Positions 1 through 64,000 of a stretch of 64,000 bases of DNA are shown here, in pieces. Position numbers and translations under genes: made by a program. Source of the DNA: a virus (Duplodnaviria; Heunggongvirae; Uroviricota; Caudoviricetes; Straboviridae); the IMG/VR virus record IMGVR_UViG_638275429_000001, positions 87,740-151,739 of that record, one strand, 5' to 3'. Within the stretch, counting starts at the first letter, position 1. The number at the start of each line of letters is the position of its first letter. Below the pieces are notes generated by a model that had not been told where the DNA came from, ran no database searches, and saw nothing but the letters and a program-made list of their open reading frames with translations.

Positions 1-1610
1 CGTCCGGCGCTATTTCCGTAAATCTGCCGAAAGGATCAGTAACAGATTACAACAAAGCAATTAAACTGCGCGATGTTTGGTCCACGTGGGCTAACCAAAA
101 CGTAACATTATACGCTGCTACTGGCGACACTCTTAAAGGTTCCCCGCTTCCTCGTCGTTTAGACAAAAACTTAATGGACGTTGAGCTAGTTTATTGCGCA
201 CCTGGAAGATGGGAATACGTTGAAAATAAGCGTGTTGACCGAATCACAACATCTGACCTCAGCACGGTAGCCAAACGTGAAATATTGGTCGAAACTGATG
301 GTCAAACTGATTTTCCAGATGTTTTTGGCTCATCTAATTACAACATCGGAAACATCGAAGTTTATCTCCGTGGTAACCTTCTGTATTACGGAAGCGAGTT
401 GTCTTCAAACTCAAACTACGGTTCTATCGACCCAGCGAGCCCGACCGGCATTATTCCTTTAGATGGGCGAAGTATTCGCATACGTGGTATCGAAATACTT
501 GCCGGCGATACCATCACATTCGTGACATATATGGACGGTATCGCGTCATACCGTAGCTCGTACAATACGCGAAGCGTTCAGGTATTTTCAACGACTGATA
601 GTGCTAAAACATCGGTTGCGGGTGAGATTTGGGTTGGTGATATTGCAACAAAGAATAGTTTTAGTATCGAAGAAATCGGTATTGAAATGAACAACCGTAT
701 AAACCCAAACTCGCTCGAAGTCCTCATTAATGGCATATTGATGTCTCGCGCAGGCGATGGTGATTTGCCTATGTTTGTTTGTGAAGGCGCGGACGGTGAA
801 AATCAAACAGATTGCCAGGCAAATGGCGGAAACTGGGTGCCGTCAGCGATTGACTACGCTATGGTTCTTGACGATAGTGGAAACGTTTCGCAAATCAACT
901 TTGGAAATCCTTTCGAATCAGGGGATATGGTAACATTCCGTTGGTTTAACAATGATATCGGAACATTGCTTGATTGGGACGGGATTAACGGAATAAAGGA
1001 AAAAGCTGACCAGGTTTATCTGAATGCTGAGCAGCAAGTCACTATCCAGAACGGCATTGAGTACACTGACTTTGATAATCCAAGCCAGAAAACTGCTGAG
1101 GTAGTTCCAGGGGTTTTCACTGGGCGACTGGATACAATCCAGATGTTCTTTGACTCTATATACCCAATAGGAACTATTTACGAGAATGCCAACAACCCTG
1201 CCAACCCTCGGGACTACATGGGTTTAGGCGTATGGAAAAGATACGCTGAAGGCAAAATTGTAGCCGGCTGGACGTCAAACCAAGCTGATATTGAATTCAG
1301 CATGAACAATAACGATCTGGATAGCGGCGGTAACCCGAGTCATACGGCTGGCGGAACATACGGCGCAAAATCTGTTGAACTGGCTCCATTGAATATCCCT
1401 GAGATATCATCAACCGACAAAGTTCTTGTTAGCCACCCAGATGGAAACATAATCATCGGCGGATGTTTGATTGACCCGGACGCGAGCGGCCCTGGATACA
1501 CAAAATATATAGAATCTGTTTTAGCAGTTAATAAAGGCAACTTGTCACCTGCTAACATAAGCATTCTTCCACCGATCATCACCGCATATAAATGGGTAAG
1601 GGTAGGATAA
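1..1610 (+). CDS. gp10: Baseplate wedge subunit / tail pin gp10, 5'-truncated
   Basis: The frame is open from position 3 (SGAISVNLPKGSVTDYNKAIKLRDVW...), upstream of the track's 174 start. ELVYCAPGRWEYV, IYPIGTIYENA and NNNDLDSGGNPSHTAGG match T4 gp10. Confidence 0.96.
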   Translation, partial: SGAISVNLPKGSVTDYNKAIKLRDVWSTWANQNVTLYAATGDTLKGSPLPRRLDKNLMDVELVYCAPGRWEYVENKRVDRITTSDLSTVAKREILVETDGQTDFPDVFGSSNYNIGNIEVYLRGNLLYYGSELSSNSNYGSIDPASPTGIIPLDGRSIRIRGIEILAGDTITFVTYMDGIASYRSSYNTRSVQVFSTTDSAKTSVAGEIWVGDIATKNSFSIEEIGIEMNNRINPNSLEVLINGILMSRAGDGDLPMFVCEGADGENQTDCQANGGNWVPSAIDYAMVLDDSGNVSQINFGNPFESGDMVTFRWFNNDIGTLLDWDGINGIKEKADQVYLNAEQQVTIQNGIEYTDFDNPSQKTAEVVPGVFTGRLDTIQMFFDSIYPIGTIYENANNPANPRDYMGLGVWKRYAEGKIVAGWTSNQADIEFSMNNNDLDSGGNPSHTAGGTYGAKSVELAPLNIPEISSTDKVLVSHPDGNIIIGGCLIDPDASGPGYTKYIESVLAVNKGNLSPANISILPPIITAYKWVRVG

Positions 1611-2272
1611 TGATAACAAAAGCACGCGGAGGTGCGATGAACACCTCCCGTCACGCTACTCACATTGAGTATCTGACAAAACCAGGAACAGATGTTATGG
1701 GAGCCCGCAATATCGGCGGGCCTACCGTCGATTCTTTGATCGCAGGTGTTGATTATCACAACGTTCAATCGGCAATTGATGAACTCCAAACACTCGCAAG
1801 TTTCCCAATCAATGGCCTCTACATCTCCGATGTCAAGGCCAGCCCTGAAGGCGTTCGGCAAGCCGAGTTGCTTACTTTTTCCGGGGTCGTTACCGATTCC
1901 GAGGAAGGGAAATCCATAATCCACGTATATGGAATACCGTTTACTGTAGACGCTGGAACAAACGCAGACGTTATTTGTAACCAAGTGTTAGCAAAATTTG
2001 AAGATATGCGCGATAACGGAATTCTATTCTTCAGCGTTAATCGTCAAAGCGGTACAACCACGCCAGTATTGGAAGTTCAATTCCTCGATTCTGCTACCCA
2101 TGTAAACATCGAGAATTTCGTCAGTAATGGTATCACCGTTGCTCGAGAAGTTTCTGTTCCAGGCGTTCCAGGTTTTGGTACATGGGACTATCTTGGCGAA
2201 GAAACCAAAACACTGACTGGCGGTACTTTAGCCGACCCCGTCCGGTTGTATTACTTTAAGAGGATTGGCTAA
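1610..2272 (+). CDS. gp11: Baseplate wedge subunit gp11 (short tail fibre connector)
   Basis: TAATG overlap with the gene 10 stop gives a start at 1610. SPEGVRQ..FSG and PGFGTWDYLG resemble T4 gp11; synteny agrees. Confidence 0.92.
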   Translation: MITKARGGAMNTSRHATHIEYLTKPGTDVMGARNIGGPTVDSLIAGVDYHNVQSAIDELQTLASFPINGLYISDVKASPEGVRQAELLTFSGVVTDSEEGKSIIHVYGIPFTVDAGTNADVICNQVLAKFEDMRDNGILFFSVNRQSGTTTPVLEVQFLDSATHVNIENFVSNGITVAREVSVPGVPGFGTWDYLGEETKTLTGGTLADPVRLYYFKRIG

Positions 2273-3672
2273 TGGTCGCAAATAACATCAAAAACCACAT
2301 CTCCGATTCAGCCGAATCGGTTAACTACACTGGTGATAACTGGCCGGCGATTGTGACTACGGTCGCCGATGCTCTAGATCGAGTAGCTCCGTGGGCTATT
2401 ATCGATAACGGGCTGCCTTTGGCTACTACCCAGATTGCTGGTATTATCCGAATCGCTACTACTGCTGAAATGCAGGCAGGAACAAGTGCCAACACAGCGA
2501 TCACACCTGCTTTGTTGAAGTTGGCGATGGAAACCCCGCAAGCTTCCGAGACCATTGTCGGGAATACGCGATACGCAACAAACGCTGAAGCTTTAGCTCT
2601 CACGTTAAATACAGCAGCGATCACACCAGCAAATCTTGGGTATGTTTTCGCGAATAAGGCTGCAACTGAATCAGCTCGCGGCACAATGCGTATTTCGACC
2701 CAGGCGCAAGCAACCTCTGGGACTGATGATGCGACAACCATGACGCCACTTAAAACTAAGTTGGCTATCCAGGCTCTAAGTCAGGCATGGGGAACTGCAA
2801 CTGAATCAGCTCGCGGTGTTGTTCAGATGGCTACCGTAGCGCAAGCATTGCAAGGAACATTGCGTGACGGTTTTGCGATAAGCCCATACACTCTGTCAAA
2901 AATGGCTGGAACTGAATCTGCTGCTGGGATGTTTAAAATTGCATCTAATTCGCAAATTCTTGCCCTCGCTGATAACACCGTTGTCGTAACACCAGCTAAA
3001 TTAGATATTTTGAAAGCAACTGCATCGCAATTGGGTCTTGTCAAACTATCAGGCGTATCAACTGCTGCTGCTAATACTGCCTTGGCCGCATCTGCGCCAG
3101 TACTTTACACTTCAGGCGGTATAATCACTGGTGATGTTACTTTCACTGGCAACATGCAAGGAATTCAATGGTCGCGAAATACGGATATGGCGCATATCGT
3201 TTTCAAAAATGATTCCAACGCCGATTCTAACTCGTTTATGCAATTCTGCGTTGGTGATGACAACAACGAATATTTCAGATGGGTAAACCGTTTTAGCGGA
3301 TCTGACAATATTATGGCGACGCTTCGTCCAGGTGGTCATATGTGGCTGGCTGGTAATATCGATGTCAACGATTTCTATATTCGTTCTGATCGCCGTCTTA
3401 AGCATGGTTTCAAACCTATTGAAAATGCGCTTGATAAGATCGACCTCTTGAACCCGGGCACTTATCACAAACAATATTCATTGACCGACGACCGAATTGT
3501 CGGCTTGGAAGCTGGTATTTTCGCACAAGATTTCCAGAAGGCTATGCCTGAAGGCGTAAGATCATTGGAGGATGGAACGTTGACAGTTTCTCCTATGGGT
3601 GCGATAGCATTTTTAATACAATGCAACAAAGAACTTAAAGCACGTCTCGAAAAATTAGAGGGTATAAAATGA
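2272..3672 (+). CDS. gp12: Short tail fibre gp12 with C-terminal S74-like intramolecular chaperone
   Basis: N-terminal HISDSAESV..WPAIVTTVADAL and ATESARG/ATxAE repeats as in T4 gp12. C-terminal RSDRRLK..IENALDKI motif. Confidence 0.92.
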   Translation: MVANNIKNHISDSAESVNYTGDNWPAIVTTVADALDRVAPWAIIDNGLPLATTQIAGIIRIATTAEMQAGTSANTAITPALLKLAMETPQASETIVGNTRYATNAEALALTLNTAAITPANLGYVFANKAATESARGTMRISTQAQATSGTDDATTMTPLKTKLAIQALSQAWGTATESARGVVQMATVAQALQGTLRDGFAISPYTLSKMAGTESAAGMFKIASNSQILALADNTVVVTPAKLDILKATASQLGLVKLSGVSTAAANTALAASAPVLYTSGGIITGDVTFTGNMQGIQWSRNTDMAHIVFKNDSNADSNSFMQFCVGDDNNEYFRWVNRFSGSDNIMATLRPGGHMWLAGNIDVNDFYIRSDRRLKHGFKPIENALDKIDLLNPGTYHKQYSLTDDRIVGLEAGIFAQDFQKAMPEGVRSLEDGTLTVSPMGAIAFLIQCNKELKARLEKLEGIK

Positions 3673-5432
3673 TTGAACATCTAACAAAGGGTTCATTGCC
3701 ATACGTTGATGGAGCCCCGGAAGTCGGGCAAGCACGTATTGACTGGATTAAGAACGGAGAGCGCCTGTGCGGCGCCTCTACAAAAACATCAAATGATGGA
3801 ACTTATAATCGGCCGACCCTAAACGTTCAGAAAAACGTCGAGGCTGCAGATGGCGAACAAGTCAAAACAGTTGAAAAGGTAAACGAAATCGTTGACACCG
3901 TTAACATAATCGTTGAGAACCTTGGAAATATCGGAAATACTGATCTTATCGAACAGGTAAACGAAAATACCGCTGATATCGTTGTACTTAAACAGCATGT
4001 TGTCGATGCGACTGCACAAGATGCAATATTCACAAACGACATCGCGGAAATAAACTTGTCAGTTGGCCAACGTTTACCCGCGGATAATACAACTCGCGAC
4101 GTCTACAACGATTTGTTCTGGATCAAAACAGAACTCGGTGCTTATAATGGTTTTGATATAAATGGCGGATCGGCTATCGGTTCTATCGGTTCAGGATTAA
4201 AGTATCGTTTCGGCGAATTAAACACTTTAGTCGGTAACAACTCCCGCCGGATAACAACACTTGAAGACAACTGGAATGCTTCGGATGTCGGTCAACTAAC
4301 TTCGGATTTAGAAGATATGCGCCTTGAAATAGGGCGGTCGCAGTTGGCAACCGGAATCCCGATTTATACGCGCTTGAGAATCCTTGAAGATGGCGCCGGT
4401 GGCGAACAAGACGATGTTGAAGCTATAAAGTTGAAAATCGATTTTAGCAACGAAACAACTATAGCTGCACGAACAACTTTGCTTGAAAGCACGACAAGTT
4501 CTCTGGCAAACACGATTAACCGGCCAGATACCGGATTACTTCCTCGGTTAACTGTCGTTGAGAACCAAATAGGGTCAACAAGCGAACCATATACGATGAT
4601 GTACGACATTAACCAGAATGCGATGGCTATTGTCAACATAAATCAAATACTTGGATCTAATGGCTCTTCAGGAATACAAGGCGAGATCGCGCTTATAAAC
4701 GCGGCAATTGGACCAAACAATGAGTCTGGATCAATCAATGGCCGAATATCAGTTCTTCAGCAAGAAGTCAGTCAAATCACGTTAACTCTTGCAGATATCG
4801 ACGGCAAAATAGGTGATGAAAATAGTGGCCTTGTTGGTGCAAACATCATAATGTCGACTGACCTGTATGGCGATGCTTCTTCTATTGATCCATTCACTAA
4901 CGCAGGAATCAAAAAGACAACTAAAGATCTGTTTGACACTGTCCCAGGTAAATTGGATCGACCGGCTGAAACAGGTAGATGGTATTTCGAAAATGGCGCA
5001 TGGAAAAAAGCGTCAAGCATAATGGTTGCTGTAGAAAAATCCGCGTTTGATGTTGACGCTACTGAAGCCGAAGTTGATATCCCATTTATAGACTTTGAGC
5101 AAACTATCGCCAATGGTTGTGTTTTCAACAACGGTGTTATTACTTTTTCCGATAATGGTCTCGTTGAAGCTAAAATCGATGTCGAAGTTGAAGGCGTTGG
5201 AGAAACAGACAACTATGAAGTCGCGATCAGCCACGATGTCGGTGGTGTTGTAACTCGAATAGTTTTGCAAGAATTTGCCCATCGTCCGATTGGTAAACGC
5301 TTATACACCCGCGATTGGTTGTATACAATTTCAAGTGGCGACAAGGTTTCAGTGACTATCAAAGCTCTTGATTCTAGTTCTGTTAAAACTGTTAACATAA
5401 CTGATATGTCTATCATGATTGTTCCGGTATAA
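3669..5432 (+). CDS. wac: Fibritin (neck whiskers) with extra C-terminal domain
   Basis: LPYVDGAPEVGQARIDWIKNGE N-terminus, segmented coiled coil, foldon-like GKLDRPAETGRWYFENGAW near 4947-5012. Confidence 0.94.
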   Translation: MIEHLTKGSLPYVDGAPEVGQARIDWIKNGERLCGASTKTSNDGTYNRPTLNVQKNVEAADGEQVKTVEKVNEIVDTVNIIVENLGNIGNTDLIEQVNENTADIVVLKQHVVDATAQDAIFTNDIAEINLSVGQRLPADNTTRDVYNDLFWIKTELGAYNGFDINGGSAIGSIGSGLKYRFGELNTLVGNNSRRITTLEDNWNASDVGQLTSDLEDMRLEIGRSQLATGIPIYTRLRILEDGAGGEQDDVEAIKLKIDFSNETTIAARTTLLESTTSSLANTINRPDTGLLPRLTVVENQIGSTSEPYTMMYDINQNAMAIVNINQILGSNGSSGIQGEIALINAAIGPNNESGSINGRISVLQQEVSQITLTLADIDGKIGDENSGLVGANIIMSTDLYGDASSIDPFTNAGIKKTTKDLFDTVPGKLDRPAETGRWYFENGAWKKASSIMVAVEKSAFDVDATEAEVDIPFIDFEQTIANGCVFNNGVITFSDNGLVEAKIDVEVEGVGETDNYEVAISHDVGGVVTRIVLQEFAHRPIGKRLYTRDWLYTISSGDKVSVTIKALDSSSVKTVNITDMSIMIVPV

Positions 5433-5436
5433 AAAC

Positions 5437-5459
5437 AAGGCTCCCGAAGGAGCCTTTTT
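5437..5459. terminator. Rho-independent terminator after wac, possibly bidirectional
   Basis: aaggctcc-cgaa-ggagcctt followed by T tract. The loop reads UUCG on the minus strand, which also has a T-rich tail. Confidence 0.8.
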
Positions 5460-5474
5460 CGTATTTCAATAACC

Positions 5475-5557
5475 ATTTTTATCCTTTAAGGCCTAATAGA
5501 TTATATAACCTAAAGGATAAAAGGATAAATTCGAGCTTCGCTCGAACGGCTTCGCCG
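5475..5557. repeat. 45-bp palindromic intergenic element, copy 1, with two GC mini-hairpins
   Basis: Core TTTATCCTTTAAGGCCTAATAGATTATATAACCTAAAGGATAAAA at 5478-5522 is identical to 28040-28084 and 62444-62488. Followed by ttcgagc-ttc-gctcgaa and cggc-ttc-gccg. Confidence 0.97.
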
Positions 5558-5565
5558 GCTAATTT

Positions 5566-5573
5566 TGTAAATA
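5566..5573 (+). promoter_or_regulatory. Probable T4-type late promoter variant (TGTAAATA) for gene 13
   Basis: One mismatch to TATAAATA, about 20 bp upstream of the gene 13 ATG and its AAGGAG SD. Confidence 0.55.
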
Positions 5574-5592
5574 AAAATAAAGGAGTGCAACA

Positions 5593-6516
5593 ATGTCTTA
5601 TACATGCAACAACCCGCTTGAACTTAAAGATGCTATTCTTAGACGTTTAGGCGCCCCTATAGTTCACGTTGAAGTAACAGAAGAACAGGTGTTCGACTGC
5701 ATCTCACGCGCTTTAGAACTATATGGAGAATATCATTATGACGGATTCCATCGAACTTATGCTACTGTCGTTTTGACTGAGCAACAAGCGAAAACAGGTA
5801 TCATTGATATGAAAGGCGGTAACGTATTTGCCGTCACTCAGGTATTGCGTACCAATGTTGGTTCAATAATTACTATGGATGGAACCGCCGTGTACCCGTG
5901 GTTCACCGATTTTGTTATGGGCATGACTGGTGCTTCTATTGGCGGCCAGTGTAAATGGTACGGCCCAAACGCTTTTGGCGGAGACCTCGGTTATTTCACT
6001 CAATTGATGAGTTACCGGTCAATGATGGGCGATTTGCTTTCACCGCTACCTGATTTTTATTACAACAGCTCAAGCGAAATGATGAAAATTGCAGGGCAAT
6101 TCAAAGCTGGTGATTTAATCGTCTTTGAAGTTTATTGCAAATCATATGCAAACGTTGACACGATGTTGGCCGGTACTTCAGCCGGATATGGCTTTGCTAT
6201 GTCATGCGACGGAGACGAGCCTTCCCAAAGTCAACTTTACGGCAACCCGAACCTTGCTGGTGGTGCGATATATGCTGGAGGTTCAAATGGCATGCTAAAA
6301 GACGGAGCATACAATAACCGTTGGGTTAAGGATATGTCAACTGCATATGTTAAAGAGCTGAATGGGCAAGTTCTTGCCAAACACCAAGGGATGCAACTCC
6401 CAGGCGGAATAACTATCGACGGCGTCCGGCTTATCGAAGAAGCGCGTATTGATATTGACAAACTTCGCAATGAGCTCGAGCTCCTCGACGCTCCACCTCC
6501 GATCATCATGGGATAA
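5593..6516 (+). CDS. gp13: Neck protein gp13
   Basis: NPLELKDAILRRLGAPIVHVEVT and NNRWVKD..LPGGITIDG motifs; synteny. Confidence 0.96.
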   Translation: MSYTCNNPLELKDAILRRLGAPIVHVEVTEEQVFDCISRALELYGEYHYDGFHRTYATVVLTEQQAKTGIIDMKGGNVFAVTQVLRTNVGSIITMDGTAVYPWFTDFVMGMTGASIGGQCKWYGPNAFGGDLGYFTQLMSYRSMMGDLLSPLPDFYYNSSSEMMKIAGQFKAGDLIVFEVYCKSYANVDTMLAGTSAGYGFAMSCDGDEPSQSQLYGNPNLAGGAIYAGGSNGMLKDGAYNNRWVKDMSTAYVKELNGQVLAKHQGMQLPGGITIDGVRLIEEARIDIDKLRNELELLDAPPPIIMG

Positions 6517-6522
6517 TGCAAT

Positions 6523-7281
6523 ATGATGGATAAATCTCTTTTCGCCACCCTGGAAAACCGGGGTGGTTATATGCGAACAAATGAGAAAAATATTCTTAAT
6601 CCGTACGTTAAATTCAACAAGCACGAGGGAACTCAAGCCCTGCAAGACACTTTAGTTGCTGAATCAATACAAATGCGAGGAATAGAGTTTTATTACCTCG
6701 AACGCGAGTTTACCGATTTAGATCTTTTATTTGGCGAAGACGTCAATAGCCGTTTTGAAAAGGCTTGGAAATTTGCTGCATGGTTAAACAGTTTTGAATC
6801 ATATGAAGGTCAGCAAAGCTTTTTCAGCAAATTTGGTCATACACAAAACGATGAGATTCGAATATCGATAAATCCAGGGTTGTTCAAGTACCAAGTAAAT
6901 GGCAAAGAACCTGCACTTGGCGATTTGATTTACATGCCGATGGACAATAGTCTTTTTGAAATAACGTGGGTAGAACCATATAGTCCATTCTACCAGAATG
7001 GAAAAAACCCAATACGCGTTATTGTTGCTCAGAAATTCATCTATTCAGGTGAAAAGATAACTCCGGTTGTTCAAGAAAAACCAGAAATTGAAGACATGTA
7101 CAACGGCTTAGACCTTGCTCCGCTGCTCAATTTAGACGGAATGATTGACCAGAAGATTGATCAATTTGCGGAAAATATCGCTGTTCAGCAAAAAGTTAAA
7201 CAATACGCGGAACCGTTTGATCCAATAAGCACAAACTCATTCGGGAACTTTGATAGCCCGTTCGGTAAACATGAGGCATAA
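6523..7281 (+). CDS. gp14: Neck protein gp14
   Basis: LVAESIQMRG, KAWKFAAWLNSFE and GDLIYMPMDNSLFEITWVEPY match T4 gp14. Confidence 0.96.
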   Translation: MMDKSLFATLENRGGYMRTNEKNILNPYVKFNKHEGTQALQDTLVAESIQMRGIEFYYLEREFTDLDLLFGEDVNSRFEKAWKFAAWLNSFESYEGQQSFFSKFGHTQNDEIRISINPGLFKYQVNGKEPALGDLIYMPMDNSLFEITWVEPYSPFYQNGKNPIRVIVAQKFIYSGEKITPVVQEKPEIEDMYNGLDLAPLLNLDGMIDQKIDQFAENIAVQQKVKQYAEPFDPISTNSFGNFDSPFGKHEA

Positions 7282-7283
7282 TA

Positions 7284-8102
7284 ATGTTTGGAAATCATTT
7301 TTACAATAATTCGATTCGTCGGTACATTATGTTGCTTATGGAACTGTTTGGCCACATACAAGTGGCCCGACAGCGCGATGGCAAACCATATTTTCAGGAT
7401 GTTCCGATAACATATGCAAGCAAAGAAAAATTCATAATGGCGCTCGGTGATGTCACGATGCCAACATCCGAAGCACAAATTGCCAAAGTTGAATCAATTT
7501 TGCCTCGTATGAACCTACACCTTATTGACGCACAGTATAACGCCCAAGTTAAAACTGGTGCTGCTCAGAAACGTTGGGTAAATAAATCAGATGGCAAAGG
7601 TTTGGCCCAATTCAACCCAGTGCCATATACGTTTATGTTTGAGCTTGGTATTCATACCCGGCATGAAGATGATTTGTTTCAAATCATCGAACAAATTCTT
7701 CCATATTTTCAGCCGCACTTCCCATGCACGATAACTGAATTGTACGACAACGAAATCATCATAAAAGGTCGCGATATTAACATCGTCATTGTGTCTAACA
7801 CACCTGACGAGCAAATTGAAGGGCCTGGCGAGCAAAGACGCCGCTTGGAATGGTCTATGATGCTTAGCTTTACTGGCTGGTTGTATCCAAACACCAAAAA
7901 TATTGCTGGTGAGATTCGCACAATTTATATCGACTTCTTCGGAAATGAGCGTGAAATTAATAAAGAAACCCACTTTGAATCCGTAGACCACCAAGTTGTG
8001 CCGAAAAATGTGCCAAAACAAGAATGGACTGGTGAGTCGATTGAAGTGTGGAGCGACAATACATCGCAGGGTGAGCCGCCTCGCCCTTCATCAGGAGAAT
8101 AA
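7284..8102 (+). CDS. gp15: Tail sheath stabiliser / terminator gp15
   Basis: MFGNHFYNNSIRRY, VPITYASKEKF and IIEQILPYFQPHF motifs. Confidence 0.96.
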   Translation: MFGNHFYNNSIRRYIMLLMELFGHIQVARQRDGKPYFQDVPITYASKEKFIMALGDVTMPTSEAQIAKVESILPRMNLHLIDAQYNAQVKTGAAQKRWVNKSDGKGLAQFNPVPYTFMFELGIHTRHEDDLFQIIEQILPYFQPHFPCTITELYDNEIIIKGRDINIVIVSNTPDEQIEGPGEQRRRLEWSMMLSFTGWLYPNTKNIAGEIRTIYIDFFGNEREINKETHFESVDHQVVPKNVPKQEWTGESIEVWSDNTSQGEPPRPSSGE

Positions 8103-8105
8103 TTT

Positions 8106-10414
<2,309 letters not shown>

Positions 10415-10470
10415 GCTTTATAAAGCGTAATAAATACACTTGTGTTAAACTAACCCAAAGGAACAAAAAC

Positions 10471-12462
10471 ATGGCACTTCTGAGCCCTGGCATTGAGATG
10501 AAGGAAACTTCAATCAACTCAACTGTCGTTCGGTCAGCCACTGGCCGTGCCGCTATTGTCGGCAAATTCGCATGGGGTCCTGCCTATGAGGTTCGTCAAG
10601 TAACTAATGAAGTTGAACTGGTTGATATGTTCGGTAGCCCGGATAATGTCACAGCACCTTATTTCATGAGCGCTATGAACTTCTTGCAATATGGCAATGA
10701 TCTCCGTTTAGTTCGTGTCATTGACATGGAAAAAGCAAAAAACGCCTCACCACTGGTCAACCAGGTATCTGTTACGATCACCACCGAAGGTCAAGGTTAT
10801 ACTGTCGGCGACGCTATCACCGTCAAGTACAATAACGCGACGATCACCGAAGCTGGTAAAGTAACAGCTGTTGACAGCGATGGCAAAATCAAATCACTGT
10901 TTGTTCCAACTGCTGAGATTATCGCAAAGACTCGTCAACTTGGCACATACCCAACTCTCGGCGACAACTGGCGTATTGATGTTTCTGGTGCTTCCGGTGG
11001 TTCTGCCGCTGCATTAGCCCTTGGAAATATTGTTGTTGACTCCGGCGTTACCTTCGGTAATTCTGAAGATGCCCCGGCTGTGATGACCTCTCCTGCTGTT
11101 ATGGAGAAATACGCTAAATTCGGTATGCCTCTGGTATCCGCTGTTTATCCTGGTGAAATCGGTTCAACTGTTGAAGTTGAAATTGTGTCAAAAACCGCAT
11201 TCAATAGCGGCGCTCAGCAGACGATTTACCCGTTCGGTGGAACCCGTACTAGCAATGCTCGCGGTGTTATCCAATATGGACCGATGACTGATGATCAGTT
11301 TGCTATAATCGTTCGTCGCGATGGAATTGTTGTTGAATCAACAGTGCTGTCTACCCGTAAAGGTGACCGTGACGTGTACGGCAGCAACATCTTCATGGAC
11401 GACTATTTCCGCAATGGCGGTAGCAATTTCATCTTCGCCTCAAGCGAAGGTTGGCCTGCTGGATTCACCGGAATTATCCAGCTTGGCGGCGGCACTTCCG
11501 CTAATGCTGATGTTGGTGCTGATGAGTTGATCAAAGGATGGGACTTGTTCTCTGACCGCGAAGCTCTCCATGTTAACCTGATGATTGCTGGTGCTTGCGG
11601 CTCTGACGGTGCTGAAATTGCTTCAACTGTCCAAAAATACGTTGTTTCATTGGCTGACGACCGCCAAGACTGTGTTGCTATCGTTAACCCTCCAGCAGAG
11701 TTAATGGTTGGAATTCCGACATCAACTGCGGTTAAAAACATCGTTGAATGGCGAAATGGTATGACCGGCTCTGGTGAAGTTGTTGATAACAATATGAATA
11801 TCAGCTCGACTTACGCATTTATCATTGGCAACTATAAATACCAGTACGACAAGTACAACGATATCAATCGTTGGGTACCTCTTGCGGCTGATATCGCAGG
11901 TTTGTGCGCATATACCGACCAGGTAAGTCATCCTTGGATGTCTCCAGCCGGCTACCGCCGTGGCCAGATTCGCAACTGCATCAAATTGGCGATCGAACCG
12001 AAGCAAAGCATGCGAGATACAATGTATCAGGTTGCTATCAACCCAGTTACTGGTTTTGCTGGCGGCGACGGATTTGTTCTTTTCGGCGATAAAATGGCGA
12101 CTCAGGTCCCATCACCGTTCGACCGAATCAACGTTCGTCGTTTGTTTAACATGCTGAAGAAAAACATTGGCGATACTTCCAAGTATGAGTTGTTTGAAAA
12201 CAATGATGCGTTTACTCGTCAGAGCTTCCGCATGGAAACTTCTCAATATTTGGATGGCATTCGTTCACTCGGTGGATGCTACGACTTCCGTGTTGTATGC
12301 GACACAACAAACAACACACCGAACGTAATTGATCGTAATGAGTTTGTCGGAACAATCTATGTCAAGCCGCCCCGTTCAATTAACTACATCACTCTGAACA
12401 TGGTAGCCACCTCAACAGGTGCTAACTTCGACGAACTGATTGGTCCAATGCAATTGGCGTAA
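10471..12462 (+). CDS. gp18: Tail sheath protein
   Basis: MALLSPGIEMKE, GKFAWGPAY and FDRINVRRLF motifs. Confidence 0.98.
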   Translation: MALLSPGIEMKETSINSTVVRSATGRAAIVGKFAWGPAYEVRQVTNEVELVDMFGSPDNVTAPYFMSAMNFLQYGNDLRLVRVIDMEKAKNASPLVNQVSVTITTEGQGYTVGDAITVKYNNATITEAGKVTAVDSDGKIKSLFVPTAEIIAKTRQLGTYPTLGDNWRIDVSGASGGSAAALALGNIVVDSGVTFGNSEDAPAVMTSPAVMEKYAKFGMPLVSAVYPGEIGSTVEVEIVSKTAFNSGAQQTIYPFGGTRTSNARGVIQYGPMTDDQFAIIVRRDGIVVESTVLSTRKGDRDVYGSNIFMDDYFRNGGSNFIFASSEGWPAGFTGIIQLGGGTSANADVGADELIKGWDLFSDREALHVNLMIAGACGSDGAEIASTVQKYVVSLADDRQDCVAIVNPPAELMVGIPTSTAVKNIVEWRNGMTGSGEVVDNNMNISSTYAFIIGNYKYQYDKYNDINRWVPLAADIAGLCAYTDQVSHPWMSPAGYRRGQIRNCIKLAIEPKQSMRDTMYQVAINPVTGFAGGDGFVLFGDKMATQVPSPFDRINVRRLFNMLKKNIGDTSKYELFENNDAFTRQSFRMETSQYLDGIRSLGGCYDFRVVCDTTNNTPNVIDRNEFVGTIYVKPPRSINYITLNMVATSTGANFDELIGPMQLA

Positions 12463-12470
12463 GAATAAGG

Positions 12471-12498
12471 AGCCCATTTCGATGGGCTTCTATAAATA
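12471..12498 (+). promoter_or_regulatory. UUCG hairpin plus late promoter for gene 19
   Basis: agcccat-ttcg-atgggct at 12471-12488, then TATAAATA at 12491-12498. Confidence 0.75.
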
Positions 12499-12515
12499 AA
12501 CATAGAGGTTAACCA

Positions 12516-13004
12516 ATGGACGTTACTGACGTACTCCGCGCTTTTGAGTCCGGCGATTTTGCCCGCCCTAACCTTTTTGAAGTGGAAATCCCATTCTTGG
12601 GGCAGAACTTCAAATTCAAGTGTAAGGCAGGTACCATGCCGGCAGCTACCGTCGAAAAAATTCCGGTAGGCTATATGAATCGTAAATTGAACATTGCGGG
12701 CGATCGCATTTATGACGACTGGACCGTTACAATTTACAACGATTCTGCACACATTACTCGGCAAGCTATTGTCGATTGGAACGCAATGACCCATGGCATG
12801 GGAAACACTATCACTGGTGATATTCCTGAAGCTTACAAAAAGCCTGGAGTTGTTCGCCAAAAAGATCGAAATGGCGAGTCTACTAAAGAATACGCAATTA
12901 TCGGCTTGTTCCCTACAAACGTGGGTGAAGTTACCCTTGACTGGGACGATAACAACACTGTTTCAACGTTCGAAGTAACATTCGCGCTTGACTGGTGGGA
13001 ATAA
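12516..13004 (+). CDS. gp19: Tail tube protein
   Basis: RAFESGDFARPNLFEVEIP, IAGDRIYDDWTVT and FEVTFALDWWE motifs. Confidence 0.98.
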   Translation: MDVTDVLRAFESGDFARPNLFEVEIPFLGQNFKFKCKAGTMPAATVEKIPVGYMNRKLNIAGDRIYDDWTVTIYNDSAHITRQAIVDWNAMTHGMGNTITGDIPEAYKKPGVVRQKDRNGESTKEYAIIGLFPTNVGEVTLDWDDNNTVSTFEVTFALDWWE

Positions 13005-13047
13005 TAAATAAAGGCAGCAGTAATGCTGCCTTACATTTGGAGTTTGT

Positions 13048-14598
13048 ATGAAGTTTTTAGACCTTTTTAAATTTTGGGATCGCGTCGATCAAAATGAATA
13101 CGATGAACGACTCAAATTGGGTCATGAATCGATTGCTACCCCGAAAAAAGATGACGGTGCCACCGAAATAGAGACTCGCGAAGGCGAGGCTACTTATAAT
13201 GCTGTTATGCAACAATTCTTCGGAATTGACAATAACATCTCCGGCACTAAAGATTTGATAAACACTTATCGCCAACTCATCAATAACCCGGAAGTTGAAC
13301 GCGCTGTGGCCAACATTGTGAACGAAGCAATTGTTTACGAGCGTGGCCATAAGGTTGTTTCACTGGACTTGGACGATACCGACTTTGGCTCTAACGTCAA
13401 AGAAAAAATTCTTGAAGAATTCGATGAAGTTTGTCGACTGCTCGACGCGTCCCGTAAATTGGACACACTTTTCCGGCGTTGGTATGTTGACTCTCGGATT
13501 TTCTTCCACAAAATAATGCCAAATCCTAAAAAAGGAATTGCTGAATTACGTCGCCTTGACCCACGTTTCATGGAATATTACCGTGAAATAGTCACTTCCG
13601 ACATCGGCGGAACCACGATTGTTAAAGGATATCGTGAGTTTTTCATCTATACCACTGGCAATGAAGGATATTCATACAACGGTCGGATATTTGAGCCAAA
13701 CACCCGTATAAAAATTCCTCGCTCAGCTGTTGTATACGCTAGCTCCGGTTTGATGGACTGCTCTGACAGAGGAATAATTGGCTATTTGCATAACGCGGTT
13801 AAACCAGCAAACCAATTAAAACTACTTGAAGACGCGATGGTAATTTACCGCATCACTCGCGCACCAGAACGTCGTGTATTCTACATTGACGTCGGTAATA
13901 TGAACAACCGCAAAGCGACCGAATACGTCAACGGCATAATGCAGAGTCTTAAAAACCGTGTTGTGTATGATTCCAACACCGGTACTGTTAAAAACCAAAA
14001 ACGCAATCTGTCGATGACTGAAGACTATTGGTTGATGCGCCGCGACGGTAAATCAGTCACAGAAGTTAGTTCTCTGCCAGGCGCCCAAACAATGGGTGAT
14101 ATGGATGACGTTCGTTGGTTTAATAAGAAGCTCTACGAAGCACTGCGTATCCCATTGTCTCGCATACCTCGTGATGATGGTGGAATGGTTATCGGCGGTC
14201 AGGACACAGCAATTACGCGTGATGAACTTGATTTCCGTAAGTTTGTTGTTCAGTTGCAACATGATTTTGAAGAAATTTTCCTTGACCCGCTCAAGACAAA
14301 CCTCATCTATAAGCGCATTATCACCGAAGATGAGTGGGATGAGCAAATAAATAACATAAAGGTTAATTTCCATCAAGATTCATATTACACTGAACTGAAG
14401 GATATTGAAACGCTTCGTTTGCGCGTCGATGCACTCTCACAGATCGAGCCGTACGTAGGTAAATATGTCTCTCATGATTATGTCATGAAAAACATTCTGC
14501 AGATGACAGAAGAGCAAATTGCTCAAGAAGAAAAGCAGATTGAACAAGAGGCAGGTATTAAACGATTCCAAAACCCTGAAAACGAGGACGATTTTTAA
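13048..14598 (+). CDS. gp20: Portal vertex protein
   Basis: LLEDAMVIYRITRAPERRVFYIDVGN and MTEDYWL motifs. AATAAATA upstream at 13003-13010. Confidence 0.98.
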   Translation: MKFLDLFKFWDRVDQNEYDERLKLGHESIATPKKDDGATEIETREGEATYNAVMQQFFGIDNNISGTKDLINTYRQLINNPEVERAVANIVNEAIVYERGHKVVSLDLDDTDFGSNVKEKILEEFDEVCRLLDASRKLDTLFRRWYVDSRIFFHKIMPNPKKGIAELRRLDPRFMEYYREIVTSDIGGTTIVKGYREFFIYTTGNEGYSYNGRIFEPNTRIKIPRSAVVYASSGLMDCSDRGIIGYLHNAVKPANQLKLLEDAMVIYRITRAPERRVFYIDVGNMNNRKATEYVNGIMQSLKNRVVYDSNTGTVKNQKRNLSMTEDYWLMRRDGKSVTEVSSLPGAQTMGDMDDVRWFNKKLYEALRIPLSRIPRDDGGMVIGGQDTAITRDELDFRKFVVQLQHDFEEIFLDPLKTNLIYKRIITEDEWDEQINNIKVNFHQDSYYTELKDIETLRLRVDALSQIEPYVGKYVSHDYVMKNILQMTEEQIAQEEKQIEQEAGIKRFQNPENEDDF

Positions 14599-14808
14599 AT
14601 GGAAAAATTAATGGAAGCAATCAAGTCTGGCGACTTGGTTGAAGCTAAACGCGAATTTGCTGCCCGGATGGAGATTGTTAAAGAATCCACCCTCAAGCAA
14701 GAAAAAATTGCAATTGCCCGTTCCATCGTTACTGAAGGCGAAGAGCCTAAAGGTAAAGACGGTGAAGACGAGGATGAAGATGAAGACGAGGATGAGGAGG
14801 ACGAATAA
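14599..14808 (+). CDS. gp67: Prohead core protein gp67
   Basis: MEKLMEAIKSGDLVEAKREF with an acidic tail; synteny. Confidence 0.9.
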   Translation: MEKLMEAIKSGDLVEAKREFAARMEIVKESTLKQEKIAIARSIVTEGEEPKGKDGEDEDEDEDEDEEDE

Positions 14809-15231
14809 ATGTTGATTCCATCCGATTACATCGCCGAAGCTGTCAAAATTGAAGCTGTTATGGCCGATGCGACCTTTCGGGTAAATCATCTCGTCGAATC
14901 CGGTTTTGCCACCGATGAAATTGTAGGTGTTATTAGCCGTGTCGCTGCTAGCGAGCCTGACATGGCTATTGCTATGATTTCCGTGGTTGAAAGCACATCA
15001 ATTGATGAAGCTATCGTCAAACACGTTAACTCTCGTGGCGAAATTACTCGAACAAAAGATCGTGCTACCCGTAAGCGTAACGCATTCGCGACAACAGGTT
15101 TAACGGCATCTACTCGCCGTCAGATTGCTCGCCGTGCTGCTAAAACTAAACGTGCTAACCCGTCAATAAGCGTGAAGGCACAACGTAAAACTAAACGTGC
15201 ACTTAAACGCCGGAAGGCTTTGGGGTTATAA
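14809..15231 (+). CDS. gp68: Prohead core protein gp68
   Basis: IVKHVNSRGEITRTKDR..RRQIARRAAKTKRANPS, basic C-terminus. Confidence 0.93.
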   Translation: MLIPSDYIAEAVKIEAVMADATFRVNHLVESGFATDEIVGVISRVAASEPDMAIAMISVVESTSIDEAIVKHVNSRGEITRTKDRATRKRNAFATTGLTASTRRQIARRAAKTKRANPSISVKAQRKTKRALKRRKALGL

Positions 15232-15863
15232 TGGAAGACGAGTTGCTCATAGAAGTCTGGGGACTTCCTGGAGACACTCCTTCTGAACTTGTTGTTGAAT
15301 CTATTGACCAAGGACGTGGTGCCCTCTACATTGAGGGTATTTTCATGCAGTCCAACGTTAAGAATCGGAACGGCCGATTTTATCCCAAAAGCATTTTGGC
15401 TAAAGCCGTCGAAGATTATACACAAACGCAAATCAACACCAAACAATCACTTGGCGAAACCAACCATCCAACGCGCCCAATTCCTGACCCGAACTTAGCT
15501 TCGATCATTGTCGAGAAATTGTGGTGGGAAGGTGATAACGTCATGGGAAGAGCGCGAGTTATTGAAGGTGACTTCGGTCCCGGCGATAAACTCGCTGCTA
15601 ATATCCGTGCTGGTTGGATTCCGGGAGTTTCATCCCGCGGTCTCGGCCAGGTGAAAGGTGGTGTTGTTCAAGAAGGATATCGTTTGACCGTAGCGGTTGA
15701 CGTTGTATGGGGACCTTCTGCTCCTCAGGCTTACGTAAAACCAATACGGGAACAAACCGAGGAAGAAACCGGTAAACCGGCGGATGCTATAAATAATCAC
15801 GTAACCACACTTAATGAAGCATTCAGCCAACTGGCTAAAAATATGGCTTCAATGTTGAACTAA
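15231..15863 (+). CDS. gp21: Prohead protease
   Basis: IEGIFMQS..NRNGRFYP, LGETNHP and GVSSRGLG catalytic motifs. Confidence 0.97.
   Translation: MEDELLIEVWGLPGDTPSELVVESIDQGRGALYIEGIFMQSNVKNRNGRFYPKSILAKAVEDYTQTQINTKQSLGETNHPTRPIPDPNLASIIVEKLWWEGDNVMGRARVIEGDFGPGDKLAANIRAGWIPGVSSRGLGQVKGGVVQEGYRLTVAVDVVWGPSAPQAYVKPIREQTEEETGKPADAINNHVTTLNEAFSQLAKNMASMLN
15788..15795 (+). promoter_or_regulatory. Late promoter for gene 22, inside gene 21
   Basis: Exact TATAAATA. Confidence 0.7.
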
Positions 15864-15872
15864 GGAAAACCT

Positions 15873-16697
15873 ATGTCCCTGAAAGATAAACTGCTGGCTG
15901 AATCCAGCGAAAAACTGGGCGCGGTAGCCGTTGAGCTGGACAGCATTTTCGAATCTGTTCAACTGGATGATTCCGTAAAAGCCAATGTCAGCACCGCTTT
16001 CGAGCAATCTGTACGCTCAGCTGCTATCAAACTGGCCGAATCCCATATCAATGATATGGCAAGCTCTGCAGAAACCCAACTGGCTGAAGCCGTTGAAACT
16101 GCCCGCGTTGCTTCCGAAACCAAACTTTATGAAGATGCTGACAAGTTCCTGACCCATCTGGGTAAAACTTGGTTGGCTGAAAATAAGCAAGCTGTTCAAA
16201 CCAGCATTAAAGCTGAACTGTTTGAATCAATGACCATCGGTCTGAAAGAGCTGTTTATCGAAAATAACATCTCTGTGCCTGATGAGCAAGTAAACGTTGT
16301 TGCCGAACTGAATACCGATCTTGACGAAGCAACTGCCGAAGTTAAATCTCTGTTTGACAAGAACCTGGCTCTGGAAGAGCAAGTCGCTTCCCTACAAAAG
16401 GAAAAGGCCCTCTCTGAAGCTACCATGGACCTGACCATGTCCCAGAAGGAAAAAGTTCTGAACCTGGTTGAAGGCCTGGAATTCGGTGATAAATTCGCCG
16501 GTAAACTGTCTGCGATCGTTGAAATGGTGACTGCCTCCAATCAGAAGACTCAAGAAGAGCTTCAAGAGCAAGCATTAAATATAGATGAATCTGCAGCTGC
16601 TGTTAACTTCGAACCCGAAGCTATCAATGAGCAAAAAGAAAAGCAGGCAAATGATCCCATGGCCGCCTACCTGGCCGCTGCTTCCCGTATGTCTTAA
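15873..16697 (+). CDS. gp22: Prohead core scaffold protein
   Basis: LDSIFESVQL, WLAENKQAV..IKAELFES; synteny between 21 and 23. Confidence 0.95.
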   Translation: MSLKDKLLAESSEKLGAVAVELDSIFESVQLDDSVKANVSTAFEQSVRSAAIKLAESHINDMASSAETQLAEAVETARVASETKLYEDADKFLTHLGKTWLAENKQAVQTSIKAELFESMTIGLKELFIENNISVPDEQVNVVAELNTDLDEATAEVKSLFDKNLALEEQVASLQKEKALSEATMDLTMSQKEKVLNLVEGLEFGDKFAGKLSAIVEMVTASNQKTQEELQEQALNIDESAAAVNFEPEAINEQKEKQANDPMAAYLAAASRMS

Positions 16698-16718
16698 TTT
16701 TTAAAAGGTCAATAAACC

Positions 16719-18308
16719 ATGTCTCTGAAAAACAAAGAAATCCTGAACAAGTGGACCCCGCTGCTGGAAGGCGAAGGCCTGCCGGAAATTGCTGGCAAAA
16801 ACAAGCAAGCGCTGGTCGCCCAAATCCTGGAAGCTCAGGAAAAAGATTCCAAGTCCGATCCGGTATACCGCGATGACAAACTGATCGAAGCTTTTGGTCA
16901 ATCTCTGATGGAAGCCGAAGTTGCTGGCGACCACGGTTACGATCCTACCAACATCGCTGCTGGTCAAAGTTCTGGTGCTATCACCAACATCGGCCCTGCT
17001 GTTATCGGTATGGTACGTCGTGCAATTCCGTCCCTGATCGCTTTCGATATCGCTGGTGTTCAGCCGATGACCGGTCCTACTGGCCAGGTATTCGCACTGC
17101 GTTCTGTATATGGCAAAGATCCTCTGGCCGCTGGTGCTAAGGAAGCTTTCCACCCGATGTATGCACCTGATGCATGGCACTCAAGCCTGGCAACCAAAGG
17201 CGCTACCACCACTACTGATGGTACCCCGTTTGCTAAGCTGACCGCTGGTCAAGCCATTGCTGAAGGCGATATCGTTGGTCACTTCTTCTACGAATCCGGT
17301 ACTGCGTTCCTGCAGAACGTATCTGGTGCTTCTGTTACCGTTGGTACCAACGAGACCGGAGAAGCTCTTGATAAGCTGATCAACGCTGCTATCGGCGAAG
17401 GCAAACTGGCTGAAATCGCTGAAGGTATGGCTACCTCAATCGCCGAACTGCGTCAAGGCTTCAATGGTTCCAATGATAACCCATGGAACGAAATGAGCTT
17501 CCGTATCGACAAGCAAACTGTTGAAGCGAAATCTCGTCAGCTGAAGGCTCAATACTCCATCGAACTGGCTCAAGACCTCCGCGCCGTTCACGGTATGGAT
17601 GCTGACAGTGAACTGAACGGTATCCTGGCTAACGAAGTTATGCTGGAAATCAACCGTGAAGTTATCGACTGGATCAACTACACCGCTCAGGTTGGTAAGT
17701 CTGGCTGGACCAAGACTGATGGCTCTGCTTCTGGTGTGTTCGATTTCCAAGACCCGATCGACGTACGTGGTGCTCGTTGGGCTGGTGAATCCTACAAAGC
17801 TCTGTTGATTCAAATCGACAAAGAAGCGAACGAAATCGCTCGCCAAACTGGCCGTGGTGCTGGCAACTTCATCATTGCTTCCCGTAACGTTGTTTCGGCT
17901 CTGGCTCTGATCGATACCAACATCAGCCCTGCTGCTCAAGGTATGGCTTCCGGTCTGAACGCTGATACTACCAAGGGTGTTTTCGCTGGTATTCTGGGTG
18001 GTCGCTACAAGGTCTATATCGACCAGTACGCTCGTCAAGACTACTTCACCATGGGTTACCGCGGTGCTAACAACCTGGATGCTGGTATCTACTACTGCCC
18101 ATACGTTGCACTGACCCCACTGCGTGGTTCTGATCCGAAGAACTTCCAACCGGTCATGGGCTTCAAGACTCGTTACGCCATCGGTGTTAACCCGTTCGCT
18201 GAATCCCGCACCCAAGCTCCTCAGGGTCGTATTACCTCAGGTATGCCAGGTGTTAACAGCGTAGGTAAGAACGCTTACTTCCGCCGCGTTTGGGTTAAAG
18301 GTCTGTAA
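16719..18308 (+). CDS. gp23: Major capsid protein
   Basis: LMEAEVAGDHGYDPTNIAAGQSSGA, VQPMTGPTGQVFALR and YFRRVWVKGL. Confidence 0.99.
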   Translation: MSLKNKEILNKWTPLLEGEGLPEIAGKNKQALVAQILEAQEKDSKSDPVYRDDKLIEAFGQSLMEAEVAGDHGYDPTNIAAGQSSGAITNIGPAVIGMVRRAIPSLIAFDIAGVQPMTGPTGQVFALRSVYGKDPLAAGAKEAFHPMYAPDAWHSSLATKGATTTTDGTPFAKLTAGQAIAEGDIVGHFFYESGTAFLQNVSGASVTVGTNETGEALDKLINAAIGEGKLAEIAEGMATSIAELRQGFNGSNDNPWNEMSFRIDKQTVEAKSRQLKAQYSIELAQDLRAVHGMDADSELNGILANEVMLEINREVIDWINYTAQVGKSGWTKTDGSASGVFDFQDPIDVRGARWAGESYKALLIQIDKEANEIARQTGRGAGNFIIASRNVVSALALIDTNISPAAQGMASGLNADTTKGVFAGILGGRYKVYIDQYARQDYFTMGYRGANNLDAGIYYCPYVALTPLRGSDPKNFQPVMGFKTRYAIGVNPFAESRTQAPQGRITSGMPGVNSVGKNAYFRRVWVKGL

Positions 18309-18342
18309 TTCAAAAGGACTTGGTTCCAACCAAGGAATGGTA

Positions 18343-18368
18343 AAGGGAGCCTTCGGGCTCCCTTTTTT
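18343..18368 (+). terminator. Rho-independent terminator after gene 23
   Basis: aagggagcc-ttcg-ggctccctt followed by T tract. Confidence 0.9.
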
Positions 18369-18386
18369 GTAACAAGGGGTAAAAAT

Positions 18387-18674
18387 ATGATACTTATTAA
18401 ATCAAGTGCGCCAGTCATTTCCAAAACTTACGAAGCCGCTAATATGAGCGCTATGACATGCCAATTGGTTATTGATGGCGGCGATACTGGCAAAGTTGAA
18501 ATTGACGGCTCATTGGATGGCAAGAGTTGGATAAACATCGCCAAACTCAGCGCTGCACTAAACGCGGATGGTATTGCAACGGACGGTGGTATTGCATCTA
18601 CGTCGTGGAATTTCTATCGCGCAAATTTAACTGAAACTTCTGGTTTGGCCACCGTGATTGTTTCCATATCGTAA
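18387..18674 (+). CDS. Hypothetical beta-rich 95-aa protein
   Basis: SD-like AAGGGG upstream; GSLDGKSW motif; co-oriented with the head genes. Confidence 0.7.
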   Translation: MILIKSSAPVISKTYEAANMSAMTCQLVIDGGDTGKVEIDGSLDGKSWINIAKLSAALNADGIATDGGIASTSWNFYRANLTETSGLATVIVSIS

Positions 18675-18684
18675 GAGGCAAACC

Positions 18685-19551
18685 ATGATACTTAACCCTA
18701 AAGCAGTATTAAATAATACCAGTAGTGGCTCGAGCGGCGTTAGTAGTTTTAATGGGCGGATTGGGCCAGTCGACCCAGAATCGGGTGATTACACTGCCGA
18801 TATGGTAAACGCTATCGAAAAAGCTCCAACAGATTCGCAACGAAGGGTTCTCATTGGAACTACACCAACTGTTGAAGAATTGATCGACCCTATCACCGTC
18901 GTTGACAATTTAACTTCCGATTCATCTACTTCAGCACTATCTGCCAAACAAGGTAAATTATTGCAAGATGGAAAGCAACCAACTATAACAGGGGCTGCTT
19001 CGACTATAGCATCAGTAGATTTGACGCCGGTACGTATCGCGGCTACTGATTCAAATGGCAAAATGACAACAAGTCTTGTATCCGTATCTGATCTCGATTT
19101 AATAAAAGATCGCACAACCCGGGTAAAATCAGAACTTGAGTGGACCGGTTTAAATATCGATGTGACAGGCACCGCTCTAAATTTAGTAGGTGCTTTGAAA
19201 GCGATAACACCAGTATACGGCAGTTGGGCTCCTATGTTTGACATAATCAACGACAAAATGGTGGCGGCTAAGAATGATGACCGAACTCTATTATACAAGA
19301 TAGCCATCACTGGCACTTTTGACAATACAAGTTCGACTAACGCTCTCACACTCACAACTACAATAGGTTCTAACATAGATGTATCTTCCGCCGTGCGATT
19401 GCCAAACCAAAATCCGCAGAATATTAATTACATTTCTTTAATAAGTGTTGACAAAAACGGAAATTTCGCCACTAACGGTGCATCTTTAACACTTAGGTCA
19501 ACGACATCCGATTTTACAATCACTCGGGTTCGTTTAATCGCTGAACAATAA
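18685..19551 (+). CDS. Fibre-like / decoration-like putative virion protein (288 aa)
   Basis: GAGG SD before ATG 18685. VSSFNGRIGPV and VDNLTSDSSTSALSAKQGKLL are fibre-type motifs; Ser/Thr-rich. Confidence 0.65.
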   Translation: MILNPKAVLNNTSSGSSGVSSFNGRIGPVDPESGDYTADMVNAIEKAPTDSQRRVLIGTTPTVEELIDPITVVDNLTSDSSTSALSAKQGKLLQDGKQPTITGAASTIASVDLTPVRIAATDSNGKMTTSLVSVSDLDLIKDRTTRVKSELEWTGLNIDVTGTALNLVGALKAITPVYGSWAPMFDIINDKMVAAKNDDRTLLYKIAITGTFDNTSSTNALTLTTTIGSNIDVSSAVRLPNQNPQNINYISLISVDKNGNFATNGASLTLRSTTSDFTITRVRLIAEQ

Positions 19552-19562
19552 GAGAGAAATAT

Positions 19563-20795
19563 ATGAGCAGAATCACCGATCTGATTAATGAATCAACTAC
19601 AACTGCGGCGAATAGTCAGAGCCGGCCTGCTCTGGCAGGACTCACTCGCGCGGTCAACAATTTAATTTTTACTGAAATGGTGGCTATTCAAGAAACGAAT
19701 ATGCCGTCGTCAACCTTATACGGTGTAAAATACCTCAACCCGGCTGGTAACCAATCGTTTGCCAGTGCAGCAACATATATGGGCGACGTCGGTTACCGTG
19801 ACGGCATACCATTAGCCGTGCTCAACTCTCCAATGACTGAAGGCTTTGTCTTTAAAGACTCCTTGGATGTGGTGTACACAGTTATAAAACCATTGACATT
19901 AATGTCGGCCACCAGCGATGTTAATGACGCAATCAATGATGCCGTGCTGCTCGGCGACATTCGGATAAAGTCTGAAGCGGCTTTAGCTGAAAAATTTGAA
20001 GGTGCAGAATCATTTGTCGAAACTGACTTCCAATTTGACCGATGGACCGTTCCAGTACGCAGCCGAAAACTCAAAACAAATATATCTGTTGAGCTTTTAC
20101 AAGATTTGGAAGCAAATAAACTAGATGCAGTCGGCATTATTGATGATGTTCTGTCAACAATGATTTCAGAAGATATCAACAAGGATATCATTCAGTCAAT
20201 GGTAACAGTTTCGCGTCGATACAAGGTTGAAGGTATTTCGCCAAATGGTATCATTGACTTGACGTCGTCAATCGATGCTCCAATAATCGGTAGAACTCTT
20301 TACCAACAAGCATGCGAAATGAAAAACCAGATGCTTAGAAATACGTCATACGAAGCAACCTATGTTCTTTGTACAACACGGGTATCAGCAATGCTTGAAG
20401 CATCTGGCTGGATGGAAGCGAACGACGATCCACTATCTGCCGGAACTCTTAAGAATGGACTATTGGTTTTTGTTGACACTGTGTCTTCATTTGACTATCT
20501 GATCACCGGATGTAAGCACAATGTCAATGATATAGAACATGTTGGTTCTTTGTTCTATTCTCCTTTCATTGAGGCTGATGACCTGGGCGCCTATAAGATA
20601 ATCAATGACCCAAGTTCACTGCAGCCGGCTGTTGGTATTCTCATTCGTTATGGTTTGTCTGTCAACCCATACACTACAAGTATTGGCCGAAATGGTGATC
20701 GAGATGTAGTCGGTGATGACTGGAGCAAACTAGCAGGCGAATCTGATATGTCATATTTGCTGGGCGTTAAGTTGCCTAAAATTATGCCGGTTTAA
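19563..20795 (+). CDS. gp24: Capsid vertex protein
   Basis: LINESTTTAANSQSRPAL, SRKLKTNISVELLQDLEAN and RYGLSVNPY match T4 gp24. Confidence 0.95.
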   Translation: MSRITDLINESTTTAANSQSRPALAGLTRAVNNLIFTEMVAIQETNMPSSTLYGVKYLNPAGNQSFASAATYMGDVGYRDGIPLAVLNSPMTEGFVFKDSLDVVYTVIKPLTLMSATSDVNDAINDAVLLGDIRIKSEAALAEKFEGAESFVETDFQFDRWTVPVRSRKLKTNISVELLQDLEANKLDAVGIIDDVLSTMISEDINKDIIQSMVTVSRRYKVEGISPNGIIDLTSSIDAPIIGRTLYQQACEMKNQMLRNTSYEATYVLCTTRVSAMLEASGWMEANDDPLSAGTLKNGLLVFVDTVSSFDYLITGCKHNVNDIEHVGSLFYSPFIEADDLGAYKIINDPSSLQPAVGILIRYGLSVNPYTTSIGRNGDRDVVGDDWSKLAGESDMSYLLGVKLPKIMPV

Positions 20796-20807
20796 TCCAA
20801 ATACAAC

Positions 20808-20838
20808 AAAGCCCCGACAATGTCGGGGCTTTTCTTTT
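20808..20838. terminator. Bidirectional terminator between gene 24 and the convergent early block
   Basis: aaagccccgac-aat-gtcggggcttt with A tract on the left and T tract on the right. Confidence 0.85.
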
Positions 20839-20843
20839 ATCTG

Positions 20844-21212
20844 TTACATGAGGCGGAGCCAAAACCCTTTCTCATACTGCATTTCGAGCTGGCATGGTTT
20901 TTCGGATTTTGCGTCTCCTACAACCTCGATGACCAAAATCTTGCCAGGATTTTCACGGCACCATTTACGCCAGTCCTTGTTATTTTCTTTGTTGTACCGT
21001 TGGATGAAGAAGAGGCGTGTCATTTCACCCAGATAACCCATCGTTGGCTTACCTTTCATCGGTGGTACCGAAATTCCTGGATAATTGCTGGTATTGTCAT
21101 TGAATTTGCTAATGACTTTATCAGCGAATTCTGCTTCGCGGGTCCAATCGTTCATGGTCACGAGGTACTTATCTTCGAGGATGGCACTCGAGAATCGTTT
21201 CATGCAATTCAT
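20844..21212 (-). CDS. Hypothetical protein (122 aa)
   Basis: ATGA-type overlap with the upstream ORF; same strand as the early block. Confidence 0.7.
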   Translation of the reverse strand: MNCMKRFSSAILEDKYLVTMNDWTREAEFADKVISKFNDNTSNYPGISVPPMKGKPTMGYLGEMTRLFFIQRYNKENNKDWRKWCRENPGKILVIEVVGDAKSEKPCQLEMQYEKGFWLRLM

Positions 21213-21733
21213 TGGTTTTTCTCCATTTGGTATATTGCTTTACGCATCAATTTGATTTTCATTTCAGTCGGGATATGATTATCGTGAACGAACTGATCGA
21301 GTTGCGCTTTCTGGCTATTTGCACGAGAGGTAACAATTACAACGTTTTCCATTGTATACCCTTCCTTCGGATTGACACGCTCAATTGAACGGCCTGAATC
21401 TTTGGGGAATATTGTACCAGTATACGCGCATGATTCGGTATGCATTAACTCTACAAATTGCGGGAATGTAATGCGCCATTCAAGTCCGCGTTCTTGGCAA
21501 CCAGTGACTTTCACCTGATATGCGTGTAAGTACCGCTTATTTTTGCTGATGAAATTCATCATCTCGATTTGACGAGCAACTTCTTCTCTTTCAGCTTTAA
21601 CCTGTTCTTCGCGACGTTTGATTTGTTCGTCACGCAAAACCTCGAAGTGATGCTTTTTCGGCGGCTCAGGTGCTTTAACAGAAGCTGAGGCGATAGAGGC
21701 ATAACGAGCTAGCATTTCTGAACGAGTGGACAT
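21209..21733 (-). CDS. Srd-like protein with HNH-like (His-Me finger) C-terminal domain
   Basis: CAYTG..SIERVNPKEGYTMENVVIVTSRANSQK resembles the T4 Srd family as recalled. Has its own sigma70-type promoter. Confidence 0.6.
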   Translation of the reverse strand: MSTRSEMLARYASIASASVKAPEPPKKHHFEVLRDEQIKRREEQVKAEREEVARQIEMMNFISKNKRYLHAYQVKVTGCQERGLEWRITFPQFVELMHTESCAYTGTIFPKDSGRSIERVNPKEGYTMENVVIVTSRANSQKAQLDQFVHDNHIPTEMKIKLMRKAIYQMEKNQ

Positions 21734-21772
21734 GATAATTACTCCGCAGGTTTGGTTAGTTTCATTATGGAC

Positions 21773-21800
21773 ATTATAACCAAACCTGCGAGATTGTAAA
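21773..21800 (-). promoter_or_regulatory. Early (sigma70-type) promoter
   Basis: Minus strand TTTACA-N16-TATAAT. Confidence 0.75.
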
Positions 21801-22109
21801 TCACTTTTTGTTGAATTTGTTCAACAAAGCTTCGAGTGACTCTCCGGTAGCCGGAGTCACCTTAAACCGACTGTCGGTATGCGGCCGCGCTTTTCCGCGT
21901 TTCGGATTCACATAGTGCTTACGGAAAACAACCGGTTCACGAGTCTCAAAGTCCAGTTTCGCCCCGTCAACATAGGCTACGATGTCAGGCACATCAACCG
22001 CGCGGATGTCGTACATCCGGCCAATCTGGACGTAACCCTGCTTCATTTCACGAAACATAAAGTGGATTTGCACTTTTTCAGCATTTGACAGTTCAGTAAA
22101 TTTGCGCAT
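21801..22109 (-). CDS. Hypothetical protein, possible helix-turn-helix (102 aa)
   Basis: TAATG coupling to the upstream stop. LSNAEKVQIHFMFREMKQGYVQIGRMYDIRAVDV has an HTH-like pattern. Confidence 0.6.
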   Translation of the reverse strand: MRKFTELSNAEKVQIHFMFREMKQGYVQIGRMYDIRAVDVPDIVAYVDGAKLDFETREPVVFRKHYVNPKRGKARPHTDSRFKVTPATGESLEALLNKFNKK

Positions 22110-22576
22110 TATTTCAGTCCCCATTTTTCGCCCATGTTGTAGTATGCAGTCATATATTTGACAGCCCGCTCAGTATCTTTAGGTGTGACACCTTTCAAGC
22201 GGCGCAGGTCGGCATTGTTGCGCAAATCATAACGCTTGCACTTGACAGACCGGATGTCACTATTGACACGGATCAGGTAACATTCGTAACTTTCGCCATC
22301 GCGTTTAGTCACATTGTCTACCAACTGCGCCATGGATGAGCCGAATAACGTGTTGATGTCGCGCAAACCTTCTTCGCGATCATCATAGCAATCTTCAACA
22401 ACATCATGAAGAACACATAGGATCTGGACGTCCAATGCTTCTCGGTCTCGACGAGCCCAGTGCATGAGTTGCAATGGGTGCAGAATATAAGGCGCGCCAC
22501 CTTTGTCAAACTGACCGGCGTGACGATTGGTTGCGTATTGAATGGCCTCAGCCAGATGTTGTTGGGTGTATTTCAT
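22109..22576 (-). CDS. HD-domain small alarmone hydrolase-like (Mesh1/SpoT-HD) protein
   Basis: HAGQFDKGGAPYILHP, VLHDVVED, FGSSMAQLVDNVTK and KRYDLRNN motifs. Confidence 0.85.
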   Translation of the reverse strand: MKYTQQHLAEAIQYATNRHAGQFDKGGAPYILHPLQLMHWARRDREALDVQILCVLHDVVEDCYDDREEGLRDINTLFGSSMAQLVDNVTKRDGESYECYLIRVNSDIRSVKCKRYDLRNNADLRRLKGVTPKDTERAVKYMTAYYNMGEKWGLK

Positions 22577-22815
22577 TACGAATACCTCATGCTAATTTGT
22601 TGTGGGCGCATCATAAATGGAAATCGGGCGCCCTCTTCGATTTTAAGAGTGTCATTGCCATTTTCGTCAGTTCGATCTTCTAGCGGACAAATAGAATCAA
22701 CGTAGGCTTTAATGCCTTCAATAATTTCCTCTTTTGTCTTTGGCACCATTGCACCACTGATAATATGATCCGGACGATTTGTTTTGAAATTGAAGTAAGT
22801 TGTTGTGAATTTCAT
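22576..22815 (-). CDS. Hypothetical protein (79 aa)
   Basis: Translationally coupled ORF in the early operon. Confidence 0.6.
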   Translation of the reverse strand: MKFTTTYFNFKTNRPDHIISGAMVPKTKEEIIEGIKAYVDSICPLEDRTDENGNDTLKIEEGARFPFMMRPQQISMRYS

Positions 22816-22820
22816 CTCGA

Positions 22821-23159
22821 TTAGTCGCTCAATTTACCGAATGGAATCTGTTCAACGAAAGCCCATGCGGCATGGTAAACTGTTGCACCTGGTGTTTCAG
22901 ACATAAAGACCGTGTCGACCGGTGCAACAACTCGAAATAGAGTTGGCTCGCCGCCTATAGAGCGCGCTGCTCGTCTGGCATATACTTTAGCAAGGCCACG
23001 ATCTTTGGTGAAAAACACACGATCCAAATTCTTTTTCCGACCCTTCTCGGAAATCGTGTCCGTCGCTTCGGGTGGAAGAAGCATATCACCTTTAAGGCCG
23101 AGTGTACAAGAGCCATGGTAAAACTCGACATATTCGTCTTTGCAATGGATTGTTCTCAT
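22821..23159 (-). CDS. Arr-like (H-Y-E clade) ADP-ribosyltransferase-fold protein (112 aa)
   Basis: AAGGAG SD before ATG 23159. FYHGS..GDMLLPP..RVFFT..LAKVYA..LFRV follows the Arr/PARP-type motif order. Confidence 0.65.
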   Translation of the reverse strand: MRTIHCKDEYVEFYHGSCTLGLKGDMLLPPEATDTISEKGRKKNLDRVFFTKDRGLAKVYARRAARSIGGEPTLFRVVAPVDTVFMSETPGATVYHAAWAFVEQIPFGKLSD

Positions 23160-23218
23160 GATATGCTCCTTGGTAGATTTGATGGGACCATAATAATCCA
23201 TAGTCCCACCATTGTAAA

Positions 23219-23980
23219 CTACTCTTTTATGAATTGTTGACGCTGATTTTTGAGCAATCTCGTTTTGATTTTCTCGGTGCATAGACGAACACGGCGCATT
23301 TTGCCGGGGTCAGCAATGTATCCGTGTTCAAAAATCACTATCTTCGAATATTTGTCATTGTGTTGAGTTTCTGAAAATGTAATAGGCGCTTCAGCAGCAT
23401 AAACAAATGTGTCAACCTGTGCATTAAGTAAAATTCCGCCAGACGAGATTATGGAAATTGCAGCTCGGTCATATTCGCTTTTTGCGATTTTTACAAATTT
23501 GCTTACATCAAATTCTCGATCGTCGACAAATCGCCCATACATAAAACACAAAATAGCTTTTGCGTACCACTGTGCTTTGTTGTAATCGATACCATCGTCC
23601 GGATAGTCACGAAGTTTGGCAAGATGCGCAAGAGCCATTTTCTTCTTGAACTCACGCCTGAGTTCAATTAACGCATCAATAACATCGCGCAAACTATGCC
23701 CATTGAGATTGAAATCACCGAAATGATCGCGCAAAATCATCGGATACATCAAAGAATAGGATGATTCCCATATTGGGCCATCGAAAACTACCGGGTAAGT
23801 TGTCGCAGTGTACAGCAAATCGTGAAACGGTGTTTGAAATCGTTCATCACGATGTTTTATGATGTGCCGAATAGGCGAATTTGGGTCGGTGAACATTTTC
23901 TTAGCGTCTGCCACAAGCACTTTGTCTTTGATGGCCTGGCTATTTTCCAAAATCATATTTTCTAATGTTGATTTCAACAT
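23219..23980 (-). CDS. Degenerate minimal family-B DNA polymerase-like protein (palm and fingers only)
   Basis: GAGGA SD. SYSLMYPMIL, LIELRREFKKKM, QWYAKAILCFMYG and LLNAQVDTFVY occur in PolB motif A-B-C order. Confidence 0.65.
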   Translation of the reverse strand: MLKSTLENMILENSQAIKDKVLVADAKKMFTDPNSPIRHIIKHRDERFQTPFHDLLYTATTYPVVFDGPIWESSYSLMYPMILRDHFGDFNLNGHSLRDVIDALIELRREFKKKMALAHLAKLRDYPDDGIDYNKAQWYAKAILCFMYGRFVDDREFDVSKFVKIAKSEYDRAAISIISSGGILLNAQVDTFVYAAEAPITFSETQHNDKYSKIVIFEHGYIADPGKMRRVRLCTEKIKTRLLKNQRQQFIKE

Positions 23981-24103
23981 AATTTCCTCACTCTCGTTTA
24001 GGACAATTCCTTAATTATTCGGAACCGCGTGATTGATTCGGATTGCGTCTTGTGCAATCATTATTAACTCTGTTGTATGGTGTATCATCAGGTTGATAGT
24101 GAC

Positions 24104-24164
24104 ATATTATCATATAAAACGTTGATTGTAAACATAAAACAAAGGGAGCCCTGGGGCTCCCTTT
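24104..24164 (-). promoter_or_regulatory. Terminator plus early promoter cassette
   Basis: hoc terminator aaagggagcc-ctgg-ggctcccttt (24141-24164) followed by TTTACA-N17-TAATAT with TGn extension. Confidence 0.8.
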
Positions 24165-24166
24165 TA

Positions 24167-24709
24167 TTACGATTTTACAAATTGTGATGCTTTGTAGATA
24201 TACCCGTTTCGCGACTCTTGCATCAGACAGTCACCATAGTCAGTAACAGCCTTGTCGATAGCATAAGTTACCTTCGGCCATGGGCTGTTTACTGGATCGT
24301 CACGCCATGCGGGATTAGCTTTCATCCAATCATGAATCCAGTATGGCAACCAGGTGAAGCTGGAATTTTTGAATTCCAATGGATTAACAAACCAATGGCC
24401 TTCAGGAATAACCGGGATTTCTTCCACAGTGATAGTAGAAGCAGTGCTGGTTATTGTCACAGGTGCAGCGCCGTCATCAGCAACTAACGCGTAAACGACA
24501 CGGCATTTGACTTCGAAATCGCCTTCGGTATCAAACAGTTCAGCGATTGTATCTGACGTTTCTCCTGACAAAACTGAATCATTCAAAAGCCAAGCGTAAG
24601 AAACAATTTCTTTAACAGTGTCGTCACCAGTGAATGTCGCAGTGAATTCAACGTCTGTCCCAACTGCAACAGTTTGACTCAACGGGGCGACTGTGAGTGT
24701 AATTGCCAT
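24167..24709 (-). CDS. hoc: Highly antigenic outer capsid protein with a single Ig-like domain
   Basis: N-terminal Ig-like domain (YAW..CRV). C-terminal NSSFTWLPYWIHDW..QESRNGY capsid-binding motif. Confidence 0.92.
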   Translation of the reverse strand: MAITLTVAPLSQTVAVGTDVEFTATFTGDDTVKEIVSYAWLLNDSVLSGETSDTIAELFDTEGDFEVKCRVVYALVADDGAAPVTITSTASTITVEEIPVIPEGHWFVNPLEFKNSSFTWLPYWIHDWMKANPAWRDDPVNSPWPKVTYAIDKAVTDYGDCLMQESRNGYIYKASQFVKS

Positions 24710-24748
24710 ATATTTTCCTTAACAGCAAAAGGGACCAGAGTCCCTTGA

Positions 24749-25483
24749 TTATGAAATAACAATGAATTTGCTATTTCGACTTTCGCGAATGGCAACAGAA
24801 CCATCGCGTTCAATGTAGAATGCCAGAGATTTCAACATATCTTTATCATATGGACATTCAGTGATATCAGCTCGCCAATTTCGACCTTGCATCCAGTCAT
24901 AGATCCAATATGGAACGTTAACAAATGCGCGACCTTCAGGACCAACTAATTTATACTTCGGCTGATAACCTTCAGGGAAAGTTAATACAAGCTCGGTGAT
25001 TTTTTCAGGAATGATTTCGCCTGAGAAAACACCCAGAGGAGCTTCAATTTTGATTACACCTGATTTGATGCCTTCAACAATCTTGTCTTTATCTTCTTTC
25101 GGGATGTCATTGATGGAGATCGCGCCAACATCCTGAACCACGGGCTTATGTTCGACCTGATCGATGATAAGCTCGTCGTCTTCGGTAAAAATCTCTTCCT
25201 TATCCATGAGGTCCGGGTCAAGTTCAACCGAGTCAGAAAAATCTACGCGTTCTTCAAGGTTGATTTCCTCGATAGCATCGCCTGCCATTTTACGGGCATC
25301 TTCGAATGTAGCACTAACAGCTTCTTCAAGATCGTTCATCATATTGACGAAAGATTTTTGACGAGACAGCTTAACATCATAATGTTTCATGGCGTAATCG
25401 GCCAATTTCTTTTTGCTTTCGGATGCAGATAATGACCCGAATTTGGTTTCTAACTCAGAACGGACAAAAAGTTTCTGTTTCAT
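24749..25483 (-). CDS. inh: Inhibitor of prohead protease
   Basis: KKKLADYAMKHYDVKLSRQKSFVNMMNDLEE and VPYWIYDW..DGSVAIRESRNS motifs; synteny. Confidence 0.9.
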   Translation of the reverse strand: MKQKLFVRSELETKFGSLSASESKKKLADYAMKHYDVKLSRQKSFVNMMNDLEEAVSATFEDARKMAGDAIEEINLEERVDFSDSVELDPDLMDKEEIFTEDDELIIDQVEHKPVVQDVGAISINDIPKEDKDKIVEGIKSGVIKIEAPLGVFSGEIIPEKITELVLTFPEGYQPKYKLVGPEGRAFVNVPYWIYDWMQGRNWRADITECPYDKDMLKSLAFYIERDGSVAIRESRNSKFIVIS

Positions 25484-25497
25484 GTCGTGGATTCCTT

Positions 25498-25527
25498 TAT
25501 AAATAAAACTATATGACTTTATTTAAG
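25498..25527. promoter_or_regulatory. Overlapping divergent late promoters for uvsW and inh
   Basis: TATAAATA on + at 25498-25505; CTTAAATA on - at 25520-25527. Confidence 0.7.
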
Positions 25528-25537
25528 GGTGTCTACC

Positions 25538-27019
25538 GTGATCGATATTGTACTCGAAAACTATAGCTTTGTGAGGGTTGAATGCGAAGATTCAATCTTC
25601 TTTGAAATGCGGGAGTATTTTTCATTTAAGGCTGATGGCTACCAATTCTCGCCAAAATTTAAGTGTGGCGTTTGGAGCGGAGACATCTTCCTGCTTGGAT
25701 ACGACCGACTTCTGCCATTTGGGCTTGTCTCTCAAGCGATTAAATTTGCTGAGCAAAACGATTATAAAATAACCGTTGACCCTGCGATCAGACAGCGTGA
25801 AAATTTATCTCGAGCCGACTTTGACGCCTGGATCCAGTCAAAAGAAATCTATTCGGGTTCAACGCGAATTACTCCGCATTGGTATCAGTCGGACGCGGTA
25901 TATGAAGGGATTTGTGCACGTCGAAAAATCCTCAACCTTCCGACATCAGCCGGTAAATCCCTGATACAAGCACTTCTATCGTTGTGGTATCTAGAAAACT
26001 ACAAAGGCAAAGTTCTGGTAATTGTTCCCACGACTTCCCTCGTAACTCAGATGATCGACGACTTCGTTGACTATCGTCTGTTCCCACGAGAAGCAATGTT
26101 GGGCATAAAATCAGGAACCGCTAAAGATTCAAACGCTGTCATTTATGTTTCAACATGGCAGACAGCGGTTAAACAAAAGCGTGAATGGTTCAACCAATTT
26201 GGCTGTGTTATGAATGACGAATGCCATCTTTCAACTGGAACGTCAATCAAAAAGATCATCGAGTCTGTTGACCACATACCATTCAAGTATGGTCTATCGG
26301 GTTCCTTGCGCGACGGAAAAGCAAACATTTTACAGTATGTCGGCATGTTTGGCGATATTTTTAGACCAGTAACAACCAAGCAATTGATGGACGAAGGTCA
26401 AGTAACCGATCTCAACATAAAAGTTGTTCAATTAGGTTATTCGGATGAAGATCGTAACGCTGTACGGAAATACAACTACGACGAAGAAATCAAATTCATA
26501 ACTTCGCACGCAAAGCGAAATCGAAAAGTTTGTAGTATTGCTAAAGGGTTGGCTGAAAAAGGCGAAAACGTCTTTATGATGTTCAGACTTACAGCCCATG
26601 GAAAAGCACTGTACGAAACTTTGATCAAAATGGGTGTCAAGGCACATTATATTTCCGGTGAAACCGAGACAGAAGTCCGCGACCAAATGAAAGTTTTGGC
26701 AGAAGGTGGAACCGGCCATGTGTTTGTTGCATCTTATGGAGTATTCTCTACCGGTATCTCCATTAAAAACCTCCATCACATTATTTTCGCACATCCAGTA
26801 AAATCAAAGGTTACTGTTCTCCAAACAATAGGCCGGGTTTTACGTAAGCACAAATCAAAAGCTATTGCAACTGTTTGGGACATATGTGACGACCTCGGCA
26901 TTCTGAACGCGTTTGGTAAATACACTAGACAGAACTATGCACTTAAACATGCTGTTGAGCGAGTTGAGAGGTATGTCTCTGAAAAATTCGAATACACCAT
27001 GCACAAATTAAAACTTTAA
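25538..27019 (+). CDS. uvsW: SF2 RNA-DNA / DNA helicase UvsW
   Basis: LPTSAGKS, NDECH and QTIGRVLRKH motifs. Probable GTG start at 25538 after AAGGGT. Confidence 0.97.
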   Translation: MIDIVLENYSFVRVECEDSIFFEMREYFSFKADGYQFSPKFKCGVWSGDIFLLGYDRLLPFGLVSQAIKFAEQNDYKITVDPAIRQRENLSRADFDAWIQSKEIYSGSTRITPHWYQSDAVYEGICARRKILNLPTSAGKSLIQALLSLWYLENYKGKVLVIVPTTSLVTQMIDDFVDYRLFPREAMLGIKSGTAKDSNAVIYVSTWQTAVKQKREWFNQFGCVMNDECHLSTGTSIKKIIESVDHIPFKYGLSGSLRDGKANILQYVGMFGDIFRPVTTKQLMDEGQVTDLNIKVVQLGYSDEDRNAVRKYNYDEEIKFITSHAKRNRKVCSIAKGLAEKGENVFMMFRLTAHGKALYETLIKMGVKAHYISGETETEVRDQMKVLAEGGTGHVFVASYGVFSTGISIKNLHHIIFAHPVKSKVTVLQTIGRVLRKHKSKAIATVWDICDDLGILNAFGKYTRQNYALKHAVERVERYVSEKFEYTMHKLKL

Positions 27020-27028
27020 GGGGAAGAT

Positions 27029-27259
27029 ATGTTATCTTTTAAAAGCTATTTGCATGAAGCAATGATTGACAGCTTTATGGGAAAAATCGCAAGTTGCCAG
27101 ACTCTAGAGGGTCTGGAAGAACTTGAAAAGTATTACGACAAACGTGTTAAAGAAGTGGACCTCAAGTCTTCTGACGATATCTCTATTCGCGACGCTCTAG
27201 CCGGAAAGCGCACTGAATTCGAAGGTGGCGACGAAGAAGAGCAAGAAGAAGAGTTCTAA
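27029..27259 (+). CDS. uvsW.1: UvsW.1 protein
   Basis: IASCQTLEGLEELEKYYDKR..DDISIRDALAGKR matches the T4 homologue. Confidence 0.9.
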   Translation: MLSFKSYLHEAMIDSFMGKIASCQTLEGLEELEKYYDKRVKEVDLKSSDDISIRDALAGKRTEFEGGDEEEQEEEF

Positions 27260-27266
27260 TACAACA

Positions 27267-27293
27267 AAGGGAACCCGAGGGTTCCCTTTTCTT
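27267..27293. terminator. Bidirectional terminator
   Basis: aaagggaacc-cgag-ggttcccttt between convergent genes. Confidence 0.85.
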
Positions 27294-27470
27294 TTACATA
27301 AGCAGTTGAGTTTCTTCGAGGATACTTTCTGACTCAGAAAGCGGAAGAGCCTCTAGGTGGTGAGCACATGGACCCGGGTGAGCTGGGCCGTAAGGCGTGT
27401 CAACGGCTAAAACTTTCTCTACTGGCATTTTGCACGCTGGGCAGAGAGTAGTACCTTGTGGCAATTGCAT
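27294..27470 (-). CDS. uvsY.-2: UvsY.-2 homologue (58 aa)
   Basis: CPACK..TPYGPAHPGPC..LEETQLL matches T4 UvsY.-2. Confidence 0.85.
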   Translation of the reverse strand: MQLPQGTTLCPACKMPVEKVLAVDTPYGPAHPGPCAHHLEALPLSESESILEETQLLM

Positions 27471-27472
27471 TG

Positions 27473-27943
27473 TTAGACTCCAATTGTTTCGAGTGCTGCA
27501 ATAACGTAGCTCTCGATTTCTTTCTTCATCTCTTTTGGTTTTGCGACAGTCCAACGACCATCTTTAACACCAGCAGAGATACGACCCATCAATTTGCCGG
27601 CCAGAACATTAATGTTCGGACCAACAAGGCGATGGATATCCATCAGTTCTTTACCGTTAACGATCGAATTAAACTGATCAACGGTGATTTCTTGTGGCAG
27701 AAATTTCGACAGCATCTCTTTTTCTTTGAGAGCTTCAACCAAATCTTCAGAAGTGTATTTGTTCTCGATTCGATCGTTAATGCCTTTCATCAGGCTCAGG
27801 ATTACTTTACGAACCGATTCGTCATCGGTTGCACGACTTTGGTTAACTTCACCAATGACCAGCCCAAGAAGCTGTACGGCTTTGTTGCCATGTTCACGAC
27901 GAGCTTGGCTGCGAGATTCGGTGATTTGTTCGAACAGTGTCAT
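27473..27943 (-). CDS. GatB/YqeY-domain-like protein (156 aa)
   Basis: GAGGT SD. LLGLVIGEV..DDESVRKVI..EKEMLSKFLPQ..GKLMG follows the YqeY pattern. Confidence 0.65.
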   Translation of the reverse strand: MTLFEQITESRSQARREHGNKAVQLLGLVIGEVNQSRATDDESVRKVILSLMKGINDRIENKYTSEDLVEALKEKEMLSKFLPQEITVDQFNSIVNGKELMDIHRLVGPNINVLAGKLMGRISAGVKDGRWTVAKPKEMKKEIESYVIAALETIGV

Positions 27944-28024
27944 AATGATTACCTCTTGTTGAATTGAGATTATCCTAACACCCATTTGACAATCTTGAAC
28001 AAAAAATTTTCTGGTGCTAACCAG

Positions 28025-28122
28025 TTTGGCCTCGCCAAATTTATCCTTTAAGGCCTAATAGATTATATAACCTAAAGGATAAAAAGACTGTTCGAGCGAG
28101 CTCGAATCGGAGCGAGCTCCGA
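28025..28122. repeat. 45-bp palindromic intergenic element, copy 2, with flanking hairpins
   Basis: Core at 28040-28084. Hairpins tttggc-ctc-gccaaa, ttcgagc-ga-gctcgaa and tcggagc-ga-gctccga. Confidence 0.97.
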
Positions 28123-28184
28123 GGTTCTTTTAATCTCATCTCCACCAATCCTATTCTCTTTTAAAACCGAACCAGGAACCCTGG

Positions 28185-28192
28185 TATTTATA
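28185..28192 (-). promoter_or_regulatory. Late promoter pointing through repeat copy 2
   Basis: Exact TATAAATA on the minus strand, downstream of the gene 25 terminator. Confidence 0.65.
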
Positions 28193-28213
28193 CATTCCAG
28201 CGGCACTTCCCGC

Positions 28214-28236
28214 GGGTACATACAAAAATGCCCTCC
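28214..28236 (-). terminator. Terminator after gene 25
   Basis: Minus strand tgccctc-ttcg-gagggca followed by T tract. Confidence 0.85.
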
Positions 28237-28251
28237 GAAGAGGGCAAAAGG

Positions 28252-28635
28252 TCAATTTGACAGACGCATTTTAATCTCATCGATTAGTGCTGGGTTGTCA
28301 ACGATAGAAAAGCGAATTGTTACGATAAGTTCATTGTTATCGAAGTTGCCGATGGAATCGACTGTTAGATTATAGACGCGCGGTTCGAAATTTCGAATAG
28401 CGGTTTTGATATTGCGCTCAACTGTGTCAATGACCAGTGGCGTTATGTTTTCAAACAATTGATCTGGGAGGTCACACCCAAAATATGGATTGAACGCGCG
28501 TGATCCTATTGGCGTTGACACGATACCTATGATCGAATTTTTTACAGCTCGAGACCCTTTGGTCATGAGAACATCATTATCCCACGACTTGCCAAAATTA
28601 GGATCGAGATCTGAATACAGCATGTTTATGTTCAT
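28252..28635 (-). CDS. gp25: Baseplate wedge subunit gp25
   Basis: LYSDLDP, GSRAFNPYFGCDL and RNFEPRV motifs. GGAG SD before ATG 28635. Confidence 0.95.
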   Translation of the reverse strand: MNINMLYSDLDPNFGKSWDNDVLMTKGSRAVKNSIIGIVSTPIGSRAFNPYFGCDLPDQLFENITPLVIDTVERNIKTAIRNFEPRVYNLTVDSIGNFDNNELIVTIRFSIVDNPALIDEIKMRLSN

Positions 28636-29246
28636 TTGACTCCTAATGCTCCCAGAATTGCACCTGGACCTTCTATAACAGCAGGCCACTGATTACCACA
28701 TTCGCACGACAGTGGAACGACGGCATATATCTTGTTTGCTGACAGCTTACCAACTATTTGGCGAATGTCGTCGATATGCAATTGTTTAAACAGAAGGTCT
28801 TTCTCCAGGTCGCTCGCATTATCCCACGATATAACCTGCCCATCATGCTCAAAAGACACCAAACAACGATCAACCATTTCAAACGGATCACGGTCCTCAA
28901 ACATTTTAGGATGCCTGAGGTTGATTATAACGCCGCCGGCATGATGAGTCAATGCATCATCGGAAGTGACACTTATAGCATCAGGTGAAACAACGAAACT
29001 GTGTTCATTGCCACAGGTGCATTTTGTTTTCATCTTAATCTGTTTGCGTTTTGATAATGCTACCAATTTAACGAAAGCTTGCTCCGCTAAATGCTTTGGA
29101 AGCTCTCCGAATCGACTCTCGATTGTCTGATTTACTGCTTCTTCAGGAGAGTTTATTGAGTAGGAATTAACCAACCCCAAATACTCTGAAACTGTAAGCA
29201 TATCAGTTTCAACGGCTTTGCCGCCTATCGTCATTTTAATTTGCAT
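28632..29246 (-). CDS. gp26: Baseplate hub assembly protein gp26
   Basis: CTCG and CECG motifs, INLRHPKMFED; synteny. Start set by GGAGGA SD. Confidence 0.85.
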   Translation of the reverse strand: MQIKMTIGGKAVETDMLTVSEYLGLVNSYSINSPEEAVNQTIESRFGELPKHLAEQAFVKLVALSKRKQIKMKTKCTCGNEHSFVVSPDAISVTSDDALTHHAGGVIINLRHPKMFEDRDPFEMVDRCLVSFEHDGQVISWDNASDLEKDLLFKQLHIDDIRQIVGKLSANKIYAVVPLSCECGNQWPAVIEGPGAILGALGVK

Positions 29247-29265
29247 GGGACTATCCTCCAGAAGG

Positions 29266-29275
29266 TATTTAAATA
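29266..29275. promoter_or_regulatory. Palindromic late promoter serving divergent genes 26 and 51
   Basis: TATTTAAATA reads TTTAAATA on both strands. Confidence 0.6.
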
Positions 29276-29292
29276 ATCTAAAAGGAGTGCGT

Positions 29293-30039
29293 ATGAATAT
29301 AATTCGTGTAAAACTTCCAGGCGGAACGAAAAGATTTAAGCCATTCACGGTATCAGAATATCGTGACTTGTTGCTCGTTCGAAATGAAATGCGAAGCAAT
29401 CCAAAAGAGCGCCAAGAAATTCTCGACGAACTTTTGGCTGAGATGTTTCCGGAGTATACTCCGTTCGAACGGGAGTATATTTTTCTTAACGTCTACATCG
29501 GAAGCATGGGTAAGGCATTAGTTGATGCGACATTTAAATGCCCTAAATGCGGGTCGACCCACCGTATACGTCTTAAACTCACCCAGGAACCTATGAAGGC
29601 TCCCGAACTGACGGTAAACAACATAACGTTCAAATTCAAAATGCCTGAGAAATCGGAGGCACCTGACGTGTTGTTTAATAAGACTATTGATAAGATATCT
29701 GATGGAGAAAACGAATACAACTGGAGTGATCTGGTTGATCAGCGCGACGAACTCATCGATATGATATCTTACGAGGAATTTGTCGAATTGTCTAAAAGCT
29801 TTAGATCGATAAAGGTTTCTCAAAAGATACAATGTTGTGTTGAGCATGATTTGTCATTTGACAATATGCTTGAACTTTTTGAAGTTCTTTTGAATCCTGA
29901 TGAAATATTCAACTTTTACAAAATCAATAGGGCACTTGTGAAATATGACTATTCGCTAGATGACGTCATGTCCATGATGCCAGTCGAGCGTTCAATAGTT
30001 CTGAGCCTCGTTGAAAAGGAATTGAAGGAGAAAAAATAA
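29293..30039 (+). CDS. gp51: Baseplate hub assembly protein gp51
   Basis: RFKPFTVSEYRDLLLVR, CPKCG and MMPVERSIVLSLVEKE motifs. AAGGAG SD. Confidence 0.92.
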   Translation: MNIIRVKLPGGTKRFKPFTVSEYRDLLLVRNEMRSNPKERQEILDELLAEMFPEYTPFEREYIFLNVYIGSMGKALVDATFKCPKCGSTHRIRLKLTQEPMKAPELTVNNITFKFKMPEKSEAPDVLFNKTIDKISDGENEYNWSDLVDQRDELIDMISYEEFVELSKSFRSIKVSQKIQCCVEHDLSFDNMLELFEVLLNPDEIFNFYKINRALVKYDYSLDDVMSMMPVERSIVLSLVEKELKEKK

Positions 30040-31154
30040 TGCTTCAAAGAGCCGGATATCCTAACGTATCCATAAAATTGTACCAAAATTATGACGCCTG
30101 GTTGGAAAACAGATTCATTGAACTGGCCGCGACATTTGTCACATTAACAATGCGTGATGGCCTAATGAACGGAATCAATGAAGGTCTATTGCAGATTTAT
30201 GACGCAAACAACCTTCAAACAAAACTAACCGGCGATGAGATTATTCAAACATCTCTAAAAACTGCGAACACTGAAATCACATATAACAGACTTTACGGCA
30301 TAAAGCATATCGGTGCTTCGGTCGATATGAAAGGCGATAACATAATCACCTTCCAGCTTGGCTCGATGCATTATGTGAAGAATTTGAAATTTTCGCGGAT
30401 GTTCACCAATAATGCGGTTGTATCTGTTCAGGAAATGATGGACTACATTTACAACGATCAGGTTAAATTGATGCCGCCATTTCAGTCGGTCAACACACGA
30501 GTTCCAATGACAAACTGGGTTCTTGGAATAAACGATTATTTCAATTTTATTCGCAAATTCGGCCAGACTGTTGAGAGAGAACATATACCTCTCGTCTGGG
30601 AGGACATGGAAGGCCTGCACATCTCGGATTTCGCGGAAATGCAATCAAAAGAACCGATTAGTTATATCGTAACCGAGCCAAGGCTTTTGGGCGAAACGAT
30701 ATCGATGATAGACCACAAAGTTTGTTTTGATTTCGAATGGCTGACCAAAGCAAATGGCTACACCCGAAATCCATACAAGAACATGTCGTTTTATGCTCAC
30801 TCTTTCATCGACAAGCGACAAACAAGAGTTGTTACCGGTGAAGGTCTTAACGCTACATCGATTAGTCGTTCGGGCGCTTATTATGACCAAATCGATCGAT
30901 CTGGATCAGAGGAATACAATCGCATGCTGACATTTTCACAGTATGACGCATATTGCAGCGCGAAAACATACGGTGAGTTCGGCCTAACACCTGGGAAAAA
31001 GTTGGAGTTTTACGACAAAAAGAACCAATTCCTTGGCGAATATTTCGTTGACGAAGTTATTCACGAGATTTCACGAGAGCAGTCAATAACAAGCATGTTT
31101 ATGTTCAATAACTCGGTTAAAATAACTAACCACGAAGAAAGGCAAATATCATGA
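30039..31154 (+). CDS. gp27: Baseplate hub subunit gp27
   Basis: QRAGYPNVSIKLYQNYDAWLENRFIELAAT matches T4 gp27. Confidence 0.95.
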   Translation: MLQRAGYPNVSIKLYQNYDAWLENRFIELAATFVTLTMRDGLMNGINEGLLQIYDANNLQTKLTGDEIIQTSLKTANTEITYNRLYGIKHIGASVDMKGDNIITFQLGSMHYVKNLKFSRMFTNNAVVSVQEMMDYIYNDQVKLMPPFQSVNTRVPMTNWVLGINDYFNFIRKFGQTVEREHIPLVWEDMEGLHISDFAEMQSKEPISYIVTEPRLLGETISMIDHKVCFDFEWLTKANGYTRNPYKNMSFYAHSFIDKRQTRVVTGEGLNATSISRSGAYYDQIDRSGSEEYNRMLTFSQYDAYCSAKTYGEFGLTPGKKLEFYDKKNQFLGEYFVDEVIHEISREQSITSMFMFNNSVKITNHEERQIS

Positions 31155-31678
31155 AACCACGCCTAAATATTATCCCTGCTGTTAAAATCATCAATGTTAA
31201 TGGCAAAGAGATCAAAATACCTAAATTGGGTTTCCGTCAGATGAAGCTCATGAAAGATATGCAAGGTGTCGACGATTGTATGGTTGGATTGTTAGACTCA
31301 ATTCGCCCCGGCTTAACGGCTGCGGAAGCTGATATGGTAATACTCCACTTGCTGGCATTCAACAAACGTATTCAAACTGTTCAATTGGTTGGCGGCGTTG
31401 AGATTGATATCGATAAAGCGTATATGTGCGCCGTATATGATTTTGACTTTGACGGCAAAACGATTCATTTCAAAGCGCCAGCAGTTACAGATCGTTTTGT
31501 TAGCAAAATCGATATCCTGGAAAAACAATTTGACCGCGATAAAACCGGGTTCGACTTCGATTTTAGAGAAGCACCGGCGTTCGTGCTTGATTGGGCGGAC
31601 GAAATAATTGCCACTATTGCACTCGACACACCAGTTGGGACCATTTACGGCGGTTCTAGCATAGTCGGAACAATATAA
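31151..31678 (+). CDS. gp28: Baseplate hub distal subunit gp28
   Basis: IKIPKLG, RPGLTAAEADMVILHLL and PAFVLDWAD motifs. Confidence 0.9.
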   Translation: MKPRLNIIPAVKIINVNGKEIKIPKLGFRQMKLMKDMQGVDDCMVGLLDSIRPGLTAAEADMVILHLLAFNKRIQTVQLVGGVEIDIDKAYMCAVYDFDFDGKTIHFKAPAVTDRFVSKIDILEKQFDRDKTGFDFDFREAPAFVLDWADEIIATIALDTPVGTIYGGSSIVGTI

Positions 31679-31687
31679 GAGGTTAAA

Positions 31688-33388
31688 ATGACTACATCAT
31701 TACGCGATTTGCGTAGACAAAAACAGCAAAATGATGCTACTAAAAATTTAGCGTCAGACGTTCAAAAGGCGGTTAACCAGCCGCCTAATGGAGATTCGCT
31801 GGCTGCACAGGAGCTTATCGCTGAAACTGTTGAACAGGGCAACAATGAACTACGACAGATAAAAGCGAATACAGCTAGCCTGCATGATACAGCCGCCGCA
31901 ACTGAGCTTGGCGCTGAATCGACAGAAATGTCAAACACCATTCTTCGTGAAATATCCGAAACTGGTAAGCAGACATTCAGCAAATTGAGTGAGTTTGCCG
32001 AGCGCCTCAAAGGCAGTTTTAGTGCTGATGACGTTGAACAGACGCCTATACGCGCTGCTTCTTCATCTGACCAGGCAATTCAGATAATCAATGAAGAAAA
32101 CCCGGAGCCGGAAAATCCTTTAGTTGGATATTTGAGAACAATCTCCGAAGATATCAAATTCCTGAGAGAGAATAAAAACGAGCCAAGCGATCCAAAAGAC
32201 CCTGATGTTGTCCCTGACGACAAAGATGATCTTAAAACGATGATTGACCGCATTGGCGATCAGATCGTTAAATCTGTTGACTCAGGCTTCAAACGTACCG
32301 TTAACATTGCCGATTCAATAAGTTCAACACTGTTTAAATACACCATAACAGCTGCGTTGAATTTTGCGAAGATGGCCGCGCTGGTTCTTTCTCTTATAAT
32401 CGCATTTGATGTTTTAAGCCGTCATTTCTCTCATTGGACTCAAATGTTTCAGGAGCAATACGCTGAGTTTAAAGAAACCCTCGGTTCTTTTGGGACGCCA
32501 TTTGAAAACTTGACCGGTATTGTAACGGATTTGGTCAATTATTTCAAATCAGACGAATATCTCAAAATGTTTGTTAGACTCGCTGAAGGTGCTGCTGACC
32601 AAATGATTTACATTGTCAACATGATGATGGTTGGGCTGGCTAAATTGGGAGCTGCTATACTTCGAGCCCTTGGTGCTGACGATAAAGCTGATACTCTAGA
32701 AGCTTCTGCAATATCGGTAGCGACAAAGACTGTTGGATATACTCCATCTGAAGAAGAGGAGGCCACGATTGGTCGAGTCCGCAAACGCCAAGCCCAGGAA
32801 GAAGCTGAACAGAGTGAAGCGAGCTGGTGGGAAAAGAAAAAGCGCGAATGGGATGGCAAGCCGATTGAAACTGATGAAGAGAAAGCAGTTCGTGAGCGCA
32901 AAAAGTCCATTGCTGAAAATACAACGGCTGAGCAATTCGGTAAGCATGATGCTCTAAGTCAGAAGATTCAACACGTGGGCGTTACCGCTGAAAAGAACGA
33001 AACTTCAAACGAACTTCTCGGAAAACATCGTGAACTGCTTGAAAAACGAGCCAGTGATGTTGAGCAAGCCAAGCAATCAGGCGAGATCACGACCGAGTCA
33101 TATAAACAATTGAAGGTTGAGATCGAGAAGCAGCGCGAGTTTTTAGACGCACATGAACAGAAACTCCTGAAACCTAAAGCTTCAATCAAGCCGGCACCAG
33201 AGCCTGAAATTGGTGTTGTAGGATCAATCGCAAAGGAAGAAAAGCGGGTTGAAGCATCTCAAACAGCTAAACAAGAAGCAGCTAGCAACTATAACACAAA
33301 TGCTAACATCGTCAAGAACAACAACCAGACACTGGTCCAAGCTCCACGGACTAGTTCACCTGGACCAGGTATAGGAAACCATTTATGA
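31688..33388 (+). CDS. gp29: Baseplate hub / tail tape-measure protein gp29
   Basis: LAAQELIAETVEQGNNELR and SSTLFKYTITAALNFAKMAA motifs; synteny. Confidence 0.92.
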   Translation: MTTSLRDLRRQKQQNDATKNLASDVQKAVNQPPNGDSLAAQELIAETVEQGNNELRQIKANTASLHDTAAATELGAESTEMSNTILREISETGKQTFSKLSEFAERLKGSFSADDVEQTPIRAASSSDQAIQIINEENPEPENPLVGYLRTISEDIKFLRENKNEPSDPKDPDVVPDDKDDLKTMIDRIGDQIVKSVDSGFKRTVNIADSISSTLFKYTITAALNFAKMAALVLSLIIAFDVLSRHFSHWTQMFQEQYAEFKETLGSFGTPFENLTGIVTDLVNYFKSDEYLKMFVRLAEGAADQMIYIVNMMMVGLAKLGAAILRALGADDKADTLEASAISVATKTVGYTPSEEEEATIGRVRKRQAQEEAEQSEASWWEKKKREWDGKPIETDEEKAVRERKKSIAENTTAEQFGKHDALSQKIQHVGVTAEKNETSNELLGKHRELLEKRASDVEQAKQSGEITTESYKQLKVEIEKQREFLDAHEQKLLKPKASIKPAPEPEIGVVGSIAKEEKRVEASQTAKQEAASNYNTNANIVKNNNQTLVQAPRTSSPGPGIGNHL

Positions 33389-34413
33389 AGGTAACCGAAC
33401 TTATTGATGGCGGAGTTCAAGACGTCGTCAAAGGAATACTGAAAGGAGAGAACCCTGCCGGGGGTTCTACTCCGCGACAGCCATTGAGTAAAATCACAAT
33501 CGCGCAGTTCCCAGCCGAACGAAATGCTGCTAATGATTCGACTCAAGATTTCAACGTAAACGATCTGTATAAAAATGGTCTATTGTTATCGGCGTTTAAC
33601 TATTCCGGCCGACAGACTGGCGATCTTCGATCGTTTAGAACCGATCAGAATAACATCGGCGACTATCGCAAGGGTGTTGTCAAGGAAGCCATCGCTAATA
33701 TCCTGATGCCAAAAGGGCAAACTGATATAGATACAATCAACCACAAATTCAATGATGTCCAGCAATCACTGGTTGAACGAGGTAATGGATCAATAACCGG
33801 TGCTCTGAGTAGCATGGCGTCGCACGCTGTTTATGGTGGTCTTGAATCCATTACACAAGGTGCATTCGCGGATCGAGGCGAACAAGTTTATATTGCTTCA
33901 CGCGCTATGTACGCGGGAGCTGAAAATAGAACTAAGACCTACACTTGGCAACTTACTCCTCGTAATGTTTACGATCTGGTCGAAATAATCAAGATATATG
34001 AGATGCTTTCGTATTATTCATACGGCTCAGTTGAGAAATCAAATACAGCTAATGATATTCGAAAATCGGTTGACGCTGCGTATAAAGAAACGATCATTAA
34101 CCCATTAACCCCTGAAGCTACCCATGGGCAAACAACAATGTTTGAACGGATAACTTCATTCTTGAGCAATGTCAACGTTGTGTCAAACCCGATAATTTGG
34201 ACAATACGCAACTTTGGCCAGAGTAGTTCGTTTGATTCACGCTCGGATATATTTGGCCCAGCACAAATCCAGAGCATCCGATTTGACAAAAGTCCTGATG
34301 GGCATTTTGGCGGTTTAGCTGTAGCGCCAAACTTGCCGTCCAGTTTCGTGCTTGAAGTTACATTCCGCGAAATCCTGGCACTGAATCGTTCTGACCTATA
34401 CAGCGAGGATTAA
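33385..34413 (+). CDS. gp48: Baseplate tail-tube cap gp48
   Basis: AQFPAERNAAND, LYKNGLL and FGPAQIQSIRFDKSPDGHF motifs. Confidence 0.95.
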   Translation: MKVTELIDGGVQDVVKGILKGENPAGGSTPRQPLSKITIAQFPAERNAANDSTQDFNVNDLYKNGLLLSAFNYSGRQTGDLRSFRTDQNNIGDYRKGVVKEAIANILMPKGQTDIDTINHKFNDVQQSLVERGNGSITGALSSMASHAVYGGLESITQGAFADRGEQVYIASRAMYAGAENRTKTYTWQLTPRNVYDLVEIIKIYEMLSYYSYGSVEKSNTANDIRKSVDAAYKETIINPLTPEATHGQTTMFERITSFLSNVNVVSNPIIWTIRNFGQSSSFDSRSDIFGPAQIQSIRFDKSPDGHFGGLAVAPNLPSSFVLEVTFREILALNRSDLYSED

Positions 34414-34414
34414 T

Positions 34415-35272
34415 ATGTACCGTTTAGATGAATTTCAACAGGAATTGAACAAAGACTTCCAGCGTTCCAATATGTTCTCGGTTGTCTTTGCGACCACACC
34501 ATCGTCAAAGACAACCGAATTACTTGATGGGTTCGGTGGTTTTCTTTATAACAACCTGCCGTTTGGTAAGGATTTCGCCGGATTAACCCAGGGGATGATT
34601 TCGAGCTCGCTCAATAAGATCATTGTGCAAGGTACTCAGTCGGTGATGAGGAGTTCCGGGGTATCCAAATACCTCATTGGGGCTATGACATCTCGAACAG
34701 TTCAAAGCATTTTAGGACAGTTTGAGGTTGGTACATATCTTCTCGACTTTTTCAACGCTGGAAATACGCACACTGGTTTAACCGTTTATTCCGTTCAAAT
34801 GCCGGAAAACCGTCTTGGCTATGAAATGGATAAATTCCATAATGCGCCGAACATAAAGCTGATGGGACGTGAATATGATCCTCTCGTCATCAGTTTCCGG
34901 ATGGACCACCAAGCTTCAAACTATCGCGCGATGCAGGATTGGGTTAACGCTGTTGAAGACCCCGTAACTGGGTTGAGATCGTTGCCAGCCGATGTTGAAG
35001 CGGATATCCAAATCAACTTGCATGCCCGAGACGGTATTCCACACACGGTGACAATGTTCGGTGGGTGCATACCTGTCGCCGTCTCATCACCGGAGCTTAG
35101 CTATGAAGACAACAATACAATAACAACATTTAATGTGACTTTCGCATATCGCGTTATGAGTGTTGGCGCCGTGAATATGGCAATGGTTGATGATTGGCTT
35201 AAAGGAGATTTGTTGCCTGCGCTTGGATCGCAAGCTGGTGGGTGGCTTTCTAAATTTGGACCATTTAGCTAA
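34415..35272 (+). CDS. gp54: Baseplate tail-tube initiator gp54
   Basis: DFQRSNMFSVVFATTPSSK and NYRAMQDWVNAVEDPVTGLR motifs. Confidence 0.95.
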   Translation: MYRLDEFQQELNKDFQRSNMFSVVFATTPSSKTTELLDGFGGFLYNNLPFGKDFAGLTQGMISSSLNKIIVQGTQSVMRSSGVSKYLIGAMTSRTVQSILGQFEVGTYLLDFFNAGNTHTGLTVYSVQMPENRLGYEMDKFHNAPNIKLMGREYDPLVISFRMDHQASNYRAMQDWVNAVEDPVTGLRSLPADVEADIQINLHARDGIPHTVTMFGGCIPVAVSSPELSYEDNNTITTFNVTFAYRVMSVGAVNMAMVDDWLKGDLLPALGSQAGGWLSKFGPFS

Positions 35273-35297
35273 AAAGGGAGCCCTAGGGCTCCCTTTG
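35273..35297. terminator. Bidirectional terminator between gene 54 and alt
   Basis: aaagggagccc-ta-gggctcccttt. Confidence 0.85.
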
Positions 35298-35299
35298 TT

Positions 35300-37228
35300 T
35301 TATTCGAAGAACTTCGGCGATACGCCGTCAAAGCTCATAGCGTTGGCTAAAACACTAAACGATTCTGCTTTGGTGAGTTTAGGCTCGTTGCGCGACTTGA
35401 CGAAATTGCTAAATCCCATCGGCTTAACTTCGCCAGTTTCCAGCAAATGGTCACCGTCGTAAATTACTTCGCTTTCTTCCAGCATATTTAACCCGACAGC
35501 TTCGCATTCAACGATAACGTTTGTACGGCCGCCTGTGCCGCCAGCTTTGTATGTTTTGTTGAATTTGAAGACTGTACCGCGAGGCAAAATAAATTCGCAC
35601 TCATCATTGTGCTCTGACCAATAGCCCGGGAATATTGCTGGGACTTTAGTCTCGGTTATGACGAAACCAAAATAAATTGCTTCATCCATTTTGTCTGCAA
35701 CTTCAATATTTGTCGGGTCAACTTCTTCGCGGTTCAATGAGATATCTGACGACGAACCCAATTGGCCTGAATACATTATAGGTTTTGCTGAAGTGGACAC
35801 AAAGTTGGAAAAGTAAAAAGCTTTATTTTCCATCGCTGCTTTCGATACCCAGCTATCCGATCGCTGACCTCGGTAGAGTGTCATTCCTTTTGGTATACGA
35901 AGGCCAGCCTTTTTGAATGCCGTATCAATTGCTTCGATATCCCGCTTGGTGTCAGGATCGAGGTGTCGCATATTTCCAGTAAGAGTGCCATTTATGTTTA
36001 TGTACCCTTCGGCACAATACATCTCAACCGCTTTTCTTGAAGCGACCGGAGCCTCGGAAAGAGAATATTCAACGCGATCTTTATACTGCCGGTTGAATTT
36101 ACTCTCTATGAGAAGTTGGTAATTATGGAGAGCCTGTTTGATACGCGGGTCTGCACGTCTGCGCGCCATGTCCATAACCATTTTCTCTTTGCCTGGATGG
36201 TCATCGCTTATATGATCCAAACGTTCAAGAGTTTTGTCATATTCGTCTTCGATATAAACATCGCTGATAATCTGGGTAAAAGCATTGAGTGCTTCAATAC
36301 CATTTATGCTTTTGTTATCTGACGCGATAATAATTGCATCGATTTCAGTCTGCTCGAGTTCGATCTTATCGCCGAAAGCTTGGATAAAATCACGATCCGG
36401 CGCCATAAATGTTTGCGCAGCAACGTTATATGACTCGATATTTCGACCTTCAGAGTTGATTATGTTTTCAACCGGTTCGAAATAACTGGTGGCATCAAAC
36501 TTATCGATATTGTTCGCGGCGTTGAAGGTTTTGATAATTTCAGCACGGCTTATTTTGAAGTGCGTTGCTGAATTCATCGGGCGTTTGTCTTCTTTCTTTT
36601 CGATAGACTTCGCAATAGCCTCCGTCTTTGTAACTGTTTGGCCGGTTTTTGTGTCAGTTACAATATCTCCAACTTTGGTGTTTGTGATAGTGTAGAGCTC
36701 AGGGTCTATTTCCAATCCAGCAACGCCGGTGATGCCGACTGACTTCCGATACATCATAATGTATGTATATTTGCCAGCGTGCTCGAGCAACTCTGGCAAT
36801 ACAATGAAACGACCGCCGCCTCGTGTTTTGAGCAGGCGAGAAGCTATTCGCCCAATAGTTTTTGACTGGCCATGCAGACTTTTCGTCGGGAAGCGAAGCA
36901 GTGCCCCATCCAGCCGATATTTGACCATCACATTCAATATTTCGTCGCATATGACGTTCATAGCGCCAATCGGATCATTACCAAGGCCGGTTTTAAGGAC
37001 CTGTAGATTGCCTTTTGGCGAAAGTTGCATTACTTGAATCTGCATGAATTTATCGCCTGTTTTGACTTGCTTAACAGCATCGCCTTTGGCCGCATAGTTG
37101 CAGAATCGAATTACCAGATTTTCAGCTCCAGGAGCTTTAATCATAAGCATATGTGGCACTTTTGCTTTGGGCGTTAAATTTACGACATCATACTTTCCAG
37201 CTGCGTCGAATACTTCGGTTAATAACAT
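35300..37228 (-). CDS. alt: Alt-like RNA polymerase ADP-ribosyltransferase, copy 1
   Basis: T4 Alt N-terminal region; R-S-E motifs LYRGQ, NFVSTS, ECEFILPRG; C-terminal VIYDGDHLLETGE. Confidence 0.93.
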   Translation of the reverse strand: MLLTEVFDAAGKYDVVNLTPKAKVPHMLMIKAPGAENLVIRFCNYAAKGDAVKQVKTGDKFMQIQVMQLSPKGNLQVLKTGLGNDPIGAMNVICDEILNVMVKYRLDGALLRFPTKSLHGQSKTIGRIASRLLKTRGGGRFIVLPELLEHAGKYTYIMMYRKSVGITGVAGLEIDPELYTITNTKVGDIVTDTKTGQTVTKTEAIAKSIEKKEDKRPMNSATHFKISRAEIIKTFNAANNIDKFDATSYFEPVENIINSEGRNIESYNVAAQTFMAPDRDFIQAFGDKIELEQTEIDAIIIASDNKSINGIEALNAFTQIISDVYIEDEYDKTLERLDHISDDHPGKEKMVMDMARRRADPRIKQALHNYQLLIESKFNRQYKDRVEYSLSEAPVASRKAVEMYCAEGYININGTLTGNMRHLDPDTKRDIEAIDTAFKKAGLRIPKGMTLYRGQRSDSWVSKAAMENKAFYFSNFVSTSAKPIMYSGQLGSSSDISLNREEVDPTNIEVADKMDEAIYFGFVITETKVPAIFPGYWSEHNDECEFILPRGTVFKFNKTYKAGGTGGRTNVIVECEAVGLNMLEESEVIYDGDHLLETGEVKPMGFSNFVKSRNEPKLTKAESFSVLANAMSFDGVSPKFFE

Positions 37229-37257
37229 TTTGACTCCAAAGGGCCCGGAGGCCCTTA

Positions 37258-39177
37258 TTAATTGTAAAACTTCGGCGACATATCTTCATCAGAGATAATT
37301 GATGCGAGAATATTTCGCCCTACCTGGGCTTTATTAAGCTTTTGAGCTTCATCGGCCACAACACTTTCGGAAAGGAAGCTTGAGAACCCTTGGATTATCT
37401 TTAGCTCACCGGTCTCCATCAGATGATCGCCATCATAGACAACGTCTGATTCATTCAACGAGCTCGCCGAAACAGCTATGCACTCCGCCCAAACAGTTGT
37501 CTGGCTTGAAAAGCTATAATCCGGGTCGATAATTTCAGCCTTCGAGACAGCAGTGAATTTGAAAGTTGTTCCACGGGGCAATATTACCTCGTTTTCATGC
37601 GGATGTTTTGATGTATTGCCTGGTATAATAACAGGAACCTGGACATCATGGACAGCAAAACCGAAAAATGTTTTCTTTTGTTCTGCTACTTGCGTCTCTT
37701 CACTGCTTATCATCGCTTTTGAAATATTCTTGTTTCCACCAATACCGCTACCGAAAATATTCGGAGTGAACGAGCATGATACATAATTGGAGAAATAGAA
37801 CATCTTGTTGGCCAAAGAAATATTCGCCAGCTCAGAAGCGACTTTCATCCCACGATAAACCGACATGCCTTCAGGCAATTTCATTCCAATGTTCTTAAAT
37901 CCTTTATCCAGACCTTTTATCCACCGCTCTTCACGCTCGCCTGGCTTCATATTAAGCACAAACACGTCGTTTATATCTTCGTAATACACACCAGTGTATT
38001 GCTTAACAGCGGTCGAAACTTCATTGGTCATGTGTTTTTCATTGTACACATCAGCAAAAGAAATTACCTGCGACATCTTTTTACGCTGAGAATCATTAAC
38101 AGCTCGCATCATATCAACCATGTGATTTTCAATATATTTTTCGCGAGTCAAAGATTCGGATTTATTTGTTAGTTCATCAAAGCGAGGGCTCAAGTATTCT
38201 GATATGTCGTATGCCAGTGATGCCATGTTTTTAGCATTAACAACTTCATATTTCTTCACAACTTCATATGGCAGATCAACTTGTCCTAAATCGCCGTTGC
38301 CATAACGCGGGGAATTAACAATAACTCCGATAGCTTCTGATTCAGGAGATGTTTTACCGCCCAGGGCCGTTATTTCATCTGGGTTTTCAAATCGGTCACC
38401 GTGAATTTCAAGTGAATTTGCAAATTTATCAGATGTTAGTGCTCGCGACGCATCCAGGAAAGCCTTCTTGTCAAGGTGCGCACCCGTGAGAACAGATCGA
38501 GGGCTGCGCTTGTTTTCTTTGGCCGCCAAAGTGCCTTCAACAGCTTCAACTTTTGTTACTTTCTCGCCGGTCTTTTTGTCGATTACGACCTCACCGACTG
38601 CAGCCGGAACGATTTCATAAAGCTCTGGATCAATTCCTAGGCCTTTAATGTCAGCCAATTGTTTCGATTTGCGAGCAACAAGGATGTACATGTACTTGTT
38701 TTCGAATTTGGCCATCCCAGGCACATATTGAAACATTCCTTTCCCGCGCTTGTTAACGATGCGCTCAGCGATTCGAGCGAGTGTCTTGGATTGACCCTGG
38801 AGTTGTTTGATCGGGAATCTGATGAGACATGCATCAGCGTGAATAAGTTTCATCACGTCAATTGTGGTGTCACATATCGCATTCATTGCATCGATCGGGT
38901 CTGAACCAAGTCCTCCCTTCAAAACTTGCAGGTTGCCTTTGTCAGACATTTGCATGATTTGAACTTGCATGAATTTATCGCCTGGCTTAACCTGCTTGAC
39001 GGCATCACCTTTTGCAGCGTAGTTGCAGAATCGAACAACCAAATTTTCTTTTCCCGCAGCAGCGATAGCCATCATATGTGGCACTTTTGCTTTGGGCGTT
39101 AGATTAGCGACATTAAATTTCATCGCTGAATCGAACACTTCATTAAGCTGCCCGTCCATAGCGTTATCAATTACCAT
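37258..39177 (-). CDS. alt: Alt-like RNA polymerase ADP-ribosyltransferase, copy 2
   Basis: Paralogue of copy 1; VYRGM, NYVSCS, ENEVILPRG. GGAG SD before ATG 39177 and GTTTAAATA upstream. Confidence 0.93.
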   Translation of the reverse strand: MVIDNAMDGQLNEVFDSAMKFNVANLTPKAKVPHMMAIAAAGKENLVVRFCNYAAKGDAVKQVKPGDKFMQVQIMQMSDKGNLQVLKGGLGSDPIDAMNAICDTTIDVMKLIHADACLIRFPIKQLQGQSKTLARIAERIVNKRGKGMFQYVPGMAKFENKYMYILVARKSKQLADIKGLGIDPELYEIVPAAVGEVVIDKKTGEKVTKVEAVEGTLAAKENKRSPRSVLTGAHLDKKAFLDASRALTSDKFANSLEIHGDRFENPDEITALGGKTSPESEAIGVIVNSPRYGNGDLGQVDLPYEVVKKYEVVNAKNMASLAYDISEYLSPRFDELTNKSESLTREKYIENHMVDMMRAVNDSQRKKMSQVISFADVYNEKHMTNEVSTAVKQYTGVYYEDINDVFVLNMKPGEREERWIKGLDKGFKNIGMKLPEGMSVYRGMKVASELANISLANKMFYFSNYVSCSFTPNIFGSGIGGNKNISKAMISSEETQVAEQKKTFFGFAVHDVQVPVIIPGNTSKHPHENEVILPRGTTFKFTAVSKAEIIDPDYSFSSQTTVWAECIAVSASSLNESDVVYDGDHLMETGELKIIQGFSSFLSESVVADEAQKLNKAQVGRNILASIISDEDMSPKFYN

Positions 39178-39208
39178 TGTTTTCTCCGGAGTATACGTAA
39201 AACAATAT

Positions 39209-40168
39209 TTAAACAACTAACGTCGGACCGTTGAACTGGCTCAACGGCAAAGCCTTTGCCCGTATCAGACATTTCGCGGTTGAAGAATTAGGGTGGTCGA
39301 GATATTCAAACACTTCGTCTATGACGATAACCGTATTTCGGTCGAGGATTATCTCGCACTCTTCCGGATATCCGGTAATCTTGGCAGGAACGATGTGCTT
39401 AATTCCAGAACAGTCAATATGCATGTTGATCTTTATTTGCCGATTTGGGAAGTCGGGATTATAACGAACAACGGCTGTCGGTTTATTGATATGCAGATTA
39501 CGACATTCGACAATTCCGTGGTTGTACATAATTGGAGCGATGGAAGTTGATACAAAATTTTTGAACAATATCGATCCATTATTGCGGAATTGTTCGTAAG
39601 ACGCAACTGGCATCGACATTCCTCGCCATACACTCCCACGAAATTCAATAGAATCATCCATGTAGCGATCCATCACTTCGACGCACTGCTTCGCGAATAT
39701 TCCAGCTGAGCCAGAATCGAACGTCCCACTTCTCAAACCCGCCGCGACACTAGCAAATCCTTCGTCACAATAGTTGTGTATGTGATCGTCAAACTCTATG
39801 CTGCCTACCGTCGAGCGACTTTCAGAATAACGCTCTTCGAGTACTCGATTGCATGAGTGGATTATGTTTACGCATGTGTCGTGATATTGGCTGTCAGAGT
39901 GATAGTCAAATATCATCCGCACTTGTTCATACGACCCCAGTTCTAAGTTCATCCACGGCATATGCCCTAAAAGCCATGCCCCGGAACCGCATTTAGACCA
40001 AGCCCAGATAAACTCTTTGAGAGTTATGGGCTGATTGATCGTATCAATCGTGAAATTGCTATAATCCGGTTCTGCTTCTTCGGACAATTTTCCAATTGAT
40101 GGCGATTTCTTGTGCTGGTAAACGCAATCACTTATTTCAACTTTAATTATGTTGTCGAGTTCAAACAT
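39209..40168 (-). CDS. Short Alt-like (R-S-E) ADP-ribosyltransferase with unrelated N-terminus
   Basis: VWRGM, NFVSTS and EECEIILDRN motifs. GGAG SD before ATG 40168. Confidence 0.8.
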   Translation of the reverse strand: MFELDNIIKVEISDCVYQHKKSPSIGKLSEEAEPDYSNFTIDTINQPITLKEFIWAWSKCGSGAWLLGHMPWMNLELGSYEQVRMIFDYHSDSQYHDTCVNIIHSCNRVLEERYSESRSTVGSIEFDDHIHNYCDEGFASVAAGLRSGTFDSGSAGIFAKQCVEVMDRYMDDSIEFRGSVWRGMSMPVASYEQFRNNGSILFKNFVSTSIAPIMYNHGIVECRNLHINKPTAVVRYNPDFPNRQIKINMHIDCSGIKHIVPAKITGYPEECEIILDRNTVIVIDEVFEYLDHPNSSTAKCLIRAKALPLSQFNGPTLVV

Positions 40169-40210
40169 TATATGCTCCAAATGAGCTCCCGAAAGAGCTC
40201 TAGAATAGAG

Positions 40211-40477
40211 TTAGTCAATACGGAAAAACACGGTGATTGCGTAGTCGTCACAACCTACACCGTTTTTGTAACCACGATATACTTGGGCCGGGTGCCAACC
40301 TGAGTCGCGGAACACCTGCATGGGTTTGACAAAAATGGACCACTCTTCGCCATCTGGATGATGCGGAGCTTGGCCAAAGCCATCTTTAACCAGATGGGCG
40401 ATAGCCGTCACCGCGGCGAGGTCATTGGCGACTACAAACTTAAACTCTTTACCGTCATAACGAACATGTAGATTCAT
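40211..40477 (-). CDS. Hypothetical protein (88 aa)
   Basis: AAGGA SD; first gene after an early promoter. Confidence 0.7.
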   Translation of the reverse strand: MNLHVRYDGKEFKFVVANDLAAVTAIAHLVKDGFGQAPHHPDGEEWSIFVKPMQVFRDSGWHPAQVYRGYKNGVGCDDYAITVFFRID

Positions 40478-40505
40478 ATCATTTTCCTTGTTTGGTTTCT
40501 CGTTT

Positions 40506-40578
40506 ATAGTATCATTGTTTTGTCATGGTGTAAACCACTTTTCAATAAAAACAAAAAAGGCTCCCTAGGGAGCCTTTT
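40506..40578 (-). promoter_or_regulatory. Terminator plus early promoter cassette
   Basis: Ligase terminator aaggctccc-ta-gggagcctt, an AT-rich UP-like tract, then TTTACA-N17-TACTAT with TGn. Confidence 0.85.
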
Positions 40579-40579
40579 A

Positions 40580-42085
40580 TCAATCCAGAATTGCGTCTGG
40601 GAAAACGTCGTGGATGTGGTTTGCGACTTTTTTGTCATGCCGAATCAACTGGAAGATAGGCAAAAACAGCTTGTACTTTGGCTCGTGAGGCTTTCGGCCT
40701 TTTCGAGTTTGCAGACCATTACACTTAAGTTGAGCGATAGAACCTTTCAGCTGGTCAATCTGAGTCATCAGCAATTCACGGTCATATTCATGCCGCTCGC
40801 TCAATGGTATCTCAACCTTCTTGCCATTGATTTTACGGTGAGTTGTATCCTTGAACCCTGAGCCACAATTGACTTGGATGTTACCTGAAGCATCCTGTAC
40901 GGTGATACCGCCTACTTTGTTTGGGTGCTTCTTGTGTGGATAAACATCAACGATAAGCAAATCAATTTCAATTTCTTCTTTGAATTTGATCTGATCTGCG
41001 GTTCGCGCATCGACCCACATGCCGTGTTTATTTTTCAAAATGATACCTTCGCGATCGCGTTGCACATTCCGGCGATAAATCTCGAGTGCTTCTTCGTAAT
41101 TTTCTACTTCTTCGCATTCGATCAATTCGATGTTTGAATACTTCATTGAACCTGTGTCGCCAACCAACTCTTTGAGGAGATTGAAGCGATCTTCGCATTC
41201 CATGAAACATTTACGTTTTCCGAAATAAACATCCGCAGGAACGATATCCCAAACGTTGAACAACATTTCCGATTGTTCTTCGGCGGTAAGAGTACCATTC
41301 AGTGATTTATTGCCGAGGCCGTTAGACTTGTTTCGGTCTGATTCTTGGCCAGGTTCTTCAGTAATTTCTTCAAGTCCGAACAAATCGTCCAGGGTGTGTT
41401 GTTTTGGAGTCTTTACTGGTTTGCGGTGTGGATTATGAACCAACTCGCCGTCAACTACAAAATCACCAAGTTTGCCGTTCAATGCACCAGCAATTTCTTT
41501 GAGCTGCGCTTTGATATCTACCAACCCAATATACTCGTTTCCACCGCGTGACACGATATTAATCTCTTCACCATCAACTGAAATGATAGCCATCGATCTG
41601 GAACCGTCGGCCTTCAGTTGAGCGAAAGCCGGGAAAATGATTTTTGCGAGAGCTTTAAGACTGAATGATTCAGCCAGGAAGCATGGTTGCTCAGGAATAA
41701 TGCCTGGCCATGTTTTATTGCCAAGTGCAACTGATGCACCACATTCAAGGTCTCGAGCCAGAATTCGACGCGCAACTTCACAGCTCGCACTTGTCATGCT
41801 GTCCAACATTTGCTGCATATAGTTGAAACCTGCGTTGCCGGTCAAATTGCGAGTTGAGTATTTTGAAACAAGCTCATCGCAGAATTGTTCGAGGCTCATC
41901 GGACCGACGGAACCTATGAAACGTAAACCTTTCGGCGTAATACCGTAGGTAAGGCGTTTGTTGTAGGCTAGTTTGAAAACTGTCTCAAGAAGAGCATTAC
42001 CTTTATGCTGACCTAAGATTTTTTCTTTTTCTTTGGTTGAATCTGTGGCTGCCAGAGAATTAAGGATGTCTAAAATATGCGTCAT
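40580..42085 (-). CDS. gp30: ATP-dependent DNA ligase
   Basis: Motif I QLKADG, VDGEL, FNVWD, EGIILKN and KFKEEIEIDL. Confidence 0.97.
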   Translation of the reverse strand: MTHILDILNSLAATDSTKEKEKILGQHKGNALLETVFKLAYNKRLTYGITPKGLRFIGSVGPMSLEQFCDELVSKYSTRNLTGNAGFNYMQQMLDSMTSASCEVARRILARDLECGASVALGNKTWPGIIPEQPCFLAESFSLKALAKIIFPAFAQLKADGSRSMAIISVDGEEINIVSRGGNEYIGLVDIKAQLKEIAGALNGKLGDFVVDGELVHNPHRKPVKTPKQHTLDDLFGLEEITEEPGQESDRNKSNGLGNKSLNGTLTAEEQSEMLFNVWDIVPADVYFGKRKCFMECEDRFNLLKELVGDTGSMKYSNIELIECEEVENYEEALEIYRRNVQRDREGIILKNKHGMWVDARTADQIKFKEEIEIDLLIVDVYPHKKHPNKVGGITVQDASGNIQVNCGSGFKDTTHRKINGKKVEIPLSERHEYDRELLMTQIDQLKGSIAQLKCNGLQTRKGRKPHEPKYKLFLPIFQLIRHDKKVANHIHDVFPDAILD

Positions 42086-42786
42086 GCTTTCGCCTCGATG
42101 GTAACAGGTTTATCTTCCCAAGTGGAAAGATGTGACAAGTCCATTTTAATCGGTTTTGGATTGAGATTAACAAGGAGCTTCTCGATATCATACCAATTCT
42201 TTGCTGTGTGGTATTTCGCAATATCGTGCTTTACTTCACGTGCATTTTCGGTGCGCAACATGTGAATTTGCGGCAATTGGGACATCGCATCATGGCAGTC
42301 TTGCAAATTACTTACCAGATCGTCAACAAAGCAAACAAGCCGGTCTTTATACTTCTGCTTAACCGAGATGTAATGTGGCATTTTTGTTTCGCCGATATCG
42401 ACGCACAGAATGTCTTTAAAAGCACCTGGGAACAGGGTATTGAGGTTGCAACACCGGTTCATTAGTGCTTGGTTCGAATCTCCCAGAGCAGTAATAGCAA
42501 TAAAATCGTAATGCTCTTTGAGACGGTTAACAACGTCAATAGCGTCTACATATCCTGCCAAATATTTTATGAAGTCAGAGTTGTTGTATTCGCGCATCAG
42601 GATGTCCGCGATGCGGCCGTTAACACCGAAAAGTTCTTCGCCGGTGCGGAAACGCTCGTCAACGAGAGTTTTCAGAATTTCATCAGTACGAATACCGTTT
42701 TTCTGCGCGAAATACGGAAGACCGGAAGTCCATTGAACCAGAACGCCATCAACGTCGGTCAGAATAATCGGCTTTTCAATTTGCAT
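42082..42786 (-). CDS. 30.2: gp30.2-like HAD-family nucleotidase
   Basis: IILTDVDGVL and CFVDD HAD motifs; R..NLNTLFPGAF. Confidence 0.85.
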   Translation of the reverse strand: MQIEKPIILTDVDGVLVQWTSGLPYFAQKNGIRTDEILKTLVDERFRTGEELFGVNGRIADILMREYNNSDFIKYLAGYVDAIDVVNRLKEHYDFIAITALGDSNQALMNRCCNLNTLFPGAFKDILCVDIGETKMPHYISVKQKYKDRLVCFVDDLVSNLQDCHDAMSQLPQIHMLRTENAREVKHDIAKYHTAKNWYDIEKLLVNLNPKPIKMDLSHLSTWEDKPVTIEAKA

Positions 42787-42854
42787 TATATTTCCTCTTT
42801 TTATGTCTCTCATATTATACAATAATGGGGTACCAAAAGATACCCCATTTAAAA

Positions 42855-43565
42855 TTATTTCAACGTGTTGATCACATCCATAGGATGCCCGGGTACAAGT
42901 TTTAGGGCATATTCAGTCCAGCATCGGCCATCCTGTTCCCTGGCAAACTTTTCTAACTTGAATATTGCATCATCGGGCGTATTTTTGATAGGACGATCGC
43001 AGATGCGCCAATTTCCGTCTTCTCCTTGAACCAACTTCGGCAAAGTGTGCTGTGCAGGTCGGCCGTTTTCCAGGAATAAAACTTTGCTGCCGTTCATCAG
43101 ATAGTAGTCGCTATTGAAAGTCTGCTCTTCCACCGCGATATCTACTGCTTCAGGATACGCCGCATTCGATACGTCTTTATTCATAAACCATCGATTAAGC
43201 AGAGCCGTAGGAATACGACATTCAATAGAACCTTTTTGATTTTCACGGGTAAAGAGTTGCGTATAGAAGCCACGATTCTGAAGTTCTTCAACGACAGCGT
43301 TCTTAACATCTTCAACCATTGGCTTTGCTCGAGCGCCATAACCTTCGTCGTTATTTGTGCCATGCCATTGTGTCATATTCTGACAGAAATTAACGCATTC
43401 GCGATAAACGTCACGATCACTAAGGCGGGTACGATGCTCTGAAGACATAGCAGTTTGCCAAGCCAAGCGACTCGCTAATCGATTTACTAATTTCTCTTTT
43501 GATGGATTGACATCAAACTCATTGTATCGCATTGTCGCGACATAGTGGGCTTTAATTGCGTTCAT
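42855..43565 (-). CDS. Hypothetical protein (236 aa)
   Basis: GAGGA SD; long ORF on the strand of the early block. Confidence 0.75.
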   Translation of the reverse strand: MNAIKAHYVATMRYNEFDVNPSKEKLVNRLASRLAWQTAMSSEHRTRLSDRDVYRECVNFCQNMTQWHGTNNDEGYGARAKPMVEDVKNAVVEELQNRGFYTQLFTRENQKGSIECRIPTALLNRWFMNKDVSNAAYPEAVDIAVEEQTFNSDYYLMNGSKVLFLENGRPAQHTLPKLVQGEDGNWRICDRPIKNTPDDAIFKLEKFAREQDGRCWTEYALKLVPGHPMDVINTLK

Positions 43566-43635
43566 TTTATCCTCGGTGGGTTACACTATACTGGGAACGT
43601 AAAAGAAAGGGAGACTCAAAGGTCTCCCATTTTAA

Positions 43636-43833
43636 TTACTTCTGGCGCTTCCGGCCTTCATGCTTGGGCTGACCAAACATATTGATGTGCGCTACCTGAC
43701 GGTTTACACGAGCAACCAGTTTATTGCCGACTTGATCGATTCGAGCGTTCTTGCTGCGCTTGTAACCGGTGCGGCCAGTTTTCGGAGCTTCAACTTTCTT
43801 TTCAACTGCTTTCATTTGCTTAGCCATTTTCAT
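43636..43833 (-). CDS. 30.9: gp30.9-like small basic protein
   Basis: MAKQ.KAVEKKV..GYKR.KN.RI.Q matches T4 30.9. Confidence 0.8.
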   Translation of the reverse strand: MKMAKQMKAVEKKVEAPKTGRTGYKRSKNARIDQVGNKLVARVNRQVAHINMFGQPKHEGRKRQK

Positions 43834-43857
43834 TTTCCTTATTGAATTGTTTAACTA

Positions 43858-44196
43858 TTATGCGTAAATTACTTGGATGTTTTTCCAGTGGGTGACAGAC
43901 ATTTTGCGACTTTGCTTGACATCAATTTCACCACGAAGATATCGAGGGTCTGGCACATTATCCAATCGACCATTCGGGACCAGGATAACCATGCCTGGTT
44001 TGATGTGATCCGGAACTTCAGGGCCAACCGAGATAACTTCTGCGGTCAGCGGAATTTCAGGCAGGTCGCGTTTACCCACAACAAAGCCAGGAATTGTAGA
44101 AGACATGATCTCATCGCCAGCACTTGCGAGCTGCTTTGACTCGATGATGATGCTCTCGAATTGAGCGATTGGCAAAGCGTTATCGAATTTGCTCAT
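43858..44196 (-). CDS. gp31: GroES-like co-chaperonin for capsid folding
   Basis: IIPG-like STIPGFVVGKR loop, AEVISVGPEVP, VTHWKNIQVIY. Confidence 0.92.
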   Translation of the reverse strand: MSKFDNALPIAQFESIIIESKQLASAGDEIMSSTIPGFVVGKRDLPEIPLTAEVISVGPEVPDHIKPGMVILVPNGRLDNVPDPRYLRGEIDVKQSRKMSVTHWKNIQVIYA

Positions 44197-44257
44197 ATTT
44201 ACCTCTTTGAGTTGATGAATGAATTATATAACAGCCCGAAGGCTGTTAAACAATTGC

Positions 44258-44782
44258 TTAAAATTCGTTTACGGCTTCATCAACCAGCCAGGTTTTAACA
44301 CCATACTTGTCAGAAATAAGCTCAAAGCGACTCGCGTTTTCTACCAGATCGTCGATGTACGATTTATCCTGGGCGTGGACATCAAAGTAAACCGCTTTCG
44401 GAGCAACTTCAACATAACGGTCATATGTGAACCCCATATTGAGATACTCTGGCCGACTGTTAATGAGGCCAGCAAGCGTGCCGATACCGGTGCCGTTGAT
44501 TGAAACCAGACGATCAATACGGAATGAACGCCAGCCTTTCGCATCAATATCGTAAACAACGACATTAAGAACATTTGACTCTTTGCGTTCTTTCTTCTCG
44601 ACCTCCTGGGAATCAGCCGGTTTGAAAGCATTGCTACCACGTTCGGATACTTCGACCAGGATAGGATCGCGGGTTGCTCGCATTACCCGGTGAGTATCGT
44701 CAGCCTTTTTGAAGATCAGCTCATGCTGGCCATCGTTAAGAACAGAAAACAGGAGTTGTTGCAGAACATATTGCTTTGACAT
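44258..44782 (-). CDS. 31.1: gp31.1-like WYL-type protein with C-terminal extension
   Basis: FKKADDTHRVMRATRD..YDIDAKGWRSFRIDRLVSI. Confidence 0.75.
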   Translation of the reverse strand: MSKQYVLQQLLFSVLNDGQHELIFKKADDTHRVMRATRDPILVEVSERGSNAFKPADSQEVEKKERKESNVLNVVVYDIDAKGWRSFRIDRLVSINGTGIGTLAGLINSRPEYLNMGFTYDRYVEVAPKAVYFDVHAQDKSYIDDLVENASRFELISDKYGVKTWLVDEAVNEF

Positions 44783-44791
44783 AATTTCACC

Positions 44792-45352
44792 TTACAGTTG
44801 TGATTCTTTGTTCAGATAGTTTGCCATTTCGCGTCGGATGATTTCAGGCATATTTTGTTTGCATGCAGCAACCAGGCGCGATTCGATTTCAGACAAAGCT
44901 TGGGCTTTTGATTTCGCGATGGCTGTTTCAGCTCGGGAAATATACATTTCGATGAAATGTTTACCGGCTTCTTCGCGCTTTCCAAGTTCTTTGCTAACCA
45001 TTTCATTGGCCCATGCTTCCATACCTTGCATCAGCTTCAGATCTTGTTGGCGAGCATAGTTGCGAACGGCGTGAGCCAAGCTTGAAGTATCCTTCAACTG
45101 TGCATTTGAGGCATCCCAACCATTGTTTGTGATTGTTTTGTTCAGCATGTCACGAACAATGGAATATGAATCCATTGAAACACCAGCATCACGAACAGCT
45201 TTTTGAATCTGCTCTCGAGTTACGCCTTCAAGGTGTTTTTCTTGCATTTTCTTGGCGAAGTTAGCAATTACTGCATTTTGCAGTTCAACCCGAGCTTCGG
45301 AACCTTCCGGAAACAGAGCTTCAATGGCTTTCGTATCAAGTTGGATTTTCAT
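44792..45352 (-). CDS. Hypothetical helical protein (186 aa)
   Basis: Coupled ORF in the operon. Confidence 0.75.
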   Translation of the reverse strand: MKIQLDTKAIEALFPEGSEARVELQNAVIANFAKKMQEKHLEGVTREQIQKAVRDAGVSMDSYSIVRDMLNKTITNNGWDASNAQLKDTSSLAHAVRNYARQQDLKLMQGMEAWANEMVSKELGKREEAGKHFIEMYISRAETAIAKSKAQALSEIESRLVAACKQNMPEIIRREMANYLNKESQL

Positions 45353-45663
45353 TTCGCGATTACCTTGTAAACAGAGTTGGTAGTCAAGACGTAGGTATCA
45401 CCTTTGTAGTGCACAATGGCTTGAATGCTTGACGTGCGGACACATTCGCCTTCCGCGAAAGATTTGTGCCCATAGACCCGACCGATCAGACGATTATAAT
45501 GTTCACACAATACATGGTCTTTATCGACTTCGATCGTGCCGGTAAGATTTTCAGGCTGCAACCAATCCGGGTCAATACCAACGTTGATGCAACCCTCGTG
45601 GGTGTCTACATTGAAATAACGTACTTCTTCAGCGATAACGCCTTCGCCAACTGGAATAATCAT
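45349..45663 (-). CDS. Hypothetical protein (104 aa)
   Basis: GAGGT SD; GRVYGHKSF.EG..VRTS motif. Confidence 0.7.
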   Translation of the reverse strand: MIIPVGEGVIAEEVRYFNVDTHEGCINVGIDPDWLQPENLTGTIEVDKDHVLCEHYNRLIGRVYGHKSFAEGECVRTSSIQAIVHYKGDTYVLTTNSVYKVIAK

Positions 45664-45720
45664 AACAAAACCTCTTTTTGAATGTATGGATATCGTATAC
45701 CAATATCCATAAGATGTAAA

Positions 45721-46242
45721 CTAGTTTTGGTTGCTTACTGTAAATTCTTTTTTCAACAAATTCAGTGGAACTTTGTTGTGAATAACCTTTATACCAGATT
45801 TGACAAGGATTTCGTCCCAGCCTGGAGTATTCCGATCATACAACTCGTTGTAGAACACTTTCTTTATGCCTGATTGAGCAATTGCTTTTGCACATTCCCG
45901 GCATGGCGAGACTGTTACGTACATTTCGGCACCGTCAATCGACTGGCCGGATTTTGCAGCGTAAAGAATGGCATTGAGCTCAGCGTGAATTTCGTTGCAA
46001 CTGGACCATTCATTATGCGCTTGACGGTACATGGCCTTAAGTTTGCCGGTTTCAGGGTCAAGCCATCCGGCAGCTTTCGCATGGTCATCACAGTTTTCAT
46101 GACCACCGGCAGGTGTGCCGTTGTATCCGGTTGAAATGATGCGCCCATCTTTAGTTATAATTGCGCCAACTTTCCAAGACACGCAGTGTGATTCCTGTGC
46201 AACAATGTATGCATGTTGCAAAACGCTCGAAACTTTCATCAA
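45721..46242 (-). CDS. cd: dCMP deaminase
   Basis: HAE and PCREC zinc motifs; STGYNGTPAG. Confidence 0.97.
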   Translation of the reverse strand: MMKVSSVLQHAYIVAQESHCVSWKVGAIITKDGRIISTGYNGTPAGGHENCDDHAKAAGWLDPETGKLKAMYRQAHNEWSSCNEIHAELNAILYAAKSGQSIDGAEMYVTVSPCRECAKAIAQSGIKKVFYNELYDRNTPGWDEILVKSGIKVIHNKVPLNLLKKEFTVSNQN

Positions 46243-46487
46243 ATAATCCTTGCAATGTTGATTTGCCCGTCGATGGAAATAGTGAACGCGTAATCTACCC
46301 GAGTTCCTTCTGAGTTGATAGTCGTCAGCTGAAATTCACCGAAACCGGTTGGGGTATATTCCACGCGAACACCCGGGTCGATTGCCTTGCATTTCTCTTC
46401 AAACAGAACACATTTTTCAGCGATGAGTTGCTGGGCGGTAATCATTTCGTCTGCGCTAACATTGGTCATTTCATTACTCCATTTCAT
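46239..46487 (-). CDS. Hypothetical protein (about 76-82 aa)
   Basis: First ORF after an early promoter; coupled to cd. Confidence 0.65.
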   Translation of the reverse strand: MKWSNEMTNVSADEMITAQQLIAEKCVLFEEKCKAIDPGVRVEYTPTGFGEFQLTTINSEGTRVDYAFTISIDGQINIARII

Positions 46488-46499
46488 TAACTTGATGGT

Positions 46500-46573
46500 A
46501 TCTTATCATGTCATTAATGTGTTGTAAACAGTCTTTTTCAATAAAAACAAAAATGCCCTCCGTAGAGGGCATT
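46500..46573 (-). promoter_or_regulatory. Terminator plus early promoter cassette
   Basis: aatgccctc-tacg-gagggcatt hairpin, a 31-bp tract identical to 54320-54350, then TTTACA-N17-TAAGAT. Confidence 0.85.
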
Positions 46574-46577
46574 CGGA

Positions 46578-47465
46578 TTAAAAATCGCCAGGTTGGACTT
46601 GCCAACATTCAAGTCCGATACGGCGCCACATATCAACGACCTTGGTACGATCATCAATAGCGCGGAAAACGTTCCAGGCGGGTGCGATCTTTTCCCAGAA
46701 GATTTCTTCTTTGACGATATCATCCGGGCGACTATCGCCAGCAGCACGCTGGAAGTGAGCATCCGGATAGCAACCGATACGGCGGAGTGCTTCCAGACTA
46801 TCAGCTTCGGAGACTCCATCACGTCCGGAAACGGTGAGGCAGGAGTAACCGCGATCTTTGTACATGCTGAACAGTTCAACGATTGAAGGGCGAGGAGCAT
46901 CTTCAAGCACACGATTCCATTGGAATGGGCCACGTTGGCTGTTATCAAACAGGGTACCATCCAGGTCAAAAATAACGCATTTCGGCAGGTTGTAATCCTG
47001 ACGGTATTGGCGAACGCCACCATATGCTTTCATATATTGGTCATATTGACGCTTGACAACATGCTCCGGCAAGCCACGGGGACCTTTGTAGCGGTTACGC
47101 TCCAGAAGAGTTTCCAGGCTTCCAGGTGCAAAGAACTTGAGCTCGAAATCGGTGACCATGGAATCAGCAAATTCTTTCCATTCGTGTTGAACAGACTCAG
47201 CCATGTTGGTGTCCGAAACGATAACGGTTTTGCTCATATTGATAGCTTCAGTTGCCGCTGCTTTAATAGCTTTGGTAACAAGTGCTTCACTATGCTTGTT
47301 AAACTTATAATCAGACCAGGTGCGGCAGCCAAAAAGACTGAAGCGATAGTCGTCACGGTTGAGATTGACGTATTTGGTCGGGGCGCTACGAACCATTTCT
47401 TCAGCCCAAGTGGTTTTGCCAGAACTGGTCGGGCCGACAGTACAAATTACGCGTTGACTACTCAT
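46578..47465 (-). CDS. pseT: Polynucleotide 5'-kinase / 3'-phosphatase
   Basis: P-loop GPTSSGKTT, NRDD, HAD motif FDLDGTL, DDRTKVVDMWR. Confidence 0.97.
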   Translation of the reverse strand: MSSQRVICTVGPTSSGKTTWAEEMVRSAPTKYVNLNRDDYRFSLFGCRTWSDYKFNKHSEALVTKAIKAAATEAINMSKTVIVSDTNMAESVQHEWKEFADSMVTDFELKFFAPGSLETLLERNRYKGPRGLPEHVVKRQYDQYMKAYGGVRQYRQDYNLPKCVIFDLDGTLFDNSQRGPFQWNRVLEDAPRPSIVELFSMYKDRGYSCLTVSGRDGVSEADSLEALRRIGCYPDAHFQRAAGDSRPDDIVKEEIFWEKIAPAWNVFRAIDDRTKVVDMWRRIGLECWQVQPGDF

Positions 47466-47710
47466 CTAATTCTTCCTTCACATATTTGTATGATTGCTTT
47501 TTGGTCTTTTATGTATCGATTGACATCTTCAAGCCATACGCCAAGACGATTGTAGTCCTCAAAACTCAGAGTTGCGCCTTCAGTTGTCGCTTTCCAGGTA
47601 ACTTCAAGTTTATGGACGGGTTGTGGAGTTGGTAACTCCTTTGGTTTGGCTGCGCAGGACATCACCAGGAGTGACAGTAACACGATGCCAATATGTTTCA
47701 TTGACGTCAT
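47462..47710 (-). CDS. pseT.2: Outer-membrane spanin lipoprotein
   Basis: Lipobox LVMSC after a hydrophobic signal; LSFEDY..L..WL.DV.RYI. Confidence 0.85.
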   Translation of the reverse strand: MTSMKHIGIVLLSLLVMSCAAKPKELPTPQPVHKLEVTWKATTEGATLSFEDYNRLGVWLEDVNRYIKDQKAIIQICEGRIR

Positions 47711-48024
47711 TTCGTTGTCTCCTGGATTTTGTCGGTCAACTGCCGAAAACCAGTATTCATGTGTTTTTCAAGAAGTTGCGGCTTTTTCTCCGCAATCTTT
47801 TCCATCTGCCTTGTGGCTTTTGGGGCCTTCAGCATCGCTTCTTGGACTGGCTTAGCATTCTCAACTGAGCTAACTTGAAACTTTTGGATTGTTTCAATCT
47901 TTGTCTCAAGATTATCAATTTGCTCGGATTGATTTTTTATCGTCCATCCAAGCAAACCGATAATTATCATGTAAAGAACGTTATTTCTTAGCCAGCTGAT
48001 TGTTGAACTCAAACTCGGCAACAT
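47707..48024 (-). CDS. pseT.3: Inner-membrane spanin
   Basis: N-terminal TM segment (VLYMIIIGLLGWTI), coiled coil, KKP.LLEK..N.GF. Start is uncertain (48024 or 47970). Confidence 0.8.
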   Translation of the reverse strand: MLPSLSSTISWLRNNVLYMIIIGLLGWTIKNQSEQIDNLETKIETIQKFQVSSVENAKPVQEAMLKAPKATRQMEKIAEKKPQLLEKHMNTGFRQLTDKIQETTK

Positions 48025-48517
48025 GGCGGGCAAATCCTTCGACTAAGGCAATGCCAGCGTCCCGTTCAAGACCGTCAATCATTATGTCCATACCACCACG
48101 GCGAATTTCGAGTTTGGCCGATTTCGGGAAAACATATTTCATCCGGCAAGCATTTTTATGGATGATGTTAACCCGAACTTTCTGGGTCAATGGAGACAGA
48201 ATGAAGTAGAACTTCGCGCCCATGAAATGAACGTTTGGCATTGTTTCGTTGATAAACACCTTTGCAGGCACATTTGCAAAAACGTTTTTCAACTCCTTCA
48301 GAACGTCTTGAGCCAGTGGACCGATATCGTCTTTGAGGCGATTGTAACGATCTGCTGCATAAGTACGGGAGTATTCTTTTTTCTTCGCATCTTTCATCAT
48401 CTGCTGACGGAGATCGGTAATATAGCCGACTTCACGACCGTTTTTGGCGAAGATTTGAATTCCATCAGAATAACCGCCTTCAGCGAATTCGTTGATAATA
48501 TCTTGAGTGGTGAACAT
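47981..48517 (-). CDS. alc: Inhibitor of host (cytosine DNA) transcription Alc
   Basis: DGIQIF..GREVGYITDL and VFINETMPNVH match T4 Alc. GGAG SD; synteny. Confidence 0.85.
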   Translation of the reverse strand: MFTTQDIINEFAEGGYSDGIQIFAKNGREVGYITDLRQQMMKDAKKKEYSRTYAADRYNRLKDDIGPLAQDVLKELKNVFANVPAKVFINETMPNVHFMGAKFYFILSPLTQKVRVNIIHKNACRMKYVFPKSAKLEIRRGGMDIMIDGLERDAGIALVEGFARHVAEFEFNNQLAKK

Positions 48518-48547
48518 TTTTATAACTCCATTTGATTTGATGGAATC

Positions 48548-48585
48548 ATAATATACCAACCACTCAGGATTGTAAACAGTTTTTG
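48548..48585 (-). promoter_or_regulatory. Early promoter for alc
   Basis: aaaaactGTTTACA-N17-TATTAT. Confidence 0.8.
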
Positions 48586-48594
48586 CAAATTTAT

Positions 48595-49746
48595 TTAACG
48601 ATATTTTGCCGGAGTGTACTTGTCATAGTTCTTCACCATATGCTCTTCGATTGCCCCGATCACTTCCTCAGAGTCCCAGTCGCGGGCGTACTGCCGCATG
48701 ACGATAGAAAACAGATACCGGTGATCGCTCAGTTTAGCCTGGGCTTCGATCGCGAAAGACCGTCGGTCTTTACCTTGGAGAGACTGATAAACGCTAAAGC
48801 ACAACTCATGGTATCGAGAAATGGTGCTGATATAGAGTTCTTCAAAGTCTTCGATTTTCGCAATAGAAACCGCATCGTCAGCGAAAAGGCCCCGGAGATC
48901 GTCGGTAGCTCGCTCTTTGATAGATTGAATCAACGCTTTATTGTTATTGATGGAATCTTTGGTGCGGTGAAGCGCAGAATACCAATCGGTTTTTAGCTTA
49001 AAGAGTTGGCCATCGTCCATAATGCCGATAACACCTTCAATATCGGTCTCAGCTCGGACACCTGCTTCCCATTCAGCTGGAGTAATCTTTTCCCAATCAG
49101 GGCTAGGATAAACACCTACCATACGACTACGGGTTGCCGGGTCATTCATGAGAGTGCTGATATTGACGTATTCGCCAGTCTCATTATGACGAACGTTCAG
49201 TACGATGAGCTCTTCATCTTCGTATGGCAGAACAATACGGTTACTCGGGCCAACATATTCCATGTTGAAAGTATAGCCAGGCCCGCTATCAGCAATTCGT
49301 TCGCGCAGTTTTTCATATGCTGGCGAATTCAACAAAGCCATAGCTTTATTCGCTTGATCAGAATGGATAGCTGCTTTGGATTTGAGAAAAATGTAACCCT
49401 GATCGTGATAGCTGCTAATGAGCGAACCATCTGCTTTTTCCATCAATCCGACCATTTTGGTGAGATCAAGATTCATGGTGAAAGGGTTTTCTTTCAAGTT
49501 GAAGAACTTTTGCATTGGGCGAGCCATGATTCGAACAGGCTTGCCTTCTTCGGTAATTTCAAACATGATGCCGCGGGATTCAAGCGCGCCAGGAATCAAC
49601 CAGTCAGAATAAGACGCGATAAAGTAGCTAAAGATTCGTGCTTTAGTTCCCATACTGGTTGTCACATCTTTGAAAAAGAAATTACCTTTCTCAGAAGAAT
49701 TGACAACGTTCATCAGATTGTCGTAAAGTTCAGTAATATTGGTCAT
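48595..49746 (-). CDS. rnlA: RNA ligase 1 / tail fibre attachment catalyst
   Basis: SRGIMFE, RPMQKFFNL, KADGSLIS, EGV and FKLKTDWY motifs. Confidence 0.96.
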   Translation of the reverse strand: MTNITELYDNLMNVVNSSEKGNFFFKDVTTSMGTKARIFSYFIASYSDWLIPGALESRGIMFEITEEGKPVRIMARPMQKFFNLKENPFTMNLDLTKMVGLMEKADGSLISSYHDQGYIFLKSKAAIHSDQANKAMALLNSPAYEKLRERIADSGPGYTFNMEYVGPSNRIVLPYEDEELIVLNVRHNETGEYVNISTLMNDPATRSRMVGVYPSPDWEKITPAEWEAGVRAETDIEGVIGIMDDGQLFKLKTDWYSALHRTKDSINNNKALIQSIKERATDDLRGLFADDAVSIAKIEDFEELYISTISRYHELCFSVYQSLQGKDRRSFAIEAQAKLSDHRYLFSIVMRQYARDWDSEEVIGAIEEHMVKNYDKYTPAKYR

Positions 49747-50159
49747 TTCTTTACCTTTAATTTCGAATTAAGCGGAGGGTCAAATATTTCGATGTATTTT
49801 CGTTCTTCATCGTCTAAGTTGGCGATGACGCTTGACCCAAAAGGAGTTGTTATAACTATCTTGAAGCAATGTTTTATCCAAACAGTTACTGGTACTCCGT
49901 TGCGAACGGCTTCCTCAAGAAGTTCAGATTTTTCGATATGGGACTGATTTGTGTTGTTCCAATATTTCCCATTGGAGTAGGAATCCATACGTTTATGAAG
50001 ATTCTTCGTTTGCCCGATATAAGCTACAGTGTCGCCTACTTTGAATGCGTATATCAAGTGCTTAAAATCGGGGTTCTTTGCAAACGTGCGGTCTATTCGA
50101 TCATTTTCTCCAATAAACAATTGGGCTATTTGTGTAAATCCGTGCTGTTCGAGAGTCAT
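49743..50159 (-). CDS. denA: Endonuclease II (GIY-YIG)
   Basis: LIYAF..VAYIGQTKNLHKRMDSY..EERKYIEIFDPPLN. Confidence 0.9.
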   Translation of the reverse strand: MTLEQHGFTQIAQLFIGENDRIDRTFAKNPDFKHLIYAFKVGDTVAYIGQTKNLHKRMDSYSNGKYWNNTNQSHIEKSELLEEAVRNGVPVTVWIKHCFKIVITTPFGSSVIANLDDEERKYIEIFDPPLNSKLKVKK

Positions 50160-50455
50160 ATAAAATCATCTATGCTTGGCACATCCTTAAACATGCGATT
50201 AACCAGATTGGCGAGAATATCACCGTGACAGGGCAACGGTTTACAACCACAGCCCAGTTTCTTGCCTCTTAGGGATAATAAATCATCCCGGGTTATGGCG
50301 CCGGTCCTGATTTGTTCTTTGAGATGCTTCTTGTAATTATCGAGATAATCTTTTCGGGTCCAATGGGGCTCCCCGTAAGGATTACCCCATATCGTGCCAC
50401 GTTGAATCCTCACATCGCAAGGTTCATGTTTGACATTTACAACCGTACAGATCAT
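50156..50455 (-). CDS. DUF4326-like protein
   Basis: DVRIQRGTIWGNPY..LRGKKLGCGCKPLPCHGDIL. Confidence 0.8.
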   Translation of the reverse strand: MICTVVNVKHEPCDVRIQRGTIWGNPYGEPHWTRKDYLDNYKKHLKEQIRTGAITRDDLLSLRGKKLGCGCKPLPCHGDILANLVNRMFKDVPSIDDFI

Positions 50456-51297
50456 ACGGCCATCGGCATCTTGATTGGCGGGTGAGGATCATATTCCGTC
50501 AGAACGTAGTCGTCAACAGTCATGGTGCGCAATTCAGCCAAATTAGCTACGTCGTAGTAGGCAAGTTTCGGCAGCGGACGTGGATCCCGCCAGAAGATTT
50601 CAACCAAATCATCGACGTGATTCTCGTAAACGTGGACATCTGCACCAGAAAATACAAGTTCGCCGACTTCAAGACCGCATATGCCTGCAATAATGTGAAC
50701 CAAGAGGGCGTAAGAAGCGATATTGAATGGGAGACCCAACCCGACGTCGACGCTTCGTTGGGACCACATAAGACTCAATTTGCCTTCATATACTTCGAAT
50801 TGGAATGCGAAATGGCATGGTGGCAGAGCCATAGCATCGATATCTTCCGGGTTCCAAGCAACAACCAGAAGACGGCGGGAATCTGGATTCGATTTGATTT
50901 GGTCGATAACTTTTTGCAACTGATCGACTGGGTTCTTATTGCCAAACTGACGCCACTGCTTGCCATATACCGGGCCTAAATAACCATCAGAATATCCAAG
51001 ATTGATTGCCTGTTCTTCATAGTTGGCATCCCAAATAGTTCGCTTATCGGAATTCGGCCCATGGGTTATCCTGCGAAGATGGTCGACGTTAGTGGAGCCG
51101 CTGATAAACCACAGCAATTCGCCAACTACCGATTTCCACGCTAGCTGTTTGCACGTCACCGCAGGGAAACCTTTAGACAAATCGAATCGCAGCATTCGGC
51201 CAAATACTGACCGAGTGCCAACACCGGTGCGATCGGTTTTGCGACGGCCATTCGCGATAACATCTTCAACTAAGTCTTTATATTGAATCATTTCCAT
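50452..51297 (-). CDS. td: Thymidylate synthase, no intron
   Basis: DRTGVGTRS, MALPPCH, QRSVDVGLGLPFNIASY and HVYENH in one continuous ORF. Confidence 0.98.
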   Translation of the reverse strand: MEMIQYKDLVEDVIANGRRKTDRTGVGTRSVFGRMLRFDLSKGFPAVTCKQLAWKSVVGELLWFISGSTNVDHLRRITHGPNSDKRTIWDANYEEQAINLGYSDGYLGPVYGKQWRQFGNKNPVDQLQKVIDQIKSNPDSRRLLVVAWNPEDIDAMALPPCHFAFQFEVYEGKLSLMWSQRSVDVGLGLPFNIASYALLVHIIAGICGLEVGELVFSGADVHVYENHVDDLVEIFWRDPRPLPKLAYYDVANLAELRTMTVDDYVLTEYDPHPPIKMPMAV

Positions 51298-51842
51298 ACT
51301 CCTTCGCGGATACTACGGCAGTGCGGCAAATCGACAGAATATCTGTTTGAATTTAGTTGCTTACCACCGAGGTATCGGTTTAACGATTTTTCACTAATGT
51401 AAATTGATGGGTTAATCGTATCATATTCAGCGGTTAGCATCAAAAAGTTTATGTGTATTTCATCACATAGATGCAAGTTATTGATTATCATACCAAGGCC
51501 GCCGATAATCGCGATATCTTGGTCTGGATACAGAGATTCAACAGTACTCATCCAATCATGGTCGTTTATGTTGACGTGCAACGCCGGCAGTTCACCGGAT
51601 TTGTTCCGGCAACTTCGGTTGATATCACCAATGACAACCATTACCCTTCCCGGAAGGTTGAACGGGAGCGACTGGAACGTCTTCGCTCCCATGACGCATA
51701 TGCAACCCATAGTTTTTTCGCGGAAAAGCGTAAAATCTTTTGGGATCTTTTCCCAAGGTAGGTCATTGTCTTTACCAAATGCAAACATTCCATTCATGTG
51801 AAAATCAGACGGGACACCTAAAGCAAATACGGCTTTAATCAT
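51288..51842 (-). CDS. frd: Dihydrofolate reductase
   Basis: FGKDNDLPW, VMGAKTFQSLP..LPGR and IIGG motifs. Start set by GGAGG SD. Confidence 0.93.
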   Translation of the reverse strand: MIKAVFALGVPSDFHMNGMFAFGKDNDLPWEKIPKDFTLFREKTMGCICVMGAKTFQSLPFNLPGRVMVVIGDINRSCRNKSGELPALHVNINDHDWMSTVESLYPDQDIAIIGGLGMIINNLHLCDEIHINFLMLTAEYDTINPSIYISEKSLNRYLGGKQLNSNRYSVDLPHCRSIREGVWK

Positions 51843-52072
51843 TCTGGACCTCCATATTTCACTAATCGATAAAGATCGCTCGCATAAGCCCGGCACGCAT
51901 ACTCGTCGTCGGTTCCATTCAAAAAGCCTTGCTCAATGTTATACCATGAAAGACGCGATATGTCATGCTTTATTGAATGATATGTTTCGTATGTCAACGG
52001 CCAAAAACTGTAATGTTCTTTTAGCTGAGCAAGAGAAAAGGGGCATTCCAGCCCCTTGTTAATTTCCGTCAT
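51839..52072 (-). CDS. Hypothetical protein (77 aa)
   Basis: GAGGA SD; coupled to frd. Confidence 0.65.
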   Translation of the reverse strand: MTEINKGLECPFSLAQLKEHYSFWPLTYETYHSIKHDISRLSWYNIEQGFLNGTDDEYACRAYASDLYRLVKYGGPE

Positions 52073-52073
52073 T

Positions 52074-53180
52074 TTAATCCTCGCATTTGAGCAGGAATTT
52101 GTTGTTGATTGCTTTGAAGTGGACCATACGGCCATCAACCAATTCAACGGATTTATATACAACGCCTTCGGCAATTTTATGCTCGATCGATGGGATATCG
52201 GCGGCAGCGAGCATATCTTTCACATTGGTGAATTCCTGGAACGGGTAGGAGTAGCCGAGTTGAGGGCAAATCTCCATACCAAGGGTTCTGCACAGGTCTT
52301 GGAATTCTTCATCGGTGGCGAAACGTTGTTCGTCGATGAAGAATGCGCGGAAAGCGAAGATGCGATATTTGTCAAAGTTCTCACGGTTCTTCTGGATACC
52401 CGGACCCATCAGTTCGCCCTGGATTGCTACAGACATCCTGAGTTCTTTCAAGCGGTCAACGATTTGGTAGTTTTCAACACCCTTCCACCATTTGCTGTCA
52501 GCATTGTAGCGGAGAACTTGATTGCGTGATGCTACAATGAACTGAGCATCATCATAATCGTGGGCATATGGTTCTTCTTCGGTGCCGAGATCCAGGAAAA
52601 GCTCAGGGTCAGTAACCCACGCCATGGTAATGGAACTTCCGTCCAACTTCAGAGATTTAGCAAACTTGACATCCGCGTATTTCTCTTTGTAGCGATTGAA
52701 GATATTTTGACAGCGTTCTTCATCAGTTTTTGGAATGAAGATCGGGAAGGTACCACCGGGATTACAGCCAGTGCCATCCTGCGGCGGCTCATATTTGATG
52801 ATGTCGAGCATTTGATCGATAGTTTTGTCCATCTCCTGGCCGCCCAGCAGTTCGCCAACAGTGAAAGCACCGGTAGGAAGCGCAATACCTTGACTGATTT
52901 GACCGCGGAGTTTAATGGTTTTGATTCGTGCGCGCATTTTGCCGTCGTAAATCTTTGCGCGGGTTTCCAGGAAACGGAAAGCCGGATGATCAGTAGGCAG
53001 CAGAGAATCGATCTCGAAATAGACACAGTCAGAGCCTACCCGGAATTCGCCTTTCTTTACAACGACTTCCCAGCCGTCAATAGTTGCAACTTCAATTGCA
53101 TCCGCACCAGGGATAGGTTGCAGATCGGCAATTTTGCGCATGGAAGCGAGTTGACGTTCGTCATTAATAATCATAATCAT
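52074..53180 (-). CDS. RNA ligase of the DRB0094 (Rnl5) family
   Basis: N-terminal PIPGADAIE..VYFEIDSLLP..LRGQISQG, then KTDEERCQN, KLDGSS, QGEL, EGVVYK and FKAINNKFL. Confidence 0.88.
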   Translation of the reverse strand: MIMIINDERQLASMRKIADLQPIPGADAIEVATIDGWEVVVKKGEFRVGSDCVYFEIDSLLPTDHPAFRFLETRAKIYDGKMRARIKTIKLRGQISQGIALPTGAFTVGELLGGQEMDKTIDQMLDIIKYEPPQDGTGCNPGGTFPIFIPKTDEERCQNIFNRYKEKYADVKFAKSLKLDGSSITMAWVTDPELFLDLGTEEEPYAHDYDDAQFIVASRNQVLRYNADSKWWKGVENYQIVDRLKELRMSVAIQGELMGPGIQKNRENFDKYRIFAFRAFFIDEQRFATDEEFQDLCRTLGMEICPQLGYSYPFQEFTNVKDMLAAADIPSIEHKIAEGVVYKSVELVDGRMVHFKAINNKFLLKCED

Positions 53181-53184
53181 TTCC

Positions 53185-53343
53185 TTAAACGTAGATAGTG
53201 TCTTTAGCAATAATATCATCGCCGAGATGAATAGCAACTTCATGCTGGTCACGGCGAATTTCAGTTATATCGATCCACACGTTTTCTGATATAAACTTGG
53301 TCACATGTTCCCTGTTTTTATCTAACCATTCATCGTATGTCAT
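53185..53343 (-). CDS. 52-aa protein not in the ORF track, paralogue of the upstream ORF
   Basis: Hand translation MTYDEWLDKNREHVTKFISENVWIDITEIRRDQHEVAIHLGDDIIAKDTIYV; AAGGA SD. Confidence 0.7.
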   Translation of the reverse strand: MTYDEWLDKNREHVTKFISENVWIDITEIRRDQHEVAIHLGDDIIAKDTIYV

Positions 53344-53345
53344 TG

Positions 53346-53585
53346 TTATTCCTTACTGAGGGATATGTAGTCATAACCCGATATTGTTTCGTTGCCAACC
53401 GAAATATGAACTTTGACTTTGATGTCATTAGACGACGTATAATCGGTGTTTTCGAGCTCGACATCAACTTGCATATGTTCAGCGACCCATCGACTCAAAA
53501 ACTCCGCGTTTTGGGCTAACCACGCCTGGTAAGCTTTCGTCTCTTGGGATTCGGATTGATTGCATAATTCTTCTCGCAAAGGCAT
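53346..53585 (-). CDS. Hypothetical protein (79 aa)
   Basis: GGAG SD before ATG 53585. Confidence 0.65.
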   Translation of the reverse strand: MPLREELCNQSESQETKAYQAWLAQNAEFLSRWVAEHMQVDVELENTDYTSSNDIKVKVHISVGNETISGYDYISLSKE

Positions 53586-53628
53586 AATATTCTCCAAATG
53601 AAGGCCGCCGATCAGCGGCCTTTTAAAT

Positions 53629-54018
53629 TTACTCGTAGTCGAATTCGAGGGTAGGGCAGATTTTGGACTTTTTGGCTCGAATGTAATTAATGACGATATT
53701 CTCAGTTTTGATGGTGAATAATTCTTTTTCAGATGCATAGAAGAATCCAAAAAAGACACCGATCACGGCTGCTAATACGCTAACAACTAGTGTAAATCCG
53801 AATAGCGTCGCATATACAAAGTTGGCGTCGTAGTCAAACCAATTCCAAAGTGCCTTGGCGCCGACTCCGTGGAATATGATCGCCAAGAAAGTCGTGATAA
53901 CGCCAATGAAACCGATCGTAAAAACGACTTTCCAGAAGTACGGGCAGAGTGACCGCGGGATACTCATATCCATAGTGTTCAACAGACGATAATGCCAGGA
54001 TTTGGTGCTGATTTTCAT
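53629..54018 (-). CDS. Hypothetical membrane protein with two TM helices (129 aa)
   Basis: AAGGA SD; hydrophobic segments FWKVVFTIGFIGVITTFLAIIF and TLFGFTLVVSVLAAVIGVFFGFF. Confidence 0.75.
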   Translation of the reverse strand: MKISTKSWHYRLLNTMDMSIPRSLCPYFWKVVFTIGFIGVITTFLAIIFHGVGAKALWNWFDYDANFVYATLFGFTLVVSVLAAVIGVFFGFFYASEKELFTIKTENIVINYIRAKKSKICPTLEFDYE

Positions 54019-54263
54019 GATATTTTCCTTATATTCCAAAAATGATGTTGTTGGGAAAATTTAGTGCCATTCACTTCTTCAAATTTTTCTTTGTAATCGA
54101 GTATCCAATCACCAGCCGGCTTAGACTTGATAAGCATGAAAAATGCTTCTTGACCGCCAAGTGCTTCAACCGTTTTGGCACCACGTTCTTCATGTAGGTC
54201 CAAAAGTTCTTTTGGAAGTCCGGAAGCTCGAGTGTTTTCTGGATAATCGAGGATGTTTTTCAT
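54015..54263 (-). CDS. Hypothetical protein (82 aa)
   Basis: GGAG SD; first gene after an early promoter. Confidence 0.65.
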   Translation of the reverse strand: MKNILDYPENTRASGLPKELLDLHEERGAKTVEALGGQEAFFMLIKSKPAGDWILDYKEKFEEVNGTKFSQQHHFWNIRKIS

Positions 54264-54298
54264 TTTATGTGCTCCGTGTTTATCGATTTGATGTGACC

Positions 54299-54370
54299 AT
54301 TCTATACAACCGAACGGCATTGTAAACAGTCTTTTTCAATAAAAACAAAAAGGGAACCCGAAGGTTCCCT
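54299..54370 (-). promoter_or_regulatory. Gene 32 terminator plus early promoter cassette
   Basis: agggaacc-ttcg-ggttccct, the 31-bp shared tract, then GTTTAC-N17-TAGAAT. Confidence 0.85.
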
Positions 54371-54377
54371 TTCTATA

Positions 54378-55265
54378 TTAGCCCAGCAGAGAGTCGAGAT
54401 CGTCGTCCAGATCCGTACCACCAGTTTGTTCAAAAGCATTGGCTGGTGTATCAGATTCGAAGCTGGTCAGTTCAGCATCAAACTCGTTGAGTTCAGCATT
54501 CAGAGAACCGGCAGCACTTGCAGCTTTACCAGCAGCCAGTGAGGTACCCATGATTTGTTTGAACTTCTTCTCGAGGTCGTCGAGAGATTTGAATTCGGAA
54601 GGAGCTACCAGCTTGCTGATATCTTCCATACCAGCGTCCAAGAACTTCTGGAATTCTGGGTCGTTGATTTTCGGAATTTCGCTGCAGCTAAGGAATTTGC
54701 AGTCATCGTAGTTGGTAAAACCACCTACTTTCTTGGTTTTGTAAACGAAGTTTGCACCTTCGAAAACGCATGTCACATCAACAGGAGTTTCGCCCATCTC
54801 TGGATCGACGTTGATCATGGAAGTGATTTTTTCCATAATCTTCATGCCGAATCGCATTTTCATTACCTTACCTTCGTTTTCCGGAGTGGCAGGGTCTTTG
54901 ATAACCAGGATGTTTGCCCAGTAGGAAGTCTTGCGCTTCAGCAGGCTGTACTCTTCTTTGTTGGTGTTGTAGGAATCGTTTCGGCTCAAGTGTTGGCACA
55001 CTGGGCAATTATCAAAATCACCGTGAGTTGAGGAGCAGTTCTCGATATACCACTTGTTGTTTTTCTTGAAGCCGTGGTTAATCAGCTTAACAAAAGGCAG
55101 ACCTTCATCACCTTTACCCGGCAGGAAACGAATAACTGCTTGACCATTGCCGCTTGCATCGGTCTTCAGACGCCATTCATTTTTATCACCGCCAAAACCA
55201 CCTTGATTACCTTTCAGAGCGGCCAGTTGAGCTTGCAGTTGGGATGGGTTGCTACGCTTGAACAT
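54378..55265 (-). CDS. gp32: Single-stranded DNA-binding protein
   Basis: [34 protein letters not shown], acidic tail [10 protein letters not shown]. Confidence 0.98.
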
Positions 55266-55335
55266 ATTTTGATTTCCTTTAATTTATTTGATTTGTTTTC
55301 GATTGAGTTTATATTTTATATCATCTTTGGAACAG
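55266..55335 (-). promoter_or_regulatory. Probable gp32 autogenous translational operator
   Basis: Unstructured A-rich leader ending AAATCAAATAAATTAAAGGAAATCAAAATATG, as for T4 gene 32. Confidence 0.55.
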
Positions 55336-55995
55336 TTAAACTTGATCTTTGAACGCTTTAACATGTTCAATAAACTTCCGTTTAGCTGTGTCTTTATTTA
55401 TGACAACCAATTTTCGATATCCGGATAATTTCGTATGCCAGTTCTGCCATATGATGTCTCCGGACATCATAGCGTCATGTTTGTCTAAAATGCCGAGAAA
55501 TGAATCGATAACTAGGAATGTCTCGATTGATATCATACCAGACTGGAGCAATTTGAATATTGGGCTCGTCATCTTATCAGTATTATATTCCATAATTTTG
55601 CCTAACGGAACATCCAATTTCTCTGCAAAATAAACAATGTTCTTTATATCTTCACGATATATGTTGGGAAAACGTAAATGCCTTCCCAAAAGTTCGCGGT
55701 GGGCTGTCATTGCTTCGTCAGAAACAAGATCTCCTGCCCATCCGCTCGGATTTTCGATGAATGTTGCGAGGTATATCTCCACCATATCTTTAAGGTGAAA
55801 CTTATTGCTCAGCTTTTCAAAAAAGTACTTATCCTTTCGTTTGTTAAACGTGGCATCGGTAACTTTCATGCCCCAGCTGTACTTTATGACGTCGTATTTT
55901 CCGGCCATGTGCTGCTTTATCATCAAATAAAGCATGAATGCACCTTTGGCGCTAATAAATCTGTCTGGTCGCGGGGGATATCGAAGAGCAATCAT
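55336..55995 (-). CDS. gp59: Helicase loader
   Basis: LYLMIKQHMAGKYDVIKYSW and KRKDKYFFEKLS match T4 gp59. Confidence 0.95.
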   Translation of the reverse strand: MIALRYPPRPDRFISAKGAFMLYLMIKQHMAGKYDVIKYSWGMKVTDATFNKRKDKYFFEKLSNKFHLKDMVEIYLATFIENPSGWAGDLVSDEAMTAHRELLGRHLRFPNIYREDIKNIVYFAEKLDVPLGKIMEYNTDKMTSPIFKLLQSGMISIETFLVIDSFLGILDKHDAMMSGDIIWQNWHTKLSGYRKLVVINKDTAKRKFIEHVKAFKDQV

Positions 55996-56003
55996 AATAT
56001 ATC

Positions 56004-56261
56004 TCACATCAAAAAGTCAAGAGTGTTCCTGGTCATTGAACGGACAATCGAGGGACGCAACATATCCGATTCGATGCACTCTTGGGAAAGTTTGTCAATT
56101 AAGGCTCGAGGAATATACTTTTGGCAGTTGCTGATTTCGAGCGAATTTTCTTCGAGCCACTGGATACATGCTTCCATGTATGTGAGGCCCTCTTTAACAA
56201 CGAGGGCTTCGATTTCCAGACCATTTGATGTTTTATCGCTCAAATTGTTTGGATTTGACAT
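56004..56261 (-). CDS. gp33: Late-transcription co-activator
   Basis: NGLEIE..TYMEACIQWLEENS..LIDKL..E..MLRPS..TLDFLM. Confidence 0.93.
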   Translation of the reverse strand: MSNPNNLSDKTSNGLEIEALVVKEGLTYMEACIQWLEENSLEISNCQKYIPRALIDKLSQECIESDMLRPSIVRSMTRNTLDFLM

Positions 56262-56548
56262 TAGTTACCTTTAAAGATTTGGTCATAGGCGGAGGTGACT
56301 TCATCGGCGGCATCTTCGAACTGCTCGCGCTCTTGACGATGGTAAATCCGCAGTAGTTGGTTGAACAGTTTACCTTCAACGCCGCATTCGCGTTTGGCAA
56401 TATCCTTTTGCTCTTTAACCATTTCACCGTATTTTTCCTGCTGAATCTTCAGGTTGGATGCCTCAACAATCAATTGCTGAAGACGGTCACCGTGAACAGA
56501 CGGGTTGAATTCAACTTTTTCTTTCTTTTTCTTTTCTACGTTTTCCAT
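56261..56548 (-). CDS. dsbA: Double-stranded DNA-binding protein
   Basis: KVEFNPSVHG..EAS..K..GVEGKLFNQLLRIYH. Confidence 0.92.
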   Translation of the reverse strand: MENVEKKKKEKVEFNPSVHGDRLQQLIVEASNLKIQQEKYGEMVKEQKDIAKRECGVEGKLFNQLLRIYHRQEREQFEDAADEVTSAYDQIFKGN

Positions 56549-56557
56549 GATATTTCC

Positions 56558-57481
56558 TTAGAATTGATTGACTTTTGTGAGTAGTTTAGTGAGGCGATTT
56601 TTAACGAAGTAACTGTAAAGTTTACCACGTGGATTAACTGTGCAGTTATTATAACTCGTTAGAATTTTTTCAGCAACGTGATCAGGAATTTGAGATAAAT
56701 CAAGCAATTTCACGTTTTCATCCCATCGTTTTTGCCATTCTTCGTTTTCGAGAGCAGCTCGGGGATCTTCGGATTGTACCAAACTTTCGATCCATTTGGC
56801 GGAACATGGGGGTGCTCTTTCGCCTTCAACACGATCGATAACGTAAGTTGATCGACATTTGATACCGGCTACACCGTCCTTGCCATCACCCTTAATGATT
56901 TTGTAGAACAAATCATGCTTGGGGCTTCCGTTTTTCGGCTTAACCGATTTCTTCTGGGCCGGAGAATATTGCTTCACGCCTTTGAATTTGTGCAATTGAG
57001 TGAAGTCCGAGTCAGAAGAAGATATCATAACGCATCGGCCCTGATCCGTAAATAGTTTTGTCAGGATAGCGATGATATCATCCGCTTCGGTTTTACCGAT
57101 CTTTATCATCTTAACACCAGGATAAACGGTCAGCATCTCATCAACAATTTTATTGATGAAGCCGAACAAAGCATCCCAGTCCCATTTGGATTCTTCTTTT
57201 GAAATAGAACGGTTCTTTTTATAGTACCAAGCCAAATCGCGGCGCCAGTATCCATCTTTCGAATCATCAAATGCAATGATTGTTTCTGGATACTCAGCTT
57301 TAAACTTCTTAACGTTGTTTCGCATTGTATCAAAAATGAGATGTCGAAGCATAGCTTCGTTAACCTCATCTGGCTCGAAGTTGGCCATTACTGTTGCAAT
57401 GATAAGTTGCGAGGCATCAATAATGTTTACATCGGGGCCTCCAGTCTTTTCGGCCTCTCCCATGAAACTGTCTAAATTCAT
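56558..57481 (-). CDS. rnh: RNase H / 5'-3' exonuclease
   Basis: IIDASQL, YWRRDLAWYYKKNR, EADDIIA, SSDSDFTQLH and KGDGKDGVA. Confidence 0.96.
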   Translation of the reverse strand: MNLDSFMGEAEKTGGPDVNIIDASQLIIATVMANFEPDEVNEAMLRHLIFDTMRNNVKKFKAEYPETIIAFDDSKDGYWRRDLAWYYKKNRSISKEESKWDWDALFGFINKIVDEMLTVYPGVKMIKIGKTEADDIIAILTKLFTDQGRCVMISSSDSDFTQLHKFKGVKQYSPAQKKSVKPKNGSPKHDLFYKIIKGDGKDGVAGIKCRSTYVIDRVEGERAPPCSAKWIESLVQSEDPRAALENEEWQKRWDENVKLLDLSQIPDHVAEKILTSYNNCTVNPRGKLYSYFVKNRLTKLLTKVNQF

Positions 57482-57555
57482 AACTTGTCCCTCGTTGTTT
57501 TAACGTGGAGCCATTATAATAAATAATTAGTGCCTATGAACAGGAGAGCTTTAAA

Positions 57556-60500
57556 ATGCTAGGACAACACTTCCGAGCGACCAGCGGCTTAGATGCGGCT
57601 GGCGAAAAATTAATCAACGTTGCTATAGCAGACAAGGCTACCCTGTCTGACGGCGTTAACGTTGATTTCTTCCACAAATACAATACAATTTACCAGTACG
57701 ACCCGTTACGCGGGTACGACGCGAAACACGCAATCATATACCAGCGTCGCATATACTTCGCGAAAGCAGATATAGCTTCTCCAGCCGGAGAATTCCAGCC
57801 GACACTTTGGACCGGACTTCGCGTCGACCCAACGTGGCAGTTCGTGAACTCGGTTGCAACTGCGATGCAACTTGTGTCGGGGCAATATATCTCAGCAGAT
57901 AACCGTTTCAACAACCTTGTATTCAATCTGCCTACTGATCCGATTGACGGGGATACAATCGTAATAAAAGATATCGGCGGGATGCCTGGGATAAACGATC
58001 TGGTATTTTCGACTATCGGCGCAGCCATCATCGAGTATAACGGACAAACTCGTGGAAGCAGTTTCCGCGGAACTATCCCATTCTGCGAATACGTTTTCAT
58101 GTACAAAGCTGCCGGAAATCGCTGGCAACTTGACATATGCGCATCAACTGAGCAAAGTTATTTTGTTGCTCCGTCTACGCAAGGTTTCCAACTCCAGTCA
58201 GGAATGGTTACTTGGAGACAGACTGCCCAAGGTCAGATCCGTCTGATTTTGCCGAAGCATGCTAACCATGGTGATGTTATAACAACCCACGACATTGACG
58301 GCCTTAATGCTATAAATCATTCAACGCTTGAAATTTATCCTGGAAGTGGCCATAGCATCAACGAGAATGGTGTAACGTTAATCGAATCGCGGACTTCTGG
58401 CTACGGCTCATTCGTGTTTGACTCCGGTGCAAAAGTTTGGGAAGTTTGGGATGGCGATCAAAGAACTCGTATTCGCGTAACAAAGGCGGATACATCGGTT
58501 CTGCCGTTTGAACATATTCTTGTAACAGGTGACGGCACTGGAGCGAGCCAAGTGGTCACACTTACTCTGCCTGAAGATGTTGCTATAGGCGACCGAGTAC
58601 AAATAACATTAGATTATTTGCGCCGAGGGCAAACATGTACAATTCAGGTAAAACCAAACTCTGGCGAGGTTATGGTCGGGTCTAAAGCCCAGATGCAATT
58701 TCAGCGCAGATCTGAATATCCGGCAACTAACGGTTGGGAACTTGTTTCCTCTGTGTCAATTGTTGCAAACACCGATTATGTTCCATATATCGAATTGATG
58801 TACGCCGAACTTGACCCAGCTTTGGTTGGGGTTACACCTGCACGTTATGGCTGGATGATCGGGCAAGTTGCTCCAAAAGTTGAACGGGTTGACGCAAATC
58901 AACGTGACCGCCTCGGCGTCGCCGCCCTAGCAGCCCAGAGTGAAGTCGATAAAAACCACGAGCAAAATCCAAACGATGAGACTATTGTCACACCTCTGAC
59001 TCTGTCGCGTAAAACATCTAATGAGACTCGTCGTGGAATACTGCGCATCGGCACAACTGCTGAAGTAAACCAAGTTACAACCGCATCTTATTTGGATGAT
59101 GTCGCAATAACTCCGAAAAAACTGAATGAGCGTTCAGCTACTGAAACTCGGCGTGGTCTGGCTGAAATTGCTACTCAAGCGGAAGCAAATGGTGCAACGG
59201 ACGATATCACTATCGTTACTCCTAAAAAATTACATAATAGAATTGCGGCTGAAAATCAGACGGGCATATTGGCTATCGTGCAAAAACTCGGTACAGCAGG
59301 AACAGCTCGTAATCTCGCGGGTACCGGCATTTATAACAGAGCCGATCATTTAAGGGCTGTCACACCGGCAACTCTGGATGAGTTCGCAGCAACTGAAACA
59401 GCTAAGGGTGTAGGATATATCGCTACCCAAGCTGAAGTTGACGGTGGATCATCTGATGCAAACGGCCCACTACTGGTTACAGCGGAAAGACTTGCTGCCC
59501 GGCGTGCTTCTGAAACAAACCACGGCCTGATTGAAATCGCGACGCAAGCTGAAACCAACGCTGGAACTGATGACGTTCGCGCCATAACTCCAAAAAAGTT
59601 GAATGACCGTACTGCTACTGAGTCCCGTACTGGTATTGCTCGCCTGGCTACTCAAACTGAAGTTGATGCTGGTACTTCAGCGCTCACGCTTTTAACTCCA
59701 TTGAAGTTGAAAACAAGATTTGATAATCTTTCGCGGGTTGAAGTTGATGCTGACGCTGGATTAACTCGCACCGGAACCATTTGGGACACAGTGTCGATTG
59801 GTGTTAAGCTATCTACCGAAGTTCAACGTGGGACCTTACGAGTCGCAACTCAAGTTGAAGCTAATGGATCAACTGATGACGCGACCGTAATAACACCAAA
59901 GAAACTCGACGGGCGTAAGTCTACTCGAACTTTGGACGGTATTATTCGGGTAGCTACAACAGCGGAAACAAGAACCGGAACGTCACAAACACTCGCCGTA
60001 TGCCCTCAGGACTTGATTTACATGGCGCAGACTGAGCCGACATGGTCAGGAAACGAAACTAGACGCGGATACGTAAAAACTGCAACAATGGAATCAACAT
60101 TTGTTGGTAACGACACTGTTGGTTCTACACAAGTCTATACATCGTATGCGAATGATGGTTTGGCTGTTTCCCCACGTGGTTTGAACTATGCTTTGCAGAA
60201 TTTTTTACCTCTCAAGGCTACTGCTCAAAACTCATTGGCACTCGGCGGCGTTAACTCTGCTGATTGGGTACGTAGAACTATTGCTCAAACTGTCACAGGT
60301 GCGATGAACTTCACAGCTGCGATGACGGCCGCAAACATCACATCAAATGTGACGTCGGTTTCAAGTCTAAGAGTCCGCGATGGCAATTTAGGTGCGGTTG
60401 AAATTGGCACTCAAGGCGTTAGTGTTTTGGGAACTGGCATATTGATGCATTCTGCTGATGGCGCTGGTGCCGCAAACGATTGGTTCATGTATTCCGGCGG

Positions 60501-61224
60501 TCGGTCGTCTGTTCTGGGTGTCAACGAAATCGGTTTTGTTTCGACGAATGCTGATAACACAAGTTTGACAAAGCAATTTAGCGTTAGCCGCGATGGAGAC
60601 TCAACAACAAATAGACACATCCGTTCAACTAATGGTCACGTTGTTCTCGAAAACTCAGGAGCAAGAATATACGTCGGCGGCGGAATTGCTACAACAAACC
60701 AATTGGCACAGTCAATAACTGGCGGGTTTATTTTCGGTAATATCAACTCTGCTATGTCGGTTGTAACCAATGGTGACGATAATTTCAAAATCAATGGTTC
60801 TGTAGTTATCAACGTTGCGAATGCGCAAACAAAACTTGATCCAGTTTATCTGCGCCGCGACGGCGGTAACACCCAAACAGGTAAAGTTCTCGCAGCAATG
60901 ACCGGCGATGTTAAATACAGCACATTCCGAAATGATAACCGTTACATCTCTTCGCGAGGAAACGATTTCGTATTTGGTAATACTGACACAGTAAATGGCC
61001 GTGTATGTCTCGATACAAACAAAAACCCAATTGTTAAGATTGGTAACTTCGAGTATGAGATTTATCACAAAGGTAACAAGCCAACAGCTGAAGACGTCGG
61101 AGCTGTAGATATCACTGGTTCATCAGCCAACAACCTTACAATTCGCGATTGGATAAAGATTGGCAATGTTAAAATCATCGCTAATAACCTTTTGAAAACT
61201 GTTGAATTTGTTTGGGAAGAATAA
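57556..61224 (+). CDS. gp34: Long tail fibre proximal subunit
   Basis: QHFRATSGLDAAGEKLINV N-terminus; ATETRRG / ATQAE repeats; IRDWIKIGNVKI..KTVEFVWEE end. Confidence 0.96.
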   Translation: MLGQHFRATSGLDAAGEKLINVAIADKATLSDGVNVDFFHKYNTIYQYDPLRGYDAKHAIIYQRRIYFAKADIASPAGEFQPTLWTGLRVDPTWQFVNSVATAMQLVSGQYISADNRFNNLVFNLPTDPIDGDTIVIKDIGGMPGINDLVFSTIGAAIIEYNGQTRGSSFRGTIPFCEYVFMYKAAGNRWQLDICASTEQSYFVAPSTQGFQLQSGMVTWRQTAQGQIRLILPKHANHGDVITTHDIDGLNAINHSTLEIYPGSGHSINENGVTLIESRTSGYGSFVFDSGAKVWEVWDGDQRTRIRVTKADTSVLPFEHILVTGDGTGASQVVTLTLPEDVAIGDRVQITLDYLRRGQTCTIQVKPNSGEVMVGSKAQMQFQRRSEYPATNGWELVSSVSIVANTDYVPYIELMYAELDPALVGVTPARYGWMIGQVAPKVERVDANQRDRLGVAALAAQSEVDKNHEQNPNDETIVTPLTLSRKTSNETRRGILRIGTTAEVNQVTTASYLDDVAITPKKLNERSATETRRGLAEIATQAEANGATDDITIVTPKKLHNRIAAENQTGILAIVQKLGTAGTARNLAGTGIYNRADHLRAVTPATLDEFAATETAKGVGYIATQAEVDGGSSDANGPLLVTAERLAARRASETNHGLIEIATQAETNAGTDDVRAITPKKLNDRTATESRTGIARLATQTEVDAGTSALTLLTPLKLKTRFDNLSRVEVDADAGLTRTGTIWDTVSIGVKLSTEVQRGTLRVATQVEANGSTDDATVITPKKLDGRKSTRTLDGIIRVATTAETRTGTSQTLAVCPQDLIYMAQTEPTWSGNETRRGYVKTATMESTFVGNDTVGSTQVYTSYANDGLAVSPRGLNYALQNFLPLKATAQNSLALGGVNSADWVRRTIAQTVTGAMNFTAAMTAANITSNVTSVSSLRVRDGNLGAVEIGTQGVSVLGTGILMHSADGAGAANDWFMYSGGRSSVLGVNEIGFVSTNADNTSLTKQFSVSRDGDSTTNRHIRSTNGHVVLENSGARIYVGGGIATTNQLAQSITGGFIFGNINSAMSVVTNGDDNFKINGSVVINVANAQTKLDPVYLRRDGGNTQTGKVLAAMTGDVKYSTFRNDNRYISSRGNDFVFGNTDTVNGRVCLDTNKNPIVKIGNFEYEIYHKGNKPTAEDVGAVDITGSSANNLTIRDWIKIGNVKIIANNLLKTVEFVWEE

Positions 61225-61233
61225 GGAATAAAA

Positions 61234-62367
61234 ATGGCGACTCAATTCATGGCCCACCTCGGGCCATCTTATGTTGAAACTAGCCACCTAAGTGAAAACA
61301 ATGCGATTAAGTATAAGTTGGAAGCATTAGGTTCTAACGCTGACTCAACTGTAAAAGTCCCGTTCATTAAGTTGAACGGGGCAAGTCGTTTGTCTTCATA
61401 TAGTCGTGGTATAACTGCAGTAACAATAAGTCCTACTGGTGTTGCTAGTAATCAGGCAACATTTGATCTGTACACCCGTCCGGAACACTTTGACACACTC
61501 AGGTCATATTTGATGTCTGCACCGTCAAATAATATCGTGGTTCTAGTGTCATATGATGCGATGAAATCTACTGAAGCATTTGACGAATTCATGTACCAAT
61601 ATGGCTCTCGCTCATGGCCAGGTGTCCCTTACCTGAATAAGGTATTGCCGGATTCTCGGTTGTATAGGAGTTCGTATGTCGCTATTTTTAATACGTCTCT
61701 TAAGCGTTTTTGCTACGAGAATTTCGTTGGAAATGATTACACAGCAACATCGGATACCTCCGCATATCTCGAAGTAGTTTTTGATACGGTTGAAGATATT
61801 GGCGCCTGCGGAACGCCTGAACGTAAAGTTGATGATATCAATGAATATTTCAGCCGTCCAGACGATTATGCTTTCATCAGATATTTCCCAACTGAAAATA
61901 TAACCAACTGGGAAGCAATCTATCATGTCAAATGTGAGTTATATAACGATCAAGTTCTAAAAGATGCAAACGGCCATGCCCGGCTATATTTGTGGACTCA
62001 AAATAGCGGCGGTACTTGGTTTTCGCAAATGATACTGTCAAACGTAGATGGCGTTGTTGGTCAATGGAACACATATGAGGGGTATTTCAAACTACCGGCC
62101 GCAGGCGGCGGTGCTACATTATGGGGCTGCCAGGCATACAGATGGCCGTCAAGTGCTAAAGTTGGTTTAGCTGGTGCTAGAAACGTCATAGTTACCCGAG
62201 TAACTCGAGATGACGATGACAAAGTTGAAAATGCTGCTTTTGGTGTTAACGGTATGAGAGCGAACACATTGTCTGACAATGGAAACTTCTCAAACCCTGT
62301 AATGCAACTGCTTAATTTGAAACCGAAAAACGTTGTTACTTCAAACGAACTTCGGGAACGTACCTAA
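61234..62367 (+). CDS. gp35: Long tail fibre hinge connector
   Basis: FMAHLGPSYVET..LSENNAIKYK, AFGVNGMR; synteny. Confidence 0.9.
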   Translation: MATQFMAHLGPSYVETSHLSENNAIKYKLEALGSNADSTVKVPFIKLNGASRLSSYSRGITAVTISPTGVASNQATFDLYTRPEHFDTLRSYLMSAPSNNIVVLVSYDAMKSTEAFDEFMYQYGSRSWPGVPYLNKVLPDSRLYRSSYVAIFNTSLKRFCYENFVGNDYTATSDTSAYLEVVFDTVEDIGACGTPERKVDDINEYFSRPDDYAFIRYFPTENITNWEAIYHVKCELYNDQVLKDANGHARLYLWTQNSGGTWFSQMILSNVDGVVGQWNTYEGYFKLPAAGGGATLWGCQAYRWPSSAKVGLAGARNVIVTRVTRDDDDKVENAAFGVNGMRANTLSDNGNFSNPVMQLLNLKPKNVVTSNELRERT

Positions 62368-62387
62368 GGGCCTTCGGGCCCTTTGTT
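62367..62387 (+). terminator. Terminator after gene 35
   Basis: aagggcc-ttcg-ggccctt followed by tgtt. Confidence 0.75.
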
Positions 62388-62419
62388 GTAAATAAATTAT
62401 AGCAAATTTACTGGCACAG

Positions 62420-62526
62420 GTTTGGCTCTGCCAAACTAGCATTTTTATCCTTTAAGGCCTAATAGATTATATAACCTAAAGGATAAAAAGGATAAATTCG
62501 AGCGAAGCTCGAACTGGCGAAGCCAG
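62420..62526. repeat. 45-bp palindromic intergenic element, copy 3, with flanking hairpins
   Basis: Core at 62444-62488. Hairpins gtttggc-tct-gccaaac, ttcgagc-gaa-gctcgaa and ctggc-gaa-gccag. Confidence 0.97.
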
Positions 62527-62655
62527 GTAAATCATTCAGATCGTATTGGTTAAATACAACCAGTAGGACAATAGATACATCAAAGCACTGTATGAACTAA
62601 ACCCGGACCTAGCTGGCTAATCATAGACCAGTCCGGTTCACATAAGGAGACTGCA

Positions 62656-64000
62656 ATGGCAGATCTGAAAGTTGGAACTACGATAGGTGGTTCTCCTGCT
62701 TGGAACCAAGGTAATTTGCCATTAGTTCCAAGCGGTGATAGAATATTATACAAAGGAGCACGTGTTTACAGTGAATCTGATAAACCGTCTGCCGATGAAC
62801 TGAGTGTTCTGTCAATAAATGGTGGTCGTTTGAAGGGTCAATTACAGATTGATTCAGCATCCGATAACATTTTCGATTTGAACTCAACCGATTCTGGCGC
62901 AGTTTTCATGCGCTATATGCATAACAATAGCAACAAAGCCTACACTGGCATCGACGCGAGCGGGAACTTTTACGTCCGCATGGCTGACGGCGCATCTCGC
63001 GCTGGCATTGCTTTCCAAATTGACAACGTTTCGCAAGACATAACCTTCGGGGCGAACCTGAAAGGTCCTGCCGGCCGTGCATTCTCAATCAACAAAGGCG
63101 ATCAACCGTTCATCCGTGACCACGGCAACGGAAACGTTACAATTTCAGCTTTGTCAAAAGTAGATGGAAACCCTGGTGATCTGTACCTCGGATACAATTC
63201 TGCAGGCATGGTGACCAATACAGTTCGACTGGAAAGTCCGCTGTTTTGGAAGGGTGCGCGTCAACTGGTTGACTCTAATGGTTTCATCCTTCGTTCAGCG
63301 ATGGATAACAACTATTACAACCAATCTGAAGCTGACGCACGTTTTATCCGTCTGAACAATAACACCACGACCGACGGTTTCATCCTGTCGAAAACCGCTG
63401 AATATACTGACGCCGGTCGAAACATGGGTTATTCTGGATTCTATCGCCATAATGGTGTTGACGGATTCTCCGGTTTAACGATGCATGTCGCTCATCCTAG
63501 CTATAGCAACGGAGCATACTCCCGTGGTATCACCTTTGCTTATGGTTCTTCGTCTTATGGTCTTTACACCTATGGTTATGACAGTGCTGGTGTTCGTCTG
63601 GCGAATCAGAAAATCTATACCGAAGCCGATAAGCCGACTCCGCAAGAGTTAGGTGCGCTCGCCGCCGAGGCCAACGCAGTATCAGCTTCCAAACTTCAGA
63701 CCCCTCGTCGTATTTCGCTTTCAAGCGGTGCTTCTGGTTCTGTATTGTTTGACGGCTCTGGTGATGTTGTTATTCCGGTAACAATCGCAAACGACAGTCA
63801 CACGCACAACATTTACGTTAAGAAATCTGGCGACATAATGTCAGGTAACTTGGTTGTTAATGCTGCAGTTGACGCGAATGAATTGCGGGCTGGCGATGCG
63901 ACAACTAAAGCTAGAATTGCTCTGAGTTCGGACACCGTATTCTTCCAAGGTGGTCCTATCGGAACTACCGGTTTGCATAAAATCGCGATGTCTGGTTATA
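62656..64000 (+). CDS. gp36: Long tail fibre distal subunit gp36, extended form, 3'-truncated; absent from the ORF track
   Basis: AAGGAG SD. MADLKVGTTIGGSPAWNQGNLPL matches the T4 gp36 N-terminus; hand translation stays open for 448 codons to the window end. Confidence 0.92.
   Translation, partial: MADLKVGTTIGGSPAWNQGNLPLVPSGDRILYKGARVYSESDKPSADELSVLSINGGRLKGQLQIDSASDNIFDLNSTDSGAVFMRYMHNNSNKAYTGIDASGNFYVRMADGASRAGIAFQIDNVSQDITFGANLKGPAGRAFSINKGDQPFIRDHGNGNVTISALSKVDGNPGDLYLGYNSAGMVTNTVRLESPLFWKGARQLVDSNGFILRSAMDNNYYNQSEADARFIRLNNNTTTDGFILSKTAEYTDAGRNMGYSGFYRHNGVDGFSGLTMHVAHPSYSNGAYSRGITFAYGSSSYGLYTYGYDSAGVRLANQKIYTEADKPTPQELGALAAEANAVSASKLQTPRRISLSSGASGSVLFDGSGDVVIPVTIANDSHTHNIYVKKSGDIMSGNLVVNAAVDANELRAGDATTKARIALSSDTVFFQGGPIGTTGLHKIAMSGY

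Follow-up and report, generated by a model that had tools for sequence, protein, structure and literature searches.

The stretch of DNA analysed here (the window; 64,000 nucleotides) comprises bases 87740-151739 of a 173,591-bp record, the genome of a T4-like Aeromonas phage. The neighbourhood of the repeat described below is 98% identical to Aeromonas phage 31 (genus Biquartavirus, species Biquartavirus 44RR2), and the early-promoter coordinates published for 44RR2.8t (Nolan et al. 2006, PMC1524935) fall on a clear common promoter consensus in this genome. The genome was treated as that of 44RR2.8t or of a near-identical phage. Within the window, a 45-bp core is found with exactly the same sequence at 5478-5522, 28040-28084 and 62444-62488, each time on the + strand; none was expected from 100 shuffles. 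The core consists of 11-bp inverted arms and a 22-bp AT-rich spacer, with the inverted half-sites TTATCCTTT approximately three helical turns apart. All three copies are intergenic and lie between wac and gene 13 (wac|13), between a YqeY-like gene in the uvsY slot and gene 25, and between genes 35 and 36 (35|36). A sequence-only reading of the window had claimed an identical, intergenic 45-mer in one orientation at three sites, and this description is correct. The number of three holds for the window; the whole genome contains six copies, at 2845 (with one mismatch), 30081, 76132 (inverted), 93217, 115779 and 150183, which are spaced 17-46 kb apart and are oriented +,+,-,+,+,+ along the genome.

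The full unit has a size of approximately 115 bp and carries two GC hairpins on each side of the AT-rich palindromic core, in the order outer left hairpin, inner left hairpin, core, optional third half-site, inner right hairpin and outer right hairpin. The outer left and the outer right hairpins are rough inverted copies of each other. At wac|13, the place of the left-hand hairpins of the other copies is occupied by the wac terminator hairpin (5437-5456), which is terminator-like on both strands. It is followed by the core (5478-5522, +; genome 93217) with its arms TTTATCCTTTA and the 22-bp spacer, which corresponds to 31repeatA_4 in phage 31, by a third, direct half-site GGATAAA (5523-5529, +), by the right inner hairpin TTCGAGC-TTC-GCTCGAA (5530-5546), which on the - strand is followed by a T-rich arm and is terminator-like, and by the right outer hairpin CGGC-TTC-GCCG (5547-5557), which was assigned from sequence and covariation. 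Outside the repeat, the neighbouring TGTAAATA (5567-5574, +) is the published predicted late promoter of gene 13, Pl:93280. The copy at gene 25 has a left outer hairpin CTGGT-GCTA-ACCAG (28011-28024; from sequence and folding), a left inner hairpin TTTGGC-CTC-GCCAAA (28025-28039), which is followed on the + strand by a T-rich arm and is terminator-like, the core (28040-28084, +; genome 115779), a right inner hairpin (28091-28106), terminator-like on the - strand, and a right outer hairpin TCGGAGC-GA-GCTCCGA (28107-28122; from sequence). The exact TATAAATA at 28185-28192 on the - strand is the published predicted late promoter Pl:115955, and its late transcripts would traverse the gene 25 copy in antisense. 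At 35|36, the left inner hairpin TTTGGC-TCT-GCCAAA (62421-62435; terminator-like on the + strand) precedes the core (62444-62488, +; genome 150183), which again is the exact 45-mer, and is succeeded by the third, direct half-site GGATAAA (62490-62496, +), the right inner hairpin TTCGAGC-GAA-GCTCGAA (62497-62513; terminator-like on the - strand) and the right outer hairpin CTGGC-GAA-GCCAG (62514-62526; from sequence and folding). The upstream TTTGGC..GCCAAA hairpins reported for the 28040 and 62444 copies, the additional GGATAAA of the 5478 and 62444 copies and the nearby TRTAAATA motifs are all present as had been described, two of the latter being the published late promoters named above.

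Two genes that adjoin window copies deserve mention. The uvsY slot between uvsY.-2 and gene 25 (27473-27985, -) encodes a 170-amino-acid YqeY/GatB-like protein, which matched phrog_1460 (E 3e-30) and the Pfam YqeY model below its cut-off; the Pfam UvsY model had no match in this genome nor in any control genome and is uninformative on the absence of UvsY. After the 35|36 copy (62656-63999), the gp36 of phage 31 is annotated over 4.26 kb (150161-154420); gene 36 of T4 measures 0.67 kb and is followed by gene 37. The annotated length suggests a distal tail-fibre gene that has been fused or has grown considerably.

As such, the repeat is no new find, since GenBank already lists it. The record of phage 31 (AY962392) contains six repeat_region features, "31repeatA_1..6", with the remark "similar to other 31repeatA and to 44RRrepeatA"; they are 61-71 bp each, span the core and the first right-hand hairpin and are located at the same six junctions as found here. 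44RRrepeatA and 31repeatA are thus the same element as the present repeat. The sequence-only reading had counted an earlier description as a known cassette against its proposal, and in part this is the case: a name exists, without a function in the annotation. Neither the papers on T4-like phages that were searched nor a broader full-text search gave a function for repeatA. What is added here is the conservation in Tulanevirus, the concerted change of the copies, the covariation of the hairpins, the face-to-face layout of terminators and the low duplex stability.

All six copies are located at transcription-unit boundaries, four of them among conserved structural or recombination genes (3|2, wac|13, gene 25|uvsY slot and 35|36). 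An ordinary terminator of the upstream gene precedes five of the six copies, and five of six are followed by the downstream gene's own promoter-like motif. The copies at 3|2, wac|13 and 35|36 are in sense to their neighbours and those near rIIA, gene 55 and gene 25 in antisense, which counts against a strand-specific role as RNA.

Outside the window, the surroundings of the first two genome copies were inspected. Beside copy 1, two small genes (L006:1728-2457; genome 3072-3801) match the goF family of modulators of mRNA metabolism (phrog_2980), one strongly and one weakly, and the two adjacent matches suggest a local duplication. Upstream of the gene 55 copy, a 479-amino-acid protein (L191:373-2381; genome 30272-32280) matches phrog_2467 and has no Pfam match; its gene is overlapped by a DprA-like gene for a recombination mediator (phrog_768). 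Approximately 70 bp beyond the same copy lies a decayed partial copy (genome 30179-30212; L001 ~1599-1632), consisting of CCAGGTTTG, CTAGCA and then GCC-AATAGATTA, which has no left arm and has counterparts in UP87 and phage 25. No candidate for a binding protein was recognisable among the genes adjoining genome copies 1 and 2, and a search of the genome for isolated half-sites, as they might occur in a putative operator of the gene for such a protein, gave 8-mers at chance level only.

BLAST against 50,697 phage records retrieved 35 records with the repeat, all from phages of Aeromonas or "Stenotrophomonas", and those examined belong to Biquartavirus or Tulanevirus. A scan for the arm pattern in IMG/VR gave chance matches and already known phages only, a scan with the spacer pattern matched only Biquartavirus and Tulanevirus, and a scan of metagenomes added one further Tulanevirus-like contig and no other lineages. 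Among the genomes of approximately 186,000 prokaryote species (one genome each), there were only two chance matches. A covariance model built from 25 copies recovered all six copies of this genome with 87-127 bits; in Aeh1, phage 65 and RB69 it found only chance-level matches (<=20 bits, arms absent), and in T4 and Acinetobacter phage 133 no copy was found. Rfam 15 contained no matching family; two weak matches had 22-24 bits compared to gathering scores of 47-50.

To compare the copies, three lineages of two genera were used, namely 44RR/31 and UP87/B614 (both Biquartavirus) and phage 25/60AhydR15PP (Tulanevirus). A pattern search in five related records revealed six copies each in phage 31, UP87 and phage 25; it missed one copy of B614 and two of avDM1, and among these are the two wac|13 copies, which are altered. 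In B614 (OP380594), the core at wac|13 (L015:531-742) is interrupted by the 19-nt Nextera/Tn5 mosaic end CTGTCTCTTATACACATCT, which occurs nowhere else in this 170-kb record and is not found in two sister records. An assembly artefact is almost certain, but chance alone is unlikely to have put it inside a repeat with six copies. In avDM1 (OP380606), 16 bp including the whole left arm are missing at wac|13 (L016:653-800), and the record is also cut inside wac; this is either a real deletion or an assembly error. If real, it would mean that a phage remains viable with one of its copies crippled.

Alignment of the outer flanks with this genome by BLAST placed each copy of every lineage at one of the six junctions known from it; all three lineages have the spacing and the orientations (+,+,-,+,+,+) in common. 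Neither new nor empty sites were found in any lineage in the BLAST and pattern comparisons. Site-specific traits are, judged from the alignments, old as well: the third half-site, which is located 8-9 bp further along at four of the six sites, is lacking from genome copies 1 and 5 in all three lineages, and the left-hand hairpins are lacking from the wac|13 copy in 44RR and in phage 25. Within a genome, the 40-bp core is uniform across the copies, the only exception being the one mismatch in copy 1 of this genome. Between the genera, there are six differences in the core, all in the spacer, and the arms show 100% conservation. Since the same six changes cannot have arisen independently at six different sites, we conclude that gene conversion homogenised the copies, a plausible process given how much these phages recombine. 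Movement of sequence between sites is also indicated by UP87, in which the wac|13 copy has left-hand hairpins that match those of its 3|2 and 35|36 copies and that are absent there in 44RR and phage 25. The identity between 44RR and phage 25 amounted to 33-34 of 40 positions in the core (~85%), and to ~49-69% in the hairpin regions and ~49-70% in the outer flanks, which is close to the level that global alignment gives for unrelated sequence. That the core kept ~85% identity while its flanks drifted points to purifying selection on its sequence. Insertions or deletions in the core were found in none of 31 aligned copies, and the linkers on both sides vary in length.

These data bear on the view that the unit is a selfish palindromic repeat, either MITE-like, maintained by gene conversion, or a hot spot of recombination or nuclease action, which brings no benefit to the phage. 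The rough inverted similarity of the outer hairpins resembles terminal inverted repeats, copies are homogenised within a genome and exchange sequence, as seen with the left-hand hairpins at wac|13 of UP87, and a decayed partial copy lies beyond the gene 55 copy. Furthermore, loops flip between orthologous copies, for example from GAA in UP87 to TTC in B614 at the same site, which shows template switching at the hairpins; such flips are the expected product of template switching at any DNA hairpin. However, there is no insertion polymorphism, the same six junctions and orientations being occupied in three lineages of two genera, and no target-site duplication is visible at the ends of the unit. 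No homing-endonuclease gene is entered for either 44RR or 31 in a published table (PMC2993671). The absence of copies from the genomes of the ~186,000 prokaryote species, from other lineages in metagenomes and from T4, RB69, Aeh1, 65 and 133, as well as the contrast between a core that is 85% identical between genera and flanks at ~55%, which points to purifying selection, speak against it, too. We consider a selfish repeat improbable. The small non-autonomous mobile unit that the sequence-only reading had offered as one of its two explanations thus has the fixed junctions and orientations, the missing target-site duplications and the missing copies in hosts and other phages against it and is not upheld.

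The hairpins behave differently from the core. In 31 copies from the three lineages, five of six pairs of the inner left hairpin, five of five pairs of the outer right hairpin and two of seven pairs of the inner right hairpin were changed on both sides; the covariation score observed was reached by none of 500 shuffles, and shifting the partners collapsed the pairing. The two downstream hairpins of the three window copies are as had been described, and the differing, yet paired stem of the second one is borne out over the whole alignment. The pattern of substitution indicates that the flanking hairpins are kept as structures rather than as sequence. For the arms of the core this kind of support is almost absent, since eight of the 11 arm pairs never vary; in phage 25, one inner arm pair was apparently re-formed (A-T to T-A) next to a shifted bulge, which is a single event. 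A GCGAAGC mini-hairpin was considered as a conserved feature and rejected, because other lineages have AGA, AGG, AA or TAAA loops. As single-stranded DNA, the unit folds far better than shuffled sequences on both strands (z -6.1 and -6.4), and the folding as RNA is also good (z -3.8). Whether folded as DNA or as RNA, one strand is about as stable as the other, and the stems contain hardly any pairs other than Watson-Crick ones. Mismatches of the G-T or A-C type, which may give a clue to the strand of an RNA, were counted as three against one in only four clean cases. Taken together, the repeat is, on the evidence of the comparisons, real, far beyond chance and under selection.

A consensus scan of the window copies classified the inner left hairpin on the + strand and the inner right hairpin on the - strand as terminator-like. 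A T-rich core arm tails each inner hairpin, and the predicted terminators face each other over the 22-bp spacer; at wac|13, the two-way wac terminator fills the role of the left terminator. By sequence, the arrangement of an intrinsic terminator, a GC-rich hairpin followed by a T-run on the transcribed strand, is present in the window copies. The earlier statement that promoters and terminators do not explain the element is thus right with respect to early promoters (see below) and has to be amended with respect to terminators, which are predicted on the two strands and point towards each other. Gene 3 (tail completion) starts ~25 nt past the inverted 3|2 copy (genome 76090-76130), and no late promoter of the TAAATA type is located in between in any of the three lineages. 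Expression of gene 3 must therefore depend on transcripts that run on from gene 2 through a terminator and the complete repeat, and any shielding of the copy from transcription cannot be tight. The GC skew merely tracks transcription.

This layout lends itself to an explanation at the level of RNA, in which the unit is a cassette for transcript punctuation or insulation, that is, a two-way terminator or attenuator combined with hairpins that protect the newly formed 3' and 5' ends of mRNAs. The AU-rich loop of the core could then be a cleavage site of the RNase E type, the arms would merely be the U and A tracts of the two terminators, and the near-symmetry would let the cassette work in either orientation. 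The location of every copy at a transcription-unit boundary fits well, as do the terminator scores of the inner hairpins with their T-rich arms on opposite strands, the conservation of the hairpins by structure and not by sequence, the RNA fold (z -3.8) and the transcription of gene 3 through its copy; near-pure Watson-Crick stems are expected if both strands must fold. But dozens of other junctions manage with simple hairpins, and the presence of a 115-bp module at only six of them is left unexplained, as are the invariant arms, the fixed 22-bp spacer with its conserved blocks and the third half-site. Moreover, if the flanking hairpins terminate well, the core is rarely transcribed, and there is no matching Rfam family. 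In our judgement, punctuation through RNA is the main rival of the replication reading given below and a possible though rather unlikely explanation.

Promoters were sought inside and around the unit. None of the six copies is included in the published lists of early, middle or late promoters of 44RR. An early promoter was rejected, since a weight matrix derived from 30 early promoters published for 44RR gave -16 to -1 bits for the six neighbourhoods and 22-59 bits for real sites. A late promoter inside the unit was rejected as well, because GATAAATT in 44RR is replaced by GATAAGTT in phage 25. A sigma-70 scan of the window copies did not find a promoter in the core. On the - strand, however, the spacer of the core contains a perfect TATAAT in both genera, in registers that are 2 nt apart, and TAnnAT is kept in one common register across both genera. 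The arm agrees with the Mot-box consensus of T4 at nine of ten positions (TCCTT for TGCTT). The outer of these Mot-box-like sequences TTATCCTTTA is placed ~14 bp from the -10 element, which is 2 nt too far, and is absent at two sites, including the oriF-like site described below; the inner one is placed 5 bp from the -10 element, about 6 nt too near. Neither a -35 element nor a correctly spaced Mot box belongs to the TATAAT of the core. A middle promoter with an altered Mot box was rejected because of this wrong spacing and because the TCCTT box together with a -10 element was found only once genome-wide.

One may still ask whether the TATAAT fires a short structured RNA or the primer of an R-loop from the - strand, as in oriF and oriG of T4. 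The perfect hexamer in both genera and the TAnnAT in a common register would be accounted for, the RNA would start in a purine-rich stretch, and the primers of oriF and oriG are also made from the - strand, that of oriG being antisense to gene 34 in a manner that resembles what the 35|36 copy would give. The numbers given above argue to the contrary: the core does not reach the scores of published early promoters and does not appear in the published lists, TTATCCTTTA is misplaced both ways with its outer copy missing at the very site that corresponds to oriF, TCCTT boxes do not form a class of promoters in this phage and the sigma-70 scan of the core was empty. Such a promoter is improbable.

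The core has a G+C content of 24% and the flanks have 35-52%. It is less stable as a duplex than 99.8-99.95% of all 45-bp windows of the genome; only 40 loci are this unstable, the six cores included, and many of the others are the upstream regions of early promoters. The least stable windows at oriF and oriG of T4 have values similar to that of the core. Several features suit a site that acts as DNA better than an RNA: the invariant half-sites are about three turns apart, a third half-site is optional, the length of the spacer is fixed, and the core melts easily, is enclosed by predicted inward-facing terminators and is indifferent to the direction of transcription. A protein-bound DNA element, for which the sequence-only reading had named a replication origin among its options, remains the best-fitting interpretation of the repeat that the sequences suggest; the concerted change of the core in all six copies with its arms unaltered agrees with it, too. 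A role in replication is put first because of the six dispersed copies, whose number and spacing are similar to those of the five or more origins of T4, the match of one copy to the junction of oriF and the position of oriG in T4. In the T4 record, oriF is located at the start of uvsY at the junction directly downstream of gene 25, where the copy at window position 28040 is also found, and the 35|36 copy is part of the tail-fibre gene cluster which in T4 holds oriG.

We therefore keep as a tentative proposal, argued from sequence features, that the unit is a protein-recognised, easily melted site at the level of DNA which is shielded from transcription and would most likely be a zone of replication initiation. 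According to this proposal, the unit would be a cis-acting DNA site and neither an RNA gene nor a mobile element. A sequence-specific factor, probably encoded by the phage, would recognise the core, the G+C-rich hairpins on both sides would limit the opening of the duplex to the core, and the predicted inward-facing terminators would exclude transcription from the centre on both sides. The six copies might then be the zones of replication initiation or replisome loading of this phage, a counterpart to the several origins of T4. The stricter version, that the six units are defined origins or loading sites for the replisome or helicase and that each is read by one dedicated, sequence-specific factor, appears unlikely on present indications. 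The weakness of the replication reading is plain: the origins of T4 use middle promoters and have no motif in common, and the positional match is exact at one site only. This exact match to a T4-origin junction at one of six sites was noticed post hoc, and by our own estimate, based on ~250 junctions, it would arise by chance with a probability of ~2-3%.

The choice of replication start sites in T4-type phages is a long-standing question, and six exact, easily melted sites, one of them at the oriF junction, offer concrete places at which origins can be tested in a relative of T4 that can be grown. If the units were indeed origins read by a dedicated factor, the T4 superfamily would have its first consensus origin element. 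If they were punctuation cassettes, they would be a more elaborate two-way version of the usual intergenic hairpins of T4 and of modest interest. On either reading, the repeat is a clean case of concerted evolution in a non-coding phage element whose positions are fixed across two genera.

How does the repeat compare with known systems? T4 has five or more origins, which have no common motif and do not need a dedicated initiator, and the workings of most of them are unknown; oriF and oriG consist of a middle promoter of the MotA type and an unwinding element (PMC3016281). In the T4 record, oriG is located inside gene 34, with a primer RNA from the - strand opposite to the late gene 34, and the primer RNAs of both oriF and oriG are on the - strand. 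The repeat shares with oriF and oriG the dispersed sites, the AT-rich, easily unwound stretch and a -10-like TATAAT on the - strand. Both T4 origins have a textbook Mot box ~12-13 bp from the TATAAT, whereas the repeat is without a properly spaced one; thus, of the two hallmarks of the R-loop origins of T4, the AT-rich unwinding element is found and the MotA-dependent middle promoter is not. Unlike the dissimilar origins of T4, the repeat is one conserved sequence present six times, with inverted half-sites and flanking hairpins. The promoter-early stem-loops (PeSLs) of RB49 and phi1 are intergenic cassettes of a stem-loop and regulatory sequences that recombine with each other (Arbiol et al. 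2010, PMC2839356). They are numerous, contain a consensus sigma-70 early promoter, are located in hyperplastic regions and flank variable ORFans (PMC2839356). Like the PeSLs, the present repeat is an intergenic cassette of a T4-type phage that is repeated and has stem-loops, with two GC hairpins per side; unlike them, it has no early promoter and is present in six fixed copies that are not concentrated in hyperplastic ORFan regions. A similar layout, an extragenic place and a size of ~100 bp also connect the repeat with the RIP/RIB elements of bacteria, although the phage element has six copies. The bacterial REP/BIME elements, to which the IHF-binding RIP/RIB belong, are ~100 bp long, extragenic, located at the ends of transcription units and present in tens to hundreds of copies per host, and in RIP/RIB, inverted palindromic hairpin units are placed on both sides of a central protein-binding motif. 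A match to the IHF consensus was not seen in the core by eye. Without passing their defining tests, the repeat is closest to the PeSL and REP/BIME cassettes and to the origins of T4.

Follow-up and report, generated by a model that had tools for sequence, protein, structure and literature searches.

A conserved protein of Aeromonas phage 44RR2.8t is related to family B DNA polymerases and consists of palm and fingers only

Family B DNA polymerases (PolBs) share a palm in which the motif A aspartate is one of two universal metal ligands, and true PolBs form a tight nucleotide complex only with primer-template DNA, for which the thumb provides most of the grip. The known inactive relatives of these enzymes are large scaffolds (the herpesvirus helicase-primase subunit UL8, chordopoxvirus F12 and the C-terminal half of Pol epsilon). 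Primer-independent PolBs (piPolBs) lack the first aspartate of motif C and are active all the same (PMC7544198). Here we describe a much smaller relative, found in a window of 64,000 nucleotides of Straboviridae DNA, in which an earlier note had pointed out a short open reading frame and five PolB-like motif strings; the frame and all five strings were located as claimed (Table 1). The gene comes from Aeromonas phage 44RR2.8t, and its family is named the 44RR ORF171c family (mini-PolB below).

Table 1. Features of the mini-PolB locus, in window coordinates; residue numbers are those of the 253-aa protein
Feature	Position	Strand	Details
CDS, stand-alone PolB-like palm and fingers protein	23219..23980	-	253 aa, ATG start (ORF list)
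Motif A-like segment SYSLMYPMIL	23732..23761	-	residues 74-83; register against 1qqc D404/Y409
First fingers helix motif IDALIELRREFKKKM	23636..23680	-	residues 101-115; aligned to D.Tok Pol LLEERQKVKKKM, R460/K464
Motif B-like segment AQWYAKAILCFMYG	23534..23575	-	residues 136-149; aligned to PolB QxxxKxxxNSxYG
Motif C-like beta hairpin GGILLNAQVDTFVY	23399..23440	-	residues 181-194; aligned to LYADTDG and LYGDTDS
Strand after motif C HNDKYSKIVIFEHGY	23318..23362	-	residues 207-221; strand 207-217 in model
Shine-Dalgarno GAGG	23986..23989	-	6 nt 5' of the mini-PolB ATG (sequence read)
T4-type early promoter GTTTACA-N17-TAATAT, predicted to drive mini-PolB gene	24104..24133	-	promoter scan and pattern search
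Intrinsic terminator of upstream hoc gene	24141..24164	-	10-bp stem, 6 GC pairs, T-run (terminator scan)
Second early promoter GTTTACA-N17-TATTAT	23190..23219	-	abuts mini-PolB stop codon; serves downstream gene
Downstream neighbour, putative ADP-ribosyltransferase	22821..23159	-	112 aa, PHROG 2110; highly conserved small protein

The AlphaFold and Foldseek check proposed for the suspected PolB palm/fingers fold was run, and only PolBs stood at the top. The AlphaFold2 model (pLDDT 88.5, pTM 0.82) gave at least 48 Foldseek matches in the PDB at E<=1e-3, all of them PolBs and with probability 1.0. A VIA-align comparison against 48,161 chains returned 14 PolBs and HSV UL8 as its top 15, the best match being 5mdn_B (Z 10.6, rmsd 4.8 Å, 205 residues, model 11-231 against 5mdn 347-650), with RB69 gp43 at Z 9.3 and phi29 at Z 8.8. 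Additionally, the ESM Atlas gave TM values by query of 0.65-0.71 to PF00136 clusters, and among the best 30 rows of the AFDB clusters the 21 that are named are polymerases or helicase-polymerase proteins, the other 9 being unnamed; all four independent structure searches were PolB-specific at the top. Palm and fingers occupy model residues 11-231 and what remains is a single C-terminal helix (236-251), which bears out the statement that exonuclease and thumb are missing; the model and the structural alignment also lack the N-terminal domain.

The sequence resemblance is far weaker. The query had no match in Pfam at E<=10 and no significant family in Pfam, NCBIfam or PADLOC, and none of 12 family members matched PF00136 or PF20286 in Pfam. 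A profile of 12 members, searched against 177,635 distinct PDB sequences, found 24 matches (E 0.026-0.87), every one a family B polymerase, and a Vibrio member (P0008) weakly matched archaeal PolB1 models (E 0.0018). The motifs had been said to follow PolB order, and the 24 alignments indeed share one register, which against D.Tok Pol (1qqc) pairs S74 with D404, Y79 with Y409, R108 with R460, K112 with K464, K141 with K487, Y148 with Y494, Q188 with D540 and D190 with D542. Because the profile matches in this register and the top structural matches are confined to PolBs, the resemblance is more than chance; mini-PolB is homologous to the family B DNA polymerases and is most probably derived from one that was cut to palm and fingers.

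The conservation of the substituted residues was examined in 17 family members (about 20-25% identity overall; 18-38% to the query, plus one at 86%). Serine had been reported at the motif A aspartate, and S74 does occupy the place of that catalytic residue; the column holds S/T/C/G/A/E, with Asp in 0/17 members, and the motif's Y-P is retained, position 79, the counterpart of the sugar-stacking tyrosine, being Y or F in all 17. The fingers helix spans residues 97-123 of the model and has L104 and R108 invariant and K/R112 conserved. Motif B pairs with K487/N491/Y494 of 1qqc: K141 is Lys in 16 of the 17 and Arg in the remaining one, position 145 is Asn in 13/17 and Cys in the query, and position 148 is aromatic in all. 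In the motif C hairpin (strands 183-188 and 191-195 in the model), D190 is invariant and matches the second Asp of DTD. The glutamine noted at the first Asp is Q188, at a position that varies, with D in 3/17 and E in 2/17 members; the Vibrio branch retains a canonical DTDG, and member P0010 combines a Glu at the motif A position with D-x-D in motif C. The strand that follows, which includes KYSKIVIFEHGY (residues 210-221), is possibly equivalent to the KxY (KKRY) strand of PolBs, and carries a family-specific, invariant H207 together with an acidic residue at position 209 in 16/17 members; judging from the topology, H207 and D209 would lie close to D190. A Ser74-His207-Asp190 triad was considered and rejected because position 74 varies across members. 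The members are near neutral to mildly basic in net charge (pI 6.2-9.0), which is no strong sign of DNA binding.

The conclusion that the protein is apparently catalytically dead is plausible for templated DNA synthesis. Gln188 would not be inactivating on its own, since piPolBs lack the same aspartate and are active (PMC7544198), and some members, in the Vibrio branch, still have it.

A search for homologous proteins, with the single sequence and with an alignment, gave close relatives and the Vibrio branch only; the wider family was recovered by an exhaustive HMMER search and by tblastn against phage records. The PHROG 7204 profile matches the query over its whole length (E 2.8e-140, residues 1-252 on positions 1-252 of 252), and the RB43/Slopekvirus branch corresponds to phrog_7439, which cross-matches phrog_7204. 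Neither PHROG entry is annotated; the present analysis adds their PolB ancestry, the way their residues are conserved and the genes around them. Nothing was found in the literature under the ORF names, PHROG identifiers or accessions, and a related-locus search in viral contigs found no relatives of the locus. The tblastn searches showed a full-length frame in 41/44 and 176/197 phage records, and the gene is intact in about 220 records of Aeromonas, Vibrio, Klebsiella and RB43-like phages. It is single-copy and an accessory gene of a variable region. Homologues show a dN/dS of 0.059-0.070 at dS of about 1.1-1.3; the neutral, pseudogene-like decay that the earlier note had named as grounds for rejection is absent, and the gene is under strong purifying selection.

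The upstream gene is assigned as hoc from its annotation in phage 31, and its terminator marks the boundary at which a new transcription unit begins with the mini-PolB gene, preceded in order by terminator, early promoter and ribosome binding site in the sequence scans. The GTTTACA early-promoter pattern occurs 7 times in the window, where 0.16 matches would be expected, and all 7 lie on the minus strand; the second promoter of the locus falls in a stretch labelled '31repeatB' as a repeat_region in the annotation of phage 31. This promoter context suggests that mini-PolB is an early gene.

As had been stated, the replicative gp43 is encoded elsewhere: the replicase of this phage is a split gp43A/gp43B at genome positions 19996-22717, away from mini-PolB, with DLTSLYPS in gp43A and KILINSLYG, YIDTDS and KKRY in gp43B. 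A PF00136 scan of the whole genome found gp43 only. BLASTP of mini-PolB against gp43A and gp43B detected no similarity, hhalign found nothing in gp43A and placed motifs B and C of mini-PolB on those of gp43B, and the mini-PolB family profile searched over the genome did not detect gp43. These comparisons, which show no detectable similarity beyond the motifs, rule out that mini-PolB arose by a recent duplication of gp43. Complementation of the split gp43 was also considered and dropped, as the family is equally common in RB43- and Slopekvirus-type phages and is unlike gp43 in sequence. Mini-PolB cannot be the replicase, since it has no N-terminal domain, exonuclease, thumb or motif A aspartate and an intact split gp43 is present.

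The 112-aa neighbour was found in 605 phage records. Mini-PolB lies directly upstream of it in L004, L005, L013, RB43, Miro and GomatiRiver_11, and the two are adjacent in 10/10 records listed for both genes; between the same phage pairs, mini-PolB is 25-27% identical versus 88-93% for the neighbour. In phage 65, however, 42 kb separate the two genes, and hundreds of phages carry the small gene but no PolB-like one, such as Dhakavirus, where it sits beside gene 41 and dmd. The neighbour had no Pfam or PDB sequence match, its AF2 model is poor (pLDDT 59), and Foldseek gave nothing at E<=0.001, with Tpt1/KptA, PARP16 and pertussis toxin among the weak matches; its assignment as an ADP-ribosyltransferase is a lead. 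NADAR, NAMPT and SIR2 genes sit near more distant mini-PolB members. AdfA of RB69/T4, which we take to be the NADAR-type product of gene 61.2, is presumably distinct from both the mini-PolB family and the 112-aa neighbour. PMC11257639 describes AdfA as an orphan antitoxin-like enzyme against DarTG1.

Taken together, we consider it rather probable that mini-PolB is a functional, PolB-derived early accessory protein whose vestigial active site makes it a nucleotide-binding pseudo-enzyme or an enzyme with altered chemistry, its ligand and role being proposed from the residues kept. Selection has kept those residues with which a PolB grips the incoming nucleotide: the fingers Arg and Lys that contact the triphosphate, the Lys, Asn and aromatic residue of motif B, the Tyr that stacks on the sugar, and motif C's catalytic Asp. 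The palm strand that follows has gained a family-specific His-x-Asp/Glu where it begins. Since selection has kept these nucleotide-holding residues, nucleotide binding is the most likely mode of action. The ligand of the vestigial site would be a nucleoside triphosphate or some similar nucleotide, perhaps together with the 3' end of a nucleic acid, and the protein would then act as a pseudo-enzyme or through altered chemistry, perhaps serving host takeover or counter-defence early in infection. Counting against nucleotide binding are the missing thumb and the absence of the motif A aspartate in all members.

Mini-PolB could instead be an active minimal nucleotidyltransferase or nucleotide hydrolase, in which His207 and Asp/Glu209 replace the motif A aspartate, binding metal together with Asp190 while R108 and K141 hold the triphosphate. 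We regard this as possible though unlikely. The invariant H207 and the nearly always acidic position 209, beside D190, R108 and K141, are what such a centre would need, and a few strictly invariant polar residues at about 20% identity are typical of enzymes; P0010 and the Vibrio branch, moreover, keep acidic residues at the canonical places. On the other hand, to our knowledge no PolB functions without its motif A aspartate, a thumb for primer-template is missing, the proximity of H207/D209 to D190 is deduced from topology, and no DNA-binding module is joined to any member or regularly accompanies the family. The activity of piPolBs despite the loss of the first motif C aspartate is a precedent in its favor (PMC7544198). 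In a bolder and distinctly doubtful version, mini-PolB would be the smallest PolB-derived enzyme known, its rebuilt Asp190, His207 and Asp209 centre acting on a nucleotide or nucleic-acid end instead of copying DNA, perhaps with an NAD+-using neighbour as an early counter-defence or nucleotide-signal module in T4-like phages.

Alternatively, the old active site may be unused and mini-PolB may work through protein-protein contacts as a structural pseudo-polymerase, a scaffold or decoy like UL8 or F12, with replisome proteins or a host defence sensor of phage polymerase as example partners. Exapted inactive PolBs exist in viruses (F12, PMC4304020; UL8), UL8 is among the structural matches (9ut1_C at Z 7.9, and UL8 models in BFVD), the gene is an accessory one in a variable region, and its far faster evolution than that of its neighbour is what would be expected of a protein dealing with variable host factors. 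However, a decoy for a polymerase sensor should resemble the phage's own gp43, to which no similarity beyond the motifs was found. Among the three roles proposed from the sequence (decoy, binder of dNTP or primer-template, repurposed nucleotidyltransferase), the decoy fits the data least, because the vestigial active site rather than the surface is invariant (R108, K141 nearly so, D190 and His207, with no surface patch), and we consider the scaffold or decoy quite unlikely. A targeting or regulatory partnership with the putative ADP-ribosyltransferase next door, to which mini-PolB would present a nucleotide or nucleic-acid end or which it would regulate, appears decidedly improbable. The adjacency holds in every shared record and in two deep branches (Aeromonas 44RR/25/AhFM11 with L004, and RB43/Slopekvirus/L005/L013), and NAD/ADP-ribose genes near more distant members fit such a link; yet the two genes may adjoin simply because the hoc-srd region has kept an ancestral order, a separate early promoter precedes each of them, the pair is split in phage 65, the small gene stands alone in hundreds of phages, and the fold of the neighbour was not confirmed by the Pfam, PDB sequence, AF2 or Foldseek searches. 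The marginal PolB E-values (best 0.026) and the lack of any Pfam PolB match for any member could be taken for a decaying remnant or for chance motif resemblance without homology. This has almost no probability left and is refuted by the selection and fold results, namely the low dN/dS and the confident fold prediction with PolB-specific matches in four structure libraries; an intact frame across several genera and a dedicated promoter and ribosome binding site also speak against it. Overall, a nucleotide-binding pseudo-polymerase or altered enzyme is most likely, rather than a surface decoy.

These results give an evolutionary identity to PHROG 7204 and PHROG 7439, families of unknown function that over 200 sequenced T4-like phages carry, among them therapeutic phages of Klebsiella and Aeromonas. 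In them a polymerase seems to have been pared to its presumed nucleotide-binding core, which is the most constrained part, with rapid change in the rest. Should mini-PolB bind or process nucleotides, it would represent an early phage effector of a new type and a natural minimal scaffold for studying palm and fingers alone; if it is a scaffold, exapted polymerases would be extended to bacteriophages.

Compared with the PolBs (RB69/T4 gp43, P. calidifontis 5mdn, D.Tok 1qqc, Pol alpha and phi29 Pol; PF00136), mini-PolB shares the palm and fingers fold, with motif A, the fingers R/K helix, motif B, motif C and a KxY-like strand in the same order and register, and it retains the Arg and Lys that contact the triphosphate, the Tyr that stacks on the sugar and, in DTD, the second Asp. 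It differs from them in its 253 aa without N-terminal domain, exonuclease or thumb, in the replaced motif A aspartate, in the loss of the first DTD Asp in most members, in the new invariant His207 and in falling below every Pfam and NCBIfam threshold. The absence of the first motif C aspartate in most members is shared with the piPolBs of pipolins (PMC7544198), which, unlike mini-PolB, are full-size active polymerases with the motif A aspartate, exonuclease and thumb. Like the exapted PolBs (UL8, F12 (PMC4304020), the C-terminal half of Pol epsilon and archaeal PolB2 (PMC7544198)), mini-PolB is PolB-derived, has lost canonical catalytic residues and is kept for another role beside an active replicase, here the split gp43A/gp43B. 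Those proteins preserve a full multi-domain architecture with degenerate nucleotide-site residues, whereas mini-PolB is a single palm-fingers module whose strongest conservation falls on the residues of the nucleotide site.

The 253-aa mini-PolB of Aeromonas phage 44RR2.8t (44RR) is very probably a stand-alone palm-fingers protein derived from family B DNA polymerases (PolBs), expressed early and kept under selection. The five motif strings quoted in the earlier note are present at residues 74–83, 101–115, 136–149, 181–194 and 210–221. The protein has no match in Pfam, even at E ≤ 10, and a search of PDB sequences with mini-PolB as single query returned nothing relevant. When all PDB sequences were searched with a family profile built from 12 members, 24 matched (E 0.026–0.87), all of them family B polymerases (Sso PolB1, D.Tok Pol, Pol alpha, Pol epsilon), in one common register that pairs mini-PolB and D.Tok Pol residues as S74/D404, Y79/Y409, R108/R460, K112/K464, K141/K487, Y148/Y494, Q188/D540 and D190/D542. 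Additionally, a Vibrio member weakly matched archaeal PolB1 NCBIfam models (E 0.0018), and hhalign placed motifs B and C onto gp43B of this phage (pairwise E 0.007).

The AF2 model, built on a 12-sequence alignment, is confident (pLDDT 88.5, pTM 0.82) and has the PolB palm/fingers fold that had been proposed: Foldseek against the PDB returned at least 48 matches at E ≤ 1e-3, all PolBs. VIA-align, which is independent of Foldseek, was run against 48,161 chains, and the 15 highest-ranking ones were HSV UL8 and 14 PolBs; the top match reached Z 10.6 with 205 residues aligned (model 11–231 on 5mdn 347–650). RB69 gp43 scored Z 9.3 and phi29 Z 8.8, with unrelated helical proteins from Z 5.7 down. 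Among the top 30 AFDB clusters, the 21 named rows were all polymerases or helicase-polymerase proteins (9 were unnamed) and none was a cellular stand-alone family of mini-PolB size, while the ESM Atlas gave TM by query of 0.65–0.71 over 207–231 residues to PF00136 clusters. In BFVD, family members from phiAS4, 65.2, Klebsiella PMBT1 (TM 0.72) and Vibrio VAP7 came before UL8s and viral PolBs. As modeled, the fold leaves no room for an N-terminal domain, exonuclease or thumb, in line with the earlier claim that the last two are missing.

Features of the mini-PolB locus, the phage polymerase genes and the mini-PolB model
Feature	Position	Strand	Remarks
mini-PolB ORF	23219..23980	-	253 aa, ATG start
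hoc terminator	24164-24141	-	upstream of mini-PolB promoter
Promoter GTTTACA-N17-TAATAT	24133-24104	-	after hoc terminator, before mini-PolB
GAGG	6 nt before mini-PolB ATG	-	sequence
GTTTACA-N16-18-TANNAT sites	23190, 24104, 40506, 45692, 46500, 48548, 54299	-	pattern search of window
Second predicted early promoter	23190-23219	-	abuts mini-PolB stop codon, serves small-protein gene
Small protein gene	22821-23159	-	112 aa, PHROG 2110, directly downstream of mini-PolB; own predicted early promoter, AAGGAG RBS
HD_4 domain protein	22109-22576	-	E 1.5e-8; metal-dependent phosphohydrolase in phage 31 annotation
DUF2774 protein	21801-22124	-	same early block
srd-like homologue	21209-21733		'decoy of host sigma70'
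gp43A (498 aa) + gp43B (431-aa ORF from upstream TTG)	own genome G000:C1:19996-22717 (L002:285-3006)		outside window
N-terminal helices	model start		AF2 model
Motif A strand	residues 64-74		AF2 model
Helix after motif A strand	residues 78-86		AF2 model
Two fingers helices	residues 97-123 and 133-151		AF2 model
Helix	residues 159-179		AF2 model
Motif C hairpin	residues 183-188 / 191-195		AF2 model
Strands	residues 207-217 and 220-223		AF2 model
Single C-terminal helix	residues 236-251		AF2 model

The genome carrying the window is that of a T4-like phage of 173,591 bp, in which mini-PolB is single-copy by family profile search. The Aeromonas phage 31 orthologue (98.8% identity by tblastn of phage records) is the hypothetical protein PHG31ORF171c, whose gene is flanked by hoc and gene 24 and belongs to a run of small genes on the minus strand. 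In 44RR, the HD_4 and DUF2774 genes share the early block of mini-PolB. The pattern GTTTACA-N16-18-TANNAT has seven occurrences in the window, none of them on the plus strand; chance would give 0.16. Judged by sequence it matches T4-type early promoters, and the seven sites are probably the early promoters of the region; the copy abutting the mini-PolB stop codon falls inside a stretch annotated '31repeatB' in phage 31. Between the 44RR/31 and phage 25 groups, dN/dS of mini-PolB is 0.059–0.070 at a dS of about 1.1–1.3, and the objection of neutral decay therefore fails: this is a maintained gene.

As the earlier note had supposed, the replicative gp43 is encoded elsewhere. A PF00136 search of the genome found one locus only, where gp43 is split: DLTSLYPS is in gp43A, whose end lies within the first fingers helix, and gp43B, starting ahead of KILINSLYG, has YIDTDS and KKRY. 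The gp43A and gp43B reading frames share ~70 nt, and the polymerase is broken at the fingers tip. BLAST found no similarity of mini-PolB to either half, which rules out a recent gp43 copy.

HMMER, run exhaustively over 1.84 billion representatives, found only 11 relatives (223–299 aa), and in PHROGs mini-PolB belongs to phrog_7204 (function not annotated), with a weaker match to phrog_7439. With mini-PolB as query, tblastn listed 44 phage records (Aeromonas, a few Vibrio, and IME13; full-length coverage in 41), and with the distant member P0009 it listed 197 (full-length in 176) from Klebsiella slopekviruses, RB43/RB16/Lw1, and Cronobacter, Enterobacter and Citrobacter phages. Automated annotation has already touched on the PolB link, in a single GenBank label: the homologue in Raoultella phage vB_Rp_M26a (PQ187642.1:145697-146545) is called 'DNA polymerase', and in all other examined records it is hypothetical.

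In an alignment of 17 members (18–38% identity to the query except one at 86%), L104, R108, D190 and H207 are invariant and K141 is kept by 16, the remaining one having Arg. Y/F79, K/R112, an aromatic residue at 148 and G181 are also well kept; 13 members have Asn at 145, and 16 are acidic at 209. In RB69 gp43 and KOD-type enzymes, the residues matching this set hold the incoming nucleotide; by the profile register, the conserved positions would thus be these nucleotide holders together with the motif C catalytic Asp. The reported loss of the motif A Asp extends to the whole family (S/T/C/G/A in 16 members, Glu in one, Asp in none). That of the first Asp of DTD is true of mini-PolB, where it is Gln, but is not family-wide, since the Vibrio branch and member P0010 retain it. 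P0010 combines the motif A Glu with D-V-D in motif C, and the Vibrio phage 1.244.A and 207E48.1 proteins have canonical DTDG followed by a 19-residue insertion; P0010 and these two may stand nearer to an active ancestor. PiPolBs are active without the first Asp of motif C (PMC7544198), so its absence is compatible with activity. The description 'catalytically dead' is plausible as far as templated DNA synthesis goes: a true templated polymerase is unlikely in a protein that has lost the motif A Asp and has no thumb.

Mini-PolB would bind a nucleotide (or a 3' end) as a pseudo-enzyme or altered enzyme. This reading is favored over the surface decoy offered in the earlier note since it is the nucleotide site that supplies the invariant residues; of the other two roles in that note, a dNTP/primer-template binder and a repurposed nucleotidyltransferase are both possible. 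H207 and D/E209 are family-specific and open the strand following motif C, judged by position probably the counterpart of the KxY strand of PolBs (HNDKY in mini-PolB, GKKRY in gp43B), and the model topology would bring them close to D190. A catalytic centre rebuilt with H207 and D209 is a possible but less likely reading. A scaffold role like that of UL8 or F12 would fit the fast overall divergence of mini-PolB but not its conservation pattern, and is slightly less probable still.

The downstream 112-aa protein is far more conserved than mini-PolB: between 44RR and contig L004, phage 65 and RB43-like contig L005 its identity is 88, 93 and 69%, against 25, 27 and 23% for mini-PolB. A longer 153-aa ORF from 23282, overlapping mini-PolB, is probably an unused over-extension because the promoter and AAGGAG precede the internal ATG. 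In Escherichia phage RB43 (L007:3501-3816), tblastn recovers the 112-aa gene as two segments (residues 1–19 and 26–105) and the CDS is annotated from 3532 onward only, so a frameshift or sequencing error may affect the N-terminus. By eye, the protein resembles Arr/Tpt1-type ADP-ribosyltransferases (YHGS ... VFFT ... E), and two GenBank records call its homologue a putative ADP-ribosyl transferase. Pfam and PDB gave no match, the AF2 model is poor (pLDDT 59) and Foldseek with that model returned weak ART-fold rows only.

The two genes are adjacent in Aeromonas 44RR/25/AhFM11 types and RB43/Slopekvirus types, and in 10/10 of the records that the mini-PolB and small-gene searches have in common. 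However, in phage 65 they lie 42 kb apart, and the small gene, found in 605 T4-like phage records at 60–100% identity (Escherichia, Klebsiella, Acinetobacter, Aeromonas, Vibrio), is mostly without mini-PolB, adjoining gene 41 and dmd in Dhakavirus; the link is therefore suggestive rather than obligatory. On metagenomic T4-like contigs, distant mini-PolB genes lie within a few genes of NAD/ADP-ribose genes: NADAR and NAMPT (L009), NAMPT (L013) and SIR2 (L014). A Band_7 gene directly follows mini-PolB on L009 and L014. In the RB43/Slopekvirus branch (L005, L007, L013, L015), directly upstream of mini-PolB are NT5C/HAD 5'-deoxyribonucleotidases and a Zeta-toxin-like P-loop protein of about 277 aa that is conserved and divergently transcribed, and an Rnl2 RNA ligase follows a few genes downstream.

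Literature searches for the mini-PolB gene names found nothing, and the surveys of PolB diversity consulted describe no 250-aa palm-fingers-only family in T4-like phages. Inactivated PolBs as such are already known, UL8 among them. F12 is another (PMC4304020), as are the C-terminal half of Pol epsilon and archaeal B2 (PMC7544198). All four are full-size, whereas mini-PolB consists of palm and fingers only, in ~250 aa.
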